IMG/VR virus record: IMGVR_UViG_3300035499_000517 | Coordinates: 32,001-96,000 of that record | Source: a virus | Taxonomy: Duplodnaviria; Caudoviricetes | Direction: 5' to 3' (one strand) | Length of the DNA stretch: 64,000 bases | Shown: in pieces, positions 1 through 64,000 of the stretch | How positions within the stretch are numbered: the stretch's first letter is position 1 | Layout of the letters: each line of letters opens with the position of its first letter | Made by a program: the position numbers and the translations under genes | The notes under the pieces: model-generated | What the model was told of the DNA's origin: nothing | The model's input: the letters and a program-made list of their open reading frames with translations, nothing else | Database searches by the model: none

Positions 1-80
1 GCGTAAGACTTCCAATAAAGCTTCCAAAGGAGCAAGAAGAATTCTTATCAAAGCAGTCTGGTGGACATCTTAAAATGACA

Positions 81-125
81 AAAGAAAGAGAGGAGACAAA
101 TATAAATCGTCTCCTCTCTCTTTTT
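81..125. terminator. Intrinsic terminator, probably bidirectional
   Basis: Stem agagaggagac/gtctcctctct flanked by A- and T-tracts, at the end of the 125..430 gene. Confidence 0.7.
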
Positions 126-430
126 TAAGCATTAATCTCATAAAACAAAAATCCTGTATAAGTAAGCAGGATGATAATGCAAATGCCTGTAACTCGTTTT
201 ATCTCTTTAAACCAATACCGGAATCCATATAAATATAAATCCCTTATGTAAAACAAGTTCCAATTTACCCAAAATCTCTTTACTCTGTGAAGATACCTCC
301 AAAATCCATGATAATACTTCTCTTCGGTTATCGGAATTAGTTCCCAATATACGCTATCCATTGGTGGTATATACCATATAATAGCTAGCATCAAGCAACA
401 TAAAAAAGCAATAGTTCCTTTTAGAATCAT
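125..430 (-). CDS. Small membrane protein, hypothetical
   Basis: 101 aa with hydrophobic N- and C-terminal segments; AAGGAGG RBS upstream; follows the SbcD-like gene. Confidence 0.6.
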   Translation of the reverse strand: MILKGTIAFLCCLMLAIIWYIPPMDSVYWELIPITEEKYYHGFWRYLHRVKRFWVNWNLFYIRDLYLYGFRYWFKEIKRVTGICIIILLTYTGFLFYEINA

Positions 431-435
431 TTTTC

Positions 436-1620
436 TTAATCCTCCTTAATTCCTAATCGCTCCCTTACCCTTTCTGCTGACATCTCTACATTCTTTCTTA
501 CTTTTAAAAAGTACGAGACTTTCTCAGCTTGATCGACATTCCTGTCTAATAATATCTTGGTGTCCTCATCGAGTTCAGATAAATCTACTTTCGCTAAATC
601 CTTTTCATTTTGCACATAGCCATGTGAAAATGCTAACTTCAACCCATTTACATCTTTAAAGCGTTCTTTAAAGAAATTCATAAGTCCTTCTGGATTATCA
701 TATCCCACAGGGATATTGAATACAACACGAAGATTATCAATTTCGTATTTCTTCTTCTTGTCTAAAATCTTCTTGGCTTCGTTTTCCATATCTTCATATG
801 AATTAAAAACGGAGTCTTTGTACCCATAAGACATTGTTACATATTTTAACGCTTTCTCGTTAATGAGAAATGTCTTCTTACAAGTTCCTTCATCAAAGTT
901 TAATAGATAAAATCCTTTGTCTTCTTCCTCTCCATGGATCCATCGGAAAGTACTTCCAACATAAGAAACTTTTCCATCTAACCATTCTTTGCGAATGTGA
1001 TAATGCCCAAAGATGACTTCCCCTTTACAAATATCAGCGAGTTCATCTGCTGTAAAAGAAGGAGCCTTTCTTCTTATATGGTCTTTTGTCGTGCTTGGTT
1101 TGATATAAGGAAATGCTTCATTAATCATACCATGTCCAAAGACATAGTCGTACTTATCTTTTTCTAAAAAGAACTCTTTGTAATATTCTTCTTTATCAAA
1201 GACATATTCCTCAGGCATATATAAAACATGCATCCCTGGATAGAGTTCTTCTTCACTTATCGTATCAATGACCTTAAAATCATACGGAAGTTCTTTCCCT
1301 AATAACTGCGGAATATCCGCTGCTAAGGTATTAAAGATTCCGTATTGATCAGATTCATGAGAGCTTGTTCCATACACAACTCTCACTTTCTTTGCTGCTA
1401 CTAAAAAGAACAGCATTAATTTCTGTGCTAATCCAATAAATGGATCATTTGCATATAATTGCTTATCGAAAAAATCTCCACCGATAATAATAAAATCCAG
1501 TGGCTTTTCTTTTGTTAATTCTTGTAATTTCTCTCGTAGATAACTGATTCCATCATAGGTATTTTCATAACTCATTGCTCCTATATGGATATCAGCAAGG
1601 AATAATCCTCTATAACTCAT
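436..1620 (-). CDS. sbcD: SbcD/Mre11-like metallophosphoesterase nuclease
   Basis: Motifs ADIHIG, GGDFFD, GTSSHE, GHG, FGHYH, YVGS; SbcC partner at 27889. Confidence 0.85.
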   Translation of the reverse strand: MSYRGLFLADIHIGAMSYENTYDGISYLREKLQELTKEKPLDFIIIGGDFFDKQLYANDPFIGLAQKLMLFFLVAAKKVRVVYGTSSHESDQYGIFNTLAADIPQLLGKELPYDFKVIDTISEEELYPGMHVLYMPEEYVFDKEEYYKEFFLEKDKYDYVFGHGMINEAFPYIKPSTTKDHIRRKAPSFTADELADICKGEVIFGHYHIRKEWLDGKVSYVGSTFRWIHGEEEDKGFYLLNFDEGTCKKTFLINEKALKYVTMSYGYKDSVFNSYEDMENEAKKILDKKKKYEIDNLRVVFNIPVGYDNPEGLMNFFKERFKDVNGLKLAFSHGYVQNEKDLAKVDLSELDEDTKILLDRNVDQAEKVSYFLKVRKNVEMSAERVRERLGIKED

Positions 1621-1646
1621 TTTATTATCCTCACTTATCTTCGTAT

Positions 1647-1658
1647 TAAATTCTTGTC
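1647..1658 (-). promoter_or_regulatory. Late-type promoter motif GACA-N6-TA
   Basis: gacaagaattta on minus strand, just upstream of sbcD. Confidence 0.55.
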
Positions 1659-1683
1659 AGGCGCTTGAGTAAAAATAATTATT

Positions 1684-1697
1684 CTTATATATTATCT
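1684..1697 (+). promoter_or_regulatory. Early-type phage promoter motif
   Basis: cttatatattatct, one of 12 intergenic copies. Confidence 0.7.
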
Positions 1698-1729
1698 ATA
1701 TAGAGTATTAGAAAAGGAGGTTTATTTTT

Positions 1730-2680
1730 ATGACTCAAGATCAGTTACAAGAAGAGATACGCCAATCTCAAGAAAGCGTATTAAAACCAACCGATTATAG
1801 TGAAACTGCTTATGTTGAAATGAAGGAGTTTCGTGCAAGGCAACTAGAATTATTAAAGGATTTTCTATTAACGAAAAAGATTGAAGGATGTAAGAATAGT
1901 ACCTTGCGTGATTATCATGATAAAGTGATGAAACTAATCGAATGGACTAAGAAAGATCTTATTGATTTAACCACGAAAGATATTAAGCAGTATTTAATGG
2001 AGTACCAAGAAAAGAGATCTATTCAAGAATCTTCATTAGATCAGATTCGAATTGTCTTATGCACATTCTTTAGATTTTTGGAAGATGAAGAACTCATTGT
2101 AAGAAACCCAGTGAGAACGATTCGAAAAATCAAAGCAGATGAGAAGATTCGTTTACCATTTACAGATGAAGAGCTCGTTATGATTCGAGATGCTACAAAG
2201 ACACCAAGAGATTTAGCCATTGTAGATTTACTCTATTCATCAGGAATTCGTATTGGAGAATTGGTTTCTCTTAATATCAAAGATATGGATTTTGGACAAC
2301 GTGAATTTGTTGTTTATGGAAAAGGAGGTACTGAACGCATTTGTTATTTTAATGCAAAAACGAAAGTAGAGATTTTAAGGTATTTAGGAACTAGAGATGA
2401 CAAAGAAGAAGCACTCTTTGTAACTCTTCGAGAACCACATCGAAGATTAAAGAAGAATGGAATTCGTCATATGCTAGACGATATTGAACTTCGAACAGGA
2501 GTGAGTAATATTCATCCTCATAGATTTAGAAGAACCCTAGCAACGAATCTTTTGGAGAAAGGAATGAGCTTGGAACAGGTGCAGTGCATTCTAGGTCATA
2601 AACGTCTTGAAACGACGCTCGTTTATGCGAAGATTAGTAATGCTGCTGTGAAACTCAATCATCAAAGATTTACAACTTAG
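1730..2680 (+). CDS. Tyrosine recombinase/integrase (XerC/D-like, with N-terminal SAM-like domain)
   Basis: Catalytic set: GIRIGE (R), GKG (K), HPHRFRR (HxxR), LGH, TLVYA (Y). Confidence 0.92.
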   Translation: MTQDQLQEEIRQSQESVLKPTDYSETAYVEMKEFRARQLELLKDFLLTKKIEGCKNSTLRDYHDKVMKLIEWTKKDLIDLTTKDIKQYLMEYQEKRSIQESSLDQIRIVLCTFFRFLEDEELIVRNPVRTIRKIKADEKIRLPFTDEELVMIRDATKTPRDLAIVDLLYSSGIRIGELVSLNIKDMDFGQREFVVYGKGGTERICYFNAKTKVEILRYLGTRDDKEEALFVTLREPHRRLKKNGIRHMLDDIELRTGVSNIHPHRFRRTLATNLLEKGMSLEQVQCILGHKRLETTLVYAKISNAAVKLNHQRFTT

Positions 2681-2685
2681 CGTGT

Positions 2686-2716
2686 AAAAGAAGGGATACC
2701 GCTTTGGTATCCCTTC
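2686..2716 (-). terminator. Intrinsic terminator between convergent genes
   Basis: 11-bp stem gaagggatacc/ggtatcccttc; U-tract on minus strand. Confidence 0.7.
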
Positions 2717-2762
2717 CCCTACGCAAGGAGTTACTATATGAAAAAAAAAGAAGCTACCTTTT

Positions 2763-4475
2763 TTATTCCTCAGATGCAGTCTCTGCCTGCTCCTCTGAGG
2801 TCTCTTCTACCGGAGTAGACCCCTCGGTAGACTCAGCTGTCTCAACAGTATCCGTTGCTTCAGCTGTTGTATCAGTTGCCTCGGTTACATGAACCGGTGC
2901 TTCGTTGTAATCGATTGTAATTGCAGAAAGCTCTTCCATAGAAGTAACTGCTTTGATCTGGTTCTCAAGTGTCTGCTGATAAGATACCAGCGGACGAACC
3001 ACTGCCTCGATCTCCATTGCAAGCTGTGTAAGCTCTTCCAGAGTCCAGTCGTATGAGCAAACCTCACCAGTTGCATTCCATGACGGCTGATACGGAACTC
3101 CGCTCTGTGCTGCTAAAGAAGCAACCGAAATCATGGACTGAAGATATGTCTGCTTTTCTTTTGTAATGGAATAGCTTGCTTCAACTCCACCATGACAGGT
3201 AGATGTAATCGGATGAGCTGCAAGATACTCCTCAAGAGCTGTCTGGCTCTCTGTGATGCGGAACTGTTTTGCTGCCTCCAGATCAAGTGTCGTATAATCG
3301 GTAACCGGCTCAAGGTCAGAAACACGCTTGTCAACATCTTCTACCTTCTGGTTGGTGTTTGAAATGTCCTGAGAAACAGAGCTTACGCTTCTTGATACAG
3401 AGTTTACTGTATTTGATACACTCTGGAGTGCTTCCTGCTGCTCCTTCTTGAATGCATCGATTGTCTCATCCTGATTGCTTACTGATTTCCTCACGGTAAG
3501 GATGTCGTCAGTAACAGAGTTGATCTTCTTGGTCTGGTTGTTTACGGACTTCATCACATTGGTTACATTCTCTTTGAGAGGCGTAAAATCAGCATTCATT
3601 GTAGTGAATGCTTTTGAAAGTCTCTCAGCCTCAGACTTGTTGGACTCAACAGTCTTCTGGAGATCCTCGATGTTCTGTGCAACGCCGGCAATTGCCTGAG
3701 ATGCTTCCTGAACAGCTTTACCATTCTCATTGATGAAGCTTACGGCATTTGAGCTCTCCTCAGAGATACGGGTAAGCTTTGCATCATTGATCGTGTATGC
3801 TTTGTTTACATCATCAAGAGAAGTTGCAGCATTTGCACTAGCTTCGGAAGCTGCCTGTGCTGTCTGACGGAATCCTTCAACTGCGGCAGTAAATCCAGTT
3901 ATTGTATCCTGGAACTCCGTAATGGACTTCGATACAGAATCAACACTCTCGCGATCAATCTGCTGCTGCTGAGCAAGCTCAAGAACAGATTTGCTTACCA
4001 GATCGATTGCGTCTTTTGTCTCTTCATAATTCTTATTTACAGTAGATAATGTATCAGTTGTGGTGCTGATGCTCTCTGTGATTGACTTTACACTCTCCTG
4101 AAGTGTAGAGACTGTCTCCTGATTAGCAGAAGCCTGCTTCTCAAGAGTATCCAGTGCTGAGAGAACCTGTGTTAAAATAACATCTGTCTCGCTTGTCTTT
4201 GCCAGCGTTACTGTGCAAACGTCATCACTTTCTCCAAGGGTGATGCCAACACGCTTCTGATAACCAATTGCGTGAAGAAGAACAACGTTCTTGTCATCTT
4301 CATAAATATTGAAGTCGACAAGATTATTTTCATCACCAAACAAGGTTTTTACTTTATCTAAGGACTCGTTAACAACGATGCTCAAAGCCGGCAGAGTGTT
4401 ACCAGATACCAATGCAGAGGTACTGGAATATGTCTGAACGGAAACTTGTGTTCCATCTGCTAAAAGTAATCTCAT
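2763..4475 (-). CDS. Long coiled-coil virion/tail-fibre-associated protein with DUF4376-like C-terminus
   Basis: Heptad-rich middle; C-terminal WNATGE..WTLEEL..QIKAVTSMEELSAITIDY resembles phage tail-associated domains; ATG at 4475 follows a GAAAGGA RBS and a late motif. Confidence 0.55.
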   Translation of the reverse strand: MRLLLADGTQVSVQTYSSTSALVSGNTLPALSIVVNESLDKVKTLFGDENNLVDFNIYEDDKNVVLLHAIGYQKRVGITLGESDDVCTVTLAKTSETDVILTQVLSALDTLEKQASANQETVSTLQESVKSITESISTTTDTLSTVNKNYEETKDAIDLVSKSVLELAQQQQIDRESVDSVSKSITEFQDTITGFTAAVEGFRQTAQAASEASANAATSLDDVNKAYTINDAKLTRISEESSNAVSFINENGKAVQEASQAIAGVAQNIEDLQKTVESNKSEAERLSKAFTTMNADFTPLKENVTNVMKSVNNQTKKINSVTDDILTVRKSVSNQDETIDAFKKEQQEALQSVSNTVNSVSRSVSSVSQDISNTNQKVEDVDKRVSDLEPVTDYTTLDLEAAKQFRITESQTALEEYLAAHPITSTCHGGVEASYSITKEKQTYLQSMISVASLAAQSGVPYQPSWNATGEVCSYDWTLEELTQLAMEIEAVVRPLVSYQQTLENQIKAVTSMEELSAITIDYNEAPVHVTEATDTTAEATDTVETAESTEGSTPVEETSEEQAETASEE

Positions 4476-4508
4476 TTTAGTATCATTCCTTTCTATAAGA
4501 ATTTTCTT

Positions 4509-4520
4509 TAATAGTCTGTT
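4509..4520 (-). promoter_or_regulatory. Late-type promoter motif AACA-N6-TA
   Basis: aacagactatta on minus strand. Confidence 0.65.
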
Positions 4521-4549
4521 TTTTCTGGGAAAACTCAATGTTGATTTTA

Positions 4550-4563
4550 CTTATATATTATCT
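4550..4563 (+). promoter_or_regulatory. Early-type phage promoter motif
   Basis: ttttacttatatattatct. Confidence 0.7.
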
Positions 4564-4693
4564 ATATGAAGCATGTAGAAAAAGATAAATTGGACGGTCT
4601 TATTTTATATAAGAAATTATCAAAATCTCTACATAGCTTTAGTGCGAAATGTGCACGAATACTATATTATTATTTTTTAAGGAGGTACTTGAC

Positions 4694-5563
4694 ATGAGCA
4701 GACGTCAGTACAATGGTGGGCGCCAGAACGGCAATTACAATAACCGTAATGGAGTAGGATCCGCCGGAAATAACGGCCAGAATGGTCAGAACAACAACGG
4801 AGGGAATGGGCAGCCGAGATATACAAAGGTTGGTATGGTAGATCCTTCCGCTTATGGAACATTATCCAAGCGCGTAGTTTCTAAGGACTACACGACTAAG
4901 GATGTAAAGAACTATTTGCAGGACCAGGCTGCAAGAGTTGACAAGATGATTTCAACTGTGCTTGGTATCGAAGTTCCTGCAACGAAGATTGAAGTGATGA
5001 GCTTCAACATGAGCAGCAATTCGGAGAAACATCCGTTCGTGCCTTTCGTAATGACAGTAACGACAAACGTGCTCGACAATGCAGCGGAGTATGAGGAGTT
5101 GCCTTCCGTGTTCCGTCCGTCTCATGATGATGGGGTGCACATCAATGATGCATACTATGATATGATCTTCAAGAAATTCATGTATGACAAGGATGATGCA
5201 AAGTGCTTCAGCAATCAGAGCTGGAGAAAGCAGATGAACATCCAGGCAAACTTCAAAGTTTTAAGAGACATCCGCGGCTTATTACAGCCGAAGCTTCAGT
5301 TCCCGGAAGATGACAGAGACAATATCTCGGCAGCAAAGATCATCGTGATCTTGGATCCGCTGAGAATTTTCAAAGCAATGATGTATGACGCAAACAATCC
5401 GAGAGAGAAGTATCGTGCAGGTATCAAAGAGGCTCGCCGAATCGATGGACAGAATTTCCGGTTCCGCGTTGAGCGCGAAGTAATCGAGAATGGCAATCGT
5501 TATGGTGACAATATTGAGATCTTAAAGGAGTTCCTTGCAAGAGGAAATTCCGGCATGGCTTAA
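4694..5563 (+). CDS. Hypothetical early protein with N/G-rich disordered N-terminus
   Basis: AAGGAGG RBS before ATG 4694; early motif and long hairpin leader upstream. Confidence 0.75.
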   Translation: MSRRQYNGGRQNGNYNNRNGVGSAGNNGQNGQNNNGGNGQPRYTKVGMVDPSAYGTLSKRVVSKDYTTKDVKNYLQDQAARVDKMISTVLGIEVPATKIEVMSFNMSSNSEKHPFVPFVMTVTTNVLDNAAEYEELPSVFRPSHDDGVHINDAYYDMIFKKFMYDKDDAKCFSNQSWRKQMNIQANFKVLRDIRGLLQPKLQFPEDDRDNISAAKIIVILDPLRIFKAMMYDANNPREKYRAGIKEARRIDGQNFRFRVEREVIENGNRYGDNIEILKEFLARGNSGMA

Positions 5564-5629
5564 TGAAGTCAACCGAAGTGGGAAGTGGTAAATGCTGCTT
5601 CCCACTTTACTTATCGAGAGGAGAACGAG

Positions 5630-5908
5630 ATGTCAATGTCAGAATTTAAAATTGCTTATGAAAATCAGACTGGGCAGTATCGAAGAAAAAGATTCGAGCT
5701 GTCAATCCCTGTAATCATTCCTCAGGAAGCAATGAAATTTGTCAATGAGTTCAAGAGTATCATCACAGATGATGAGAAACCTGAATTAGAAGACAAGAAA
5801 ACAAAGAAGTCCAAGAAGAAGGACAAATCCAATGAGGAAACGATTCAATTATCAAGTATTGGCATGATCGCGGCCGCTACCGTCCTGGCTGCGCTTGCAA
5901 AAGATTAG
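5630..5908 (+). CDS. Hypothetical protein, Lys-rich patch and hydrophobic C-terminus
   Basis: GAGGAG RBS before ATG 5630. Confidence 0.6.
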   Translation: MSMSEFKIAYENQTGQYRRKRFELSIPVIIPQEAMKFVNEFKSIITDDEKPELEDKKTKKSKKKDKSNEETIQLSSIGMIAAATVLAALAKD

Positions 5909-5984
5909 GTATTCCTCAAGGTGAATTTGGGCACCTAAAAGGATAAAAAATACCAACACTCTTTCTGTGTAATAAACCCAAAGT

Positions 5985-6021
5985 GAAAGGATGAGTTTTA
6001 CTCGCTCATCCTTTCTTTTTT
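5985..6021 (+). terminator. Intrinsic terminator
   Basis: gaaaggatgag/ctcatcctttc stem followed by T-tract. Confidence 0.75.
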
Positions 6022-6063
6022 ATCTTTGAAAGTATGAAAAAACTTTTGTAATAAGAGAGGACG

Positions 6064-7167
6064 GTGTATACAAATATGGAAAGTAGTAATCAGTTTTCAG
6101 TTTATTTTAATCTACTGAAAATCCGTTATAGTGTATACGACGAATCATTAACCCGTGCAGATTTCTTAACCCCAGAAGATAAAGTAAATGTATTTATTAA
6201 CCTGGAAACTGCACTCAAATACTTATCAATGGTTCGCGATTTAGAGAAGAAATTAATTGTGAGCCGTAATTTTGCAGACGAATTCAAAGTGGATATTGTA
6301 AATATAGCGGCACATTACAAAGATTTCTTTGTAGGAAATGGATTGGATACAAAAGTATTCATTTATATGACGGATTTAACTTCTGATATCGAAGCATTCA
6401 AAGAATGTAGCGTCTCAGAAGATTTCCGTTCTTATTATATCATGAAATACACACAGAACCCGAAATTTATTATGTTGGGAGATGCTTTAATAAGAGATAT
6501 CTTACCCGATGTTCGGATGCTCTGTGATTATATACCGAACGTGTACTTTATTAGTGCACACAACATTGATGGTGGCTTGATTCCTTACATCATAGGAAAC
6601 CACTATCCGGATCGAAAGAATCTAATTATCTCAGGAGATTTGCATGATACGCAATATTCTCATGAGAAGAATTTCTTAGATCATTTATACAGCAGGACAT
6701 ACAACAACAGCGTGTTCTGTTGTCAAACCAATCAGTTTCTCAAGGTCATTGCAAAGACAAAAGATGAAGTCGATGACTTTTATGTGAAGCTGTTTGAGAA
6801 TCCTTCGTTTTATCGCATTCTCTTAGCTTGTTTAGGAGATAAATATCGTTCCATACCAGGACTTAGTGGGATCAAGTTTGTAAAGATGGCAAGAATCTTA
6901 TCAGAAGCAATTGGAATGGAGAAAATCAGAGAAGATACAACCAATCCAAAACTTCTTGCAGATTTATTTCCGGAAGAAGTCCGAGAAGATATCTATATGA
7001 ATCTTATGGTTACTGATATTAAGAATGACTATGCAATGATTACAGAGGGTGACAAACGAACGATTATCAGTCAGATTGTAGATCAATCTGACATTAATAC
7101 ACTACAGCAACTCAATGCAACACGATTCGCAAAGAATCAATTGCATTTAGAGATGCTTCTGAAATAA
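6064..7167 (+). CDS. 5'-3' exonuclease / T4 RNase H (FEN)-like protein
   Basis: IISGDLHDTQ (SGDxD-like) and LGDKYRSIPGLSGI (H3TH-like) motifs. Confidence 0.6.
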   Translation: MYTNMESSNQFSVYFNLLKIRYSVYDESLTRADFLTPEDKVNVFINLETALKYLSMVRDLEKKLIVSRNFADEFKVDIVNIAAHYKDFFVGNGLDTKVFIYMTDLTSDIEAFKECSVSEDFRSYYIMKYTQNPKFIMLGDALIRDILPDVRMLCDYIPNVYFISAHNIDGGLIPYIIGNHYPDRKNLIISGDLHDTQYSHEKNFLDHLYSRTYNNSVFCCQTNQFLKVIAKTKDEVDDFYVKLFENPSFYRILLACLGDKYRSIPGLSGIKFVKMARILSEAIGMEKIREDTTNPKLLADLFPEEVREDIYMNLMVTDIKNDYAMITEGDKRTIISQIVDQSDINTLQQLNATRFAKNQLHLEMLLK

Positions 7168-7168
7168 G

Positions 7169-8422
7169 GTGGTGAATATGAACCTATTAGATGAAAAAGA
7201 TCAAATAGTATTTTACAAGTATCGAGTAAAGGAATTATATCTTTTATTTGAAGATGAAAATTATAAGTTGAATAATAGCCGTCTTAAAGACGTTATATTT
7301 ATCGAGGATTACATAGAGAATTTATACCCGATCTTTAAGGTTGATATCGCAGTAGAAAAATCTGTTTATATGAAGATCATTAAGAATAAAGATACTTTAA
7401 AGATCAAAGCCAATATTCAGAAGTTCTATCGTATTGGAGATAGCTCTGAGAAGTCCGTTTATTATTCTTATATCAACGACACGTTCCAATTAATTTTGGA
7501 TGATGACGATGATGACCTTGGTAAAGATGCTTATGAAAAAGAGTTCCCTGATGGGGATGAAGATAAAGTAGATGCAATTATCGTGACAATGGAATTATTC
7601 TTATTTAAGAAGAATACGATAAAGGGAAGTCGTACGCTTCTGAATAAGATATTCCAGAAATGCACAATTACAAATGCAATTATGTATCTCCTTGGAAGAC
7701 TCGGAGTTACAAATGTCCTTATGGATAAAGCAGATAATAAAACCAGTTATGATGAATTGAAACTTCCTCCACTTACTATAAATGAGGAGTTTCGTTTCTT
7801 AGATTCCTATTATGGAATTCATAAACATGGAACAGTGACCTATTTTGGGTTAACACGTTCTTATATCTTACGCTTCTATTCTACAACGAATGCGTATGAA
7901 AAAGGAGAGATTGAAGATGTTTGTTTTATCATACCAAAGAAAGGATCTTCTGTGACAGATTCCTATGCAATGGTAGATAAAGCAGCGGATAAAACGAAAT
8001 ATTACATTATCGTAGATCCAGATCAATTTACTCCACAAACACAAAGCACAACACAGTCTGTATTAAGTGCGGAGAATATTACCGTTGTTCATTCTTCCAG
8101 TGGTGAAATTGAAGAAGATACCTCTGATGAAGGAGATTCTAATAACAAGAAAATTATTGTGGCTCATGGAGTAAATCCATACTACACGAAGATGTACCAC
8201 AATATTATTCGAAGTGCAGAATCTGTTATTGAGGTATTCGTAAAAGATTGTGATATCTCTGTACTGGAACCAAATAAACATTATTCCTTCTTGTTTGAGG
8301 ATACGTCTCTTGCGAAGAAGTATAAAGGAAAATACTTCCTTTGTAAAAAAGAGGCAATTTTAAGCAAGCAAGGTACTGAGTTTGAGTGTGGCGCAACGCT
8401 AACACTTCGAAAAATGTCTTAA
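7169..8422 (+). CDS. Putative baseplate hub/tail structural protein
   Basis: Size, and C-terminal YKGKYFLCKKEAIL..ATLTLRK pattern reminiscent of hub proteins; structural neighbourhood. Confidence 0.4.
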   Translation: MVNMNLLDEKDQIVFYKYRVKELYLLFEDENYKLNNSRLKDVIFIEDYIENLYPIFKVDIAVEKSVYMKIIKNKDTLKIKANIQKFYRIGDSSEKSVYYSYINDTFQLILDDDDDDLGKDAYEKEFPDGDEDKVDAIIVTMELFLFKKNTIKGSRTLLNKIFQKCTITNAIMYLLGRLGVTNVLMDKADNKTSYDELKLPPLTINEEFRFLDSYYGIHKHGTVTYFGLTRSYILRFYSTTNAYEKGEIEDVCFIIPKKGSSVTDSYAMVDKAADKTKYYIIVDPDQFTPQTQSTTQSVLSAENITVVHSSSGEIEEDTSDEGDSNNKKIIVAHGVNPYYTKMYHNIIRSAESVIEVFVKDCDISVLEPNKHYSFLFEDTSLAKKYKGKYFLCKKEAILSKQGTEFECGATLTLRKMS

Positions 8423-8423
8423 T

Positions 8424-8467
8424 AAGAAGAGAGTAGTCAAAATGCACTACTCTCTTCTTTTTTTTTT
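8424..8467 (+). terminator. Intrinsic terminator
   Basis: 14-bp stem aagaagagagtagt/actactctcttctt followed by long T-tract. Confidence 0.8.
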
Positions 8468-8493
8468 CCTCTCCCGTAGATATACACTCAAAA

Positions 8494-8505
8494 AACAAAT
8501 AGTTA
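8494..8505 (+). promoter_or_regulatory. Late-type promoter motif AACA-N6-TA
   Basis: aacaaatagtta upstream of the head-gene cluster. Confidence 0.65.
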
Positions 8506-8535
8506 AAATACTTTAAGAAAGGTGGTAAGAAGAAA

Positions 8536-10521
8536 ATGACCGTAGATACTTATTCTGTCTTGAATGGTACTGATCAGAAAAGATTCGATAATGCCAGAGC
8601 GGAACTTGCAAAAGATTATACGCAGTCGGCGGCTAGAGAATTTTACTATGAGTATCAGAATAGACCATTATCATTTCTTCTGAGAAATTCCAGAAATATT
8701 TTCTCAGAGACTTACTACGGACTTGACTTTTACCGCGATCTGATTTCACATCAGATTTTAAATCCAATGGCTTATGCAAGTGAATTGGATAAGGTAAAAG
8801 CTTTCATAAATGAAGCGAAAGCAAAGCGACTTCCGACCGAGCAGGTCATGAAATACATTGAACTTGCCAAACTGCTTGAAGATAAATGTGGTTGCCACAA
8901 AAACCTTGCACACGTTTTCAAGCGGGCACATACATTTCCGGGTGCACCGGAATATTTTACCCAGTTTTTCGATTTGTTAAATGACAAGTCGAATGACTAC
9001 TCTAATCATTTGGCAAGCGATATCTTCGATAATTCGAAGGATCCTTCAATCAGCATTCCTGCTGGTTACTGCCTCTGTGTAAAACACCCACATTACTGCG
9101 GTCATCTGATGAAGTTAAGTTCTCATGGTCATAACTTAACAGATCCGGAAGATATTCGTAGAAAAGAACGCACACGTATGTGTATTCGTGAGATGATGCA
9201 GGATGAAGATGTTCGTAAGAATACTGCTTCATTCCCGAATATTAATCTCTATCCAAAGTGGGCAGTCTATGCAGAATCGGTAGATAAATTACCTGAGCAG
9301 AAGCCGGTTACAGAAGCTGCTGAAAGAAACATCATGTTGGCTGCAAATCCTATTGAAGCCATCTATGAAGCAGTTGAAGACCGTGAACTCATCGAAAAGG
9401 CACAGCTTAGAAAGTATTCAAACCTTGATGAGCTGCATTCTTACTTAGCGGTTTATGTTGAATCGTTACAGGAAGAAGTTATGATGGGTGAGCGTTCAAA
9501 GGGTGATCCTACTCTTGCTTATTATGAAGATGCTTTTGAGCAGGCGGAAGTTGGAATGGCTTGTATGGAGTGGGAATCTGACGGTTCTCCAAATGCTGTC
9601 ATTCAAAAGCAAATCATGACTTCAAAAGAACGTGCTGCACAAACAGCAAAGAAGGAAGCAGAGAAGAATCAGATCCGTTCTGAGGAAGATTCTCTTTCCA
9701 TTATTAAAGAGACTGAGAAAGACTTACTCCAGTTAGAGAAGGATGATTTGGATGAAGAAGAGCAGACTAAGAGGGCAAAAGCTCTGAGGGATGAACTTAG
9801 CGCAAAGCTTCATAAAGAGATTCTTTCCTATCCGGAAGTCAAAGCGGCTATGGTGAAAATCGATAATCTCGTTACTGAAATCTCTTCCTATACAGAGGAC
9901 GGTGATGAGAAAGACGAAAAAGATGATGATCCTACACAGAATGTAGACGATGAGAATGCACCAAGTGATAAGGATCCAAATCAGAAGAAGCCAAAGAAGC
10001 CGAAAGAGGATCTTCCAACGAAGGTTCAGAATAAAGCATTGGATGCTGATGCAAAAATGACAGCAAAGGAAGCAGAAATCGACGAGAAAGCTCAGAAGCT
10101 TAAAAATGCCGGTAATGCAATTTCACAGCACCCAAAAAAGATCGCCGCTGACGTAGATCAGACCATTCAAAACTTTGATAAATGGGACGACAATCGACGG
10201 AAGAATTTCTTATTAAAACCTGGCTATCGCCATAGAATTTTTAAGAAGTTCTTAAACGTGCTTGAGTACGGTGCAGCGGCTTCCATAGGAATCACTTCGG
10301 TTCCGATGCTTTGGTGCATTAAACACTTAAGCAAACAGAAAGACAAACGTATTCGAAACGAACTTGCTCTGGAACTTGATAATGAGATCAAAATCTGTGA
10401 AGAAAAGATTTCTGATGCACAATCCGATGGTGACAGAGAAAAGAAGTACCAGCTCATGCGTATCAAAGATAAGCTGGAAGCTGAACGTACGAGAGTTCGT
10501 ACCAATTCGAAGTATGTATAA
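8536..10521 (+). CDS. Putative virion (head) protein with maturation-type motifs
   Basis: Late motif upstream; VTEAA, YVES, YYED, YTEDGD sites; lies upstream of the capsid gene. Confidence 0.55.
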   Translation: MTVDTYSVLNGTDQKRFDNARAELAKDYTQSAAREFYYEYQNRPLSFLLRNSRNIFSETYYGLDFYRDLISHQILNPMAYASELDKVKAFINEAKAKRLPTEQVMKYIELAKLLEDKCGCHKNLAHVFKRAHTFPGAPEYFTQFFDLLNDKSNDYSNHLASDIFDNSKDPSISIPAGYCLCVKHPHYCGHLMKLSSHGHNLTDPEDIRRKERTRMCIREMMQDEDVRKNTASFPNINLYPKWAVYAESVDKLPEQKPVTEAAERNIMLAANPIEAIYEAVEDRELIEKAQLRKYSNLDELHSYLAVYVESLQEEVMMGERSKGDPTLAYYEDAFEQAEVGMACMEWESDGSPNAVIQKQIMTSKERAAQTAKKEAEKNQIRSEEDSLSIIKETEKDLLQLEKDDLDEEEQTKRAKALRDELSAKLHKEILSYPEVKAAMVKIDNLVTEISSYTEDGDEKDEKDDDPTQNVDDENAPSDKDPNQKKPKKPKEDLPTKVQNKALDADAKMTAKEAEIDEKAQKLKNAGNAISQHPKKIAADVDQTIQNFDKWDDNRRKNFLLKPGYRHRIFKKFLNVLEYGAAASIGITSVPMLWCIKHLSKQKDKRIRNELALELDNEIKICEEKISDAQSDGDREKKYQLMRIKDKLEAERTRVRTNSKYV

Positions 10522-10539
10522 AGTGAGGTGTGAGCTCGA

Positions 10540-11568
10540 ATGATAAAAATCATTGACAAGCGGGAAGCAGAGTTGACAGATTACGAAAAGCAATACTTTC
10601 CGTATTCCGAGGCTCCCGATACTCCACGAAAGAATGTAAAGACAATTAAACTTAAAGTCTCTGACAAGAGACATTATGATTTCCGTAAAGGAGCTGCTGG
10701 TGATGATGAACCAGCAGCTGATCCTACGGATGATGCTCCAGATGATGTTGATGTAACAGACATCGATGATCCTGATGCTGGACCGGAAGATATTCCGGAT
10801 GATACAGGTGATGATACTGGAGCAGATGATACAACTGATATCGATGACCCGGATGCTGGTCCAGAGGATATACCTGATGATACAGGGGATGACACTGGAA
10901 CCGATGACACGGGTGACATTGATGATCCAGATGCAGGCCCGGAAGATATGCCAGATGATGGTGGAGATGAGACCGGTGACGATACAGGAGATGATTCTGA
11001 TATCGTTACAGATGACAATGAGGACATCTCAGAAGACAACACGGGTGATGATACTGGAGACGACGGTGGAGATGATACAGCTGATGACGGCGACGTTGTT
11101 ACTGATGATAATGAAGATATCTCTGCTGATGATACTGGCGATGACACCGGAGATGGTCAGGACCAAAATGGTGACGACCAAGGTGACGATACGGGAGATG
11201 ATGGAGAAGATGGTCAGGATGACAATAGTTCTGATGATAAAATCCATAAGCAGAACCTCTATAAGAAGTTCATGAATCTCCATACAGCAGTTGATGGATA
11301 TACACATAAGTTATCCTCAATGATAGGTGTTGATAATGAAACGAATGAGATGTATACCTCTATTTGTAAACGCCTTCAAGAGCTTCAGGACATGTTATAT
11401 GATTACATGGTCCTTAAGTTTAAAAAGAATGACTATTTACAATCTATGCTGTTTTATCAGCGTTCTATTGCAACGGTTAATATGTGCTTGGATGCTTTGG
11501 CTTCTTTAACAGAAGCAATCCACAAAGATGACAAGTCCTATAAAAAGCCAGCAGATAGTAAGAAATGA
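10540..11568 (+). CDS. Asp-rich repeat protein, possible prohead scaffold/core protein
   Basis: About 180 aa of DDTGDD-type repeats plus a helical C-terminus; directly upstream of the capsid gene. Confidence 0.55.
   Translation: MIKIIDKREAELTDYEKQYFPYSEAPDTPRKNVKTIKLKVSDKRHYDFRKGAAGDDEPAADPTDDAPDDVDVTDIDDPDAGPEDIPDDTGDDTGADDTTDIDDPDAGPEDIPDDTGDDTGTDDTGDIDDPDAGPEDMPDDGGDETGDDTGDDSDIVTDDNEDISEDNTGDDTGDDGGDDTADDGDVVTDDNEDISADDTGDDTGDGQDQNGDDQGDDTGDDGEDGQDDNSSDDKIHKQNLYKKFMNLHTAVDGYTHKLSSMIGVDNETNEMYTSICKRLQELQDMLYDYMVLKFKKNDYLQSMLFYQRSIATVNMCLDALASLTEAIHKDDKSYKKPADSKK
10759..11220 (+). repeat. Imperfect coding tandem repeats (DIDDPDAGPEDIPDDTGDDTG x3, then DDTGDD variants)
   Basis: About 78-bp units visible in both DNA and protein. 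Confidence 0.8.
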
Positions 11569-11580
11569 AACAATTCATTA
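11569..11580 (+). promoter_or_regulatory. Late-type promoter motif AACA-N6-TA (second copy at 11633-11644)
   Basis: aacaattcatta and aacagataaata upstream of the capsid gene. Confidence 0.65.
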
Positions 11581-11671
11581 AAAGTTAACGCATTGGGTTG
11601 AAATCTTTCGAGATGTACGATCTCATGCATTAAACAGATAAATAAAAATCTAATAAAGGAGTGAGAAAAAT

Positions 11672-13474
11672 ATGTCAGCATTACCATATTACATGGAAGA
11701 CGCGGATCCGGATTTCAAGTCCACTGTCACTGTCGGATCTTTTGCCAATGTGAATAAAGCGAATGATTTCGATACAGTATATACAGAAGCTTGCGATAAT
11801 CTGGAGCGCATCCATCAGACAAGAATGAACGGCGGCTTCCTGACCGTAGATACCTTAAGCAACCCGGCAATCGTCGGAGACTTCAAGAAGGATCTTCTGC
11901 AGAGTTTTGAGGAAGCAGCTGATGAGTTAAGTGCTAGATACTCAGCACGTTACAGCTGTGAGAGCGATCCGGACATCGGAAATGCAAGCTCTCTTTACAA
12001 TCAGCTTTCAAACCTGTTTGACAATAAAATCAACGATTTCATGGAGCAGGCCGGCGTAGGTCAGTTGCTTCCGATTAAGGCTATCGACTTCCCGATCATG
12101 GTGAAGAACCAGGTAAAACAGAGCTTCAAGGACGTCGTTAACGAGGAGATTACCCCGAACGTCGTTATCAAGAAGCAGATCGAGCACAAGGTCGTATATG
12201 CTAAGAGAGATCCTTCCAAGGTTTGGGAGTATCCGCAGTGCTTCTTCAACGATGAGTTCAAGGAGCTTGCACTTTACGGTGAGGGAACACCGCTTGATAC
12301 AAAGGCAATGGCGCTTCCGATGTACAACAAACCGATCATCGAGGAGCTTACATCAGCTTCCCTTCCGGATCGTGAGAGAATCACACTGAATCTGCAGATC
12401 GATGCAGTAGATGTTGCATCTGAGACCGAGGACGCAGCAGACATCACAATCAAGTTAAACGTACCGATGTATGTAAACCTTGCTGATGGTGCTTGGATCG
12501 GTGGCAGATTAACAAACGTTAAGTACATGGACGGCGAGACCGAGAAGACTCTTAACGATGTTCTTTCCGGATTCGTTGACTGGACAACAAATACAGTTAC
12601 CCTTACTTCTGCATCTGGCGAAGTTAAGGCTGTTCATTTCTCAGGAAAGCTCAGCAACGAGGGCAACGAGAACACGGTTCGTTTCGCTTACAGACGCGAA
12701 GACCGCGAGTTCAAGGTTGGCGAGGGATTCAAGGCAGATGCTGCTTACAGCTTAGAGCAGCTTCAGGAGCACAAGGCTCTGCTTAACATGGATCTCTATC
12801 AGAAGACCTACACAGATCTTACACAGCTGATCACCGACATGGAGGATTCCAAGGGATTCGATTGGCTGGATGATGAGTTCAAGAAGTATGACGGACTTGA
12901 CCTGGATCCGCTTCAGTGGAATCCGTTGGTTAAGAAGACCAGCTTCGATTGCGATTGCAAGTATGCAACCGTAGCACTTCCGAGCGAGTACATCGCTAAG
13001 GAGCTTAAGTTCAAGATCGACCGCTTCCTCATCGACATCTCTGATGATGTTAAGATGGACAACATGAAGTTCGTTCTTTACGGAAATCCGAGATACATTT
13101 CTCTGATTGATCCGGCAGTAAACTGGGTATTCCGTACAGGCGATCGTGTCGGCGGTGTTAAGCTTGACTACAGCTATGGCGTTATGACATCCGGTGAGAC
13201 AACAATCTACGTTGTTGCTACCAAGAAGTTAAACGCAAAGACTCACAGAAGTCTGCGTCTGATTCCGTTTGCACCGGAAGGCGAGACTATCACCTTCAAG
13301 CGTTACAAGTTCTCTACAGACATCGTAACCAGCAAGGAGTCCGCATACAAAGATACCGAGAGAGTCGGTGGTTCTCAGACATACGTTTGGGGAACTTCCC
13401 GGTACGTCGATGTATCAATCCAGGCTATTCAGGGAGACATCTCGTTCGAGAACGACGATTTCATTACTCTGTAG
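11672..13474 (+). CDS. Major capsid protein precursor (jumbo-phage type)
   Basis: 600 aa; strongly biased codon usage; SLEQLQEHKALLNMDLYQKTYTDLTQLI resembles the T4 gp23 spine helix region; acidic N-terminal propeptide; tandem late motifs and terminator. Confidence 0.7.
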   Translation: MSALPYYMEDADPDFKSTVTVGSFANVNKANDFDTVYTEACDNLERIHQTRMNGGFLTVDTLSNPAIVGDFKKDLLQSFEEAADELSARYSARYSCESDPDIGNASSLYNQLSNLFDNKINDFMEQAGVGQLLPIKAIDFPIMVKNQVKQSFKDVVNEEITPNVVIKKQIEHKVVYAKRDPSKVWEYPQCFFNDEFKELALYGEGTPLDTKAMALPMYNKPIIEELTSASLPDRERITLNLQIDAVDVASETEDAADITIKLNVPMYVNLADGAWIGGRLTNVKYMDGETEKTLNDVLSGFVDWTTNTVTLTSASGEVKAVHFSGKLSNEGNENTVRFAYRREDREFKVGEGFKADAAYSLEQLQEHKALLNMDLYQKTYTDLTQLITDMEDSKGFDWLDDEFKKYDGLDLDPLQWNPLVKKTSFDCDCKYATVALPSEYIAKELKFKIDRFLIDISDDVKMDNMKFVLYGNPRYISLIDPAVNWVFRTGDRVGGVKLDYSYGVMTSGETTIYVVATKKLNAKTHRSLRLIPFAPEGETITFKRYKFSTDIVTSKESAYKDTERVGGSQTYVWGTSRYVDVSIQAIQGDISFENDDFITL

Positions 13475-13504
13475 TAGCAGCCTGAAACTCTTACAAGAGA
13501 AATT

Positions 13505-13540
13505 AAAAGGAGAGACTGATAAATTAGGTCTCTCCTTTTT
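13505..13540 (+). terminator. Intrinsic terminator after the capsid gene
   Basis: aaaaggagagac/gtctctcctttt stem. Confidence 0.75.
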
Positions 13541-13603
13541 AACCCCTCACTTTAGTATCCTATAATCGAAATCACAAAAGGTTAATGAAGGGAGGAATTA
13601 TAA

Positions 13604-15472
13604 ATGCCCAAAATAGATCCAAAAACATCTATGTTGTTGGATGTTCAATATGTGAGAAAAACAAAAGACAATCCAGATTGCTTATATACAATCTATAAGG
13701 ATTTAACAACAGGGGAGAAGCATGTTTGTGCTTTCCCAGAACCGAAGATGCCAATTTACTTCGAGAAAGAAGATAAGATCAATCATAAATATCCAGTCGA
13801 TTTTAGGGAATTGGAAGACTGTGAGATGAAGACTGTAAAGTATAGGGATGTTCCATTTGCTATTGCAGAGCATATGGGAGAAAGTGGAAAGCAGTTTGTA
13901 AGGGATATTTTTGATTCAAAGAATTACAAAGAACTTCGCATGTTAAATACATATCCCTATGTATTTGGACATGATTATGATATTAGAACGTATTATCGTC
14001 ATGCTTGGTCACTTAGAGCATCAGAAGATATCGTTCCACAATTAACGAAATCATTCCTCGATATCGAGTGCGATTCGTTTGATACTGTGGGATTTGCAAA
14101 CCCACAAAACAACCCCATTGATTTGATTACAATCATTGATGGAGAAAAGAAACGCTCTTTTACATTTGCTCTCGTAAATCGTCCTTATGTGGAAAACGAA
14201 GCAAGTAAATATATGACAGACCGTCATGCAAAAGAACAGGCAGAGAAGCATGAAGCATGGCGAAAAGAAATGTATGAAAGTCGTCATAAGCAAGAGCAGG
14301 ACCTCATGAATGACATTGAAGGTCTTAAGAAAGAACTTCATGAGATGTTTGATGAATCTTATGGAGAATTCGATTTCAACTTCTATTTCTATGAAGATGA
14401 AAGGGAGATGCTAATACACCTTTTCCAGTGTATTCATCAGATATCTCCAGATTTCTTATTGATTTGGAATATCTCATTTGATATTCCGTATATCATTGAG
14501 AGAATGAAGAGGTTAGGACTTGATCCAGCAGAAATCATTTGTGATGAAGAGTTCTTATACAAGCATTGCTATTTTAAGAAAGACATGAGAAATTTCGATA
14601 TCAAGAATAAATCAGATTTCTTTAATGTAAGCTCTAAGACTATTTACCTGTGTCAAATGGAGCTTTATGCGGCGATTCGAAAAGGTAAAGATGAATTGCG
14701 AAACTTCTCACTCAATTATATTGCACAAAAAGAATTGGGTGATGAAAAGCTTGATTATTCTCAGGATGGAAATATCAAACAGGTAGGTTATTTGAATTAT
14801 CGAAAGTACTTCATTTACAATATTAAGGACGTTTTGCTTCAGTATGGACTTGAGACAATCAATGAAGATGTTGAGACAATTTATGTCTCTACTTACGATA
14901 ACATCACTGCTTATGAAAACAACTTTAAGCAGACAGTAACACTTCGAAATGTGCAGTATAAGAAGTATCATTCATTGGGATTAATTCCGGGTGCAAATAT
15001 CAATCAGATCAAACTTCAGAAAGATATGGAACTTCATCCCGAGAAGTATTCAAAGAAGAATAAAGATCCTGACTTTGAGGGTGCATTGGTTGGAAATACC
15101 AAGTTAATATCACCGTTCGGAAAGAAACTTTATGGAAAACGAACGAATTACATGTTTGCATACTCAGTAGACTTTGATATGAAAGCGTTCTATCCGTCTA
15201 CGATTTATGAGTTAAATATTGCACCTTCTACATTGATTTGTAAAGCAACTGTACAAGCAGATCAATATGAGCCAAGAGGTGGAAGTATTCCATTCCATGG
15301 TTTTACAGATGTGCAATTGGTAGAAGAAAATAAAGATAGTTTCAAGGGAGATATTTCGGCAGAGATTTTTGATAACTTCCAGACTGGAAACTATCTAAGT
15401 ACAGGACATAAATTCTTAAACTTACCGACAATCACTGAGATTGAACGGGAGCTTAAAGAAAGGATAGCATAA
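13604..15472 (+). CDS. Family-B DNA polymerase, N-terminal subunit (3'-5' exonuclease + motif A) of a split enzyme
   Basis: ExoI FLDIECD, ExoII WNISFDIPYI, ExoIII YNIKDV, motif A SVDFDMKAFYPS; motifs B and C absent. Confidence 0.85.
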   Translation: MPKIDPKTSMLLDVQYVRKTKDNPDCLYTIYKDLTTGEKHVCAFPEPKMPIYFEKEDKINHKYPVDFRELEDCEMKTVKYRDVPFAIAEHMGESGKQFVRDIFDSKNYKELRMLNTYPYVFGHDYDIRTYYRHAWSLRASEDIVPQLTKSFLDIECDSFDTVGFANPQNNPIDLITIIDGEKKRSFTFALVNRPYVENEASKYMTDRHAKEQAEKHEAWRKEMYESRHKQEQDLMNDIEGLKKELHEMFDESYGEFDFNFYFYEDEREMLIHLFQCIHQISPDFLLIWNISFDIPYIIERMKRLGLDPAEIICDEEFLYKHCYFKKDMRNFDIKNKSDFFNVSSKTIYLCQMELYAAIRKGKDELRNFSLNYIAQKELGDEKLDYSQDGNIKQVGYLNYRKYFIYNIKDVLLQYGLETINEDVETIYVSTYDNITAYENNFKQTVTLRNVQYKKYHSLGLIPGANINQIKLQKDMELHPEKYSKKNKDPDFEGALVGNTKLISPFGKKLYGKRTNYMFAYSVDFDMKAFYPSTIYELNIAPSTLICKATVQADQYEPRGGSIPFHGFTDVQLVEENKDSFKGDISAEIFDNFQTGNYLSTGHKFLNLPTITEIERELKERIA

Positions 15473-15473
15473 A

Positions 15474-16124
15474 ATGGCGGAGAAGAAAGAAAAGTCACCA
15501 ATTACTTTATTTGAAGATTTATTGGTGAAACTGACAAATATCTATTCAGACGTATATATCTACAAGAGAAAGTTTTGTATTCCAGCAGTAGATTCCGAAG
15601 ATAATAATCTCGGGACGATTATCTGTACACTGGAAGATAAATTTGTGAAAGCATTAGAAAAGTTGGAAGTTCCTGATATATTCTTTATTGATAACGTAAG
15701 AGCAAGACGTGCATCATTTAAAGATGGAACTTTTGAAATGGATTGGTTACGAAAATCGAATATCACAGCAGATGCAAGCTTAGAAACGATGTTGGTTGAA
15801 TTAATGACTTCTATGTCATCCGAGATTCAGGATGAAAAGAATGTCTGGATGAAAATCAGTGAAAATACCGATTTGATGAACCAGTTATTTACTGAGAAGC
15901 TCATTTATAATTTACCAGTTGAAAAGGATGGAGAAGAAACTTCCTTTATTACAATAGCAAAACAGATGCTTCCAATGTTAACTGAGAAGACTTCTGACCT
16001 TGGGTTTTTATGTGTAAAGCAGGACCCAGGATATTCTGATCTGTACAAGATTCTGTACGATTTTAAGTTTACTCATTTCCGGATTTATGCAATTTATCAC
16101 GCATTACCGATAGAGATGAAATAA
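15474..16124 (+). CDS. Hypothetical protein
   Basis: 216-aa ORF translationally coupled to the polymerase gene. Confidence 0.7.
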   Translation: MAEKKEKSPITLFEDLLVKLTNIYSDVYIYKRKFCIPAVDSEDNNLGTIICTLEDKFVKALEKLEVPDIFFIDNVRARRASFKDGTFEMDWLRKSNITADASLETMLVELMTSMSSEIQDEKNVWMKISENTDLMNQLFTEKLIYNLPVEKDGEETSFITIAKQMLPMLTEKTSDLGFLCVKQDPGYSDLYKILYDFKFTHFRIYAIYHALPIEMK

Positions 16125-16179
16125 TTCAATAAATGGAGAGGTAGTTCATATCTCTCCATTTGTATTTCCTCAAATTTCA

Positions 16180-16193
16180 CTTATATAATATTT
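16180..16193 (+). promoter_or_regulatory. Early-type phage promoter motif
   Basis: atttcacttatataatattt. Confidence 0.7.
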
Positions 16194-16298
16194 TCGTGAT
16201 GTAAGAGAAGAAAGATGAACTCTACATCAAAAAACTAAGGGTCAAAATTTATATGATCCTAAAACAAATTTATCACATTTCAAAGGAGGAAATGAATT

Positions 16299-16565
16299 AT
16301 GACACTCAAAACAGAATTAGCAGATAAGCAGACAGTAGAAAACGTACTTGTTCAATCACTCAACCTTATTACCGGGCTTGAAACTCATATAGTTGACTGG
16401 CCGACATTTAGGGATGCACTGTATCCTCAGTATGAGACAGCATATGAAATTACACAGGATAGAGTATCTTACGGGGATTACTTTAGTAAGTTTAGATTGA
16501 ATGATACTGCTAAGCAGTTCCTTGATCAGTACAATGCTTGTGATAAGCTTTACAACAATCGTTAA
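16299..16565 (+). CDS. Hypothetical early protein
   Basis: AAAGGAGG RBS; early motif upstream. Confidence 0.7.
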   Translation: MTLKTELADKQTVENVLVQSLNLITGLETHIVDWPTFRDALYPQYETAYEITQDRVSYGDYFSKFRLNDTAKQFLDQYNACDKLYNNR

Positions 16566-16608
16566 AAAAATGAATATACCAAAATGGTTAAAAAGGAGGA
16601 AATGAATT

Positions 16609-17100
16609 ATGAGTAACTTTTTCGGAACAATCGCAGCAGCTATTAGTGAGGGTATTGAGGAAGGTAGATTAGAAGCACAGAGAAGAGCGGCAGAGAAAGC
16701 TGAGTATCAGGCTCGTCTTGACAAGGTGACAGCTGAGATGGACGTTATCGTCAATGAGGGTGTTCGTCGCGGATTCATCAAGAGAAAAGCTGTAGCTTAT
16801 CACTTCTGTCCGGAGCTGAAGCGTCAGGAGTCTGAGCTTGTGCAGGAGAAGATTAAGAACTGCTATAAGGAGAGTAGCAATACCACTACTACTTCAACTC
16901 GTTCACAGTTTGATCTTCTGTTAAATCCGGATAGCAAGTACGAAGGTATGAAGTTCGCTACCGGAATTCAGGCAGACAACTTCATGGAGGGCCTTGGTTA
17001 TAAGGTTAAATCCTTTAGCTATCAGGTTCATCTGTATAGCAAGGGAACTGACACAGCTGTTGCTCAGAGAGAGGGCACCAACTATGTGCTTCATTTCTAA
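16609..17100 (+). CDS. Hypothetical early protein, paralog of 54853..55152
   Basis: Shared IVxEG..VAYH(F/Y)CPE(L/M)K..ELVQ motif. Confidence 0.75.
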   Translation: MSNFFGTIAAAISEGIEEGRLEAQRRAAEKAEYQARLDKVTAEMDVIVNEGVRRGFIKRKAVAYHFCPELKRQESELVQEKIKNCYKESSNTTTTSTRSQFDLLLNPDSKYEGMKFATGIQADNFMEGLGYKVKSFSYQVHLYSKGTDTAVAQREGTNYVLHF

Positions 17101-17187
17101 ATCATGAAAGAAAAAGTTGGGTTCGATATTCGAGCCCTTCTTTTTTCTGGTACTAAACACCAATTTATATATTATAGGAGGATTCGT

Positions 17188-18168
17188 ATGATCAGCAAAA
17201 AAGAAAGAGAGGAAGTACTGGATGGTCAGTATTTTAACTGGATGCAGTACGCAACTAACGAAGAGGGATTGACACATGCACAAGCCCAAGTGGAATATTA
17301 CAATCGCCACAGAAAAGGGTTGTATTTGATTTGTGAGTCACCATATGACGGTTCAACAAAACTCTATATCAAAGATGTGACAAACGCTTGGTGGGATAAC
17401 GAGGAGGAGCCGGATTGTAACTGGTTTAAGATCTTTACATTTACAAATGAACCTACAAAGAAGGGTTACAGCATTTGTAAAGTAGATCACTATCGGTTGG
17501 ATTCACATGGGTATATAAACCTGAAAGTAACATCGTTAAAACCGTTGGATAATTACCGGATATATTCACCATTCGTTCCGGCGTTTGAAGGTTCGTTCCG
17601 AAGTATGGCTTGGTGGTATCTCTTTAATCAAACGAATCGGTTTTTCCCGGTTTATCATTTCCCGGCAGAATATAATCGTTCTCCAAATCTTGGAAATATG
17701 GGACGATTAGTATCGGATGTATTTTACGGAGCACCACAGGTTACTATCGCAAATGAGATACTCCGAAGATTCATCGCTGGAGAAATAGAATACGAAGATA
17801 TCGAGCGTGAGATTACAGAGTTGTCTCCATGGGATAAGTTCTTGGAAGAAGTAATCACGGCGGTAGGGACAAAAACAGTAGATCAGAGGTTCGGGCTCTA
17901 TCCGGAATTTGCAAAGAAATTATCGATGCATTTTGATGAAGTTCCGGAGATAAAATTCAGGAGTCAAGTCATTGATTACGTATGTCGTCAGAATGAGTAT
18001 TACTGGAGTCTGGTGGAGGAAAAGGTTGAAGGGTTTTCACTGGATAGTGTTCTGACGATTCCTGAGCGTATCGAGAAAGGTCTTGAATATCGGAAGCATT
18101 TAAAAGAGCTGGAGAAAGAAGACCGAAAGCGGAAACGTAAGGAAAAGAAGGCAGCCGTTACAGAGTAG
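17188..18168 (+). CDS. Hypothetical protein with basic C-terminal tail
   Basis: AGGAGG RBS before ATG 17188. Confidence 0.7.
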   Translation: MISKKEREEVLDGQYFNWMQYATNEEGLTHAQAQVEYYNRHRKGLYLICESPYDGSTKLYIKDVTNAWWDNEEEPDCNWFKIFTFTNEPTKKGYSICKVDHYRLDSHGYINLKVTSLKPLDNYRIYSPFVPAFEGSFRSMAWWYLFNQTNRFFPVYHFPAEYNRSPNLGNMGRLVSDVFYGAPQVTIANEILRRFIAGEIEYEDIEREITELSPWDKFLEEVITAVGTKTVDQRFGLYPEFAKKLSMHFDEVPEIKFRSQVIDYVCRQNEYYWSLVEEKVEGFSLDSVLTIPERIEKGLEYRKHLKELEKEDRKRKRKEKKAAVTE

Positions 18169-18220
18169 TAATAATACGAGGGAATCTCATGGGTTCCCTC
18201 TTTTTTTATTATTTATTTCA

Positions 18221-18234
18221 CTTATATATTATCT
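18221..18234 (+). promoter_or_regulatory. Early-type phage promoter motif
   Basis: atttcacttatatattatct, directly after a terminator hairpin. Confidence 0.72.
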
Positions 18235-18272
18235 TTGTAGGAATAGAAGAAAGGAGATTTAAAAAAAGAGAC

Positions 18273-19007
18273 ATGAGTAGACAAAAATACATACGGATTT
18301 ATGTGAATGGAAATCACATAAGAAGTACTGGAGCTGAACGATGGTATAGAGACATGGTGCTTGAGAATCTTGGAATGATCAATTATGATCCGGAAACATA
18401 TGACCCCCAACGCATATTACGAGAGATGCCAGCTACCGTTCTTAGAGGAATTTTACCGGATTATATCCCGGAGGTTAATGCCGCGCGGTTTATTGTTTCT
18501 TGTCATTTGATCCAGAGAAACTCCAGTGGAAAACATGTAAAACGTGTATACAGTACACCGTTTAATATGAATCTTGAAAGAGATGATTCTAATTGGAGAG
18601 GTTTTAAAATTGTCATTACTCCTCCAATTGAAACAACTGCAGAAGCTATTAGGATGGTCAATGATAAAGATGAGATATTTGCTGAAAATATTGGAAAGAA
18701 GCCAGATCGTCTTAAGGATTACCGCTTTTATAACTACTTCTTCCAAGTAGATCAAAAGAGGCTGGATCCTATTGTAAGTCTTGAGAAAGACTGGCTTTTG
18801 GTTACAGTTATGACAAAACAGCAATATGATGGTAAACAGTTAGCAAATAAGATCCGAGAAGCATTTTATAAAGGTATCGAAGAGCAGGATGGAGCTGCTT
18901 TTACAGATGATAAAAGTTTCAAGGATTACATAGTAAAGACGGTCAATAATATATTAGGTGAAGATGGAATATGTAAAGTCATCGATCCGAAAACTGTTGA
19001 CCTTTAA
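18273..19007 (+). CDS. Hypothetical early protein
   Basis: AAGGAG RBS before ATG 18273. Confidence 0.7.
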   Translation: MSRQKYIRIYVNGNHIRSTGAERWYRDMVLENLGMINYDPETYDPQRILREMPATVLRGILPDYIPEVNAARFIVSCHLIQRNSSGKHVKRVYSTPFNMNLERDDSNWRGFKIVITPPIETTAEAIRMVNDKDEIFAENIGKKPDRLKDYRFYNYFFQVDQKRLDPIVSLEKDWLLVTVMTKQQYDGKQLANKIREAFYKGIEEQDGAAFTDDKSFKDYIVKTVNNILGEDGICKVIDPKTVDL

Positions 19008-19018
19008 GTTACAAAGAG

Positions 19019-19786
19019 GTGGATGAAATGTATGAACGTACAGATCAATATGTAATTGAGCGTGAGTTCATTCATGCAGGATTACGTTGTTTAGTTTTAT
19101 TCAATGTAGCAGGGTTTCGTTGTGGCTACGTTGGAGTAGATAAAGATCATCGATTATTTGGTAAGGACTATTCAGATCATCTTGAAGATAAGGTAAAAGA
19201 TGGTGATAAAGCGTATAATGTCAACGAGGTAAGTTTTCTTGACTTATTACAATCCCTTACTGATGGGAGCCCAAATGAGACGATAAACTCATTCTTCTAT
19301 GTACATGGAGGCGTCGATTTCTCGGATTACTGGCCGACAAAAGAGAGTAAGTATGCAAAAGATGGATTGTGGTATTTTGGATTTGCTTGCAATCATATCA
19401 TGGATGTACTGGATGCTGACTCATTGGAGAGGTATTTTCCAAATACAGATCCTGGCGAAATCGTAATGCTTCAAAATATCATTAATCAGATGAGTGGGCT
19501 TGATGCTTCTGTAAAGGATGCAAACTTTGTAGAAGAGCAACTGCGAAGTTTAGCAGAGCAATTACAAGCATATGAATATCAGTTTGATCCAGATCATGAT
19601 CCATCTGATGTAATGGATTATATGGCTTTTGTAGCTCCAAAAGCACGTCATATTATCCAGACTGCAAATGGATTAAGTCCAGATGAAATTATTCATCCGG
19701 AGTTAGGAAAAGTCCTCTTTAGTCAAATGATTATGGTTCATGTTGATGAAAAGAAGAAGAAAAGAAAGAAAAAGAAAGGCAATTGA
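19019..19786 (+). CDS. Phage protein of the CGYV..VHGG..GFxCxH type, probably metal-binding
   Basis: FRCGYVGV, VHGGVDFS, WYFGFACNH motifs; poly-Lys tail. Confidence 0.65.
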   Translation: MDEMYERTDQYVIEREFIHAGLRCLVLFNVAGFRCGYVGVDKDHRLFGKDYSDHLEDKVKDGDKAYNVNEVSFLDLLQSLTDGSPNETINSFFYVHGGVDFSDYWPTKESKYAKDGLWYFGFACNHIMDVLDADSLERYFPNTDPGEIVMLQNIINQMSGLDASVKDANFVEEQLRSLAEQLQAYEYQFDPDHDPSDVMDYMAFVAPKARHIIQTANGLSPDEIIHPELGKVLFSQMIMVHVDEKKKKRKKKKGN

Positions 19787-20226
19787 TAAAGGGGGTTGTT
19801 AAGGTGAGGAAGAGTTATATCAACTATGATTACAGCGATCTTTACAGACTATCGGATGATGAGATCAAGAAGAGAATTCATAAGTGTGAAAAGGAATTAG
19901 AAGATGCTTATGATATCCTTTTTCGAAGATGTGATCCGTTAGAAGATGGTGAAAAAGAGTTACAGAAACCGGAAAGTGATACCTCTGATTTCCATAGAAT
20001 AACATGGCAACTACAAGCAGGTGTCAGCAGGTTATACTATCAGAACGTCTCTCAATTCAATACTACCAACATTCTGATTCGAATTCTTTATGAAGAGAAT
20101 CAACTTCGCTTACTTAAGAAAGTAAAGAAAGACAAGAAGAAACTCCGGAAGATGGAAAAGAGACAGGAAGAAGAACTTGAAAAGTGGGAGGAGGACAATG
20201 AGGATAAAGATGAAGGAAAGGAGTAA
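19783..20226 (+). CDS. Hypothetical protein
   Basis: ORF within the early operon. Confidence 0.6.
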   Translation: MIKGVVKVRKSYINYDYSDLYRLSDDEIKKRIHKCEKELEDAYDILFRRCDPLEDGEKELQKPESDTSDFHRITWQLQAGVSRLYYQNVSQFNTTNILIRILYEENQLRLLKKVKKDKKKLRKMEKRQEEELEKWEEDNEDKDEGKE

Positions 20227-20232
20227 TATGGA

Positions 20233-20517
20233 ATGGCAAAGCCAAAAACAACTGGATCAAAAGGAGACATTTGGAATATAAAAGCAATCGATGCCCAAAT
20301 TGATGCTTTAAAAAGTTCCTTAAATGCTTTAAAAGGTGTCTGTGCAACAGCACAAGGTAGTTATTGTGAACCTTATGGAACTTGCAATACAGCAGATAAT
20401 TTAGCAGCTTTAGCTAGTGCACAGATTACAGTCATTGAAAATGAGATTACGTTCTTAACATCGATTAAGAAATTGATTACATCAATGGCTCCAAATATGT
20501 CTTATTTTGATACCTAA
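20233..20517 (+). CDS. Hypothetical protein
   Basis: AGGAG RBS; 94 aa. Confidence 0.6.
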   Translation: MAKPKTTGSKGDIWNIKAIDAQIDALKSSLNALKGVCATAQGSYCEPYGTCNTADNLAALASAQITVIENEITFLTSIKKLITSMAPNMSYFDT

Positions 20518-20546
20518 AAACACAGTATAAATTGGAGGTGTATATT

Positions 20547-20900
20547 ATGTCAGATAATCCTGTTTTTAATAAAAATTATGACGAGGTTCTTGGTAATCGT
20601 CCAATAACTGAGTCTGATAAATTTGATAATGGATATCTTTGGAAAATGAGCATGAAATCACTCGATAAATTGATAGAGGATTGCAAGCGTGGACTGGAGA
20701 AAGATAGAGAAAAGATCTGTAAAATGGCTTCTGATTTTAAAGCCTATCAAGAATCACATGATATAGATTCTGAAGGTAACCCATTTGAAGTAGATTATAT
20801 TCTTTTGATGTCACATTTTGGAGATTCTATGAGAACCCTTGATTTCCTTTTAGCAGTAAAGAAAGATCGGCAGTTAGATGGAGTTTCAACAAAGGTGTAA
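20547..20900 (+). CDS. Hypothetical protein
   Basis: GGAGG RBS before ATG 20547. Confidence 0.65.
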   Translation: MSDNPVFNKNYDEVLGNRPITESDKFDNGYLWKMSMKSLDKLIEDCKRGLEKDREKICKMASDFKAYQESHDIDSEGNPFEVDYILLMSHFGDSMRTLDFLLAVKKDRQLDGVSTKV

Positions 20901-20951
20901 ATCCATACAAGTCACATTCTCATAAAATAAAAGGAAAGGAGGAAAGAGACC

Positions 20952-21350
20952 GTGAAAAAGAAGATCGTAGGAATTATCTCAGTCCTTATCTTACTTTGTG
21001 CATTGGTTACAGGTTGCTCTGAAGCAGAGCGGGTTTCGTATAACCTCTCTCAGGAAGCAGACAACTTCAATGTAGTAAGACAGCTTACGGTGATCAATTG
21101 TATTACCGGTGACACGTTATTCCAGATGACTGGAAAGATGAGTATCACTGCTGACACGGAAGACGACCAACTCGAAATTATCGTGGAGGACGAGGGAACT
21201 TATGTGAAGCATTTTGTTGGGTTAAGTGATAACGTAACTTATGTTGTCGAAGATTTGAACCTTGGTTCAAATGAAGTTTCGAAGTATCGATACACGTTAA
21301 ACTTCAATCCCAACATGTGGATCCCTGTGGAAGCAGATGTAATCGATTAA
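20952..21350 (+). CDS. Phage lipoprotein
   Basis: MKKK + hydrophobic signal + LVTG-C lipobox. Confidence 0.75.
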   Translation: MKKKIVGIISVLILLCALVTGCSEAERVSYNLSQEADNFNVVRQLTVINCITGDTLFQMTGKMSITADTEDDQLEIIVEDEGTYVKHFVGLSDNVTYVVEDLNLGSNEVSKYRYTLNFNPNMWIPVEADVID

Positions 21351-21373
21351 TAAATGAGAGGCAGGTATTTCTT

Positions 21374-21685
21374 ATGGAAAAACCTATTTTCGATGCTGAT
21401 GTGAAACAGGATTGGATGAGGAAGGTCAGAGAGTCTGACCTTCCCTTTATTATCCAAAATTCGAAATTACATCTCATCTGTAATAAAAATATTTATCATG
21501 CTCCACTTCAGAAATGTGATGCAAGATGTCGTCCAGATGATCATTGCATGTGGGGTATTGATTATGATTTGCTTAGAAATATGCAATATCACAAAGAAAA
21601 CATGTGTCCAATTTTATACGAAAGAGTATTGGAGCATTTGGATTATTTATTTGAAATTGGGTATTTGAATAGGGAGGAAGATTAA
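21374..21685 (+). CDS. Hypothetical protein (Cys/His-containing)
   Basis: ATG 21374 after GAGG/CAGG; operon context. Confidence 0.55.
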   Translation: MEKPIFDADVKQDWMRKVRESDLPFIIQNSKLHLICNKNIYHAPLQKCDARCRPDDHCMWGIDYDLLRNMQYHKENMCPILYERVLEHLDYLFEIGYLNREED

Positions 21686-21686
21686 A

Positions 21687-22148
21687 ATGATAGATGTAAC
21701 TTATGGATATAGAAGTGAATTACCTTTTGGAGACGGAAGAAGAGATTCCGTCTCCGTTGTTCGGCATGAAATCTTTGAACTGGGTAATGATGATATCATG
21801 GAAACTTTGGTAAAGACAATCTTAAAGGGTCAACCAGAGGAGAAAGAAATTAACGAAATGATTGAACGTCATCGTCGTGGTGAGTATAATCAACTCGACC
21901 GGTTACAACAGAGAAGGTTTGTAGGGATGATGCTTAATGCAGTTGCGCGGGTTACAGGAAAGCGCGTAAATGCAGTCCTTTGGCTTTGTAAAGAAAAAGA
22001 CGATGTATACAGGTATGATCTTAACCCGAGCACTATGACAGATGATGATATTGATAAATATCCAACATCCGATGTCATCCTTTCTGATTGTGGAGAGGAT
22101 GGATGCTTGTATGCTTATGAAGATTTACCGGATAAAATAAGCAGATAA
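21687..22148 (+). CDS. Hypothetical protein
   Basis: GGAGG RBS. Confidence 0.65.
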   Translation: MIDVTYGYRSELPFGDGRRDSVSVVRHEIFELGNDDIMETLVKTILKGQPEEKEINEMIERHRRGEYNQLDRLQQRRFVGMMLNAVARVTGKRVNAVLWLCKEKDDVYRYDLNPSTMTDDDIDKYPTSDVILSDCGEDGCLYAYEDLPDKISR

Positions 22149-22163
22149 ATTGGAGGATTAATT

Positions 22164-22421
22164 ATGTTGCTATCACCAGGAGTTGAACGAGAGGGTGTTA
22201 TTACCTGTCGTTATTTTGATCCAGAGGTTTTTGTTCCAGGGAGAGTTTATGATGTTTGTGATAATCATGAATTCATACCAATGATATTACACAGTAGATC
22301 GGATGAAGAATTGGTCTTTGAGTACCCAGGTACAAGGACACTCTGTGTAAAGACAATTACGTTGGATCAATATTTACGGAAAGGTAATAGAATTGTAAAG
22401 ATAACCTTTCACAAACTGTAA
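22164..22421 (+). CDS. Hypothetical protein
   Basis: GGAGG RBS. Confidence 0.6.
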   Translation: MLLSPGVEREGVITCRYFDPEVFVPGRVYDVCDNHEFIPMILHSRSDEELVFEYPGTRTLCVKTITLDQYLRKGNRIVKITFHKL

Positions 22422-22426
22422 TTTCA

Positions 22427-22440
22427 TTTATATATTATCT
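22427..22440 (+). promoter_or_regulatory. Early-type phage promoter motif
   Basis: tttcatttatatattatct; part of a 33-bp exact repeat shared with 33170-33202. Confidence 0.72.
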
Positions 22441-22478
22441 TTCTAGTATCGATAAAAAGAAATGTAAAGAAAGGTGGT

Positions 22479-23456
22479 TTGTCTATGGCTAGTGAGTCAA
22501 AGAAACGATTAAAGGAACTGGAAAAGAGTGAGAAGAAGGCAGGTGATATTTATGCCGTAACGGAAAAGAAATCAAAAGGGAAGCGAATCAAAGGAGAGGC
22601 TTTGTATACGATTTCGTTAAGTAACTTCTTCTCACATGTGTTTGAGATGATTCTTCTTATCAATAATATTGATGAGGAAGAATACATCGATAGTGATTAT
22701 GGAATGATGAAGCGGAATATCGTTCTCAATAAGAAGTTTAAGAAGCTCTCGGATTTGGATTGGGAAAATGCTTATCCGATGGAGAATCCGGAGTTTCGTG
22801 GGAAGTTTGCAACGGTATATCTATTTCATCTGGTAAGAGAAGTAAATCGCTGGATCAAGAAGACGCAGCTGTATTGTTACAAGGACAAGAAGAAGTACAA
22901 AGTGTACAACCATCTTCTTGACAATATCATCACAAGATCCGATTTGTTGATTGTTGGAATATTGACAAAGGACTTCTCGTATGCAGAACCGCTTCAGGCA
23001 ATGACACAGATTCTCATCTTATCCGGTGGATATGATGAAGAGATCTTAGAGAAGCTGGATACAGCAATCAAGTTCTTGGAAGAGCAGTGTACGGATCCGG
23101 ATTTGGATGAAGGCATCATCTTGAATAATATCATGAAGACAGCTTTCATGTTAGCAACACTCACATTGAAGTTTAAGAAAACCCCGGAATATATTGAAGG
23201 GGATTATCGGGACGATGATGAACTGATGAAGAAGCAGCTTGGGCAGCTTGGATATGCAATTATGCATTCACAGTCCAAAGGAAATAAGAGCTTCTTCTAT
23301 CGAATCATGGTAGAAGCAAATCCAGCGATCGAGACAAGATTTGAAGATATTGCTGATTTCCCGGAGATTAGTGTCGCCTGTCAAGCTTTGGAATTATTGG
23401 GTCTTTATATGGATAATCCGGTAGTTTCAAGGTACATTGATACTATGATCCGATAA
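22479..23456 (+). CDS. Hypothetical alpha-helical early protein
   Basis: 325-aa ORF with GAAAGGTG RBS. Confidence 0.7.
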   Translation: MSMASESKKRLKELEKSEKKAGDIYAVTEKKSKGKRIKGEALYTISLSNFFSHVFEMILLINNIDEEEYIDSDYGMMKRNIVLNKKFKKLSDLDWENAYPMENPEFRGKFATVYLFHLVREVNRWIKKTQLYCYKDKKKYKVYNHLLDNIITRSDLLIVGILTKDFSYAEPLQAMTQILILSGGYDEEILEKLDTAIKFLEEQCTDPDLDEGIILNNIMKTAFMLATLTLKFKKTPEYIEGDYRDDDELMKKQLGQLGYAIMHSQSKGNKSFFYRIMVEANPAIETRFEDIADFPEISVACQALELLGLYMDNPVVSRYIDTMIR

Positions 23457-23462
23457 TTTGAT

Positions 23463-23503
23463 AAAGAAGGGGTTTTCATGTCTCGCCCCTTCTTTTTTTT
23501 TTT
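23463..23503 (+). terminator. Intrinsic terminator
   Basis: aaagaagggg/ccccttcttt stem followed by long T-tract. Confidence 0.75.
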
Positions 23504-23524
23504 GTCTTTTCTTATTATCCGTAT

Positions 23525-23536
23525 GACAAACCATTA
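23525..23536 (+). promoter_or_regulatory. Late-type promoter motif GACA-N6-TA
   Basis: gacaaaccatta. Confidence 0.55.
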
Positions 23537-23562
23537 ATACGATTTATAAGGAGGATTTAAAC

Positions 23563-25095
23563 ATGAATCAAAGAGAAATTCGTGAAGCAGATGAGTTACT
23601 GAAGTCTGCGAAAGAAATGGTGGAAACCGAACGTGAATTGGTTGAGGGTTCCATAAAAGATTGTGGCTATGATCCGGAGAAGATTCGTGAGTATGTCATC
23701 GAGCATCCGGTTGCTCATGAAGAAGAGACGACTGAGAATACAGATGAGACTCCGGAGATTTCTGAAGGTACCGAGGAGGACCTGGAAGCAGCCATCAAAG
23801 AGAATCAGAATAAGTATAAAGAAGAAACAATCGCTGGATACACAGAGCTTGTAACTGGGCAGTTTAAAGATCTTTCTGTTCTGTTATCTCTGGATTCAGG
23901 AGTCGTTATCGAAGAGAATGACGACAATAAGAAAGATCTTGTTGATGCTCTCGTTGGAATGGTAGAACTCATTGAGTCTGAAAACGAGATCAAAGACCTC
24001 CAGGCAAATCTGAATGAGGAGTATGATAAGTATCTTGATTATCTGGCTTCTCCGGAGTACAGTGCACTTCAGGATAAGAAGATTGAAGAACTGTCTGCTC
24101 GTTTGGAAGAGCTTGAGAAGTCTGAAAAGAATCAGTATGTAAACATCAAGAAGCTTAAGGCAGATATTCGCCTGTTGAAGGGTCGTTATGATTTCAGCTT
24201 CATGGATAACCGTGTTACCATCGAAAATGAGATGGAAAACTTCTTCAATAACTATCGCAGCAATTATGTGATTGAGAAGTTCACCTCTAAGTGTAAGCAG
24301 AGCAAGGTGAATCCGGATGTTTATCGTTACTTCTTCAATATTGAGGAGAAGTTCTTGGATGAGCATTATCATCCATTCAACAACCTCTTCCTCTTCTACT
24401 GTATGAGATGGATCGGAAACGCCGATGCTACGAAGCAGAGAGATGAGATCAAGCTAGTATTTAACATCTTAACAAAGATCGTGTACAACAAGTTCCCGAG
24501 TGAGGAAGCTCGCCAGAGTGCATTAAATGCAATCATGGCACATCATGATGCTTACATCGAAGCAGGTTACACAGAGAAGTTCATCGAGAACAACACTTCT
24601 TATCCAAATCATCCGGTTCGTCTTGAGAAGGAGAGACAGGCTGCTGAGAACTTTAAAGATGTTGCAATTAGCAATCTGAACAAGGAGTTCAACACAGTCC
24701 TTGACAGAAGCAAATACGATGATATGAGTGTAGATGATCTTCATCAGTACACCATTCTTTTAAAGAGTCTCAAGAATGACTTCAGTGTTGAAGTTACCAG
24801 CGAGATGTTCGATATGTCCTTAGATGAACTGAAAGAGATCTGGAACCAGAAGTCTGAGGAAAAAGCAAAAGAAGCAGAAGAGAAAGTACAGGTTAAAGTA
24901 GCCGATTCGGATGAAGAGCAGACTGAATCCAATGATGAAGATGCAGAACCATCTGATGATCCTGGAGATGCTACAGAGGAAGCATCTGATAATGCTGAAG
25001 TTCCGGAAACAACAAAAGAAGTTCGTGAGATCAGCGATTCCTTTGCTGTTCAGGATGAGGTTACAAAAGTGACAGAAAATAAAGGGGAGGAATAA
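23563..25095 (+). CDS. Acidic coiled-coil hypothetical protein
   Basis: 510 aa; AAGGAGG RBS. Confidence 0.75.
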   Translation: MNQREIREADELLKSAKEMVETERELVEGSIKDCGYDPEKIREYVIEHPVAHEEETTENTDETPEISEGTEEDLEAAIKENQNKYKEETIAGYTELVTGQFKDLSVLLSLDSGVVIEENDDNKKDLVDALVGMVELIESENEIKDLQANLNEEYDKYLDYLASPEYSALQDKKIEELSARLEELEKSEKNQYVNIKKLKADIRLLKGRYDFSFMDNRVTIENEMENFFNNYRSNYVIEKFTSKCKQSKVNPDVYRYFFNIEEKFLDEHYHPFNNLFLFYCMRWIGNADATKQRDEIKLVFNILTKIVYNKFPSEEARQSALNAIMAHHDAYIEAGYTEKFIENNTSYPNHPVRLEKERQAAENFKDVAISNLNKEFNTVLDRSKYDDMSVDDLHQYTILLKSLKNDFSVEVTSEMFDMSLDELKEIWNQKSEEKAKEAEEKVQVKVADSDEEQTESNDEDAEPSDDPGDATEEASDNAEVPETTKEVREISDSFAVQDEVTKVTENKGEE

Positions 25096-25096
25096 T

Positions 25097-25744
25097 ATGC
25101 CACGGGGGAAATTTATTGTATTCGAGGGCATTGATGGTAGTGGGAAATCCACTACCATGAGCCTGTTAGAGGGAAATCTTAGCAGTAGGTATGGAAATCA
25201 CTTTCTTTGCGAAGAGGAACCAACCCATAATTCAGTTGGACAGATTTTTCATCAACTTATGACTGGGGATCTCCCATTTGATAATGAGGTAGCTGCTGGA
25301 TTTATTTCGATGGATCGATATGATCATATCGTTAATCCAAATCGTGGGCTTCTTAAGAAAATCAATGAAGGGAAAACTGTACTCGAATCTAGGTATACCT
25401 ATTCAACACTCGCTTATAATATGAGCGATGTTAGCAGGGATTATTTGGTGTATCTTCATAATAAATACAATCAGATTTTAAAACCTGATATTATCATTTA
25501 TCTTGATATTGATCCAGAGCTTGCTTTGGAAAGACTCAGCAGGCGGAATAGATCTGAAGAGGTCTTTGAAAAGCTTGATACATTAAAACAGATCAGGGAA
25601 AATTATCTGAAAGTATTTTCAGAGTTTGGTGAAAACGATAACATCTATTCGTATAGTATCACAAAAGATACGCATGTTTACGATGTTGTGGAGGATTTAA
25701 TTCCAGTAATTGAGAATTGCTGTGGCTTTGGGTCCTATCGTTAA
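25097..25744 (+). CDS. tmk: Thymidylate (dTMP/dNMP) kinase
   Basis: GKFIVFEGIDGSGKST P-loop; EEP; KPDIIIYLDIDPE; ESRY in place of DRY. Confidence 0.88.
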   Translation: MPRGKFIVFEGIDGSGKSTTMSLLEGNLSSRYGNHFLCEEEPTHNSVGQIFHQLMTGDLPFDNEVAAGFISMDRYDHIVNPNRGLLKKINEGKTVLESRYTYSTLAYNMSDVSRDYLVYLHNKYNQILKPDIIIYLDIDPELALERLSRRNRSEEVFEKLDTLKQIRENYLKVFSEFGENDNIYSYSITKDTHVYDVVEDLIPVIENCCGFGSYR

Positions 25745-25794
25745 TACCAATATAACTAAATAAAAAACTGAATAAAGAGGAAAGAGGGAAAACT

Positions 25795-26214
25795 ATGCTT
25801 TACAACTTACAGTCTTTACTGCAAAAAATATATTATAAATTAAGGTATAAATTAAACGATAATTCTGGAAAGGCGATTTGTGTAAGAAATACAAGTCGTG
25901 CAGTAGACGATGAGTTGTTAGAATTAGTTGTAAAAGAGGCAATCAGAGACGAGGAGAATCCCGTTGTAGTAGTTGGAGAAATTGGCGTAAAGAGAAAGAT
26001 TATGTATCGTATGCGCCAAGTTTTAGCAAGTAGTGGGAAGGAGAAAGATTGGTTATCTCACTATAATCGTCTCCAGAGAGTGGTGTTATTACCAGATGCA
26101 AATTTATCCGGTTATAGATATATTTATGTCGCTCACATGACAAGCTATCAATTAAGCAGTATAATTCTTGACAACCCATCCCTGAAAATCAAGAATGGAT
26201 TTTACTTTTATTAA
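25795..26214 (+). CDS. Hypothetical protein
   Basis: 139-aa ORF with GAGG RBS. Confidence 0.6.
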   Translation: MLYNLQSLLQKIYYKLRYKLNDNSGKAICVRNTSRAVDDELLELVVKEAIRDEENPVVVVGEIGVKRKIMYRMRQVLASSGKEKDWLSHYNRLQRVVLLPDANLSGYRYIYVAHMTSYQLSSIILDNPSLKIKNGFYFY

Positions 26215-26264
26215 TAGAGAGAAGCAAGATGTCTTTACGATGTCTTGCTTCTTTTACACCCTTG

Positions 26265-26276
26265 GACATTAACTTA
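26265..26276 (+). promoter_or_regulatory. Late-type promoter motif GACA-N6-TA
   Basis: gacattaactta, after a terminator hairpin. Confidence 0.55.
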
Positions 26277-26294
26277 AAGAAAGGAGTGAGCATT

Positions 26295-27557
26295 ATGCAG
26301 CAGAATACTTCATATTTTGATTTAGACGAACACCGTCTGAATTATATGTCCGTAATGGCAAGTAGTGCGCATACTTATGGAAACTTGCTTGCAACAGTAC
26401 AGAAGTGGTTTCTGGATATTTTTCCGGATAACTTTTTTAAGACGATTCATGTAAGCTCAAGAATCGCCCATAAACAGATATTATCAACACCAACCCAATT
26501 CTTAAAGAAATCAAAACCAATGATTATCTTTCGTCCAAGAATTGATTACAACGAGGATACATTCTTAGGGAAAACGATGTTTGTTGAGAGAATGGGTGGA
26601 GGACCAATCAATAGTCAGTCTCCAGGAACTGTAGATTTGAATCCCTTCTTATTTGATCCAGAAAGGAATTTAGAGGTACAATTCTCTCAGACAAGAAGGA
26701 TTATGTACATGGATATTACGATGGTATTTTCTACACTAATCCAACAGCTTAATTATATGGATTTCTTAAGAACACAATTTGTTCCGGGGAGACCATTTGA
26801 TATTGATACACACTTGGAAGCATATTTACCAAATACTTTTATGGAAACGCTTGGAAATTTAGCAGGGGTTCCAGTACATCAGAAAGATGGGTCAGTTGGG
26901 GATTTCTTAGATTATTTGAATGGACATTCCTATTTCCCAGTTACTTATAAGCTTGCTGGAGAAACAGGAAAAGAAGAGTTCTATCGGTATTATCCGGCAA
27001 AGATTTTTACTATCTTACAGGATTTGGATAAGGATGATGGAGAATCAACGAATCAGGTAATGACATCATACCGAATTACCTTATCTCTCAAACTAGAGTT
27101 CTGGTCTCCGTCTATCACGTATCTTTTTTCTCCACATATCAAGGAAATACCGAAGATGGAGATTCCAACGGATTCCACATTGATTCCAATTTATGCAGAT
27201 ATTTTTGACTTTGATGATTTGGAGTTAAACCCTGGATGGAGTGTGTATTCACATGCATCTTATCGACTGGATAAACCAAACGATTCAGTTGATATCAAAC
27301 CGATCTTAAAGCAATCAATTATACAGGCGATCGATTATCACATTTCAAATCATATTCCGCTTGTAAACTTGATTGATATCAGGGTAAGAAAACAGGGAGA
27401 TTTATTGTTGGAAGGATCAGATTATTCCATTGATTATGAAAAGAAAGTGGTGCAGTTTTATAACCATGATTATGGTTATTACACATACACAATTGTGATT
27501 ACTGTTGATACTCAGTATATCAACCAGCTCATTAAAGATGTCTTTCATTTAGAGTGA
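26295..27557 (+). CDS. Putative virion structural protein
   Basis: AAGGAG RBS before ATG 26295; late motif upstream; beta-rich composition. Confidence 0.5.
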   Translation: MQQNTSYFDLDEHRLNYMSVMASSAHTYGNLLATVQKWFLDIFPDNFFKTIHVSSRIAHKQILSTPTQFLKKSKPMIIFRPRIDYNEDTFLGKTMFVERMGGGPINSQSPGTVDLNPFLFDPERNLEVQFSQTRRIMYMDITMVFSTLIQQLNYMDFLRTQFVPGRPFDIDTHLEAYLPNTFMETLGNLAGVPVHQKDGSVGDFLDYLNGHSYFPVTYKLAGETGKEEFYRYYPAKIFTILQDLDKDDGESTNQVMTSYRITLSLKLEFWSPSITYLFSPHIKEIPKMEIPTDSTLIPIYADIFDFDDLELNPGWSVYSHASYRLDKPNDSVDIKPILKQSIIQAIDYHISNHIPLVNLIDIRVRKQGDLLLEGSDYSIDYEKKVVQFYNHDYGYYTYTIVITVDTQYINQLIKDVFHLE

Positions 27558-27558
27558 C

Positions 27559-27601
27559 AAAAGAAAGAAGGTAGAGGTTTGCACATTCCTCTACCTTCTT
27601 C
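27559..27601. terminator. Bidirectional intrinsic terminator
   Basis: 13-bp perfect stem aagaaggtagagg/cctctaccttctt; the better U-tract is on the minus strand. Confidence 0.8.
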
Positions 27602-27817
27602 TAAGCCCGGTGCGCGAATTATAGCAAAAGATTCTATTTCACACGTTCAAAAAATTAACTGTTTAGGAGGGTTTTCATCATGAGTAATTAGGTTGTCCAA
27701 CAGGAGACAACTTTTCGGACACTTTACCATATCATGAATCATTCAAAAAACTACATGAAAAATCAATGTACCAGAGTCAAACTAACTAATACAAAAAGGA
27801 AATAAGCTCCGGGCTTT
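27602..27817 (-). ncRNA. Candidate late-expressed structured non-coding RNA (~215 nt plus terminator)
   Basis: AACA-N6-TA at 27828-27817; 5' AAGCCCGGAGC pairs with 3' GCACCGGGCUU; terminator immediately downstream; no plausible protein ORF. Confidence 0.65.
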
Positions 27818-27828
27818 AACTTTTTGTT
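27817..27828 (-). promoter_or_regulatory. Late-type promoter motif AACA-N6-TA driving the candidate ncRNA
   Basis: aacaaaaagtta on minus strand. Confidence 0.6.
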
Positions 27829-27849
27829 ATCGCTTTATATTTTAGGTAA

Positions 27850-27861
27850 AACTGAAAATTA
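27850..27861 (+). promoter_or_regulatory. Late-type motif variant AACT-N6-TA
   Basis: aactgaaaatta upstream of sbcC. Confidence 0.4.
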
Positions 27862-27888
27862 ACGAGGAATTAGAAAGGATTTGATTCG

Positions 27889-30471
27889 ATGTTTATAAGA
27901 GAAATTATCTTAGAAAACTTTCAGAATTTAAAGACTGGAATTGGAGTAAACAAATTAGAATTAGACTTCACAAAACAAAAGAATCCAGTCTGTATTATTA
28001 TTGGTCCAAACGGTGCAGGGAAAACGAGTCTATTAAGTTATTTGACTCCATTTGCTACCGTTGGAGATTTGGATATAAGAAATGCAACGAGACCCATCAT
28101 AAAAGGAAAGAATGGGTATAAGAAGATTGTATTGCTTGATGACGAACGAAATGAATACGTCATCGAGCATTTTTACACCCCAAAAAGCGATGGAGCATTT
28201 ATCATCAAGTCTTATTTTAAGATGAATGATGTGGAATTAAATGAGAATGGAAATGTCACATCATTTAAGGATTTGGTAGCAGAGCATCTGGATATTGAGA
28301 TGAGTTACTTAAAGCTCATAAGAATGGGTGATAATGTAAAGAATCTCATTACATCAAGAGGAGCAGAGAGAAAAGTCTTTGCTACGAAAATCTTAGAGGA
28401 AGTGGATTGGTACTTAAAGCAATATAAAGAAGCTTCTCAAAGAGAGAAAGATACAAAAGCAGTTATTGGTCATATCATTGATGAAATCAAAAAGACTTCT
28501 GTAGAAGATGAAAAGAAGTCTGAGATTGAGATTGCTGAGATGAATCAGGAGCTTGCTACATTAGATGCTGTAATTGCAAAAGTAAATGAAGAACTCACAC
28601 GATATAAATACGATTACGAGAAGTTAAATATCGGTGGAGATTTTCCATTTCTTTTAAAGGCAGCAACGAAACGAATAGAATCATTTACGAATGCATTAGA
28701 GATTGCAAAGGCAGAAAGTCTGGACTTAAAGAAAGCCAATAAGAAGTTGGAATCTTTATCCTTACTGGAAGTTGAATTACAAGGAAAAGTAAAAGCAGCT
28801 TCTGATGTCATTTCAAGAATCTTACAGGATATTGATAATGAGATGAATGAACTCGATGAAATCAAAGCTTCGATTAAGAAAGAAGAAAAGGATTTAAATC
28901 TGGAATCTTTAGAGAATTACTTTCATGATTTACGGAAACGTACAAATCATGCTTATCGAAGTGCTTTTGATGAGAGAACTGTCAACTGTTCAAAAGAAGA
29001 GTTTGATGAGTTCGTGGTATTCTTAAAGAATATCCAGTCACAGTTAAATCTCACTTATGACTTCGGCAAAGACCCGATTAAGAAAGTCTTAAAAGAGATG
29101 AAAGCAAATAACGATATTCCATCTCTTATCAAAGCTTCTTTACTTACAATTGAAGCACAGGAGAATGCAGAGCGATTATCATTAGTAGACAGGATTATCA
29201 ATCGTTATGCAGGAATTAAAATTACTTGTGAACAGGAATGTCCATTAAAGCAACTTCACAAAGAACTACTTGACATCAAAGATGCTGTTCCAGTTGCTTC
29301 TGTAAAATATACTTCTGAGTTTTATCATATGATGCAACTTGCTTATGATAACTTAACGAATGTCTTTTCTCAGCTCAATGAGAAAGCGGAGTTTATTCAG
29401 AAGCTTCCTGAAGACATTCAGAAATTCTTCCTTGTAGATAATCTTTACAAGAAGATTGGAAATGCAGAATGCATCTTCGATGATAAACTTATCAATGATT
29501 ACATTTCTTTCTTGACAGAACGAGAAAATTATAATCAGTTGAAGAAAGAATGTGATGAGGTTGAAAAAGATCTCATTAAAATGAAAGCATTGAGTAAGAT
29601 GGAGTTTTTGACAAAGCAACGAGATAAGATCTCTTCTCATATAGAAAAGCTCCAAGAAGAACTCGAAGATGAGAAAGCTTCAAAAGAAGCAGTAGAAGAT
29701 GAACTTCGTAGTTGTAGATCTGATATCACTTCGGTTCGGACTATTTCTGAAGCTCTTACTGAATATGATGAAGCAAAAACAAATTATGAGGATATCACAA
29801 AACGTGATGAAGAAGGTAAGAAATTATCTTCAAGAATAGGGGATTTAGACTCTCAATTGAATGAGTTTAATCAGCGTCGTTATTTGTTATCCCTAGACGT
29901 GTCCAGCAAAGAGTCAAAACTTAAAAGATATCGTGATTTAGTAACTCAATTAGAGGATTATCGCTTGCTTTATGAAGACTATTCGAACTTAAAGTTCGCT
30001 TTATCGGGAACAACAGGTATTCCACTTGAACATATCCGAGCATACTTTAAGAAAGTCACAAAGATTGCAAATGAACTTCTTGATATTGTCTATCATGGAG
30101 ATTTATATCTTGATAAGTTTGAGATTACTGAGAATGATTTCTTGATGCCTTACGTGAAAAATGGAGTTCGTATCGATGATGTCTCTTCTGCTTCGCAGGG
30201 AGAAGCCAGCTTCTTTAATATGGCGATCTCTTCTGCACTTCGAGCAATGAGTATGTCACGTTATAATGTAGGACTCTATGATGAAGTAGATTCCATGTTT
30301 GATGATAAAAACCGACAAAGATTTATTCCTGTCTTAGAGAAACAGATGGAGCTTAATAACATCAGACAGGCATTCTTAATTACACACAACATGATGTTTC
30401 GTCAGTATCCAGTTGATATTATTAACATGGAAGACTTAGATAAATCCACTATTGGTGTAAAATACGAGTAA
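27889..30471 (+). CDS. sbcC: SbcC/Rad50-like SMC ATPase
   Basis: Walker A GPNGAGKTS; long coiled coil with CEQECP hook; signature ASQGE; Walker B LYDEVD; LITH. Confidence 0.9.
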   Translation: MFIREIILENFQNLKTGIGVNKLELDFTKQKNPVCIIIGPNGAGKTSLLSYLTPFATVGDLDIRNATRPIIKGKNGYKKIVLLDDERNEYVIEHFYTPKSDGAFIIKSYFKMNDVELNENGNVTSFKDLVAEHLDIEMSYLKLIRMGDNVKNLITSRGAERKVFATKILEEVDWYLKQYKEASQREKDTKAVIGHIIDEIKKTSVEDEKKSEIEIAEMNQELATLDAVIAKVNEELTRYKYDYEKLNIGGDFPFLLKAATKRIESFTNALEIAKAESLDLKKANKKLESLSLLEVELQGKVKAASDVISRILQDIDNEMNELDEIKASIKKEEKDLNLESLENYFHDLRKRTNHAYRSAFDERTVNCSKEEFDEFVVFLKNIQSQLNLTYDFGKDPIKKVLKEMKANNDIPSLIKASLLTIEAQENAERLSLVDRIINRYAGIKITCEQECPLKQLHKELLDIKDAVPVASVKYTSEFYHMMQLAYDNLTNVFSQLNEKAEFIQKLPEDIQKFFLVDNLYKKIGNAECIFDDKLINDYISFLTERENYNQLKKECDEVEKDLIKMKALSKMEFLTKQRDKISSHIEKLQEELEDEKASKEAVEDELRSCRSDITSVRTISEALTEYDEAKTNYEDITKRDEEGKKLSSRIGDLDSQLNEFNQRRYLLSLDVSSKESKLKRYRDLVTQLEDYRLLYEDYSNLKFALSGTTGIPLEHIRAYFKKVTKIANELLDIVYHGDLYLDKFEITENDFLMPYVKNGVRIDDVSSASQGEASFFNMAISSALRAMSMSRYNVGLYDEVDSMFDDKNRQRFIPVLEKQMELNNIRQAFLITHNMMFRQYPVDIINMEDLDKSTIGVKYE

Positions 30472-30492
30472 GAATGCTCAACTCAAATTTGA

Positions 30493-30506
30493 GTTATACA
30501 TTATCT
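30493..30506 (+). promoter_or_regulatory. Early-type phage promoter motif (variant)
   Basis: atttgagttatacattatct upstream of the RNAP gene. Confidence 0.55.
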
Positions 30507-30583
30507 ATTTGAGGTAAAGGGGAGTAGGATAATTTTCTACTTCCCTTTTCACATTCGGTTAATCAGAAAGGAGGTAGTTAACC

Positions 30584-30634
30584 GTGATTACATTCATACG
30601 GACAGAATTAATAGGAGAAAAGTATAAAGAGTAG
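30584..30634 (+). CDS. 16-aa upstream ORF (MITFIRTELIGEKYKE)
   Basis: GAAAGGAGGT RBS before GTG; ends 17 nt before the RNAP gene. Confidence 0.35.
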   Translation: MITFIRTELIGEKYKE

Positions 30635-30651
30635 TTTGGGAGGAATTTTAA

Positions 30652-32599
30652 ATGGCACATGTAGTACGAACAGAAGTCATTAATTTGAAAAATGAATATG
30701 TCGTGGCTGACCAAGTCTCATGGGATCGATTATTCTATGATGACATTATGAACCATGATGGATTTGTTATTTCAGAACCTGCCGTCTTATCATTAGATGG
30801 TAGAAAAGAGAAAAATATGTTTGGACCAAACTCTCCACTGTTTGGAACCACTTATGGTGACGAGCAGGCATTTATGGAAAGGCATAGATGTAAATGTGGA
30901 GAATTTAAAGGACTACGTTTCAAAGGTGAAATTTGCCCTTTCTGTGGTACAAAGGTAGAAGCCAGAGATATGGATATCAAAAAGACTGGCTGGATTAGTT
31001 TGGGTGATAATGTTTTAATTAGCCCTTACTGGTATAAGATATTTGAAAGAACCATTGGGAAGAAACCATTTGCAGAGATGGTGGAAAGAATCGAAAGAGT
31101 TGATGCTGATGGTAATCGTCATGAGGTCGCTTATGATGAGGATCATCCACCATCATCTCCATTTGCTGGAATAGGAATCGACGGGTTTTACGAAAGATAT
31201 GATGAGATACTCGATTACTTTGCAGCAAAGAAAAAAGATAAGAGGGAACAACTGAATCAGGCAAAGCGTTGTAAATACAAAGCTTTCATTCATCATATTC
31301 CTGTATATTCGACTTTCTTAAGACCATCATCGGTTACAGCTGATACATTCTATTTCAATGGTATTGATAAAGAGATAAATACATTGGTTAACTTATCTAT
31401 GACGCTCAGGGATTGTGAGCCCATAGAGAAACCCTTTATTCAAACACATATGCAGACTAGACTGCAAACCATGTGGGAGTTGAACTTCAACCAAGTCTCG
31501 CAAAAGAAGGGATTTATACGTAATAAGATCATATCAGGTTCCCTAAATTATACGAGTCGCTCAGTCATAACGCCGGATCCAACACTTGCTGTAGATCAGG
31601 TAGACATGAGTTATCAGGGATTTCGTATCTTATTTAAATATAAGATTATTTACTACTTGATGAAAATACTTAATATATCGCTCTCTGATGCCTACATGAT
31701 GTGGAAAGATGCATATAAGAAAGACGATTACGTTCTTTCTATTATGAATTATATAGTAAAGAAAGAAAAACCGAGGATTTTATTAAATAGAAATCCTACA
31801 ATCAATCTGTATTCAATGCTTATGTTAAGAATACGCCGGGTGAAGGACGATTGGAAGAGGACAACGTTGTCTGTTCCTTTATTTATTTTAGCCGGTTTGA
31901 ATGCCGATCAACGAATCACCGCAAGGTCGGGACGTGTGGTAACACATAGTCGAGAAGTACGTGAACGTTTAACAAACGGTGTTAATCATTCATTAAGAAT
32001 GGTTAGCTAACGGTAGAAGTTAAATAAGACTGTTTATATGATAATTATAGACCGTATATAGGAAGTCCTATATATCGACCATAGACGAATGAGCTTCGTA
32101 AGAGAGCCTGGGTCCAAGAAATTGGATAGCCTGGTAATACCGTGCCAAGCTTTAGTAATAAAGAAGGTGTAGAGACTATTTATGTAGGGCTTAGTTTGAG
32201 GGCTAAGTTCGAAGCGCGTACCTCCTAGAATAATCTAGGATGAAGATATAGTCCGTGTTATAATGTGGAAATAGCACATTTGATGGTGATATCTTGAATC
32301 AGATTGCATTAGTTCAACCAGAATTCGTAAAGATGTTTAGAAAGTTTAGTCCAATGGAGAAATACATCATGAACCGTGAAGATGGATCTCTCAACAAACT
32401 CTTTGCAGTTGGTAAGGGACAGCTTATCGATTTCTATCACTTCTCAACCTTTAAGAATGAAGAAGGTCTTGAAGAGATGGATGAAGAGAAACTTTGGGCT
32501 TATATCAAACAGACTGAGAAGGAAAGTACCAGAAAGGTCATTTATATGCCGAATGGTGAAATCCGTAAAGTTTATCCAGAAGATCTGGTCGTTAAATAA
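30652..32599 (+). CDS. Phage multisubunit RNA polymerase beta'-like (N-terminal) subunit; join(30652..31908,32279..32599), 525 aa
   Basis: Zn-finger RCKCG..ICPFCG; SRSVITPD; LLNRNPTI; catalytic LNAD|FDGD reconstituted only after removing 31909-32278; early motif upstream suggests the non-virion RNAP. Confidence 0.9.
31909..32278 (+). mobile_element. Group I intron (370 nt, no homing endonuclease) in the RNAP catalytic motif
   Basis: P1 CCGAU/GUCGG with U.G at the 5' splice site; P3 GUACGUG/CGCGUAC; P4 ACGGUA/UACCGU; R GUAGAGACUA and S AAGAUAUAGUCC (P7); P8 CCUAGA/UCUAGG; P9 GUGUUAU/AUAGCAC; P10 with the 3' exon. Confidence 0.92.
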
Positions 32600-32714
32600 T
32601 TTTTGTATATTCGAGAGGAAGTGTCTATTAAGATGCTTCCTCTCTTTATTTTTTTTAAAGATATATTTTATTATTGCTCTGGACTGTTTTATAAAGGAAG
32701 GAGATGATTGCTTT

Positions 32715-33152
32715 ATGAAACATCTATATCGATGTAGTGCAAAAGACGGTACAGTATTGGATTTAGAATTAGAGGATACAACTGTATCGAGGTATATGAG
32801 AGAGATTGGGGATATTTTGGCTTGTATTAACAGGAGAAAGCCATTTGAGAAACCTCCAGTAGAGTTGCAAATTACAAATACAGATCGTTTGAAGTTAAAG
32901 ATTATCATTGTATCTTTTGAGGCACATAAATCGGATGCGGAGATTACAAGATTTGAAGAACCAATTCGGATGATTCGTGCTTTAGCAAAAGAAGCAGAAA
33001 CAGAAGATCTTCGAATTAGATTAGAAGTTTTATTATCAAGGTGGAATCTTATTTATGATTGGTACAGTGCTGTGGAGTTAGAATGTTATCGGGTGATTGA
33101 AGGGTTTTCTGATTATATGAAAGAGGGATTGGTATTTGATCGACTCAATTAA
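32715..33152 (+). CDS. Hypothetical protein
   Basis: AAGGAG RBS before ATG 32715. Confidence 0.6.
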   Translation: MKHLYRCSAKDGTVLDLELEDTTVSRYMREIGDILACINRRKPFEKPPVELQITNTDRLKLKIIIVSFEAHKSDAEITRFEEPIRMIRALAKEAETEDLRIRLEVLLSRWNLIYDWYSAVELECYRVIEGFSDYMKEGLVFDRLN

Positions 33153-33174
33153 ATATAAATCAACCTGATTTTCA

Positions 33175-33188
33175 TTTATATATTATCT
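33175..33188 (+). promoter_or_regulatory. Early-type phage promoter motif
   Basis: tttcatttatatattatct. Confidence 0.72.
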
Positions 33189-33223
33189 TTCTAGTATCGA
33201 TAGAAAGAAAGGAGAAAATTGAT

Positions 33224-33409
33224 ATGAATGACGTGGTGTTTAAGGTAGGAAAAGTAGCAACAGGTGTTGTTGCAGCGGTAATCGTAGGAGAGTTGGTGGC
33301 AATTGGATGCAATGCAGCGGTAGATGATGCAGAATATCTGATCAAGCAGGCAAAGGATAAGTTTAGTCCGGAACCGGTGCAACCAAAGGGATTCTTCCGG
33401 AAGAAGTAG
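33224..33409 (+). CDS. Small early protein with hydrophobic segment
   Basis: AAGGAG RBS. Confidence 0.6.
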   Translation: MNDVVFKVGKVATGVVAAVIVGELVAIGCNAAVDDAEYLIKQAKDKFSPEPVQPKGFFRKK

Positions 33410-33420
33410 AAAGGAGTAGC

Positions 33421-33648
33421 ATGAAGAAAGTAGAGGTAAATAGTTATCCAGTAAAAGACAAGATTATCCATGGTGCTATCTTAGGGATTAGTGTATATAT
33501 GATGATGGCTGGGTTCGAGCACGGCTGCAGAGTGTTCGAAGATGTCGTGCCGAGTGCTGTGGATAAAGTCCATATGGCTGGATTGGTTGCTGATATGGCA
33601 AAAGAAGAAAGCAAGAAAAAGAAGAAGAAAAAGAAAGTAAAAGCATAA
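33421..33648 (+). CDS. Small early protein, hydrophobic segment and poly-Lys tail
   Basis: AAGGAG RBS; terminator follows. Confidence 0.6.
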   Translation: MKKVEVNSYPVKDKIIHGAILGISVYMMMAGFEHGCRVFEDVVPSAVDKVHMAGLVADMAKEESKKKKKKKKVKA

Positions 33649-33787
33649 GACGAAAGAAAAGAAAGAGCTTGGAAAATATCCTTGCTCTTTCTTTTTTCCC
33701 TTCATGACGTAATTTCTATTGATATTTTGCTTAAAAAACAAAGAAAATAAGGCTATAAAGAATAAATATAGAAAGGAAGAAGAGCTT

Positions 33788-34243
33788 ATGAATGGATATG
33801 TATTACCACTTAAGCCGAGTGAAAATCCGGCAGTAATTGGGTGGGATTATATCAAGAATAATAGAGATCGTCTTGTAAAATTCGATTTTGAAGAGAGCTC
33901 CATCGACCTTACTGTGGTAACTGTTTGCCGTTTAGTCGTTGAGGGTGTTTCATATGATGTCACAAGACAATACTTCAACAGGGTAGATGATTCTACAACA
34001 GAGCGTGTCTTGGTATTAAAGCCAATCATGACTGTAAATGAGAATGGTGAAGAGTTTATCAGGTCACAGAAGAGGTATGGACGTTACTACAATGGAGACG
34101 ACAGTTATGCAAATCGGAAAGCAAACTCCACAGCAGAAAATAATCTGATGGGACCGACTGCAAATGTTGTTACAAAAGAAGAAACTACAACAGAAGATGC
34201 AGAAGCATCTGCTACAACTGAAAATGAAGCAACAGAGTCTTGA
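33788..34243 (+). CDS. Hypothetical protein
   Basis: ATG 33788 after GAAAGGA. Confidence 0.6.
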   Translation: MNGYVLPLKPSENPAVIGWDYIKNNRDRLVKFDFEESSIDLTVVTVCRLVVEGVSYDVTRQYFNRVDDSTTERVLVLKPIMTVNENGEEFIRSQKRYGRYYNGDDSYANRKANSTAENNLMGPTANVVTKEETTTEDAEASATTENEATES

Positions 34244-34267
34244 TGATTCCTTGAAATAAGCTGTTAG

Positions 34268-34279
34268 AACATAATGGTA
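34268..34279 (+). promoter_or_regulatory. Late-type promoter motif AACA-N6-TA
   Basis: aacataatggta. Confidence 0.62.
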
Positions 34280-34325
34280 ATGTAAAAGAATACATCAAGA
34301 AAATTATGAAAGGTGGTATTTTAAT

Positions 34326-35279
34326 ATGTCATTATTTAACGATATACTGAACGCACCCCTTCCTTCTAAATCAGGAACATCTTTCACAGAGAGTTCTGAT
34401 AACGATTTTGAGAAAGATTTGGATGCAGCAATGAAGGAAGACGGGGATGAGAGCCTTTTCGGTTCTCTGGACGACGATGATGATTTCGGTGGAGACGAAA
34501 ACAGTGATATTGCTGGACTTCTTGGAACCGAGCCGGATGGAGATGACGATGACGTCAATCCGGACGATATCGATGATCTTTTAGGAGATCTTGGTGAAGA
34601 GTGTGGAGAAGGCTGTGCTACAGAGGCTTGCTCCGGATGTGCAAAAGAAGATGGAGAAGAGCTTACTGGTGGTGGAGATCTCGGAACAGATGTAGGAACA
34701 GATCCGCTTGATCCTGGCTCAGTTCCGGCAGAGCAGCCGACATCACCGGTTATGGATGTTGATGATCCGACTCCCGCAGCTCCACTTGATGGCCAGGAAG
34801 ATCAGGATGCAGATGACATGATGGCGGCTGTTGGAACACCGGTACTTCTTGAGGAGTGCATGACTGTTCAGGAAGCAGCAGACTTCATGGAGTCTGGCGA
34901 TGCAGAGATCGCAATCTCTGAGGGACTCATGCTTGAGTCTACATTAGATGAGTTGGTTGCTGATCTTACAAACGGTGAGCAGGCTTATACCGAGAGCGTA
35001 TTTGCTCCGGCAAGCAGACCGTACAAGATGACAAAGAAAGCAAGATTGAATCAGCTGTATGAGCTGTCTCTTCAGATTGAGGCAAGAGCTCATCATGATC
35101 CATTTGTTAAGAAGATCGACAAGGCATATGCAATCGAGCGCCGCATCAAAGCAGGCTGGAGAAAGCGTTATGGCAGACTGGCTATGCGCCGTGCTATTAA
35201 GTACCTGAGAAGACTTATGAGGTCTAACTCGAATGGTCTTAAGAAAGCAGCAAAACAGATCTTACCAACCAAGAAATAA
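34326..35279 (+). CDS. Putative inner-head protein: long acidic propeptide plus highly basic C-terminal domain
   Basis: FTES, FMES, MLES, YTES sites; K/R-rich last ~95 aa; late motif upstream. Confidence 0.6.
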   Translation: MSLFNDILNAPLPSKSGTSFTESSDNDFEKDLDAAMKEDGDESLFGSLDDDDDFGGDENSDIAGLLGTEPDGDDDDVNPDDIDDLLGDLGEECGEGCATEACSGCAKEDGEELTGGGDLGTDVGTDPLDPGSVPAEQPTSPVMDVDDPTPAAPLDGQEDQDADDMMAAVGTPVLLEECMTVQEAADFMESGDAEIAISEGLMLESTLDELVADLTNGEQAYTESVFAPASRPYKMTKKARLNQLYELSLQIEARAHHDPFVKKIDKAYAIERRIKAGWRKRYGRLAMRRAIKYLRRLMRSNSNGLKKAAKQILPTKK

Positions 35280-35370
35280 CAGGAGGTGATCCTGACATCT
35301 GATAAATTGAGGAATAGACTATTTTGTCTATTCCTCTTTTATCCCCAAATTTGGATTTTCCAGATTTTCA

Positions 35371-35384
35371 TTTATATACTATTT
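35371..35384 (+). promoter_or_regulatory. Early-type phage promoter motif
   Basis: attttcatttatatactattt. Confidence 0.62.
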
Positions 35385-35478
35385 TCGCGATACAAAGGAA
35401 GGAAAGCAATAAGAAACCTTCCAAATTACAAATTACGGCAACCCGAGCCCATAATAAACGGGAGAAAGCGAGGACATT

Positions 35479-35664
35479 ATGTTCAAGAGTTTAAGTACAG
35501 TAGTAGATGAGAAGATGGAAGAAATGAATTGGAGCCTTTGCTCTGATGCGTGGCCAATGACAGGACACAAGTCTGTTTGGAAGGATCAGGAGTGGTTGGA
35601 TCATATCGACGACTATCAGGAAGTTTCATTAGGGAACTGGTTTGATGGTATTGATTTGATCTAG
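35479..35664 (+). CDS. Small Trp-rich acidic early protein
   Basis: GAGGA RBS; hairpin follows. Confidence 0.55.
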   Translation: MFKSLSTVVDEKMEEMNWSLCSDAWPMTGHKSVWKDQEWLDHIDDYQEVSLGNWFDGIDLI

Positions 35665-35731
35665 TATTTTAAGGAGGTTGTCGAAAGGCAGCCTCCATTT
35701 TCTATGTTGCAAAAGAAAAGGAGAATAAAAA

Positions 35732-35923
35732 ATGAAGGTCATTGATAAAATTAAAGATCTTGTAAAACTGAATAAAGAGATAGATGAAAATGGAGTTGAA
35801 GGATATAAAGTTGAGGGTTATGAAGTTGAAGAGTATAAAGTGGAAGAATATAAAGTAGAGGAGTACAAGGTAAGTGAGTACAAAGTAAGCGAGTATAAGG
35901 TGAGCGAATATAAAGCAAAATGA
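35732..35923 (+). CDS. Small protein with eight pentapeptide repeats V(E/S)(G/E)Y(K/E)
   Basis: AAGGAG RBS; repeats vary mainly at synonymous positions. Confidence 0.7.
   Translation: MKVIDKIKDLVKLNKEIDENGVEGYKVEGYEVEEYKVEEYKVEEYKVSEYKVSEYKVSEYKAK
35795..35914 (+). repeat. 8 x 15-bp imperfect coding tandem repeat
   Basis: gttgaaggatataaa, gttgagggttatgaa, gttgaagagtataaa ... gtgagcgaatataaa. Confidence 0.85.
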
Positions 35924-35934
35924 AGGGATGAAGA

Positions 35935-36168
35935 ATGAAAGCATTTAAGAAACTAAAAGAATTGATACGATTGATTTTTGATACATTCAAAGATTATTTG
36001 AAGGCTCTACCTTGGTGGGGAAGGGTCTTATTCGTTATCATATTTTTATTACTGGATATCATAATACCGGTAGTAATTTTAACACCAGTCACCGCAAAGG
36101 TGACAAATTGGCACTTAAAGAAAATTCAAAATAAAAGAAATGAGGAGAAAGATCATGATGAAAGATAA
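35935..36168 (+). CDS. Small membrane protein
   Basis: One long hydrophobic helix. Confidence 0.6.
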   Translation: MKAFKKLKELIRLIFDTFKDYLKALPWWGRVLFVIIFLLLDIIIPVVILTPVTAKVTNWHLKKIQNKRNEEKDHDER

Positions 36169-36532
36169 TTATTTAAACAAGAATGAAGTTGCACGTAGGA
36201 TATTCACAGAGGATCGTTTGGATCATGTAACCGCTATTAAGTATCGTCCGGGATCTACGAAAGAAACCAATCCAGAAAAGGATTGCTATCGGTTCGAGAA
36301 GAATGGAACTTATTGGAACTATTTTGAAGATAAACTTGATGCACTGAGTAAGAAAGTTCCGGATGCTATGGTATCGACAGCATTGATGTGCCGACATCTG
36401 AATCATGCATTGGAAACCGAATGGTTAGCATCCACCAGCGATATTGCTGTTGAATGTGAAGATGGATACTTCTATGATGTTCTCGGAAAAGTAACCTATA
36501 TGACAACTGAGAATTTCATGAAGCGAGTATAA
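36155..36532 (+). CDS. Hypothetical protein
   Basis: GAGGAG RBS before ATG 36155. Confidence 0.6.
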   Translation: MMKDNYLNKNEVARRIFTEDRLDHVTAIKYRPGSTKETNPEKDCYRFEKNGTYWNYFEDKLDALSKKVPDAMVSTALMCRHLNHALETEWLASTSDIAVECEDGYFYDVLGKVTYMTTENFMKRV

Positions 36533-36542
36533 TGGAGGTAAA

Positions 36543-36734
36543 GTGATGGAAAATTTTGATTACATGAAAGCATTTAATGATACTTTTGGTGATTTAATGG
36601 AGATGAGTGAAAAAGCACTGCAAAAGAACTGGGATGAGTTTGATAAGAAAGAGGATATAAAAGAGAAAGACATCTTGGATGAAACATGTGGTGAATTAGA
36701 GAAGCTTGGAATTGATCCAAGCTTCTTGAAGTAG
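36543..36734 (+). CDS. Small acidic hypothetical protein
   Basis: GGAGG RBS. Confidence 0.55.
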   Translation: MMENFDYMKAFNDTFGDLMEMSEKALQKNWDEFDKKEDIKEKDILDETCGELEKLGIDPSFLK

Positions 36735-36741
36735 TCAGGAT

Positions 36742-36788
36742 AAAAAGAAGAGAGCGCAGGAATTTGCGACCCTCTTCTTTTTTTTTTA
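36742..36788. terminator. Bidirectional terminator between convergent early and late units
   Basis: aagaagag..cgca/tgcg..ctcttctt hairpin with A- and T-tracts. Confidence 0.7.
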
Positions 36789-36791
36789 TTT

Positions 36792-39452
36792 TTATTGCTG
36801 ATTATTGGCATTACCAGCATTCTGGTTATTATTCTGCTGATTCTGATTGTTATTCTTCCTAACACTATCAGGAACCAGAGAATTTAAAATTACCATGTAA
36901 TCATTTGCACGTTTTCTTGAAACGTTAATCGCTGAACCAATAGACTCGTTGATAATTCTTGGAACAAGGGACAGGTTTGTCTGAGTGTTCCCTTCAGTTC
37001 CTTTGATTGCTTCCAGATTTGCAAGAGACTTCACTTCATTATTCAAAGATTTCAGGTCATTCTCAATCTGGTTGTAGTAATTTAATACATACTCAATCAT
37101 CATTGGAATCTGTGCTTTGATCTTGTTGTTGGAGATCGCAATTGTCTGGTTCTTAGCAGTTCCTAACTTGATTGCAAGTTCAAACCTTTCCGCATTTGTA
37201 TCTCCTTTTACTTTCGCAAAACTTGTTCCAGAATACAGGAAACTGTAAACCTGATCTTCATTCATACTGCGAAGCTGCTGCTCATTCATAGAAGAAGCTT
37301 TCTTGATTACATTGTTGCACCACTTGATATAGTTGGTGTTGTTGTATGGAAGAATGTGAATTGTCACATTCGAGTAATTTCTTGTAGTAAGATAATTCCT
37401 GTAATCGTTGATGAATTTCAGGTTCTTATCTTTCATATGCCCTTTATTGAAAAATCCGAGGATTTTATCAATTACACCAGATATAAACTTCTGAATTCTA
37501 GCAACAAAACCAGTTGTTTTCTGCCCTTCATCTGTGTTCCGATTACTTCCATTCTGGTTATTGTTTCCAGAGTTATCTTCTACAGATGGGTTGGTATTTG
37601 CTTTCTGCTGGTTGTTATTTCCAGCATTCTGATTATTGTTATTCTTCTGATTGTTGTTCTGGTTATTATTCTGAGGCTGGTTATTGTTGTTTCCGTTGTT
37701 CTGATCATTCGGAGCTTCCATGAAGATGTCTACATCAGACAGACTCCTCATATATTCAGACTCATAGAATGCAAACATGGAGGTCAACTTCTCTTCATGA
37801 GCCTCTGTTACCATGTCATAATTGGCATTGAATGCATCAATGAAATAGTCATGAGAATCCGGAACGAAGCTACTGATTGATCCGATGTTCTGATGAACAG
37901 ATTCATCAATCGTAGAAAGTCTCTTAATATAAGCTTTCATAAGATCACGACTTGCTAACTCAAACGAGCTATACAAATCTTCCAGCTTACTGATAAGCTC
38001 TGCTTTCTTCTCTTCCAAATTCTCCATATCAAATGAATCAGTTCCTACTGAATAGTCATTTGAGTTTCCAGCTTTTACCAGAGAAATAAACTTATCCAAA
38101 ATTCTCATATCTTCTTTGTAAAGCTGAGAAATCTTTGGAGCAAATCTCTGCATAGACTGGAGATCCAGTCTTACAAGTGTTGGATGGAAATTCACAGAAC
38201 GTAAGAATTTATCATTCACACTTCTCTCACCGTTAATTGTCTTCCAGAAATCCTCTGAGAAGAGATTGTATCTACGAAGCAGTAACTCAACGGATACTTT
38301 GTGGAAGTTATCCTGATAGAATTTTGTTGCTTCTAATAATACATCACGGTAAGTCTCTAACATCTTTAAGATAAGATCATATGAGCGAGCATCAACCTTT
38401 GTATCGAAGTCTTCTACATCATCTGAATTCTCAGAAGATTCAATAGCGATATCTGCTTCCAGCTTCTGTGCTGCTGTTACAAGCACATCAACATCAAGCA
38501 TTGAACAGTTATCCAAGGTAAGTCCGGCTGATTCAAACTCGGCTTTTACGCCCTCTTCAAACCTTGCTGAAGTCATGGTCTGAGATGTAGATTCTGAGAA
38601 TTGAATCAGATTTCTCACATCAGAGATCCACTCAGTCATGTACTTCATTTCGGATGCTACAAGATACTTGCAGATTTCTGCATAGTAAGACTTTGCAGCG
38701 TACATAACGCGTGTTACAATATCATTCGGAAGATCTGAGTGCATTGCACTGTCTTCCACACGTAAAAGCTCTTCAAAGTTAGAAGTGATATTCTTCTTTG
38801 TTGCTTTTACCATGTGTGCAAATGTATCTGATTTGAAGTTTGAGTTATCGTCAACTTTTCCAACAAAAGGATCTGTTTTCTGCCTTGCAAATTCTGTAAG
38901 CATCGGGCAGATCGTACGATCGATTGTTTGAGCACAAACTTCGATTTCATAAGAACGATCAAAGTTCATGATGTCCTTTGTTGAATAGTATTCTCCACCA
39001 CCGCTGATAGAAACGACACTTCGTTTTCCACGGCTAAGAGTAGCTGGATCGTTGATGTACTTTTCAACATCCTTTATATTCCCATCTCCTTTAGAGATTT
39101 TTTCAAAGAGTCTTTCAACATTTTTTACAAAGCTTGAAAGACCTCCTGCACCAATCCGATCAAATGAGGTCGGATAATAAAGCTTTATCGTAATGGAAGG
39201 CTTCTTGTTCGCAAAATATTCCCGGTTCTTACGGAAAAATTCAGAAGCTTCAAGAGCCTGTCCAGACAATCCCCTTGCAATCTCAGCCATCTCAGAGAGA
39301 TGCTTCACACTGATATCAATATTGGGAATTGCATCATCAGTTTTCTTTAAAAGTTTGGACCAAACATTCTCTTCTGAAGCTTCCTGAAAATGGTAGATAT
39401 TTCTATCAGCTTCCTCTAAGAATGCTGCCAACATAAAAAGTTCTTTTGACAT
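36792..39452 (-). CDS. Large putative inner-head protein; multi-module with N/Q-rich linker
   Basis: FLEE, FQEA, FEEG, FESA, FYES, FMEA sites; amphipathic FVARIQKFISGVIDKILGFF helix shared with neighbouring genes. Confidence 0.65.
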   Translation of the reverse strand: MSKELFMLAAFLEEADRNIYHFQEASEENVWSKLLKKTDDAIPNIDISVKHLSEMAEIARGLSGQALEASEFFRKNREYFANKKPSITIKLYYPTSFDRIGAGGLSSFVKNVERLFEKISKGDGNIKDVEKYINDPATLSRGKRSVVSISGGGEYYSTKDIMNFDRSYEIEVCAQTIDRTICPMLTEFARQKTDPFVGKVDDNSNFKSDTFAHMVKATKKNITSNFEELLRVEDSAMHSDLPNDIVTRVMYAAKSYYAEICKYLVASEMKYMTEWISDVRNLIQFSESTSQTMTSARFEEGVKAEFESAGLTLDNCSMLDVDVLVTAAQKLEADIAIESSENSDDVEDFDTKVDARSYDLILKMLETYRDVLLEATKFYQDNFHKVSVELLLRRYNLFSEDFWKTINGERSVNDKFLRSVNFHPTLVRLDLQSMQRFAPKISQLYKEDMRILDKFISLVKAGNSNDYSVGTDSFDMENLEEKKAELISKLEDLYSSFELASRDLMKAYIKRLSTIDESVHQNIGSISSFVPDSHDYFIDAFNANYDMVTEAHEEKLTSMFAFYESEYMRSLSDVDIFMEAPNDQNNGNNNNQPQNNNQNNNQKNNNNQNAGNNNQQKANTNPSVEDNSGNNNQNGSNRNTDEGQKTTGFVARIQKFISGVIDKILGFFNKGHMKDKNLKFINDYRNYLTTRNYSNVTIHILPYNNTNYIKWCNNVIKKASSMNEQQLRSMNEDQVYSFLYSGTSFAKVKGDTNAERFELAIKLGTAKNQTIAISNNKIKAQIPMMIEYVLNYYNQIENDLKSLNNEVKSLANLEAIKGTEGNTQTNLSLVPRIINESIGSAINVSRKRANDYMVILNSLVPDSVRKNNNQNQQNNNQNAGNANNQQ

Positions 39453-39470
39453 TCTTAGTCCTCCTTTCCA

Positions 39471-40472
39471 TTAATGCCTTTGTCTCAAGACATTTTCTAC
39501 TTGTGTATTATAATTTGAACGATGGAATTCAGATACCTGCTGCATTCTATTCAATTCATTATTGACATTATCCCTCAATCCTGCTCCACCATTATTTGTA
39601 TTATGGATCCTTCCAATGGTTGCATCAAACCGCCTCCAAATAGCTAAACGAAGCCGTGTAACAGCACTAATATTGATCTTGGTGGTCCTTTCGAGTTCAG
39701 CAGCAAGCTGTGCTGTCACATATCCACGCGTATTTGCATTCATGTCAATATTATTAGCTCCCGGATTATCAATCATCCTTTGAACACGCTCTAATTCCTG
39801 AACACGTTTCTGTGCAGCATTTGCCTGGAGTTGTTCCTCTCTTGCTAATCTATCATCACCAGCATTTCGGAATCTTCTCCAAGTTAAAGCAAGGGTAGCT
39901 CCAGTTCCAACGATACCTACAATAATAGAAATAGTCTTAATGGTATCACCATTCTTTTCAATACCCTTCTTTACTTTTTCAAGTTTTCCCCTGAGACTTT
40001 TCTCATTAACGTCTTTCTTCTTCAGCTCGTCAATCAGATCATCCACATTCTTGTAGTAATCTTTCATACTTTCAAATGAATTGAGGTCTAAAAGACCTTT
40101 CTCAACATAAACCTGAAGCTGTTCGTATCTTGCAGGATCTGCTTTTCGGATCATATCTGCTTTCTTATCAACATCGGCTTTACTGAATTTTGCTTCTTTA
40201 AAAGCATTTGGGATATTTTTGATAAACTCCTTGATACGGTTCAAAATCTCAAGGATTTTCTCACCTAATTTAGTAACTGCATCTTTTACAGACTCTTCAA
40301 AATAAGAATCAGCAGACTCCTCATATATCCCAAGTTCTAACATATCATTCCGTTGCATTTGCGCAATCTGTAACGGACTTACAATATCATGAATTTCATC
40401 TACAGTTTCCATATAGAGTTTTTCTATACTTTCATTCACTATAGATGAATTTACGTATGCTGTATTAATCAT
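39471..40472 (-). CDS. Putative inner-head protein (paralog family)
   Basis: YEESADSYFEES followed by amphipathic helix; hydrophobic segment ISIIVGIVGTGATLAL. Confidence 0.65.
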   Translation of the reverse strand: MINTAYVNSSIVNESIEKLYMETVDEIHDIVSPLQIAQMQRNDMLELGIYEESADSYFEESVKDAVTKLGEKILEILNRIKEFIKNIPNAFKEAKFSKADVDKKADMIRKADPARYEQLQVYVEKGLLDLNSFESMKDYYKNVDDLIDELKKKDVNEKSLRGKLEKVKKGIEKNGDTIKTISIIVGIVGTGATLALTWRRFRNAGDDRLAREEQLQANAAQKRVQELERVQRMIDNPGANNIDMNANTRGYVTAQLAAELERTTKINISAVTRLRLAIWRRFDATIGRIHNTNNGGAGLRDNVNNELNRMQQVSEFHRSNYNTQVENVLRQRH

Positions 40473-40505
40473 AGGAGATCTCCTTTCCTTAAATTCTCAT
40501 ACAAT

Positions 40506-40517
40506 TATATCTATGTT
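40506..40517 (-). promoter_or_regulatory. Late-type promoter motif AACA-N6-TA
   Basis: aacatagatata. Confidence 0.65.
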
Positions 40518-40540
40518 TTTTGAGCCTCTTTTCAAGGGAT

Positions 40541-40573
40541 AAAAAAAAGAGTGTGACCGAAATCACACTCTTT
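40541..40573 (-). terminator. Intrinsic terminator
   Basis: aaagagtgtga/tcacactcttt stem; U-tract on minus strand. Confidence 0.75.
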
Positions 40574-40577
40574 GAGT

Positions 40578-41603
40578 TTACTTATCCAAACGATTGTATT
40601 TATCTTTTCGTTTTTCACGTTGTACTGCGATAGCCTGACGTTTCTGGTCGAAACGAAGCTTATCATTTTTACGAATATCCTGAAGCTTCTTGATATCTTT
40701 CTCATTATTCTTCTGGAGTTTCCTAAGGGCTTTCTGATCTTTATGGGCTTCTTCCTTACCCATAGCTTTACCCTTCATAACATCACGCTCATATTCAAGT
40801 TTACCACCAACTGCAATCTTTGCAGCCTTATCGTTTCGTTTGATAACTTCCATAACACCTGAAGTGGAGAAGACGTTCTTTAATGCATCTTTCCAAGTAA
40901 GGTATTCTTTCTCTTTTCCACCAGCAAGCTTCCTAATGATTCCAAGTTTGCTGTTGAGCATTTTCATTTTCATCTTTACCATGAATGCTTCTTTTTTCCC
41001 GAGATCTTTTTCAATATCTCCCATCCACATTTCATAAACACGCAAAGCTGTATTTGCTTTTCCAGCCATCTTTTCACATCTTTTTGCTGATTCCAAAAGG
41101 TACTGAATAGTAACTTCTTTTGCAACGATAGACCCAACCTCAGGGAGTTTCTGTCTTGCTTTATCCCAAGCTTCCTGAAGATCTTTAGCAATTGTGGGCT
41201 TTTTCTCAAGTTCATCATCTTTCATATTGCGATACTTGTCTTCTTCCCACTGCATCTCTTCAGACCATGCTTCAGCAATCTTTGTATAATCCTTAAATGT
41301 GACCTTCTTTCCAGCAAATTCTGGATTATTCTTTACATTCTCAACGAATTTCTGATATGCACTTTTTGTTCCAGCATCAGCCTTAAAATAAGCGACAATA
41401 TCAGATATAATCTGGCGAATCTTTTCAAGAAAACGCTTTAATGCGGAAATACCCTTCTGAATAAGATTCTGGGATTTCTTTATAACGAGTTCATTATTCG
41501 CCTGATCCCCTTCAGAATCTTCAAAGACTGCAGAATAATAGGAAACCTCTTTATAGTCATCAAGGATCATATCGGCTGCTTCAAAATATACCATAGCATC
41601 CAT
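40578..41603 (-). CDS. Putative inner-head protein (paralog family)
   Basis: ATG 41603 after GAAAGGGTG RBS; YFEAA and VFEDS sites; KKVTFKD motif. Confidence 0.65.
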   Translation of the reverse strand: MDAMVYFEAADMILDDYKEVSYYSAVFEDSEGDQANNELVIKKSQNLIQKGISALKRFLEKIRQIISDIVAYFKADAGTKSAYQKFVENVKNNPEFAGKKVTFKDYTKIAEAWSEEMQWEEDKYRNMKDDELEKKPTIAKDLQEAWDKARQKLPEVGSIVAKEVTIQYLLESAKRCEKMAGKANTALRVYEMWMGDIEKDLGKKEAFMVKMKMKMLNSKLGIIRKLAGGKEKEYLTWKDALKNVFSTSGVMEVIKRNDKAAKIAVGGKLEYERDVMKGKAMGKEEAHKDQKALRKLQKNNEKDIKKLQDIRKNDKLRFDQKRQAIAVQREKRKDKYNRLDK

Positions 41604-41685
41604 AAATGTAATCACCCTTTCTTTAAAATAGGGAAAGGTGTTTATATAATCCACCTTTCCCATATTATTGATTTATTGACGGATT

Positions 41686-42894
41686 TTAAAATCCAAATGG
41701 ATCTTCTAAATCACTAAAGGAATCATCCTCTGCGCCCTCTTCGAACGCTGTTGCAGCATTGGTTGCTTCAGCAAACGGATCTTCTGATGACTCTGTAAAA
41801 GAATCATCCTGCATATCTTCGAAGTCCTCTGTTCCCTCACTGAAGAAGTTCTCATCAGAGGTTTCTGTTCCATCAATGGATTCTCCGGCAGCTGCAGCAG
41901 CCTCTGCGAATGCTTCCTCAAGAAAAGCATCATCAAAATCATCTGTAGACTCACTCTCAGCAGATTCAACAACTGGTGCAACCACATGACCCTTTGCTCT
42001 CATAACCTGAGCTTTGAGGACATTCATCATATTCATAATAATGTCAATCTTAATATTGACTTCCTCTTTTGCAAGCTCAGCACCGAAGTTTGCAGCAGCA
42101 TTTGTTGCAGCGGTAGCAGCTGCAGCAGCCTCATCACTACAAGTAAGCTTCAATCTCTCAAGAGCATCTGTTGTGCTCTTCTCCATCTTATCAACATATG
42201 ACGGAAGGTGATTGATCTCTGCATTCAGCTTCGTAAGAAGCGCTGCGATTGTAATTGTTGTTGTGGAAGCTGTTGCACTGATAGCATTTCGGAAATCATC
42301 CCGGAAATCCTCTTTCGTCTTTGAAAGGGTTTTCATGGTATTCTCGGAGAGCATTCCACGCACGGTCTTTGCCAGAATCTTGTCATTCTTAGAACGATAG
42401 GTATGGATAACACCGAGTGGCTTCTTTTCATCCATAACCTGAACTTTCTTATTTGCAAGAATCGGGTTAATCTTAACCTTCTTCTCAGCCTTTGAAAGGA
42501 CATCGCGAGCTTCTTTAGAAGCGATCTTTGCGATAACCTTCGTCTTCTTCTGCGAGAACCACTCCTTGATAGCGGAGATCAGTTTCGCGATCATATTCTT
42601 AAATTTTGCAAGTGCACCCTCTTCGGCAGCCTCTTCCAAATATGCAAGATCTGCATCAGTGCCAGATTCTGTAATACACTTAAGCTCTGCCTTCTTAAGG
42701 TTGATCTCAAGTTCACGATCAACTGATTCTGTATAAGCATCGAGCTTCATCATCATTACATCAAACTTGTGATCCAGTTCAATGCTGTCAATGGCAGCTT
42801 CCTGGAACAAGCCTGAACAGGTATCTGCTACTTCCATCGTATTTGTAGAAGATACCCCATAAATTTCATTCATTAATAAACTCATGGTTTTCAC
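41686..42894 (-). CDS. Putative inner-head protein (paralog family) with acidic C-terminal tail
   Basis: FQEAA, YTES, ITES, YLEE sites; KKVQVMD motif; tail with FTES/FEEG. Confidence 0.65.
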   Translation of the reverse strand: MKTMSLLMNEIYGVSSTNTMEVADTCSGLFQEAAIDSIELDHKFDVMMMKLDAYTESVDRELEINLKKAELKCITESGTDADLAYLEEAAEEGALAKFKNMIAKLISAIKEWFSQKKTKVIAKIASKEARDVLSKAEKKVKINPILANKKVQVMDEKKPLGVIHTYRSKNDKILAKTVRGMLSENTMKTLSKTKEDFRDDFRNAISATASTTTITIAALLTKLNAEINHLPSYVDKMEKSTTDALERLKLTCSDEAAAAATAATNAAANFGAELAKEEVNIKIDIIMNMMNVLKAQVMRAKGHVVAPVVESAESESTDDFDDAFLEEAFAEAAAAAGESIDGTETSDENFFSEGTEDFEDMQDDSFTESSEDPFAEATNAATAFEEGAEDDSFSDLEDPFGF

Positions 42895-42907
42895 CTCTTT
42901 CTTTCAT

Positions 42908-44038
42908 TTAGATCAAGTCAGCAAGCATACCTGCGAGCTCCTCTTCATCAGCTGATTCTGTATATTCCTCAGAAGCAAGAAGTTCTGCGAAATCTTTGGT
43001 CATACCATATTCTTCAGCACCCTCTTCCTGAGCACCTCCGGTGAATTTAGAAAGTGCCCCTTGTACGGCGCCAACAATAGCATTTCCAACTGATTTTGCA
43101 GCACCGGTAGTAGTATCAGCTGCAGCTTTCACCGCTTTACCACCTTTTTGAACATTCTTGCTAATTTTCTCAGCTTGCTTGGCTGCTTTTCCACTGAGTT
43201 CAGTGGCAGCTTTTCCGGCCTTGTCAATTCCTTCAGATGCTTTCTTTGTAAGGTCATCAAAGGATGGTGCATTCTTAAGGTGATTCCGGCATTCGTTAAT
43301 CTTCTTTGTAAAGAAGCTTACGATTCCACCACCTTCACCGGAAACATCAGCATCCTGATTGTTGTTCTTTCCAAATTTTGATTTGATGCTGTTGGCTCCA
43401 TTTTTCACCTGATCACAAAGACTGCTAAGGAATTTAAGATGACCATTAATTTCAGAACCTTTCATCTTCTGAACGGTTTCACCGGAAGATGATTGTTCTC
43501 CATCATTTCCACCTTTGGCATTCTTTATTTTATTGATAATGAATTTACCACCAACGATAACAACTGTCCCGAGCACGAGACCGGTAAGAATATTCTTCAC
43601 AGACTTTAAAGCATTGATAGCAGCTTTGACCGGTGTTGCAAAGAAATTCTTTACAGCTGAAGCAGCCTGTTTCAAACCAGCAATAAATTTATTGGTATTT
43701 GAACTTACTGCATACTCAGCATCATCCTGCTTCTGACCGATTCCAAGAGCCTTTTTAATCTTATCAACGAACTGGGTAATCTTATCCCAAATAGTTGCAA
43801 GAAGGCCCTTCTGCTTATCATCTGTCTGTTCCTGTGCATCCTCATAGAAATCCATAAGGGTGCAAGCATCTCCACCTTCCATAACGCAGCGGAGTTCTGC
43901 TTCACGTAAATTTATCTCTCTGGACTCCATGATAGCTTTATATGCTAACAGTGCTCTATCCAGCGAAATCTCAGCGCTTTCCAGCGCAATCATGTCCTGA
44001 CGCTCTTCGTCAGACTCATAAAATGCGTATAATTCCAT
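42908..44038 (-). CDS. Putative inner-head protein (paralog family)
   Basis: FYES, FYEDA, YTESA sites; EINLREAELRC shared with the 41686 gene; hydrophobic segment. Confidence 0.65.
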   Translation of the reverse strand: MELYAFYESDEERQDMIALESAEISLDRALLAYKAIMESREINLREAELRCVMEGGDACTLMDFYEDAQEQTDDKQKGLLATIWDKITQFVDKIKKALGIGQKQDDAEYAVSSNTNKFIAGLKQAASAVKNFFATPVKAAINALKSVKNILTGLVLGTVVIVGGKFIINKIKNAKGGNDGEQSSSGETVQKMKGSEINGHLKFLSSLCDQVKNGANSIKSKFGKNNNQDADVSGEGGGIVSFFTKKINECRNHLKNAPSFDDLTKKASEGIDKAGKAATELSGKAAKQAEKISKNVQKGGKAVKAAADTTTGAAKSVGNAIVGAVQGALSKFTGGAQEEGAEEYGMTKDFAELLASEEYTESADEEELAGMLADLI

Positions 44039-44053
44039 TTTTATATCACCTCA

Positions 44054-44917
44054 CTACTTCGCATGTTTAAGTGCACGATTTACTTCAGCATCTAAAGTAT
44101 GTGCCATAGTAGTCCAGCCTTTTACCATACTATGTAATGTACTAGATAATTTCGTCATTCCACGGTATGCTTCAGCGTTTGCACTCTTTCCCTTTGTCTG
44201 TTCGGCTTTTGCTTTAAGCCTTTCAGCTTTCTTTGCTTCTTTCTTAGCCTGTTTCTCAGCCTTCATCTGCTTTTTATAAGCAACTTCATCACTTTTGATA
44301 CCTCTAAGAGTACTCTGCTCTTCAGCAGCATATTTATCCAAAAGCTTATTAGCATCCTCAACGATTTTCTCAGAATCATTGATTTTCTGGTATGCTTTAT
44401 TTCTGGCAGAATTGATGATAGCTGTAGAAACAATTGCTTTTCCAACAGGTATTACCTTATCCCGATTATTGTGGATCTTTTCCTGAATATTGTCACAAAA
44501 AGCAGCAACATCCTTAGCCGGAAAACTTGTGGCAGCAGCAATCTTTGAGACGATCTTGCGAGCAGCTAAATACTCCTCGTCGATCTCTTTCTGCATCTCC
44601 TGGACATTCAATTGAATTTCCAATCTTGCTGTATCGCTATTCATATACTGAGATTCGGTAAGTTTATTTTTACTTATATTTGCTTTAAAAAGCTTAATCA
44701 TGTCCTTGATATTCTGTAAAATCTGACGTATCTTGGCAATGATTGTTGATCCCAAACTTTTCTTTGCGGAATCCGTGGAAGATGATCCTTCATCACCATC
44801 CTCTGTATAACAGTACATATTGATCAGATTATAAGCCTGATGACTCATAAGATCAACCTTTAAGTTAGACTGTCTAAGAAGGATTTCTCCACCGGTCACA
44901 TCATCAAAAAGAGTCAT
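44054..44917 (-). CDS. Putative inner-head protein (paralog family)
   Basis: YTEDGD followed by amphipathic IIAKIRQILQNIKDMIKLF. Confidence 0.62.
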   Translation of the reverse strand: MTLFDDVTGGEILLRQSNLKVDLMSHQAYNLINMYCYTEDGDEGSSSTDSAKKSLGSTIIAKIRQILQNIKDMIKLFKANISKNKLTESQYMNSDTARLEIQLNVQEMQKEIDEEYLAARKIVSKIAAATSFPAKDVAAFCDNIQEKIHNNRDKVIPVGKAIVSTAIINSARNKAYQKINDSEKIVEDANKLLDKYAAEEQSTLRGIKSDEVAYKKQMKAEKQAKKEAKKAERLKAKAEQTKGKSANAEAYRGMTKLSSTLHSMVKGWTTMAHTLDAEVNRALKHAK

Positions 44918-44954
44918 AATGATTAACTTCCTCCTTTCCGAAAGTCTTCAACCT

Positions 44955-44966
44955 TAATGATTTGTT
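44955..44966 (-). promoter_or_regulatory. Late-type promoter motif AACA-N6-TA
   Basis: aacaaatcatta. Confidence 0.65.
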
Positions 44967-44974
44967 TCACGGTC

Positions 44975-45640
44975 CTAAATTAACTTGAAGTCTCCGCTTA
45001 TCGGAATCAAGTCTTTTCTTCCATCTTTTACAGCAATCAGTTTTGACATAGCATCAAAGAATTTGGTTGCAATTGTAGTGATGAAAATCTCTGTGGAATG
45101 CTTGTAAAAGGCAACTGTTACCTTTACACGTTCGGAATCTACTTCCTCATTCTCACCAGAATACTTGATAAAGTTGTCTAAGACCTCATCAATAAAGGTT
45201 ACTAATCGAACCATAAGTTCGACATTTTTCAGTGCTTCCGGAACAACCATCTTTACCTCAGGGGCATTAATAGTTTTATTCAGGAAGTTTTGATCTGCCT
45301 CTTCGGCCTGTTTCATAAGTCCCAAGAACTTGTCGAGATTATCAACTCGTTCGTTTCGGATACTCTGTAAGGAGGTTATAAAGCGAACCATATCATTATG
45401 GTATTCTTCATAAGCGTCCATCATCTGTACCAGATTCTGTACAACTACGAAGGTATACTTCCCTTCTCTTTCTGAGTAAGGAAACAACTCTAAAATCTCC
45501 TTCTTGTACTCTACTGCGAATTTCTTTAATGCATGTTGAACACCACGAAGTTTATCATGATTAGTCGCTTTATCCACTTCATCATGCGTGCAGCACTCTG
45601 TAAATACAGATAAAAACTCGCTCATATCATATTTATTCAT
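44975..45640 (-). CDS. Putative virion protein
   Basis: Late operon; FTEC site near the N-terminus. Confidence 0.55.
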   Translation of the reverse strand: MNKYDMSEFLSVFTECCTHDEVDKATNHDKLRGVQHALKKFAVEYKKEILELFPYSEREGKYTFVVVQNLVQMMDAYEEYHNDMVRFITSLQSIRNERVDNLDKFLGLMKQAEEADQNFLNKTINAPEVKMVVPEALKNVELMVRLVTFIDEVLDNFIKYSGENEEVDSERVKVTVAFYKHSTEIFITTIATKFFDAMSKLIAVKDGRKDLIPISGDFKLI

Positions 45641-45658
45641 GCGCCTCTTTCACCTCCT

Positions 45659-46657
45659 TTATACAAGACCAATATCGGTATCGTTAACGGAATCACGCAT
45701 AGAATCCATTGTCATAGTACGATCTTCTTCGGAAACTGTTCGGTTTCCAATTTCTTCAGCCTTTACAGATTCCACTCTTAACTTCTCAGCTAATCGTAAG
45801 AACTTCAGGCGAAGTGCTTCTTGTTTCTTTAAAATGCTTTCAGTCTTTTCTTTGCCAACAACTTTTTCTCTTGCCTGGACATTCGACTTATTAAGCTCTA
45901 AGAAGTATGCCTGTAACTCAAGATCGCGGGCAAGTCTACCACGAAGATCCTGAATTGCGTAAATGATTCTTCTTGTTACCGGAACGATTGTAAATACAAC
46001 AGTTCCAACGATTGCAATGGATCCAACAGCGAATGCATCCAGTACCATATTTTCCTGGCCACTCTTTAAAGTAGTAGAAAGATAAGTCTGATATTTTCCA
46101 GAAGCAACGACTTTGTTGAATTCCTTTAACTGCTGTAAGAAGAACTCATCTGCACGATATTTCGTATTCTTTAAGTTTACACTAAGTTTCTGTGAAGAAG
46201 GTGTTTTTACAAAATCTCCAATCTGGAAGAGTAACGCTGTGGTTGCTTCTACACAAGCATACACAAAGCTGTTGTACTCAAGAACCAGAACCTGGATCTT
46301 TTTGCTATAAGCCTTCTCATAATAAGTTGCATTAGTTGCAATATTACCTATTGCCTTTGTAACAGTATTTGCATAGGATGCAAGATCCTCATAGGCTTTA
46401 TCCTCAGTGGATAATTCCTTTATTGCTGCTAAGGTATCAATCATGGTCTTATAACCAGAATATTTGGTAATATTTCCGCGTGACTTCGGAATATCTCCAA
46501 AGTCTACATGAGATTTATCAATGATACTCTGATAAAGAGTAGCCATCGTTTTTCTTGTTTTAGGGGATTCTGCATCTTCCAAAACGGCACGTACCTCTCG
46601 TGGTGAGCTGTCTGTTCCATAACAGAGAATGTCTACAGTTGGTTTTAAGAAATCCAT
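45659..46657 (-). CDS. Putative virion protein with hydrophobic segment
   Basis: Late operon; AFAVGSIAIVGTVVFTIVPV. Confidence 0.55.
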   Translation of the reverse strand: MDFLKPTVDILCYGTDSSPREVRAVLEDAESPKTRKTMATLYQSIIDKSHVDFGDIPKSRGNITKYSGYKTMIDTLAAIKELSTEDKAYEDLASYANTVTKAIGNIATNATYYEKAYSKKIQVLVLEYNSFVYACVEATTALLFQIGDFVKTPSSQKLSVNLKNTKYRADEFFLQQLKEFNKVVASGKYQTYLSTTLKSGQENMVLDAFAVGSIAIVGTVVFTIVPVTRRIIYAIQDLRGRLARDLELQAYFLELNKSNVQAREKVVGKEKTESILKKQEALRLKFLRLAEKLRVESVKAEEIGNRTVSEEDRTMTMDSMRDSVNDTDIGLV

Positions 46658-46678
46658 AACTCTTCATACCCCCTTTCT

Positions 46679-48091
46679 TTATATTTTATCAGCTTTTACG
46701 AATGTATAATATGGACGTAAGTTACTAATCAAATCTTCTGAGGTAACTTGTGATACGTCCGTTGTCACAAAGGAATTTAAAAATTCCTGTGATTTTAAAG
46801 TGTTTACACTCCCAGGTATTACTAAAGAGTCAATCTTTGTGGAGCGTGTAACACGAACTACTGTCACTGAAATATTGACGTTTGTCTTTCCAATGATACC
46901 TCCAAGAAGATCAATTTTGGAACTGATTCCAGATATGATATTCTTTGGATATTTTGAGTCAATGAGTTTTCCGTAAATAATTGCGGAAGTTTTCTTTTTA
47001 TCGAAATTATGAATGATTGGAACAGAACCATCATAGATTGTGCAATGGTCAATTGTAAATCCATAATTCTTTCCGGTTTTCTTATAGAGCGTTGCTCCAT
47101 AAAGTTGTCCACCAAAAATGGAACAAGCATCTGTTCCATCAATTGTAACGACGCCTGCCTGTACGCATTTGTCGAAAATTCTTGGTTTATTTTCATGGAC
47201 TTTCTTAATCATCTTAGAGGAAAGTCCGACGTATTCCACTAACCCACCAACAATAATTTTACCATTTGCTTCGGTTGCAAGTGCTCGAAGAGATGCTCTG
47301 TTGATACAATCAACAAATGAGCAGTTAATTGCGACACAACCTAAGGAAGCAATCTCCTGTCCTAATATAGAACCATTTATTGCAATATTGATAAAGGTTG
47401 AATCTTCTGCATAACCAAATAAGGTAGAGAACGCGATCTGTCTTCTGTCTAAGGAACCAATCTGCGCTCCTTCAATGGATAAATTCTTAATGGTAGCATT
47501 ATTCAGCGTTCTAAAAATACCAGTAAACCGCTGATTATCGAGCATGTTTGTATTGGTTATTTTCAAACCATATATGACGTGGTTTCCACCATCTAAGGTA
47601 CCAGAAAAAGATTTCTCTTCACTGAAATGAACCCGGAAGTAAAGATCCATTCCATCGTCTTCAATGGTCTCAATTTCATACCCCTCACCAATAGGATTCC
47701 ACTCCTCTCCACCGAGGTTAATATTTGATGTCAAATGAATGACTTTTCCATCAAATGTGTATCCGGATTCAACTAACTCCTTTAATCCAGCGAATTGCTC
47801 TGCATTATGAATTTGATAATCCGTAGCAGATTGATCGTTAAACCAAGAAGTATCAACGTGACGTCCGTCCCAACGCAAAATGGACAAATCCTGATCCTGG
47901 AAGTTCGATCTGCGATAGATCAAAACCTCTGATAAGTCATTCTTGTTCGGTAATGTAATATACTCTCCTCTTTTTAAAGAGTGCGCGAGTTCTATCGCGT
48001 CTTCGGAGCGTTCCAACACATTGCTCACAGGAATATTCCCAGGATCGATATTTAAATCTGCTAAGTAATGGGTTGTTTGATTGGTGATCAT
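46679..48091 (-). CDS. GLUG-like/beta-helix domain protein (possible virion adhesin)
   Basis: YQIHNAEQFAGL, IHLTSNINLGGEEWNPIG, FSGTLDGGNHVIYGLKI, ATIKNLSI motifs typical of beta-helical surface proteins. Confidence 0.6.
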   Translation of the reverse strand: MITNQTTHYLADLNIDPGNIPVSNVLERSEDAIELAHSLKRGEYITLPNKNDLSEVLIYRRSNFQDQDLSILRWDGRHVDTSWFNDQSATDYQIHNAEQFAGLKELVESGYTFDGKVIHLTSNINLGGEEWNPIGEGYEIETIEDDGMDLYFRVHFSEEKSFSGTLDGGNHVIYGLKITNTNMLDNQRFTGIFRTLNNATIKNLSIEGAQIGSLDRRQIAFSTLFGYAEDSTFINIAINGSILGQEIASLGCVAINCSFVDCINRASLRALATEANGKIIVGGLVEYVGLSSKMIKKVHENKPRIFDKCVQAGVVTIDGTDACSIFGGQLYGATLYKKTGKNYGFTIDHCTIYDGSVPIIHNFDKKKTSAIIYGKLIDSKYPKNIISGISSKIDLLGGIIGKTNVNISVTVVRVTRSTKIDSLVIPGSVNTLKSQEFLNSFVTTDVSQVTSEDLISNLRPYYTFVKADKI

Positions 48092-48115
48092 AGTATTTCA
48101 ATACCTCCTATTCTT

Positions 48116-49450
48116 TTACATTCCAGTTCCAAGCATCCGCGTCAATTCCTTTCCGAGTTTGTTGGAATTCATGGTTACTTCTCGTTCCAGCATGTCTAAC
48201 GAATAGGTCTGATAATCTGCTTGTCCATCTACTAGCATATCCACGGTGCGATTGACATCATCAATGATGACAAGACACATTAAAAACAGCTCTTCCATAA
48301 TCTTGTGACCAAAGGTGATATTCTTAAGATCATATCCCCAGTTGTCACGGATACTTGCGTAAGTTGCTGTTGAAAGAATAATAGTTGCAAAAGGAGCCTG
48401 ACGGTTTACACCATGGGTTCCAACCTTAATCCCTTTCTTTTTCAGTCTTCGCATAGAAGCGATAAACTTTCCGGTCTTATCGGTTTTATTTGCAACATCG
48501 AAATTGATGTCATCCAATTTTAAGATAATATCTTTTACAAGAGAAATCTCTCCTGTTGTCCAACGAATAAAGTTAAACATCGGATTCTTATTCTGTAAAA
48601 GATATACGATATTTTTCTCAAGGACCTTTGTATCTGCCAAATGCATATTGGTCTTTACACCAATGGTGTAATTGATCCACTGAGAAAATGAAGAGTCCCC
48701 ACGCCCAGCTAAAAGACGAAGATCAATCATATACGGCTGCATGTCATTTGCTTTCTTGCAATCACCCTCTGTAAGCCGCGGTGCTCTCGTATCTTTCTGA
48801 GAACGTAGGTGTTCATTATTTCTACGATCTATTTCGTTATTTGCGGTATTTGCAAGCAAATCGTCAAATAACTTGTCAACATCACCAGTCGCTTCTGTAT
48901 AAGAATTAAGTCCAGTTGTGTTGACTCCTTCTAAATAAGGTTTTTGTCCCTCTTTTTGTAAGCGCATCATTGTTGCACTTGCTCGTGTACCAGGTGTGAA
49001 CAGCGCAGATACGCGGCCATCTTCTCCAACGGATTCTGTAAATAACATTTCAGAATCACCATAAAGAGGTTCCAATGATTCATCGAAGCTCTCTAAGCAG
49101 TACTCATCCACGGAGTCTGCGTCATCAGCAGATTCAAGCTGATATTTTGGCTGATACTTCGCGACGAATTGTCTCGGGTTTTTAATGTAATTCAGATCTA
49201 TGAAGCCAATGCTGGATAAATAAATCTGTGTCCATGATGCATACACACGATCCAGATTTCGCACGGTAGTAACAGCGAGTTCCACGGGAACCGTACTGTC
49301 AACGTATGCAGGAAATTGGAAAGATTGTTCGTTTGCGCCACGCGCTACTGATCGGGTATTGAAGTTATCGACTTTACCACCGAGCTCAGCTGCAGCTTGT
49401 AATGCGCTTTTGATATTTTCAATGATATTAAAACCCATTCTTCCTGACAC
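48116..49450 (-). CDS. Putative virion structural protein with internal maturation-type sites
   Basis: First gene after a late motif; QLES, CLES, FTES, YLEG, YTEA cluster. Confidence 0.6.
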   Translation of the reverse strand: MSGRMGFNIIENIKSALQAAAELGGKVDNFNTRSVARGANEQSFQFPAYVDSTVPVELAVTTVRNLDRVYASWTQIYLSSIGFIDLNYIKNPRQFVAKYQPKYQLESADDADSVDEYCLESFDESLEPLYGDSEMLFTESVGEDGRVSALFTPGTRASATMMRLQKEGQKPYLEGVNTTGLNSYTEATGDVDKLFDDLLANTANNEIDRRNNEHLRSQKDTRAPRLTEGDCKKANDMQPYMIDLRLLAGRGDSSFSQWINYTIGVKTNMHLADTKVLEKNIVYLLQNKNPMFNFIRWTTGEISLVKDIILKLDDINFDVANKTDKTGKFIASMRRLKKKGIKVGTHGVNRQAPFATIILSTATYASIRDNWGYDLKNITFGHKIMEELFLMCLVIIDDVNRTVDMLVDGQADYQTYSLDMLEREVTMNSNKLGKELTRMLGTGM

Positions 49451-49475
49451 TCCTTTCCTTTATACTTTTCGATTT

Positions 49476-49487
49476 TAATAGATTGTT
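49476..49487 (-). promoter_or_regulatory. Late-type promoter motif AACA-N6-TA
   Basis: aacaatctatta. Confidence 0.65.
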
Positions 49488-49542
49488 TTTTGTGAGGTTT
49501 CCAAGGGTTTAAGATTTCATGCAAAATTCAACTTGAATTTCA

Positions 49543-49556
49543 CTTATATAATATCT
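49543..49556 (+). promoter_or_regulatory. Early-type phage promoter motif
   Basis: atttcacttatataatatct. Confidence 0.72.
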
Positions 49557-49671
49557 ATGTGAATAGATAAATGGTTAATAGATAGATAATGGATATGTTT
49601 TTTCTCCTTATAAATTAGGATGCTTTCTATTACTATGACTTAATCGAAAGAGAAGAAAGGAAGGACTTAAT

Positions 49672-49932
49672 ATGGGAAGAAAACCAAGAAGAAAAAAGAA
49701 GGGGAGAATTGCAAAAGCAGTTGGAATAGCAATATTACTTGCTATGCTTTTTATTTGTGTAGCAGATTTTACATTCTTTATCTGTTTAGCACGAGTTGTG
49801 CGAACATTAGAAGATGCTGCCATTATGATCGTGCTTTTAATGATTATGATCTTAGCATTCTCTGTACTGATGATCGTTTTAAGTTTCTTTTTAAAGAATT
49901 ATTATAAGAAAGAGGAGGATAAGAAAAAATGA
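49672..49932 (+). CDS. Small two-TM membrane protein
   Basis: Basic N-terminus and two hydrophobic helices. Confidence 0.65.
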   Translation: MGRKPRRKKKGRIAKAVGIAILLAMLFICVADFTFFICLARVVRTLEDAAIMIVLLMIMILAFSVLMIVLSFFLKNYYKKEEDKKK

Positions 49933-50132
49933 ATAATGGAGGAAATTCGCTTTTAGACTATTTGATTTGTATATTAGCGATTTTTATAGACATCGGGTTC
50001 TTTGGACTCGGTACTTATTGTGTAATGCATAGTGAAGTCGTTTTTGGAATCATATCGTATGTATTGATGTGGATATTCACACAAATTGTAATTAAAGTCT
50101 GGGACAAGTGTAGAGAAGACGATATGATCTAA
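49929..50132 (+). CDS. Small two-TM membrane protein
   Basis: GAGGAGG RBS; two hydrophobic helices. Confidence 0.6.
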   Translation: MNNGGNSLLDYLICILAIFIDIGFFGLGTYCVMHSEVVFGIISYVLMWIFTQIVIKVWDKCREDDMI

Positions 50133-50156
50133 TTGCTATAAGCAATATTAATTTTA

Positions 50157-50170
50157 CTTATATATTATCT
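50157..50170 (+). promoter_or_regulatory. Early-type phage promoter motif
   Basis: attttacttatatattatct. Confidence 0.7.
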
Positions 50171-50190
50171 ATTTAATAAGAGAAAGGAAA

Positions 50191-50400
50191 ATGTGTTTTA
50201 TGAGTCAAAATATCAAACGCATAATTGGAATTATATGTCTTCTCTTAATCGTAGTATTGATAGAGTTGGAAGATGTAATTAATATTTTAGGAAACGATAT
50301 TGCAAAATTACTTCCGTTAATTCCAGCGGCTATCATGATCGTGGTTTGTGTTAGAGAAAACAAGAAGGAGGACGAGGATGACAATTCAGGAGCTAATTAA
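50191..50400 (+). CDS. Small two-TM membrane protein
   Basis: Two hydrophobic helices; overlaps the ligase start. Confidence 0.55.
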   Translation: MCFMSQNIKRIIGIICLLLIVVLIELEDVINILGNDIAKLLPLIPAAIMIVVCVRENKKEDEDDNSGAN

Positions 50401-52546
50401 TGGGGCTTTAACAAGTGATAGTGATATGAATACCATTTTTACAACTATCAAAGATGGGCTTGAGCAGGTTCCCATGAAAGAAGTATCAGACTTGATGCAG
50501 GATAGTACGATCAAACGTTATGTCCAGTATCTTGTATTTAAGGAATTAAACAACGAGAATCTGAATGAGAATGATGAGCAGAATTTATATCTGCTTATCT
50601 ATATTCTTCAGATGATCTATAATGAAGGTGGTTATGATACAGGTGTGTCTGATTATGATTATGACCGCTTGTATGAGCTTTTAAATAAGAATGGAAAAGA
50701 ACTGATTTCAGTTCCGACCATTAGTGGAGAGAAAGCATTCCATAAATATCCGACGTTAAGAGGAACTCTGGAGAAGATTTATGTATTGGATGAAAAGGAT
50801 ACAGCAATCAATGAATCCAGAAAGAGCTTAACAGAATGGGTAGAAAGTGGGCAACGAATCATTGATGAGAATACGGGAAGACGTGTAAATCTTTGGGATG
50901 AATGGATTTATGTATTTCCGAAATGGGATGGAGTTTCCGTAGAGTTTGAGTTTAATGAGAAGAATGAACTTATCATGGCACTTACTCGTGGGAATACTGA
51001 AACGAATGAAGGAAAGATTGTAACATCTATATTCCTTCCACTCACAAACCGAATTGCAGATCCAGGAATGGTTGGAAGAGCATATGGATTAAAGACAGAG
51101 GTCATGGTTCATGATTATGATCTGGAAGCGTATAATAAGAAGTATAATGAGGACTTCCATTCACCAAGAAGCATAGCTTCCTCTATTGTAAATACTGGAA
51201 GCTTGGATGGAAGAGAAAATCTTCTTGAGATTGTACGATTAAGAACTTCTGTTAAGAATCCGGAAACTGGAGAAGAGAATCTTCAAAGGTTAGCGTTAAA
51301 TGCTTTTGAAAGACCGTATATCAAATGTAAATTATCGGATACAGAAGCAATTAGAAAGTTTGCATATGATCATCGAAATATTGATGGACTTAATTGTGAT
51401 GGAGCTGTTCTTTATATCATTGACGAAGAACTTCGTGGTATCTTGGGAAGAAAAGATAATAAGAACAAGTATGAAGTTGCATTTAAGTTTAATGAAGAGA
51501 TCGGTTATAGTGAAATTGAGGATATCGAATTTCGGTTAACGACATTCGGAAGAATCTTTCCAAGAGCGAAGTTCAAACCTCTGAAAATGAAAGGAAACGA
51601 AGTAAAGTGTGTTTCCTTAGGATCTATTGACCGGTTTAATAAGTTACAATTGGCAAAGGGTGACACCGTAAAGATTCACTACGAAATCGTTCCTTATCTT
51701 ACCTATGACAAGGATGATGAGAAGTGTAAACGAAGCGGAAATCCTCCAATCAAAGCACCGACAATTTGTCCAGAATGTGGGGAACCTCTGGAAGTAAATT
51801 CTACGGGAAGCTCTATCTATTGTCAGAACCCAGATTGTGGATGTAGGCATCGTGGAAAGATTTTAACATATGCAAAGCGCCTCAATATGAAGGGTGTTGG
51901 TGAAGCTACGGTAAACGATCTTTACGATGCAGGATATTTAACTTCCATTGTAGATTATTACAGATTGCAGGAGAATTATGAGAAGATCTGTAAACTCCCA
52001 GGATATGATAAAGATTCTACAGCAGCACTTTGCTTAGCAGTTGAGAAGTATGGAAGAAAAGTTCCGGCAGAAATCTTCATGGGAGCAATCGGAATTGAAA
52101 GTATTGGTCCAAAGACATTCAAGAAGATCTTTGAAGTTTATACGATTGAAGATTTGATTGAGTTTGCAGAAGATAAGCTGGTATCAAAACTCGTAGCAGT
52201 TCCGGGGATAAGCGATCTAAAGGCTTTAAAGATCTTATCTGGTGTGAGGGATAATGAAAGACTTATCAAGAAGCTCATGAAAGATTATGTAGAAGTCGTT
52301 TACCAGAAAGAAGAAGCTGGTCGTTTCGTAGCAGTATTTCATAAAATCCGTTCAGAATTAGTATCAAAGATGATTCGAGAAGCAGGTGGTATCGTAGAGG
52401 ATAATTTAACCAAGCATACAAGCTTCTTAATCGTTCCGAATGGATTCGGTGATCAACACAGTAGTGCTAGTGACAAAGCAAGAAAATACGGAGTTCCAAT
52501 CGTAGAGATTAATGATGTGGAAAACTATATTGCGAATCACTTTTAA
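50378..52546 (+). CDS. ligA: NAD-dependent DNA ligase
   Basis: SDYDYDRL; adenylation motif PKWDG; ALTRGN; CDGAV; VAFKF; Zn finger CPECG..CQNPDC; HhH repeats; BRCT-like C-terminus. Confidence 0.92.
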   Translation: MTIQELINGALTSDSDMNTIFTTIKDGLEQVPMKEVSDLMQDSTIKRYVQYLVFKELNNENLNENDEQNLYLLIYILQMIYNEGGYDTGVSDYDYDRLYELLNKNGKELISVPTISGEKAFHKYPTLRGTLEKIYVLDEKDTAINESRKSLTEWVESGQRIIDENTGRRVNLWDEWIYVFPKWDGVSVEFEFNEKNELIMALTRGNTETNEGKIVTSIFLPLTNRIADPGMVGRAYGLKTEVMVHDYDLEAYNKKYNEDFHSPRSIASSIVNTGSLDGRENLLEIVRLRTSVKNPETGEENLQRLALNAFERPYIKCKLSDTEAIRKFAYDHRNIDGLNCDGAVLYIIDEELRGILGRKDNKNKYEVAFKFNEEIGYSEIEDIEFRLTTFGRIFPRAKFKPLKMKGNEVKCVSLGSIDRFNKLQLAKGDTVKIHYEIVPYLTYDKDDEKCKRSGNPPIKAPTICPECGEPLEVNSTGSSIYCQNPDCGCRHRGKILTYAKRLNMKGVGEATVNDLYDAGYLTSIVDYYRLQENYEKICKLPGYDKDSTAALCLAVEKYGRKVPAEIFMGAIGIESIGPKTFKKIFEVYTIEDLIEFAEDKLVSKLVAVPGISDLKALKILSGVRDNERLIKKLMKDYVEVVYQKEEAGRFVAVFHKIRSELVSKMIREAGGIVEDNLTKHTSFLIVPNGFGDQHSSASDKARKYGVPIVEINDVENYIANHF

Positions 52547-52671
52547 CTAATCAGGTCTAGTCTTCGATTTGAGGACTAGACCATTATTTTAACAAGGAGG
52601 ATTTTAAACACATGAAAACTTAATACGAGAAGGTCCCTTATAAACTCACACAAAAATGGAGGGATAAATTA

Positions 52672-53415
52672 ATGAATCCGAACAGAAGAGTGATTACATT
52701 AATTGGTTCAACGAAGTTCAAAGATGAATTTCTTAAGTTGAACAAGAAGCTGACACGACAAGGATACGTCGTAGTCCACACGCCTTATTTCTCTCATGCA
52801 GAAGGGGAGGAGTTATCAGATAAACTGGTGAATACCCTTTATCGGGTTGGAAAAGTCAGGATTGATAACTCACAATGTGTTATTGTAATCAACAAAGATG
52901 GTTACATAGGAGAGAGCACAAGGTATGAAATCCTGTATGCACTGCTTGTTGGAGTTCCGGTGATTTATCAGTATCAGGAATATCCAACTCCAAATATCAG
53001 TGTACAAAGGATCAAAAAGCATAATGTAGAAAGGCTACAGATTTATTCTGGGAGACAACAGGGTTCTACAAGTATGCTGATCGTACTGGCAGCAATGAAG
53101 AATGCTTATATCGTTTCACTTACGATAGAAGAAGGAAAACATCTCTTGAGACATGCAAGAGCAATGGGAGAAGAAATCCCTGGTGTTCTTGTAGTAGATG
53201 AAAACCGTCGAGAATTCATTCGCCTAACAGATACATTAAGTTCAAAGAAAGGAAAATCAGACATTGATCGTTCTGATCCAATTCCTTTAGCAGACTTATC
53301 ATCTATGGGTCCTCTCTTAATTGATGATTCGAATGACAGAGAGTGGGGTCCAGATGCAATTGAAGCTCGCACTGATGTAATCGGTGAAGTCTTCACGTTA
53401 GATAACATCATATGA
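52672..53415 (+). CDS. Nucleoside 2-deoxyribosyltransferase-like (DUF4406-type) domain protein
   Basis: VITLIGSTKFKDEF..IDNSQCVIVINKDGYIGESTRYEILYA. Confidence 0.55.
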   Translation: MNPNRRVITLIGSTKFKDEFLKLNKKLTRQGYVVVHTPYFSHAEGEELSDKLVNTLYRVGKVRIDNSQCVIVINKDGYIGESTRYEILYALLVGVPVIYQYQEYPTPNISVQRIKKHNVERLQIYSGRQQGSTSMLIVLAAMKNAYIVSLTIEEGKHLLRHARAMGEEIPGVLVVDENRREFIRLTDTLSSKKGKSDIDRSDPIPLADLSSMGPLLIDDSNDREWGPDAIEARTDVIGEVFTLDNII

Positions 53416-53440
53416 TAAATCTAACGAATATGAATACGAA

Positions 53441-54352
53441 ATGAAGGGGTTAAATAGTATGAAAAACGAAAGTATTGAATACGGCCTTGCATTTATTACT
53501 AGTTTAGAGGGGATAGCAAGTTCCCTTACAAATTCCAAGTTGGATATCATTTTGGATATCTTAAAAGACGACAATACAGCAGTGTTTGAACTTGGGGAAG
53601 CTGCTGGATTAATTACGCGCGTGAAAGATAAAATTAAGAACGCGCTCGAAAGTGAAGGAGAATTAAAAGACATGAGCAATGTAAATAACACAACAACGAC
53701 AGAGAAGAACGAAACTCCATTTGGCATGAGAAGTTTGGTATCAGCTGGATTACCGGAGTTTCTTGGCAAATATATCAAAGAGAAGGCAGTAAAAGCTGCT
53801 GAGGAGAATCCGGATGATTCTCTCATTCAGGAATTCGTAGAGAGATATGTAAACAACGAGAATCCGCTCGCGGAGAATGGAATCTACCGCGTTGGATATG
53901 CAACCTCTAAAGAGGGAAATGAGTTTATCTATGCGAAGAGACTGGCTCCGCTTAACAAGAGCCGTCTGAACGAGTTCCGTAAGTTAAAGGACTACGACAC
54001 ATTCACTGAGGATCAGTACAATGACTTCTTAAGAAATGTCGTTGTTTCTGGAACCGGCGCAGAGATCGCGGAAAACATGTATGGATGGCTGAATGCTTAT
54101 CTGCTGGTAGATGAGCCGACCGAGGAAGAGGTTGAGAAGTGTGATATGATTATCAACTTCGTAAACCGTATGATTTTTGGAAACCGTCCGATTGATGAGA
54201 GTAGAAAGTACACACTCGTTGCTACGTATGATGAGGATGACTCCTCTCACATCACCAGTATCCGTATCAGTTTCCCAAACTCGGGAGCATCGGATAAGCG
54301 TGGTGGAAACCGCAATAACAAAGGCGGTAAGAAATTCAATAAGAGGAAATAA
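53441..54352 (+). CDS. Hypothetical protein; strong internal start at 53672
   Basis: GAAGGAG RBS before in-frame ATG 53672; basic C-terminal tail. Confidence 0.65.
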   Translation: MKGLNSMKNESIEYGLAFITSLEGIASSLTNSKLDIILDILKDDNTAVFELGEAAGLITRVKDKIKNALESEGELKDMSNVNNTTTTEKNETPFGMRSLVSAGLPEFLGKYIKEKAVKAAEENPDDSLIQEFVERYVNNENPLAENGIYRVGYATSKEGNEFIYAKRLAPLNKSRLNEFRKLKDYDTFTEDQYNDFLRNVVVSGTGAEIAENMYGWLNAYLLVDEPTEEEVEKCDMIINFVNRMIFGNRPIDESRKYTLVATYDEDDSSHITSIRISFPNSGASDKRGGNRNNKGGKKFNKRK

Positions 54353-54364
54353 TTTCCATAATTT

Positions 54365-54402
54365 TGGGAAGCTGCAAGATGTTTGTGGCTTCCCAATTTT
54401 TT
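54365..54402 (+). terminator. Intrinsic terminator
   Basis: tgggaagctgcaa/ttgtggcttccca stem followed by T-tract. Confidence 0.7.
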
Positions 54403-54407
54403 ACTCA

Positions 54408-54712
54408 CTTTCGCGCTTACTAATTATTTCTTGCTTATACATGGGGAAATTGTAGTAAGAATTGCAACACAAAGCGAAAGATCACCCACCAATAGGTAAT
54501 ATTTGTGCATCTGTTTAAGGTGTATAGGTATTACCTATTGATGAAGCCTTTTGAAGTACCGAAAGAGGAAGAAATCGAAGAATACTTAACAAAAGAAACT
54601 CGGTAATTTGTGTACAATTCAGAGACCAAATTATTTTCTTAAAATGGTAAACCAAGATTTCGTTGGGACAGATTTTAAGAGCCCTCCCGAAAGGGAGGGT
54701 GAGTCTTTTTTC
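54408..54712 (+). ncRNA. Candidate structured non-coding RNA (may carry a 21-aa sORF at 54541-54606)
   Basis: Long hairpins with G.U pairs on the + strand; terminal GCCCUCCC-GAAA-GGGAGGGU hairpin and U-tract. Confidence 0.45.
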
Positions 54713-54742
54713 CCTTCAGGATTTGAATTTTAGTAAATTTCA

Positions 54743-54756
54743 CTTATATAATATCT
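54743..54756 (+). promoter_or_regulatory. Early-type phage promoter motif
   Basis: atttcacttatataatatct. Confidence 0.72.
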
Positions 54757-54852
54757 AGGTGTAGATTACAAATAAAACATAACCAACTTTAAAAACTAAG
54801 GATTCATTAAAATGAATCCCAAATCAAATCATTCCAAGGAGGAAAAAAAGTC

Positions 54853-55152
54853 ATGAGTAAATTTGGAGAATTTGTAAGCAAGGCAATGGAAGATCACAGA
54901 GCAAGAAAGGCAGCAAAGGAAGCAGCACGGGCAGCATACAAGGCAGCAAAGGATAATTATCTGGAGCGTTTAGATGCAGCATTCCGTACAATCCAGCCAA
55001 TTGTTGATGAAGGCTTACAGAAGAAGTACATCTCACGGGAAACGGTGGCGTATCACTACTGTCCGGAAATGAAGCATATCAAGGATGCGTATGATCGTAT
55101 CAAGCGTGAAGAGTTAGTACAGAAGAGTCAGAAGCTCTTTGAGACAAAGTAG
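54853..55152 (+). CDS. Hypothetical early protein, paralog of 16609..17100
   Basis: VAYHYCPEMK motif; AAGGAGG RBS. Confidence 0.75.
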   Translation: MSKFGEFVSKAMEDHRARKAAKEAARAAYKAAKDNYLERLDAAFRTIQPIVDEGLQKKYISRETVAYHYCPEMKHIKDAYDRIKREELVQKSQKLFETK

Positions 55153-55249
55153 TAAAAAACGAAAGTTTTCCGGGGCGCTCTATGGGCGCTCTTTTTTTCC
55201 TCTTGGAACATAGAATTTCTCCTGGAGTTTGGTTTTTTGTATACGAAAA

Positions 55250-55261
55250 GACAAAAGATTA
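55250..55261 (+). promoter_or_regulatory. Late-type promoter motif GACA-N6-TA
   Basis: gacaaaagatta upstream of the recombinase gene. Confidence 0.55.
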
Positions 55262-55287
55262 ATCGAATTTAAAAGGAGGAATTAAAA

Positions 55288-56508
55288 TTGAGTAGTGCAT
55301 TAAAAGAAGCATTAATCGCTGAGCATGGAGACATGTTTGAATCAAACATGGTCATTGATTCCTATAAGACAGGAATCGCCCCACTTGATTATTATCTGGG
55401 GTATATGCTTAGCGTATTTAAAGAAGATAACACAGTAGATTACACTTACCCGTGTCTGGGATTTAATGGAGGTTGTAATGTCTTAACGATTGGAAAATCG
55501 TCGACAGCAAAGACCTCTGTAGATCTTTTCATTGCAGCAATGATTGTAAGACCTTATGAAAATGGATTGATTATTCATTATGATTTGGAACAAGCAATGA
55601 ATATGACACGAGCAAAAGCAATGACAAGATTCTCTGTCAATGAATTAAAAGACAAGTATGTATTAAGACAGATGAACTCGACGATTGAAGATATTAAGAA
55701 AATGATTATGGAGATTTATAAAACAAAAACCTCCAACCCGAAACAGTATATGTATGATAGTGGAAAGAAGGATGAGTTTGGAAATCCGGTTGTGATGTAT
55801 CAACCGACAGTCATTCTGATTGATTCTATTCCAACCTTGGTTACAAAGTTAAACGAGGGAAATGCAAAGGAATGGCAGAAGTTAGAAGAGGTGACATCAC
55901 AAACAGACCGAATGAGATTGACTGGTGAGATTGGAAGATTCTATACAGATGTGCTCCCATATCTTAGAGCAGCAAATATCATGGTTTTCTCTATCAATCA
56001 TATCAAAGTGAACCCGCAGATGGGAATTGTTAAGAGCCCTGCTGAGTTACTGTACTTAAAGCAGGATGAGGCCTTACCAGGAGGAAAGGCAGTCGTTTAT
56101 TATGCGCATTACATGCTGAAACATGTTGCTGTTGGTTCTGGGAAATATAACCTGGAAGATGATGGATTCGACGGCTTTCTTATCCGGGTCGAAATAATAA
56201 AGTCAAGGTCAAATCAGGCAGGGCAATATGTAGAGATTATCTATGACAAAAACAAAGGTGTATCACCGGTAAGAACCTGCATCCATTTTGCAAAAGAGAA
56301 TGGATTAATTGGTGGAAATAAGAATGCGATGTATTTCGTAAATAATAAAGATAATAAATTTCCACTTCGTACAGTAGAGCAGTTCTTCTCCGAGAATAAA
56401 GAGATGTATAAGATCATGTATGATCACATCTTACCATTACTGGAGAGCCGGTTATCATATGTAAAACCGGATGAACTGGTAGTGGATGATGCCCTTTTAG
56501 ATTACTAA
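55288..56508 (+). CDS. uvsX: RecA/UvsX-like recombinase
   Basis: KTGIAPLD; Walker A variant GKSSTAKTS; YDLEQA; Walker B ILIDSI; INH; PGGKAV; KSR. Confidence 0.88.
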   Translation: MSSALKEALIAEHGDMFESNMVIDSYKTGIAPLDYYLGYMLSVFKEDNTVDYTYPCLGFNGGCNVLTIGKSSTAKTSVDLFIAAMIVRPYENGLIIHYDLEQAMNMTRAKAMTRFSVNELKDKYVLRQMNSTIEDIKKMIMEIYKTKTSNPKQYMYDSGKKDEFGNPVVMYQPTVILIDSIPTLVTKLNEGNAKEWQKLEEVTSQTDRMRLTGEIGRFYTDVLPYLRAANIMVFSINHIKVNPQMGIVKSPAELLYLKQDEALPGGKAVVYYAHYMLKHVAVGSGKYNLEDDGFDGFLIRVEIIKSRSNQAGQYVEIIYDKNKGVSPVRTCIHFAKENGLIGGNKNAMYFVNNKDNKFPLRTVEQFFSENKEMYKIMYDHILPLLESRLSYVKPDELVVDDALLDY

Positions 56509-56520
56509 TAAAGACAAAAG

Positions 56521-56556
56521 AAAAGGAGATAGAACCATTTTGTTCTATCTCCTTTT
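56521..56556. terminator. Bidirectional terminator
   Basis: 15-bp perfect stem aaaaggagatagaac/gttctatctcctttt between convergent genes. Confidence 0.8.
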
Positions 56557-56567
56557 TAAGTCTCAAT

Positions 56568-58688
56568 TTAGACAAGATCGAAAAGGTCATCCATCTCGTC
56601 ATCGAGGATCGCTTCTTCAGCGGACTCTGTGAAGAGTGAATCATCATCAAATGACTCATCTGCCCCTTCTGCAAAAGATTCACCGGAATCAAGATCTTCA
56701 CCACGCTCAAATGCGAGTGCAGCTTCCACAGCTTCAAGATAAGCATCATCATGCTCTTCCGAAGCTTCAGCAGTCTCTTCCATGAAAGAATCATTCTCAA
56801 ATGCAGTTGCAACATCAGCTGCCTCAGCAAATGGATCAACCTCAGAAGAAATCTCATCCTCAGCAGATTCATGAACTGCTTTTCCGTTACCAGAATTCAG
56901 CTTAAGCTGCGCAGCAAATGCACCGATAGCTGAAGCAAGTCCGATAACGCCAACAACAGAACCAAGAACTTTCTTGTTTGCTCTTGCATATGCCTGTGAT
57001 ACTTTGTACTTGAAAGATGCTTTTCTCTTTGCTTCTGCAGCAAGTTCAGCAGCAGCCTGTGCCTGAGCACGCTCAAGTTCAGCAGCTTCTTTCTCAAGAC
57101 GATACATCTCTGTATCAATAGACTTCTTCAACGCTGTAAGTGTTTTCTCCTGGAAGTTTGAAAGCTTCATGCAGTAAGAACGAACCTGATTTGCAGTGTA
57201 TGGGTTCCAAAGCTTCATGTTCGCATTCTGTCCATACGGAGAGGTATCAATTCTTTCAACCTCTTTCTCAAGATCGACATTTGCAATATCGATCTGATCA
57301 TTCGCCTGATCAGATGTAAGCTTTCCACGAGTATACGCCTGTTCAATCTTCTTGATCTGTATCGTATACTTGTTCCAAGCAATCGTAATTTCTTTCGTAC
57401 GTTTCGAGATATCCTTATCTTTCATATTGTACTTGATCTGACGATTAGAGGATGCTGCCTTACATGTGAGGACTGCCTTTAACTTGGCAACCTCAAACTT
57501 AGCTTTTACATCATCATAAAGCTTCTTGATCTTTTCGATGAGTTTCTTAATTGCGTTTGAGATTTTACTCCCAATGTCACTGAGCGATGACTCTTCAAAT
57601 AATTCGTCAGCAGACTCGCTGAAAGGGTCAACTCCAAACAGATCCTCGGTGCTCATATCTCCGGACTCCATTTGGATCTCACCAAAAAAATAGCTGCCCT
57701 CATCGCCGAAGTCACCATCTTCGGCAGACTCGGTATGTGCTCCAACAAGCTTGTTGAAACTCTTTGCTTCAGAAGCCTGCTTTGCATTTCCGATTCCCTC
57801 ACGGATCTTGCTGATACCGGATGTGAAAGCACCCTTAACAGCATTCATTCCGTCAGAAGTGATCTTTGCAAGTGCATTAGCCTTTCTTGCAGCCAGTCTC
57901 TCCAGCTTACTCGGCTCGTTTGCAACATACTTCTTGTATCCCTTAGAATTCTTGTACGCCTCACGCTCAGCCTTAAGGTCCGAAGCGGTCTTCTTAGCGT
58001 CCTGATATGCATCACCAAAGATGCTATCATTCTTAAGGCGATCATGAGTGCTTACAGCTTTGCCGGTTGCCTGTGCCTCAGCACGAGCTCTCTCAGAGAT
58101 ATTCTTACCGAGCTTGATCTGCTCATTCATAGCTTTCTGCTCTTTTGCAAGGAGCGCCTGACCGTAGTCGTTTACTTCCTTTGCTTTCTTAATGTGATTC
58201 TGTGCATGGTGTACATAAACACCGATAGCAGCAGCGATTGTTGCTGTTACAGCGAACACACCGGCTACATTACGCTTCTTCTCATACTCGGCAACGATCT
58301 TGTCAATCTCCTCAACACTCTTTGCCTCAGAAATTCTCTTCTGATAGGTCTTTGTGAACTTCACGATACGGCCGGCATCGAGAACCTCAACCTTCTTTGC
58401 CGCAAGCTCCTTATCCTCAAGAGCCTCATCTGCTTTCTGCTTAAACAGTTTTGCCTTTGCAGAAGCAAAGAAATCACTGAAAAACTTTGCGATAGACTCT
58501 GCCAGCTTCTTGATCTTCTCAATGAGCTTCTGAACAATGTTCTGGTCATTGCCCTCACCAGCCTCTTCAAAATAAAAGGCATCCATATAGTCATTATATG
58601 ACTGAGTAGCCTGGACGCACTCTAAGTAAGCAACGTCAGCTTCTCTGTTACTGATATTATATGCTTCCAATTTATTTTCCTCCTTCAT
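56568..58688 (-). CDS. Putative inner-head polyprotein (two paralogous modules); true start may be TTG 58670
   Basis: Two KLIEKIKKL helices, each following an acidic [FY]xE-rich linker; two hydrophobic segments; acidic tail. Confidence 0.68.
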   Translation of the reverse strand: MKEENKLEAYNISNREADVAYLECVQATQSYNDYMDAFYFEEAGEGNDQNIVQKLIEKIKKLAESIAKFFSDFFASAKAKLFKQKADEALEDKELAAKKVEVLDAGRIVKFTKTYQKRISEAKSVEEIDKIVAEYEKKRNVAGVFAVTATIAAAIGVYVHHAQNHIKKAKEVNDYGQALLAKEQKAMNEQIKLGKNISERARAEAQATGKAVSTHDRLKNDSIFGDAYQDAKKTASDLKAEREAYKNSKGYKKYVANEPSKLERLAARKANALAKITSDGMNAVKGAFTSGISKIREGIGNAKQASEAKSFNKLVGAHTESAEDGDFGDEGSYFFGEIQMESGDMSTEDLFGVDPFSESADELFEESSLSDIGSKISNAIKKLIEKIKKLYDDVKAKFEVAKLKAVLTCKAASSNRQIKYNMKDKDISKRTKEITIAWNKYTIQIKKIEQAYTRGKLTSDQANDQIDIANVDLEKEVERIDTSPYGQNANMKLWNPYTANQVRSYCMKLSNFQEKTLTALKKSIDTEMYRLEKEAAELERAQAQAAAELAAEAKRKASFKYKVSQAYARANKKVLGSVVGVIGLASAIGAFAAQLKLNSGNGKAVHESAEDEISSEVDPFAEAADVATAFENDSFMEETAEASEEHDDAYLEAVEAALAFERGEDLDSGESFAEGADESFDDDSLFTESAEEAILDDEMDDLFDLV

Positions 58689-58707
58689 TATTTTTGTAAT
58701 AGGGATT

Positions 58708-58719
58708 TACTATAATGTT
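58708..58719 (-). promoter_or_regulatory. Late-type promoter motif AACA-N6-TA
   Basis: aacattatagta. Confidence 0.65.
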
Positions 58720-58750
58720 TTCGTTGTAAAATCATGGATTATTGTTCATC

Positions 58751-59629
58751 TTAAGAACTTGCAAGTTTCTTTAAGCCACTTTTTCTATCAGCAGCTCCAG
58801 CTTTTAATGTAGATAAAGCATCTGATGTAATCCTAGAAATAGTTTTACTCTTTAAAAGAATTAATCCACCAATAGCAAAAGACTTTAAGCCCGTTCTATA
58901 CTTTCCAGCACGAGATCCTGCAATTTCTGCTGGTTTTCCCATTTTATCCAGATAAGCTGAATCCGCTTTCTTCCTCTTATCCATGTAATTGGAAAACTCA
59001 CGATTTACGTCACCAACATAACTGAATGGATCTGAACTATCTTTAAATTTCTTTCTGAGTTTCTCAGAAGTTGCATCGTACTCCTTATCGAGCTTACTAA
59101 TAGTAGCTTCGTAAGGGGCCTTTGCTTTTTCAAGTTCATCACATGCTATATTATAATCATGCTCCAGATTATCAGCTGCTTTTATTTCATAAACACCAAA
59201 ACCAATAACAGCTCCGGCAGCTGCAAAAACGAAACATCTTGTCTTCTTAACATCATATTCTTTAACGATTTTATTGATCTCTTCTTCACTCTTCGCATTC
59301 TTTATCTTTTCTACGAATGTCTTCGATAAAGCATAAAGTTTCTTGGAATCTAAGACTTTCATCTTTGTATTCTCAAGATGCTTTGCTGCTAATTCCTCAT
59401 TCATCCGATCAATTTCTTTTTGTCTTTCAGATTTTTCACCGAAAAGATTCAAAATGAATTCTTTTACCTTTTGAACAAGATCTTTCATCTTATTTTTTAA
59501 TTTGGTAAAGAAAGATGAATCATCACCAGATTCTGTATATAAATCGATAGTCGCAGAATCCGTTAATGTATCAACATAATGATTACATTCTAAGTAAGCA
59601 AGATCTACTTCCTTTCCGAATATATCCAT
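58751..59629 (-). CDS. Putative inner-head protein (paralog family)
   Basis: EVDLAYLEC, YTESGD, and AKSEEEINKIVKEY shared with the 56568 gene. Confidence 0.68.
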   Translation of the reverse strand: MDIFGKEVDLAYLECNHYVDTLTDSATIDLYTESGDDSSFFTKLKNKMKDLVQKVKEFILNLFGEKSERQKEIDRMNEELAAKHLENTKMKVLDSKKLYALSKTFVEKIKNAKSEEEINKIVKEYDVKKTRCFVFAAAGAVIGFGVYEIKAADNLEHDYNIACDELEKAKAPYEATISKLDKEYDATSEKLRKKFKDSSDPFSYVGDVNREFSNYMDKRKKADSAYLDKMGKPAEIAGSRAGKYRTGLKSFAIGGLILLKSKTISRITSDALSTLKAGAADRKSGLKKLASS

Positions 59630-59660
59630 ACTATCATTCCTTTCTTATTTATCTAAGTCT

Positions 59661-59672
59661 TAACCTAAAGTT
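59661..59672 (-). promoter_or_regulatory. Late-type motif variant AACT-N6-TA
   Basis: aactttaggtta. Confidence 0.45.
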
Positions 59673-59694
59673 TTTTCAAGAATCTTACATTTCA

Positions 59695-59708
59695 CTTATA
59701 TATTATCT
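59695..59708 (+). promoter_or_regulatory. Early-type phage promoter motif
   Basis: atttcacttatatattatct. Confidence 0.72.
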
Positions 59709-59799
59709 AATTGATGAGGTAGCAATATCATATATCTCATTTTCCAAATCAATGGCATCCCAAGCAGCCAAAGAGAAAGCTTGGAGAAAGGAGTCTTAT

Positions 59800-61497
59800 A
59801 TGAAAGACTATTTTAACATCTTAAAGCGTTATCGCTTAACAATTCCACTTATCTGGATTATCATCCTCTCATCCATTACTGAGGTTATTCCCCTCATTGA
59901 GACAAAGGTATTCCAGATGTCTGTAAACTCTATCGGAACTTCTACATTCCTCAAGTTTCTGATAGCCCTCATTTTCATTGAGGTCTTTAATCCGATTTAT
60001 AACCGTGCTTATATGGGTTATAAAGTTCGGGTTAAAGAGAATTTCGCAATGGAGTATGCAAATGCACTCTATGCGAAATCTCAACATCTTGCTGTAAAAG
60101 ATCTCCAGGATTTTTCTATTCCTAAGATTACAACAGAGATTCACACAGCAACGGAGATGGCGGATAATATTCTGCTTCTTCCATGTAACTTTATCAACTG
60201 CTCGGTTGCTTTCATTACAGCTTTCATTATTATGATGAATGAAGATCCCGAGTTAACCCTGATTCTTATGATACTGACAGCATTTGCAGGGTTTGGAATC
60301 AATCATATTCTCCCAGGATTTAAGAAGATGATTGAGGATATCCGAAACGCTAATGACCGAATCAATTCTTGTATCAATCATCTCGAAGGTTACCTCGTAA
60401 CGAAATCCTTTGCAAAGGAAGAGAAAGAGATTGAACAGATTGAAGAGGCTTCTCTTAGTTACCGAGATGCCTGCGTAAGGAAGATTATCCGTGTTATTGA
60501 TGGAAATGCAATCGTTGGAGTACTGTTCGGACTCATCGATGTTGTTATCGTTATCTACATCAACCAGACTTATGCTGGAGATTTAGCAGGAGCAATTAGT
60601 AAAGCACTCCTGTTTTATTCTCTATATTACTATCTCTTCTTACCATTCCGGAATATGCCAGATATCATCGATCGAATCTCAAAGATTATGGTACATCTCA
60701 AAACCGATGAGGAGATCCTTCGAATGGAAGATGAATACAATGGTGATGTTGAGATTACAGCATTCAATGATTCTATTGAGTTTAAGAATGTCTCATTCTC
60801 TTATGGAGATTCCGATTCCACACTTAAGAATATCAATATTCGAATTCCAAAAGGTTCTCATGTTGGTATTTATGGAAAGTCTGGATGTGGTAAATCAACC
60901 TTTGTAAATCTCATCAATCGGTTCTTCTTGGTTGATGAAGGTGAGGTCCTGATCGATGGAGTCAATATCAACGAGTTTACATCAAAGTCTTTAAGAAGAA
61001 TCGTTGGTAATGTCAATCAAGAGATTACTTTATTTTCTGATATGAGTATCCGAGATAACATCAAGTATGGAATCAACTGTACTGATGTTGAAATGGTAAA
61101 GGCTGCAAAGCTTGCTCATTGTCATGAGTTTATCAAGGAATTACCTGATGGATATGACTCAATGATTGGAAATAATGGTGTTAAGTTGTCAGGTGGTGAA
61201 AGGCAGAGAATTGCAATTGCAAGACTCTTCTTATTAAATCCTCCAATTCTGGTTCTTGATGAAGCGACTAGTAAATTGGATGGAGAATCAGAGCTTCTCA
61301 TCAAGGAATCAATTGACAAGCTTTCGAGAGATAAAACTGTAATTTCCATTGCACATCGATTTAATACGATCGAAAATTCTGATTTGTTTATTGGAATCAA
61401 AGATCACACGATTTATGAATGTGGAAGGAGGGAAGATATCTGTGTTCCCGGGAGTTTATGGAACCAGTTACAAGGTAAGAAAGGAGCACGAAGATGA
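59800..61497 (+). CDS. ABC exporter, fused TMD-NBD (MsbA/MdlB-like)
   Basis: N-terminal TM helices; Walker A GKSGCGKST; Q-loop VNQE; LSGGERQR; LVLDEATSKLD; IAHR. Confidence 0.92.
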   Translation: MKDYFNILKRYRLTIPLIWIIILSSITEVIPLIETKVFQMSVNSIGTSTFLKFLIALIFIEVFNPIYNRAYMGYKVRVKENFAMEYANALYAKSQHLAVKDLQDFSIPKITTEIHTATEMADNILLLPCNFINCSVAFITAFIIMMNEDPELTLILMILTAFAGFGINHILPGFKKMIEDIRNANDRINSCINHLEGYLVTKSFAKEEKEIEQIEEASLSYRDACVRKIIRVIDGNAIVGVLFGLIDVVIVIYINQTYAGDLAGAISKALLFYSLYYYLFLPFRNMPDIIDRISKIMVHLKTDEEILRMEDEYNGDVEITAFNDSIEFKNVSFSYGDSDSTLKNINIRIPKGSHVGIYGKSGCGKSTFVNLINRFFLVDEGEVLIDGVNINEFTSKSLRRIVGNVNQEITLFSDMSIRDNIKYGINCTDVEMVKAAKLAHCHEFIKELPDGYDSMIGNNGVKLSGGERQRIAIARLFLLNPPILVLDEATSKLDGESELLIKESIDKLSRDKTVISIAHRFNTIENSDLFIGIKDHTIYECGRREDICVPGSLWNQLQGKKGARR

Positions 61498-61916
61498 GTT
61501 ATCCAATGATTAGAATGAACGAGGAGCTTTATAATAAGCTCCTCGAAAGAGGCGCACAACTTGATGAGGAGATAACAAGAAAGCTGGAAAAACGGAGATT
61601 CCTCAATCTCTTTCCGGAGATAGATGGTGGGAAGAAATATGAGCTTGATCCAGTTACCGATTATTATTTCATGCTACGCAATGTAGTATACAAGGAGTAT
61701 TCAATACCAGAGAAGTATTATCGGAAACACATGGAATACGATATCCCGATAAGCATCTGGAGGAGGGAAGATGAGTTTATTCTGGATTTCCCATTGGATT
61801 TCTTAGAAGGATACTTAGAACTTATGAGGAATATGACGATTCCAAACTTAGCAAGATATCATTTGATTCTTGCTCTAATAAGGGGTATTACTATACGAAG
61901 CTATGAGGAGAAATAA
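61494..61916 (+). CDS. Hypothetical protein
   Basis: ATGA-coupled to the ABC gene; AAGGAG RBS. Confidence 0.65.
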   Translation: MSYPMIRMNEELYNKLLERGAQLDEEITRKLEKRRFLNLFPEIDGGKKYELDPVTDYYFMLRNVVYKEYSIPEKYYRKHMEYDIPISIWRREDEFILDFPLDFLEGYLELMRNMTIPNLARYHLILALIRGITIRSYEEK

Positions 61917-61931
61917 TAGGAGGAATAGGAA

Positions 61932-62426
61932 TTGACACAAGAGGAAAAGAGGGTAGCGGTGAAAACTGCTACCTCTTACATTGAGGAGATTTTCCATATC
62001 GAAAATTTTAGTCGATATGGCTCGGAGTACAGGAAGATTGTACGAAGGACATTGCTTGAGATGCGGGTTCAGGATACAGAAGAATTTAGTGCATCAAAGT
62101 ATGTCATGAAGGCTCTCATTGACAGATTTGAAATGGAGCCATGTCTTCACTATAACAGCTATAATATCAAGACCGATAAAAGACTTAAGAAAGACATTAT
62201 GAAGCGGAATGAGATGATCTTTTTAAAGTATTATGGAATTACAAAAGAAGGAGAAATCATTGCTAAGCCAATGTCACAGAAAGAGTTAGCAATTGAATAT
62301 GATGTAAGCCCAAATACGATTCGGATGTTACTTCTTGCAATGTCAGATCGGATGCATTACAATTGGTTTTATAGAAGAGTGGAGGAAGTATGTAATAAAC
62401 TTAAGAATGAAGAAATACTAGAATAA
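61932..62426 (+). CDS. Sigma-70 region-4-like HTH protein
   Basis: IFLKYYGI..PMSQKELAIEYDVSPNTIRM. Confidence 0.55.
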   Translation: MTQEEKRVAVKTATSYIEEIFHIENFSRYGSEYRKIVRRTLLEMRVQDTEEFSASKYVMKALIDRFEMEPCLHYNSYNIKTDKRLKKDIMKRNEMIFLKYYGITKEGEIIAKPMSQKELAIEYDVSPNTIRMLLLAMSDRMHYNWFYRRVEEVCNKLKNEEILE

Positions 62427-62438
62427 GGAGACTGTGAA

Positions 62439-62939
62439 ATGGGAACAAAAAGTGATTATCCAGGATTTCAAAATACAATCCAGGATGTTGTATGGTGGGC
62501 AGTAAATAAAGCATTAGAAACATTACCAACTGATAGTGAAAAGAATAGCTTGTTTAATTTATTTTATCCACTATCGGGAAGTGTCCGGGGATTTGATGAG
62601 TTGGATCTGGATAGTAGGTTTAAACACTGGTTATTGTACGGTGGTTATTCTTTTGAAACAGCTGCTTCTCTTTCAGGAATTTCGAAAGAAGAAGCTTTAA
62701 AGCAGATGTATAAAATCTTGGTTTTCTATGATGCTCAGATTACATTTGCAACGAAATGCTTTGTGATTTCAGAGAATTCAAGAGCACACGAAGACAATAC
62801 AGAAGCATTATTAGCTCTTGGAGGATTACAAACTTTAGCAAACATGTGTGAAAAATACAATGAAGCACGTAAAGAAAAGGAGGGAACGAATCATGATAAG
62901 AATGAGCTTGGAACTGCAGATGGATCGTCCGATAAATAA
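62439..62939 (+). CDS. Hypothetical protein, possible HTH
   Basis: GYSFETAASLSGISKEEA. Confidence 0.55.
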   Translation: MGTKSDYPGFQNTIQDVVWWAVNKALETLPTDSEKNSLFNLFYPLSGSVRGFDELDLDSRFKHWLLYGGYSFETAASLSGISKEEALKQMYKILVFYDAQITFATKCFVISENSRAHEDNTEALLALGGLQTLANMCEKYNEARKEKEGTNHDKNELGTADGSSDK

Positions 62940-63360
62940 GGAGATGCATTATATTTCACCTGGTGGGTTTGAGGTGATTGCAAATGGTGTTAGTTACCAG
63001 TTTGATTTCAACACATCAGTCGGTGTGATTGATGATAAGAGAAATGATGTTATTAAGTTTAATCTGATTGATCCGGATTATGAATCATTTCCGGATATGA
63101 TTGACTTTGAGAGTCATGTAAATGAAATCACAAATCTGGTGGAGTGTTTTGTTTATACTGGGGAACACGGAGAAGCGGAGATCAATCCAATCAGGATTTT
63201 GGATATTACACTCACTACGTATGGATCTGGAAAGCGGACCAATTTCCCAGAAGCAAAAGACAACGAGTATCTGGAACATGCGATTTATGCGTCTGATAAT
63301 GACTGGACAATTGATTTCACGTTCAAGAGAAGACTTCGTGAAGAATACAAATGGGACTAG
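62893..63360 (+). CDS. Hypothetical protein
   Basis: AAGGAGG RBS before ATG 62893. Confidence 0.65.
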   Translation: MIRMSLELQMDRPINKEMHYISPGGFEVIANGVSYQFDFNTSVGVIDDKRNDVIKFNLIDPDYESFPDMIDFESHVNEITNLVECFVYTGEHGEAEINPIRILDITLTTYGSGKRTNFPEAKDNEYLEHAIYASDNDWTIDFTFKRRLREEYKWD

Positions 63361-63371
63361 GAGGAAAGACC

Positions 63372-64000
63372 GTGGATATACTAATGCAAATCATTGATAC
63401 ATTCTGGAAACTACTATCTTACGGCGTAATTATCCTATTTTGGATAGCGGTTGTTTGTGCTGTGCTTTTAGGGATATATGTGCTTTACAGGTTCGTTGCG
63501 ATAAATATCGAAGAGCACTGTGGAGGCGCTTGGACAAGGCATTGTAAAGATGTAGAGACTTACTTAGAAACAGCGAAGAAGTACAAAGAAATTCGGAAAG
63601 GATTAAAGAGGCTTTCAAAGATTTATAACAAGAAAGGGACACTAAAAGATGAGCAATACGAAGAGCTGGAATCTTACTTTTCAGATTTGATGCATACAGA
63701 TTTTGCAGTATTAAATCTGATTGCAGAATACCCAACAGAATATTTCACTGATCCAAAAACAGATGATGATTATGAGATGAAATTAAAATGCTTGATGAAT
63801 CTGGCAAGTTCTCTTCCAAAGATTACCTGTAAAGTAGATAATTATTATGCAATTGGTGATTATTCTAGGGAAGTAAATATTCCATCATCATGCGCTGATA
63901 TCTTTAAACCAGAAACGTATGGAGCAGATAATTGGGTGAAACATCCTGATTCTTGTTACACGACATTTGAAGATATCGAAAAGAGATGTGAGTTGAGAAA
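63372..64000 (+). CDS. Hypothetical protein with N-terminal TM helix (partial; runs off the window)
   Basis: AGGAGG RBS before GTG 63372; frame open to the window end; absent from the ORF track because it has no stop codon. Confidence 0.6.
   Translation, partial: MDILMQIIDTFWKLLSYGVIILFWIAVVCAVLLGIYVLYRFVAINIEEHCGGAWTRHCKDVETYLETAKKYKEIRKGLKRLSKIYNKKGTLKDEQYEELESYFSDLMHTDFAVLNLIAEYPTEYFTDPKTDDDYEMKLKCLMNLASSLPKITCKVDNYYAIGDYSREVNIPSSCADIFKPETYGADNWVKHPDSCYTTFEDIEKRCELR

Follow-up and report, generated by a model that had tools for sequence, protein, structure and literature searches.

The 331-bp gap between two plus-strand genes of an uncultured phage (positions 27558-27888 of the window, that is, of the whole 64,000-nt stretch of DNA analyzed here) raises two questions: whether the gap holds an RNA gene of its own on the minus strand, and, if it does, how such an RNA would act. 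The gap separates a gene for a 442-aa protein (26229-27557, plus strand) from sbcC (27889-30471, plus strand), the product of which is annotated as "SbcC-like" by PHROG.

The window belongs to an uncultured gut phage, an AR9-like jumbo phage as judged from its sequence. Among cultured phages, its SbcC matched only those of the AR9/PBS1 group, Listeria phage LPJP1, Staphylococcus jumbo phages and Yersinia phage phiR1-37, with identities of 30-38%. The window carries a split RNA polymerase (RNAP) gene, the gene after sbcC encodes a fragment of a multisubunit RNAP, and the window's own contig is 257,734 bp long. Neither the gap DNA nor the protein of the upstream gene gave a match in cultured phages. 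The 442-aa protein also showed no Pfam or PDB match, and the Atlas search returned only viral hypothetical proteins. Its start is probably Met23 (window 26229-26295); the relatives are 416-425 aa long and the Atlas protein begins at residue 23.

The features of the locus, in the order of the predicted RNA, are as follows (window coordinates).

27829 to 27888, plus strand: leader of sbcC, with the ribosome-binding site (RBS) AAAGGA and a weak early-promoter-like sequence TTTATATTTTAGG, back to back with the late promoter
27817 to 27828, minus strand: late promoter motif AACAAAAAGTTA (AACA-N6-TA), matching the AR9 late-promoter consensus
27817, minus strand: predicted +1, the last A of AACAAAAAGTTA, by the AR9 start-site rule (PMC5312081)
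27602 to 27817, minus strand: predicted RNA body, 216 nt, 35% G+C
27806 to 27816, minus strand: 5' strand of the closing helix P1, AAGCCCGGAGC, RNA nt 2-12
27711 to 27722, minus strand: conserved block GUGUCCGAAAAG, with GUCCG in hairpin loops whose stems differ among relatives
27702 to 27706, minus strand: second C-rich motif, CUCCU, RNA nt 112-116, resembling the 5' end of an AR9 late RNA, UGUCCUCCUGU
27678 to 27688, minus strand: AUUACUCAUGA, RNA nt 130-140, with complementarity to AUGAGUAA around the start codons of two small genes
27666 to 27670, minus strand: CCUCC, anti-Shine-Dalgarno-like, RNA nt 148-152, context AAAACCCUCCUAAAC, P(unpaired) 0.87
27640 to 27655, minus strand: conserved block AUUUUUUGAACGUGUG, 16 of 16 nt identical in relative L013 (SbcC 46% identical)
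27603 to 27613, minus strand: 3' strand of P1, GCACCGGGCUU, RNA nt 205-215
27558 to 27601, minus strand: predicted intrinsic terminator, a 14-bp hairpin (27601-27564) and the tail CUUUUG, -20.5 kcal/mol

The late promoter of AR9 was mapped as AACA-(6N)-TA/G, the last base being the start site (PMC5312081). The AACA-N6-TA motif that a sequence-only reading of this DNA had placed at 27828-27817 on the minus strand is present there as AACAAAAAGTTA, 61 nt from the ATG of sbcC. Within the window the motif by itself is not significant; its placement is. It occurs 27 times against 45 expected, all 100 shuffles giving higher counts. Seven of the nine intergenic copies of the TA type lie 20-47 nt ahead of ORFs, and the genes preceded in this way include those of the major head protein (11672) and of a virion protein (48116). 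Only the copies at 27817 (minus strand) and 11580 (plus strand) have no ORF start within 50 nt, and from the copy at 11580 it is 92 nt to the gene of that same head protein. The complete relative G001 (255 kb) has 40 intergenic motifs, of which 24 are within 60 nt of an ORF. The RNA in the gap is probably expressed late, as its promoter motif suggests.

Two further observations concern promoter usage in the window. The scarcity of AACA-N6-TA is consistent with selection against stray late promoters. Upstream of non-structural genes we found another motif, approximately ACTTATATA(T/A)TATCTAT, which resembles the early element of AR9 and is likely to be an early promoter of the virion RNAP; its approximate sites are 1690-1715, 4660-4685, 16130-16150, 22425-22445, 49640-49665, 50145-50170 and 54740-54765. 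The sequence TTTATATTTTAGG in the sbcC leader can be called early-promoter-like only weakly, since it matches the early motif of the window, ACTTATATATTATCTAT, in part.

The ends of the predicted RNA pair with each other. The sequence-only reading had described a GC-rich stem of the RNA ends at the predicted +1 with 10 of 11 pairs, and this was confirmed: AAGCCCGGAGC and GCACCGGGCUU form an 11-position closing helix, P1, with 10 positions paired, and the predicted +1 is one base ahead of it. The P1 duplex has an energy of -19.0 kcal/mol, against a mean of -8.7 kcal/mol for shuffled sequences, and its two strands enclose an AT-rich interior of 190 nt. The terminator directly follows the closing stem, as had been noted, but its hairpin has 14 bp and not 13. 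Its U-rich tail, which extends to 27558, adjoins the TGA stop codon (27555-27557) of the convergent 442-aa gene. By the criterion for a cis-antisense RNA, overlap with a gene on the opposite strand, none was found, as the RNA with its terminator ends one base past this stop codon.

The internal stems named in the same reading are all present in the window sequence. The nested model built from them has an energy of -40.8 kcal/mol, which is 5.4 kcal/mol above the minimum-free-energy (MFE) structure at -46.2 kcal/mol. In every model (the MFE and both constrained ones), P1 was formed and CCUCC was unpaired. The fold energy was below that of shuffled sequences on both strands (z of -4.1 and -4.8).

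Whether this arrangement is a property of the window or of a family was examined in relatives. About 120 metagenomic relatives of SbcC were listed, and the genomic context was taken for 13 distinct lineages, in which SbcC is 43-59% identical to that of the window. More distant SbcC lineages were drawn from IMG/VR, where a single-protein scan gave no match and alignment-based scans did give relatives. In each of the 13 lineages at or above 43% SbcC identity, a gap of 250-410 bp precedes sbcC, the minus strand carries AACA-N6-T[AT] at 63-92 nt from the ATG of sbcC, the interior of 101-310 nt has no conserved ORF, and a strong hairpin terminator lies just ahead of the stop codon of a conserved 416-442-aa gene. 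The duplex of the 5' and 3' ends, computed from the 28 nt that follow +1 and the 32 nt that precede the terminator, amounts to -16 to -22 kcal/mol in each lineage and starts 1-3 nt after +1.

The sequences of the closing helices are unrelated across lineages (for example, GCGCUCGGG/CCCGAGCGC, UUCCAUAAGAGU/ACUCUUGUGGAA and CCAUUGCG/CGCAAUGG). Cognate ends nevertheless paired with a mean of -18.2 kcal/mol, against -8.8 kcal/mol for non-cognate ends (Mann-Whitney p = 1e-9), and the best partner was the cognate 3' end in 11 of 14 rows. The closing helices covary as whole helices. The closing stem, the retention of which in relatives had been named as a test of the proposal, is kept through complete sequence turnover, and the syntenic intervals upstream of sbcC carry the late-promoter motif 1-3 nt before it in every lineage with SbcC identity of at least 43%.

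At the near end of the series, the RNAs of L001 and L002 are identical to that of the window. The internal stems of the window RNA are without covariation support, because, among the relatives whose RNA sequence differs, even the nearest has an SbcC of only 59% identity. At the far end, four lineages with SbcC 29-36% identical (L029, L030, L031 and the sister pair L043/44) keep the promoter and the terminator and lack a strong clamp; a C-rich motif is present in L029, L031 and L043/44 and absent from L030. Before sbcC of L022 (37%) and of many phages at 30% or below, no such unit was found, and in AR9 and LPJP1 there is no gap before sbcC. Two separate observations were made among the distant IMG/VR relatives. 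In L053 (1250-1400, minus strand), an apparent tRNA gene, cloverleaf-like by eye, stands before sbcC. In the sister phages L043 and L044 (1190-1230 in each, minus strand), the loop of a long hairpin is inverted, CCACAAGGAGGGACAAGUUCCUCCUUGUGG versus CCACAAGGAACUUGUCCCUCCUUGUGG, and this flip alters the pairing state of CCUCC.

For the internal structure, a global MAFFT alignment of all clade-A RNAs and the window RNA (A3) was poor, and the only usable alignment (A4) covers one subclade with eight sequences from about four lineages. A4 supports eight helices: 97.2% of the cells pair, against 33-44% with the partners slid, and compensatory changes appear in 17 pairs, compared with 1-6 in the slid controls. 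The covariation score was 0.416 versus 0.188 for shuffled alignments, and none of 500 shuffles scored as high. Covariation in syntenic relatives, which the sequence-only reading had proposed as a check, was found in this subclade, outside the window's own lineage. By manual tally, G-U cells occur in 13 of the A4 pair columns and A-C cells in two. This asymmetry, together with the promoter, favors the minus strand as the strand of the RNA. The terminator is not decisive in this respect, since in several relatives there are T-runs on both sides of the hairpin, which can serve both strands.

These results bear on an interpretation in which the gap gives no stable RNA at all and consists of a terminator for the upstream gene and a DNA-level element (an origin, or a spacer with divergent promoters), with an AACA motif present by chance. 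The motif is indeed not enriched in the window, the terminator of several relatives can serve both strands, and the helices form on both strands. Against this, 13 lineages keep the motif at an equal distance from the base of the helix, G-U cells are far commoner than A-C cells, CCUCC is present and GGAGG absent in the RNAs (see below), and AR9 shows strong transcription of such an ORF-less late unit, as far as Table S3 part 1 of the AR9 study lists it. We consider it very unlikely that no stable RNA is made.

That the gap codes for a small protein seems hardly credible. The absence of a protein ORF noted in the sequence-only reading was borne out: the sole ORF of at least 18 aa on the RNA strand has 31 aa (27742-27647), has no Shine-Dalgarno (SD) sequence and is not conserved, and no conserved ORF was found on either strand in the window or the relatives. 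Apart from this 31-aa ORF, a coding role could appeal to ORFs of 40-76 aa in some relatives. The relatives' ORFs of at least 18 aa, however, share no common sequence and nearly all are without an SD sequence, and L014 and L021 have no ORF of this size. In addition, a 1-nt indel in the block GUGUCCG(G)AAAAG shifts the reading frame between the window and L003.

Searches for known RNA classes were negative as well. ARAGORN found neither a tRNA nor a tmRNA in the window, in agreement with the lack of a tRNA fold noted before. The view that the RNA belongs to no known family also held: Rfam 15 gave no match at the gathering score for the window and the loci of the 13 relatives, including none to 6S RNA, pRNA, Y RNA or RsaE/RoxS, and at E-values up to 10 it gave just terminator-hairpin and snoRNA/miRNA noise far below threshold. 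The gathering-score search of the window likewise gave no intron family, including at 31900-32375 in the RNAP gene. 6S RNA is a rod-like fold with a central bubble that resembles an open promoter; the relatives' consensus is multi-branched, with eight helices. The pRNA of phage phi29 is a phage-encoded structured RNA of about 170 nt, the 5' and 3' ends of which pair. The window RNA shares with it a helix of the 5' and 3' ends; pRNA, by contrast, is made early and has no CCUCC, and there was no Rfam match between them.

Two more specific ideas were set aside. Loop-loop pairing of GUCC with GGAC, as in pRNA, had no support from covariation: the two could pair, but the motifs never vary and the GG is inside the covarying P2 stem of clade A. 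A mimic of the template-strand element of the non-virion RNAP (nvRNAP), suggested by UGUU in the P2 loop, was dismissed because UGUU is not conserved.

Small RNAs have been mapped in the Pseudomonas jumbo phages phiKZ and 201phi2-1, most of them derived from 5' UTRs (PMC11512511). Like the window RNA, they are small units, positionally conserved among related phages and without an assigned function; unlike it, they have different promoters, and none was reported beside sbcC or with an anti-SD motif (PMC11512511).

The relation of the window RNA to its relatives was analyzed further. Members of clade A are about 250-310 nt long and have at least eight covarying helices and the conserved loops ACUNUUUGAA and UGUCCGG. 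The window RNA has blocks in common with several relatives in the same orientation: AAAGUGUCCG with L003, GUGUCCGAAAA with L019, AUUUUUUGAACGUGUG (16 nt) with L013 and CCUCCUAAAC with L021. Shared 8-mers numbered 43 in the sense and 20 in the antisense orientation, and shuffled sequences gave a mean of 14 and a maximum of 34. The shared blocks form a mosaic. On the basis of these blocks, the identical position and the common architecture, we treat the window RNA as a member of the family.

Paralogues of the sbcC-adjacent RNA were considered and rejected, since no other late ORF-less unit of the complete relative G001 combines a closing helix with CCUCC. Four short ORF-less units with a late motif and a terminator within 57-115 nt were seen elsewhere in G001 (L086-L098), at 138617 (minus), 183109 (minus), 7020 (plus) and 83805 (plus). 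These may be additional small RNAs or leaders, and all four lack both a closing helix and CCUCC.

The gene, the promoter motif, the closing helix, the terminator and the CCUCC motif are conserved here. By these features, the uncultured AR9-like jumbo phages have a structured RNA family that is both new and conserved, and the RNA gene is very probably real. The proposal of a dedicated late small RNA outside known families thus appears sound, being supported by the conserved promoter, the closing stem and the negative Rfam search.

What, then, might such an RNA do? One conserved sequence element is CCUCC, the core of the anti-Shine-Dalgarno sequence: 12 of the 14 lineages carry it, where 0.94 would be expected, and 2000 mononucleotide shuffles gave five at most. 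The two lineages without it carry CCUCU or CUCCU, and GGAGG is found in the RNAs of none of the 14. CCUCC is mostly predicted to be unpaired, with probabilities mostly of 0.8-1.0. It stands in hairpin loops on different stems in L010 (UUUGC/GCAAA) and L023 (UUUAUUGCA/UGCAAUAAG), and in the subclade consensus it stands in a single-stranded joint just 5' of helix 7. In the window, the second C-rich motif, CUCCU, is at the loop of GUUGUC/GACAAC or of UGUCCGA/UUGGACA, which are alternative stems. A second motif of the family, GUCCG(G), is found in hairpin loops on six different stems.

An unpaired CCUCC suggests pairing with Shine-Dalgarno regions of mRNAs. For the window RNA, nt 122-159 show complementarity to the SD sequence and AUG of the genes 54853-55152 and 16609-17100, both of which are downstream of early-type promoters. 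The RNA segment UUACUCAUGA-N-CCUCC would pair with GGAGG-N-UCAUGAGUAA of the mRNA. These genes are the best and second-best sites in the window, and flank-shuffled seeds did as well in 1.0% and 0.3% of cases, respectively. Homologues of both candidate targets are absent from the records of five relatives, including the complete G001, where 7% of controls did as well as the best predicted site and 0.8% as well as the second. The complementarity of AUUACUCAUGA, which is also the 3' strand of the UCAUGA/GUAA stems of the sequence-only reading, is lineage-specific and no trait of the family. Likewise, the window, L005 and L016 alone have an anti-AUG arm (CAU 7-10 nt 5' of CCUCC). For the leader of sbcC, no conserved pairing with the RNA was found across lineages. 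A bare CCUCC seed would not discriminate between mRNAs, since GGAGG is used by late genes as well. The seed idea as such is plausible, but a good deal of this evidence speaks against a specific target, and the two genes are candidates only. As a separate point, the leaders of the adjacent small genes 16299 and 16609 are near-identical (AAGGAGGAAAUGAAUUAUGA; 16270-16300 and 16580-16610), which suggests a local duplication.

The neighboring sbcC offers a different explanation, namely that the unit acts in cis: late minus-strand transcription would occlude the sbcC promoter, or the RNA would pair perfectly with transcripts that read through from the upstream gene into sbcC, and sbcC would be switched off late. 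The adjacency to sbcC is kept in 13 of 13 lineages with at least 43% identity and in four of the more distant ones examined. The late promoter abuts the weak early-like motif on the plus strand, and, in the window, a clear plus-strand T-run is missing from the hairpin that follows the upstream gene, so that read-through is possible. Action in cis, however, needs no conserved fold, closing helix or CCUCC, all of which are kept despite the sequence turnover. The RNA overlaps no annotated gene. Moreover, AR9 and LPJP1 have no gap before sbcC, and the CCUCC RNA of AR9 is located elsewhere. An action in cis is improbable in our judgment.

The RNA may also be real and yet not act by pairing with mRNAs. 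It could be a protein-binding RNA, a scaffold or a decoy, either a mimic of the 16S rRNA 3' tail or the RNA of a phage ribonucleoprotein. The size of the clade-A members, their eight or more covarying helices and their conserved loops exceed what an sRNA made of a seed and a terminator needs. No specific mRNA target is conserved, and CCUCC contexts such as GCACCUCCU and GAUCCUCC resemble the 3' tail of 16S rRNA. On the other hand, no partner protein is indicated, the neighboring 442-aa protein having no Pfam or PDB relative, and there was no match to 6S RNA, pRNA, Y RNA or another Rfam family. The small members (L021 with 101 nt, L031 with 92 nt and the AR9 RNA with about 70 nt) keep little but the C-rich motif and a hairpin. 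We regard a scaffold or decoy role as rather unlikely.

The explanation that we prefer is pairing in trans. The locus would be a single-copy ncRNA gene on the minus strand, made up of about 216 nt and a terminator and running from 27817 to about 27560, which the non-virion RNAP of the phage would transcribe late from the AR9-type promoter. The 5' and 3' ends would form a clamp helix that leaves CCUCC and/or CUCCU unpaired. The RNA would then most likely act in trans, in the manner of the C-rich base-pairing sRNAs of Gram-positive bacteria: the exposed CCUCC and its lineage-specific flanks would pair at the ribosome-binding regions of mRNAs, either of the host or of the phage (in the latter case probably early ones), and block the initiation of translation late in infection. 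RoxS pairs with G-rich target sites through C-rich regions (PMC5419742). RsaE/RoxS of the Firmicutes and the window RNA have in common unpaired C-rich motifs able to pair with G-rich SD regions. They differ in that Rfam detected no match of sequence or structure, and in that the window RNA is phage-encoded and larger, has a clamp of the 5' and 3' ends, and would use a phage polymerase. The explanation as a whole, a late ncRNA gene with a clamp and anti-SD pairing in trans, falls a little short of even likelihood in our estimation, and its central step, an anti-SD base-pairing mechanism that blocks translation late in infection, is put forward tentatively, as somewhat more likely wrong than right.

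A unit of a comparable kind exists in the cultured phage AR9. Lavysh et al. 2017 (PMC5312081, Table S3) mapped a late start to position 75478 on the minus strand and labeled it "antisense to g090". No other late start in part 1 of that table reaches its step height of 3757, the next being 3550 (PMC5312081), and the article gives the RNA only this label, with no description as an sRNA. In the AR9 genome (KU878088.1, 75397-75478, minus strand; L099:1098-1179), this start gives an ORF-less RNA of about 70 nt that lies wholly in the gap between g090 and g091. The unit has the sequence AACATATTAATA, the last A being +1, and the promoter aaacatattaatA. The RNA begins with AAUGUCCUCCUG / AAUGUCCUCCUGU, reads AAUGUCCUCCUGUAAUUUUAAUAG, and continues into a 16-bp hairpin and a U-rich tail. 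The mapped start, as given in that part of the table, and the sequence together point to strong late transcription, in AR9, of a unit that has no ORF and bears an exposed CCUCC at the 5' end.

The AR9 75478 RNA and the window RNA have in common an AR9-type late promoter, the lack of an ORF, an intergenic position, an exposed CCUCC and a strong terminator hairpin. The orientation in the gap is also the same: the unit converges on the upstream gene and diverges from the downstream gene. The AR9 sequence AAUGUCCUCCUGU resembles the second C-rich site of the window RNA, UUGUCUCCUGU, in a likeness that does not imply homology. In contrast to the window RNA, the AR9 RNA is only about 70 nt long, consists of a 5' single-stranded seed and one hairpin without a closing helix, and adjoins the gene of the nvRNAP beta subunit instead of sbcC. 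As a class, late anti-SD RNAs of AR9-like phages have transcript-level support in a cultured phage, through the start listed in part 1 of Table S3.

A broader and rather doubtful idea is that abundant late RNAs of AR9-like phages, whether cultured or not, present a copy of the anti-SD sequence of 16S rRNA as a general device, occupying the ribosome-binding sites of early phage and host mRNAs or sequestering a factor by which the 16S tail is read. It would then be RNA and not protein that reprograms late translation, and the sbcC-adjacent RNA would be an elaborated, clamp-closed form of the minimal AR9 75478 RNA.

To our knowledge, the regulatory RNAs of jumbo phages have barely been explored, and none has a known function. 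The present analysis adds an RNA family defined by its position, its covarying structure and a motif that suggests a testable mechanism. It has a likely counterpart in AR9 and Bacillus subtilis, where the strongest late start in the published dRNA-seq data, as ranked in part 1 of Table S3, was published without a description as an sRNA. The new family would aid RNA databases in annotating gut phage genomes. If the proposed mechanism is true, phages with their own RNA polymerases would time not only transcription but also translation, and would do the latter by means of RNA.

Follow-up and report, generated by a model that had tools for sequence, protein, structure and literature searches.

A guanosine at the last position is near-universal among group I introns and is taught as essential to their splicing mechanism, and in the Tetrahymena intron an engineered G-to-A change at this position severely impairs exon ligation. 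The published natural exceptions that we traced comprise one coral mitochondrial family and one Coxiella rRNA intron. The hexacoral mitochondrial intron ND5-717 ends in A, not G, and its exons are perfectly ligated in vivo (PMC8146996; PMC6545197), which confirms the coral ND5 precedent that the first-pass annotation of the DNA described here had named. The other exception is Cbu.L1917 in the 23S rRNA of Coxiella burnetii, which the title of its description presents as self-splicing and as having no terminal G (Raghavan et al., 2007, J Bacteriol 189:6572; cited in PMC5423948 and PMC11270868). Introns are also found in the RNA polymerase (RNAP) genes of jumbo phages, as the same annotation had stated: gp210 of phage PhiPA3 carries a group I intron in a conserved region of the RNAP beta gene (PMC11620839), and the annotation of g270 of phage AR9 divides its CDS into two pieces, between which lies a gene for an HNH homing endonuclease (g271).

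In this report, we describe a group I intron that ends in A and interrupts a phage RNAP gene, using the term "window" for the whole 64,000-nucleotide stretch of viral DNA that was analyzed. Given the ND5-717 and Cbu.L1917 precedents, the phage intron is a rare but already documented exception to the terminal G. It adds the case of a small intron from a phage, set within a catalytic motif that is both essential and highly conserved, and its further value lies in the combination of an RNA junction, a canonical guanosine pocket, natural A-ending and G-ending sisters, and a structural correlate in the form of a long P9.0 and P10. This correlate turns a curiosity into a simple bench question about the choice of the 3' splice site.

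The interrupted polymerase gene and the intron core

The gene and its intervening sequence are laid out as follows.

30652 to 31908, plus strand: exon 1, RNAP beta'-N-like, 419 codons, ending ...LAGLNAD
31909 to 32278, plus strand: group I intron, 370 nt, ORF-less, splitting NAD|FDGD
32279 to 32599, plus strand: exon 2, FDGDILNQ... up to the stop codon; the exon strand of P10 is made up of the first 12 nt

In a profile search exon 1 matches PHROG 2987 (E 2e-47), and it also matches the Pfam family RNA_pol_Rpb1_2. Its relatives in characterized phages include BpSp gp018, in which the matches to the two exons are directly contiguous, and AR9 g270, which corresponds to the N-terminal half of beta' in the non-virion RNAP. 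By sequence similarity, the gene is thus assigned to the non-virion RNAP beta'-N genes of giant phages, like AR9 g270. As it stands in the window, the open reading frame at 30652-32010 (plus strand) includes the NAD codons and then continues into unrelated sequence, giving a read-through product of 452 residues that other contigs encode in exactly the same form. A protein search returned 228 metagenomic homologues, of which the full-length ones read ...GLNADFDGDILN..., that is, an intron-less NADFDGD; one of these (P0003) aligns with exon 2 at 62% identity over residues 423-520, starting at F423 straight after NAD. Because the homologues read NADFDGD uninterrupted and exon 2 aligns right after NAD, 31909-32278 must be an intervening sequence. 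In the letters themselves, AAT GCC GAT (31900-31908) is followed by caacgaatcaccgcaaggtcggg..., and ...aatagcaca (to 32278) is followed by TTT GAT GGT GAT (32279-32290), with GAT|TTT the sole junction that restores the catalytic three-Asp motif. Directly upstream, at 27889-30471, lies a gene for an SbcC/Rad50-like ATPase of 860 residues (PHROG 77), a neighborhood that is kept in all related loci.

The first-pass annotation had called the insert a group I intron with a canonical G-binding pair in P7 and had proposed an Infernal comparison with a group I model. That comparison succeeded in part: in a local search of 501 nt the Rfam model RF00028 matched 32025-32274 with an E-value of 2.4e-6, at a score of 31.7 bits that falls short of the gathering score of 50. 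An Rfam search of the whole window gave no match at the gathering threshold, nor at E-values up to 0.1. The RF00028 alignment misplaces P3 and sets the final G of the model on G32274. The structure was therefore examined by means of a hand-built model (P1, P2, P3, P4, P6, P7, P7.2 and P8) scored on an alignment of five ORF-less relatives. This structure comprises 80 pairs in 14 helices, with 95.5% of positions paired and 30 compensatory pairs; among the controls, 0 of 500 shuffles were as good, and slid versions were only 34 to 40% paired. The strands that define its core are given here.

31957 to 31963, plus strand: 5' strand of P3, partner 32215-32221; 7 pairs, 4 of them with compensatory changes
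32010 to 32015, plus strand: 5' strand of P4, ACGGUA, partner UACCGU at 32138-32143; invariant in the five relatives
32172 to 32178, plus strand: 5' strand of P7, GAGACUA; A32173 is bulged and G32174 belongs to the guanosine-binding pair
32249 to 32254, plus strand: 3' strand of P7, UAGUCC; C32253 pairs with G32174, and J8/7 (GAUGAAGAUA) lies just before

P3 and P7 cross to form a pseudoknot, matching the expectation for a group I core. The guanosine pocket is canonical, with the G32174-C32253 pair beside the bulged A32173, and GAUGAAGAUAUAGUCC agrees with the Rfam consensus for J8/7. Relatives with a terminal G have an identical pocket, and the pair has not been switched from G-C. The model match, the covariation and the pseudoknotted core together establish a group I intron inside NAD|FDGD, and the annotated G-binding pair stands as it was described.

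An early candidate for P3, GCUUCG/CGAAGC, failed on covariation, the true helix being that of 31957-31963 with 32215-32221, whose 5' strand sits upstream of the start of the RF00028 match. In most group I introns J3/4 is a short joiner only. Here the segment between P3 and P4 (31964-32009) holds two small hairpins, at 31966-31978 and 31981-32007, both of which covary, and these may be the reason why RF00028 starts late and scores low. Searches of the 64-kb window with family alignments (nhmmer) found no second copy of the intron, and searches of phage DNA yielded nothing beyond short matches to the core of unrelated phage introns.

Splice sites, spliced RNA and the spread of the allele

Both ends of the intron are set by helices that involve the exons or abut the last intron base.

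31904 to 31930, plus strand: P1, formed by exon CCGAU plus intron C (31904-31909) with GGUCGG (31925-31930)
31915 to 31925, plus strand: P10 guide strand, AUCACCGCAAG, pairing with 32279-32290
32255 to 32277, plus strand: merged P9.0/P9 hairpin, GUGUUAU/AUAGCAC, 7 continuous bp abutting the last intron base, -5.4 kcal/mol
32278, plus strand: last intron base (omega), an A; in 16 related introns the terminal G stands here

The wobble of P1 at the 5' splice site is formed by U31908.G31926. Among the relatives P1 covaries with the third base of the Ala codon in three states (GCC/GUCGG, GCG/GUCCG and GCU/GUCAG), which bears out the earlier placement of this site by P1 and its U.G wobble. P10 has 11 bp with A32283 bulged and an energy of -11.1 kcal/mol, a value equaled or bettered by 26 to 42 of 5000 shuffles (about 0.005 to 0.008), and in all relatives it starts at base 1 of exon 2. 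P9.0 joins the three bases that follow P7 to the three that precede the last intron base, reading GUG/CAC and then A in the window, and this 3-bp helix covaries in the relatives (ACG/CGU, GUC/GAC, GUG/CAC and ACA/UGU). The 3' site, which the first-pass annotation had derived from the 11-bp P10 and the reading frame, is now fixed by four independent lines: P10, the covarying P9.0, the frame with NADFDGD as read in the homologues, and an RNA contig.

We also considered the placement implied by the Rfam alignment, in which the 3' splice would follow G32274. Joined to U31908, this gives GAT CAC ATT TGA, which ends in a stop codon, and any in-frame alternative reads NATFDGD with loss of a catalytic Asp. 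The placement is rejected on these grounds, and it is likewise at odds with P9.0, with P10 and with the RNA contig.

The RNA contig, of 151 nt and depth 6, was assembled from run X1, a gut metatranscriptome. In it, 31908 is followed directly by 32279 and the 370 nt between them are absent; there are 0 mismatches over 31872-31908 and 32279-32392, and the position of the junction is unambiguous. The join is exactly the GCCGAT|TTT that the first-pass annotation had predicted. As observed in this single assembled contig, which stands in place of raw reads, the intron is still accurately excised and its exons are ligated.

Besides the window, six contigs (L050 to L055) show the terminal A, and in each of them the intron is identical at all 370 positions. 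Their sources are JGI assemblies together with Logan assemblies of several runs. One of the six carries a SNP elsewhere, and two (L054 and L055) belong to a diverged strain, which differs at 16 positions in exon 1 and by about 2% in flanking DNA. The annotated A at 32278 is thereby upheld in seven contigs and two strain backgrounds. Between the window and L054, a 1.3-kb block around the intron (31348-32648) is free of any difference amid the roughly 2% divergence, which points to recent exchange between strains. The block has the look of a recent tract of gene conversion or homing type, though the intron itself encodes no endonuclease.

Sister introns at the same site

We compared 18 distinct introns at the NAD|FDGD site, as the first-pass annotation had suggested for the terminal base: 16 have a terminal G and two a terminal A, the latter being the window type and L013. 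Pattern scans of IMG/VR and JGI metagenomes revealed no further A-ending introns and a few more that end in G. L013 corresponds to the L012 intron with its P9 region swapped for one of the L073 type, the terminal base being G in L012 as well as in L073. Since L013 derives from these G-ending types, the two A-ending introns arose independently.

Among the 18 introns compared, seven continuous base pairs against the last base occur only in the two that end in A (GUGUUAU/AUAGCAC in the window and GUUUGGA/UCCGAAC in L013), the others having at most 4 bp. This association between an absent G and strong helices has a sample of two A-ending introns. The P10 helices of these two (-11.1 and -11.4 kcal/mol) belong to the strongest class, the other introns ranging from -1.0 to -11.4 kcal/mol; G-ending sisters such as the L029 and L016 types combine a weak P10 with a short P9.0. 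Because P10 in the G-ending L012 and L073 is as strong as in the A-ending introns, the strong helices look permissive rather than like a specific repair.

The catalytic region of this gene is a hot spot for introns, with at least four sites: after ...NYTSR, at NAD|FDGD, after FDG (as in AR9 g270) and after FDGD. The relatives in question are P0127, P0129, P0135, P0123, P0128, P0033, P0050, P0065 and P0066, together with the loci L069-L071. A single 90% protein cluster holds three different intron arrangements. At one locus (L009:4258-5341) a sibling whose exon protein is 99% identical carries a homologous intron of 1084 nt at the same site, with a short P10, a terminal G and an ORF in P6 whose opening, as read from the translation, is GIY-YIG-like. 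At another, where the intron follows FDG, the sequence ggactaaacgctgacttcgatgg (L069:3749-3771) and the window's ggtttgaatgccgattttgatgg (31894-31916) encode the same amino acids and are heavily recoded, as would be expected from escape from homing endonucleases or from co-conversion by them. Two runs labeled freshwater metagenome (X2 and X3) contain only parts of relatives, with loose ends at 32288; the loose end upstream of exon 2 equals the 3' terminus of the intron that the sibling carries after FDG, so either phage relatives occur there or the run labels are loose.

Exon ligation with a terminal A, and comparison with known systems

Taking this evidence together, we think it likely that the insert is a genuine ORF-less group I intron whose terminal G has changed to A and which is accurately removed, the strong P9.0/P9 and P10 helices holding the 3' site. 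The first step would be ordinary, with exogenous guanosine in the unchanged P7 pocket attacking after U31908 of the P1 wobble. In the second step the terminal A would be unable to make the usual contacts with the G pocket, and the 3' splice site would be docked instead by the 7-bp P9.0/P9 stem, which runs to 32277, and the 11-bp P10, which begins at 32279. The P9.0/P9 stem may stack beneath P7 and the long P10 may lie on the opposite side, so as to dock the scissile phosphate between them. On this structural model the two helices would compensate for the missing G, and we infer that the second step is probably self-catalyzed and protein-independent. By analogy, the intron also fits an idea from the coral literature, that a terminal A may suppress hydrolysis at the 3' splice site and circularization (PMC8146996). 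A bolder proposition, which we put forward tentatively and regard as possible rather than probable, is that exon ligation in this lineage has been freed from placing the last base in the G pocket and that the clamp of P9.0 and P10 let the G be lost twice independently.

The alternative that survives best, though we consider it unlikely, is that exon ligation depends on a phage or host protein, such as a maturase-like factor, an RNA chaperone or a helicase, so that polymerase output would be coupled to that factor. Numerous group I introns depend on proteins in vivo, and an A should bind poorly in a G pocket that has stayed unchanged. Against this, the analysis brought up no candidate factor, the intron itself is without an ORF, and the strong P9.0 and P10 offer an explanation that needs no protein; the Coxiella intron, too, is called self-splicing without its terminal G, at least in the title of the paper.

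A second alternative holds that splicing cannot finish, that this gene copy is dead or dying, and that the spliced contig has its origin in contaminating DNA or in an allele without the intron. It draws on the fact that the RNA evidence is one assembled contig in which the terminal base of the strain is unseen: run X1 also contains pieces of the intron, with no contig over 32081-32278, and some of these pieces carry mismatches, showing that related strains are present in X1. Against it, a search of 5.8 billion protein clusters gave no homologue between 99% and 76% identity, while all nine members of the 90% protein cluster are interrupted, at NAD|FDGD or at neighboring sites. The exons of the contig match the window perfectly, whereas the exon flanks differ in the sibling with its intron after FDG and in the L009 type. 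Moreover, the intron is present in at least eight assemblies and two strain backgrounds, within a recently exchanged block, and the catalytic motif of an RNAP subunit is present in the gene. We accordingly give a dead gene copy a low probability.

The first-pass annotation had gone further and read an alternative hairpin, AAUGUG/CACAUU, as a possible switch; together with the terminal A, it would hide the 3' splice site and gate RNAP synthesis. The 6-bp complementarity does exist (32262-32267 with 32275-32280, -4.6 kcal/mol), and folded in isolation the local structure extends into exon 2 and reaches -8.3 kcal/mol. Yet the native P9 stands at -5.4 kcal/mol, and the gain over the native P9 fold, with P7 bases excluded, is -1.0 kcal/mol, the smallest among 15 distinct introns, with G-ending relatives gaining up to -6.2 kcal/mol. 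Nor does L013, the second intron that ends in A, conserve the pairing. The switch thus did not hold up and appears very improbable, and the associated idea that slow or factor-dependent splicing gates RNAP production is speculation. Finally, a sequencing or assembly error at a true G, which has prior expectation alone in its favor, is excluded for practical purposes, as the identical intron with the same base recurs in six further contigs of different runs, two of them from the 2% diverged strain; the allele circulates.

Returning to the docking of the 3' site by P9.0/P9 and P10, the intron would, if this reading is true, be the most tractable system so far for the role of the terminal G in the second step, being 370 nt long and ORF-less and having sisters at one site. 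There is a consequence for annotation as well, in that introns of this kind in the polymerase genes of phages will be mis-called or missed by terminal-G rules and Rfam thresholds.

With regard to introns in related genes, that of PhiPA3 lies in another subunit, encodes an HNH endonuclease used in phage competition and is reported with no unusual terminal base (PMC11620839). The AR9 intron at g270/g271 is closer, as it occupies the same gene family and also falls within the catalytic Asp motif; it differs in being inserted 8 nt downstream, after DYDG, and in carrying the HNH gene. Among introns of the bacterial world, Cbu.L1917 resembles the phage intron in being a group I intron without the terminal G, so far as the title of its description goes, and differs in its bacterial rRNA host, its lineage and its insertion site. 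Its terminal base is reportedly A. The Tetrahymena mutants raise the same question, namely how the last intron base is matched to the nucleoside pocket in P7: Michel and co-workers in 1989 and Been and Perrotta in 1991 are said to have found that an A-ending Tetrahymena intron works with an A-U pocket pair. The phage intron, unlike those mutants, keeps the G-C pair. A further parallel is ND5-717, which likewise ends in A and has its exons ligated in RNA. ND5-717 is giant, obligatory, vertically inherited and organellar, with genes in P8 and with back-splicing reported, whereas the phage intron is 370 nt long, optional and recently exchanged, and has G-ending sisters at the very same site.
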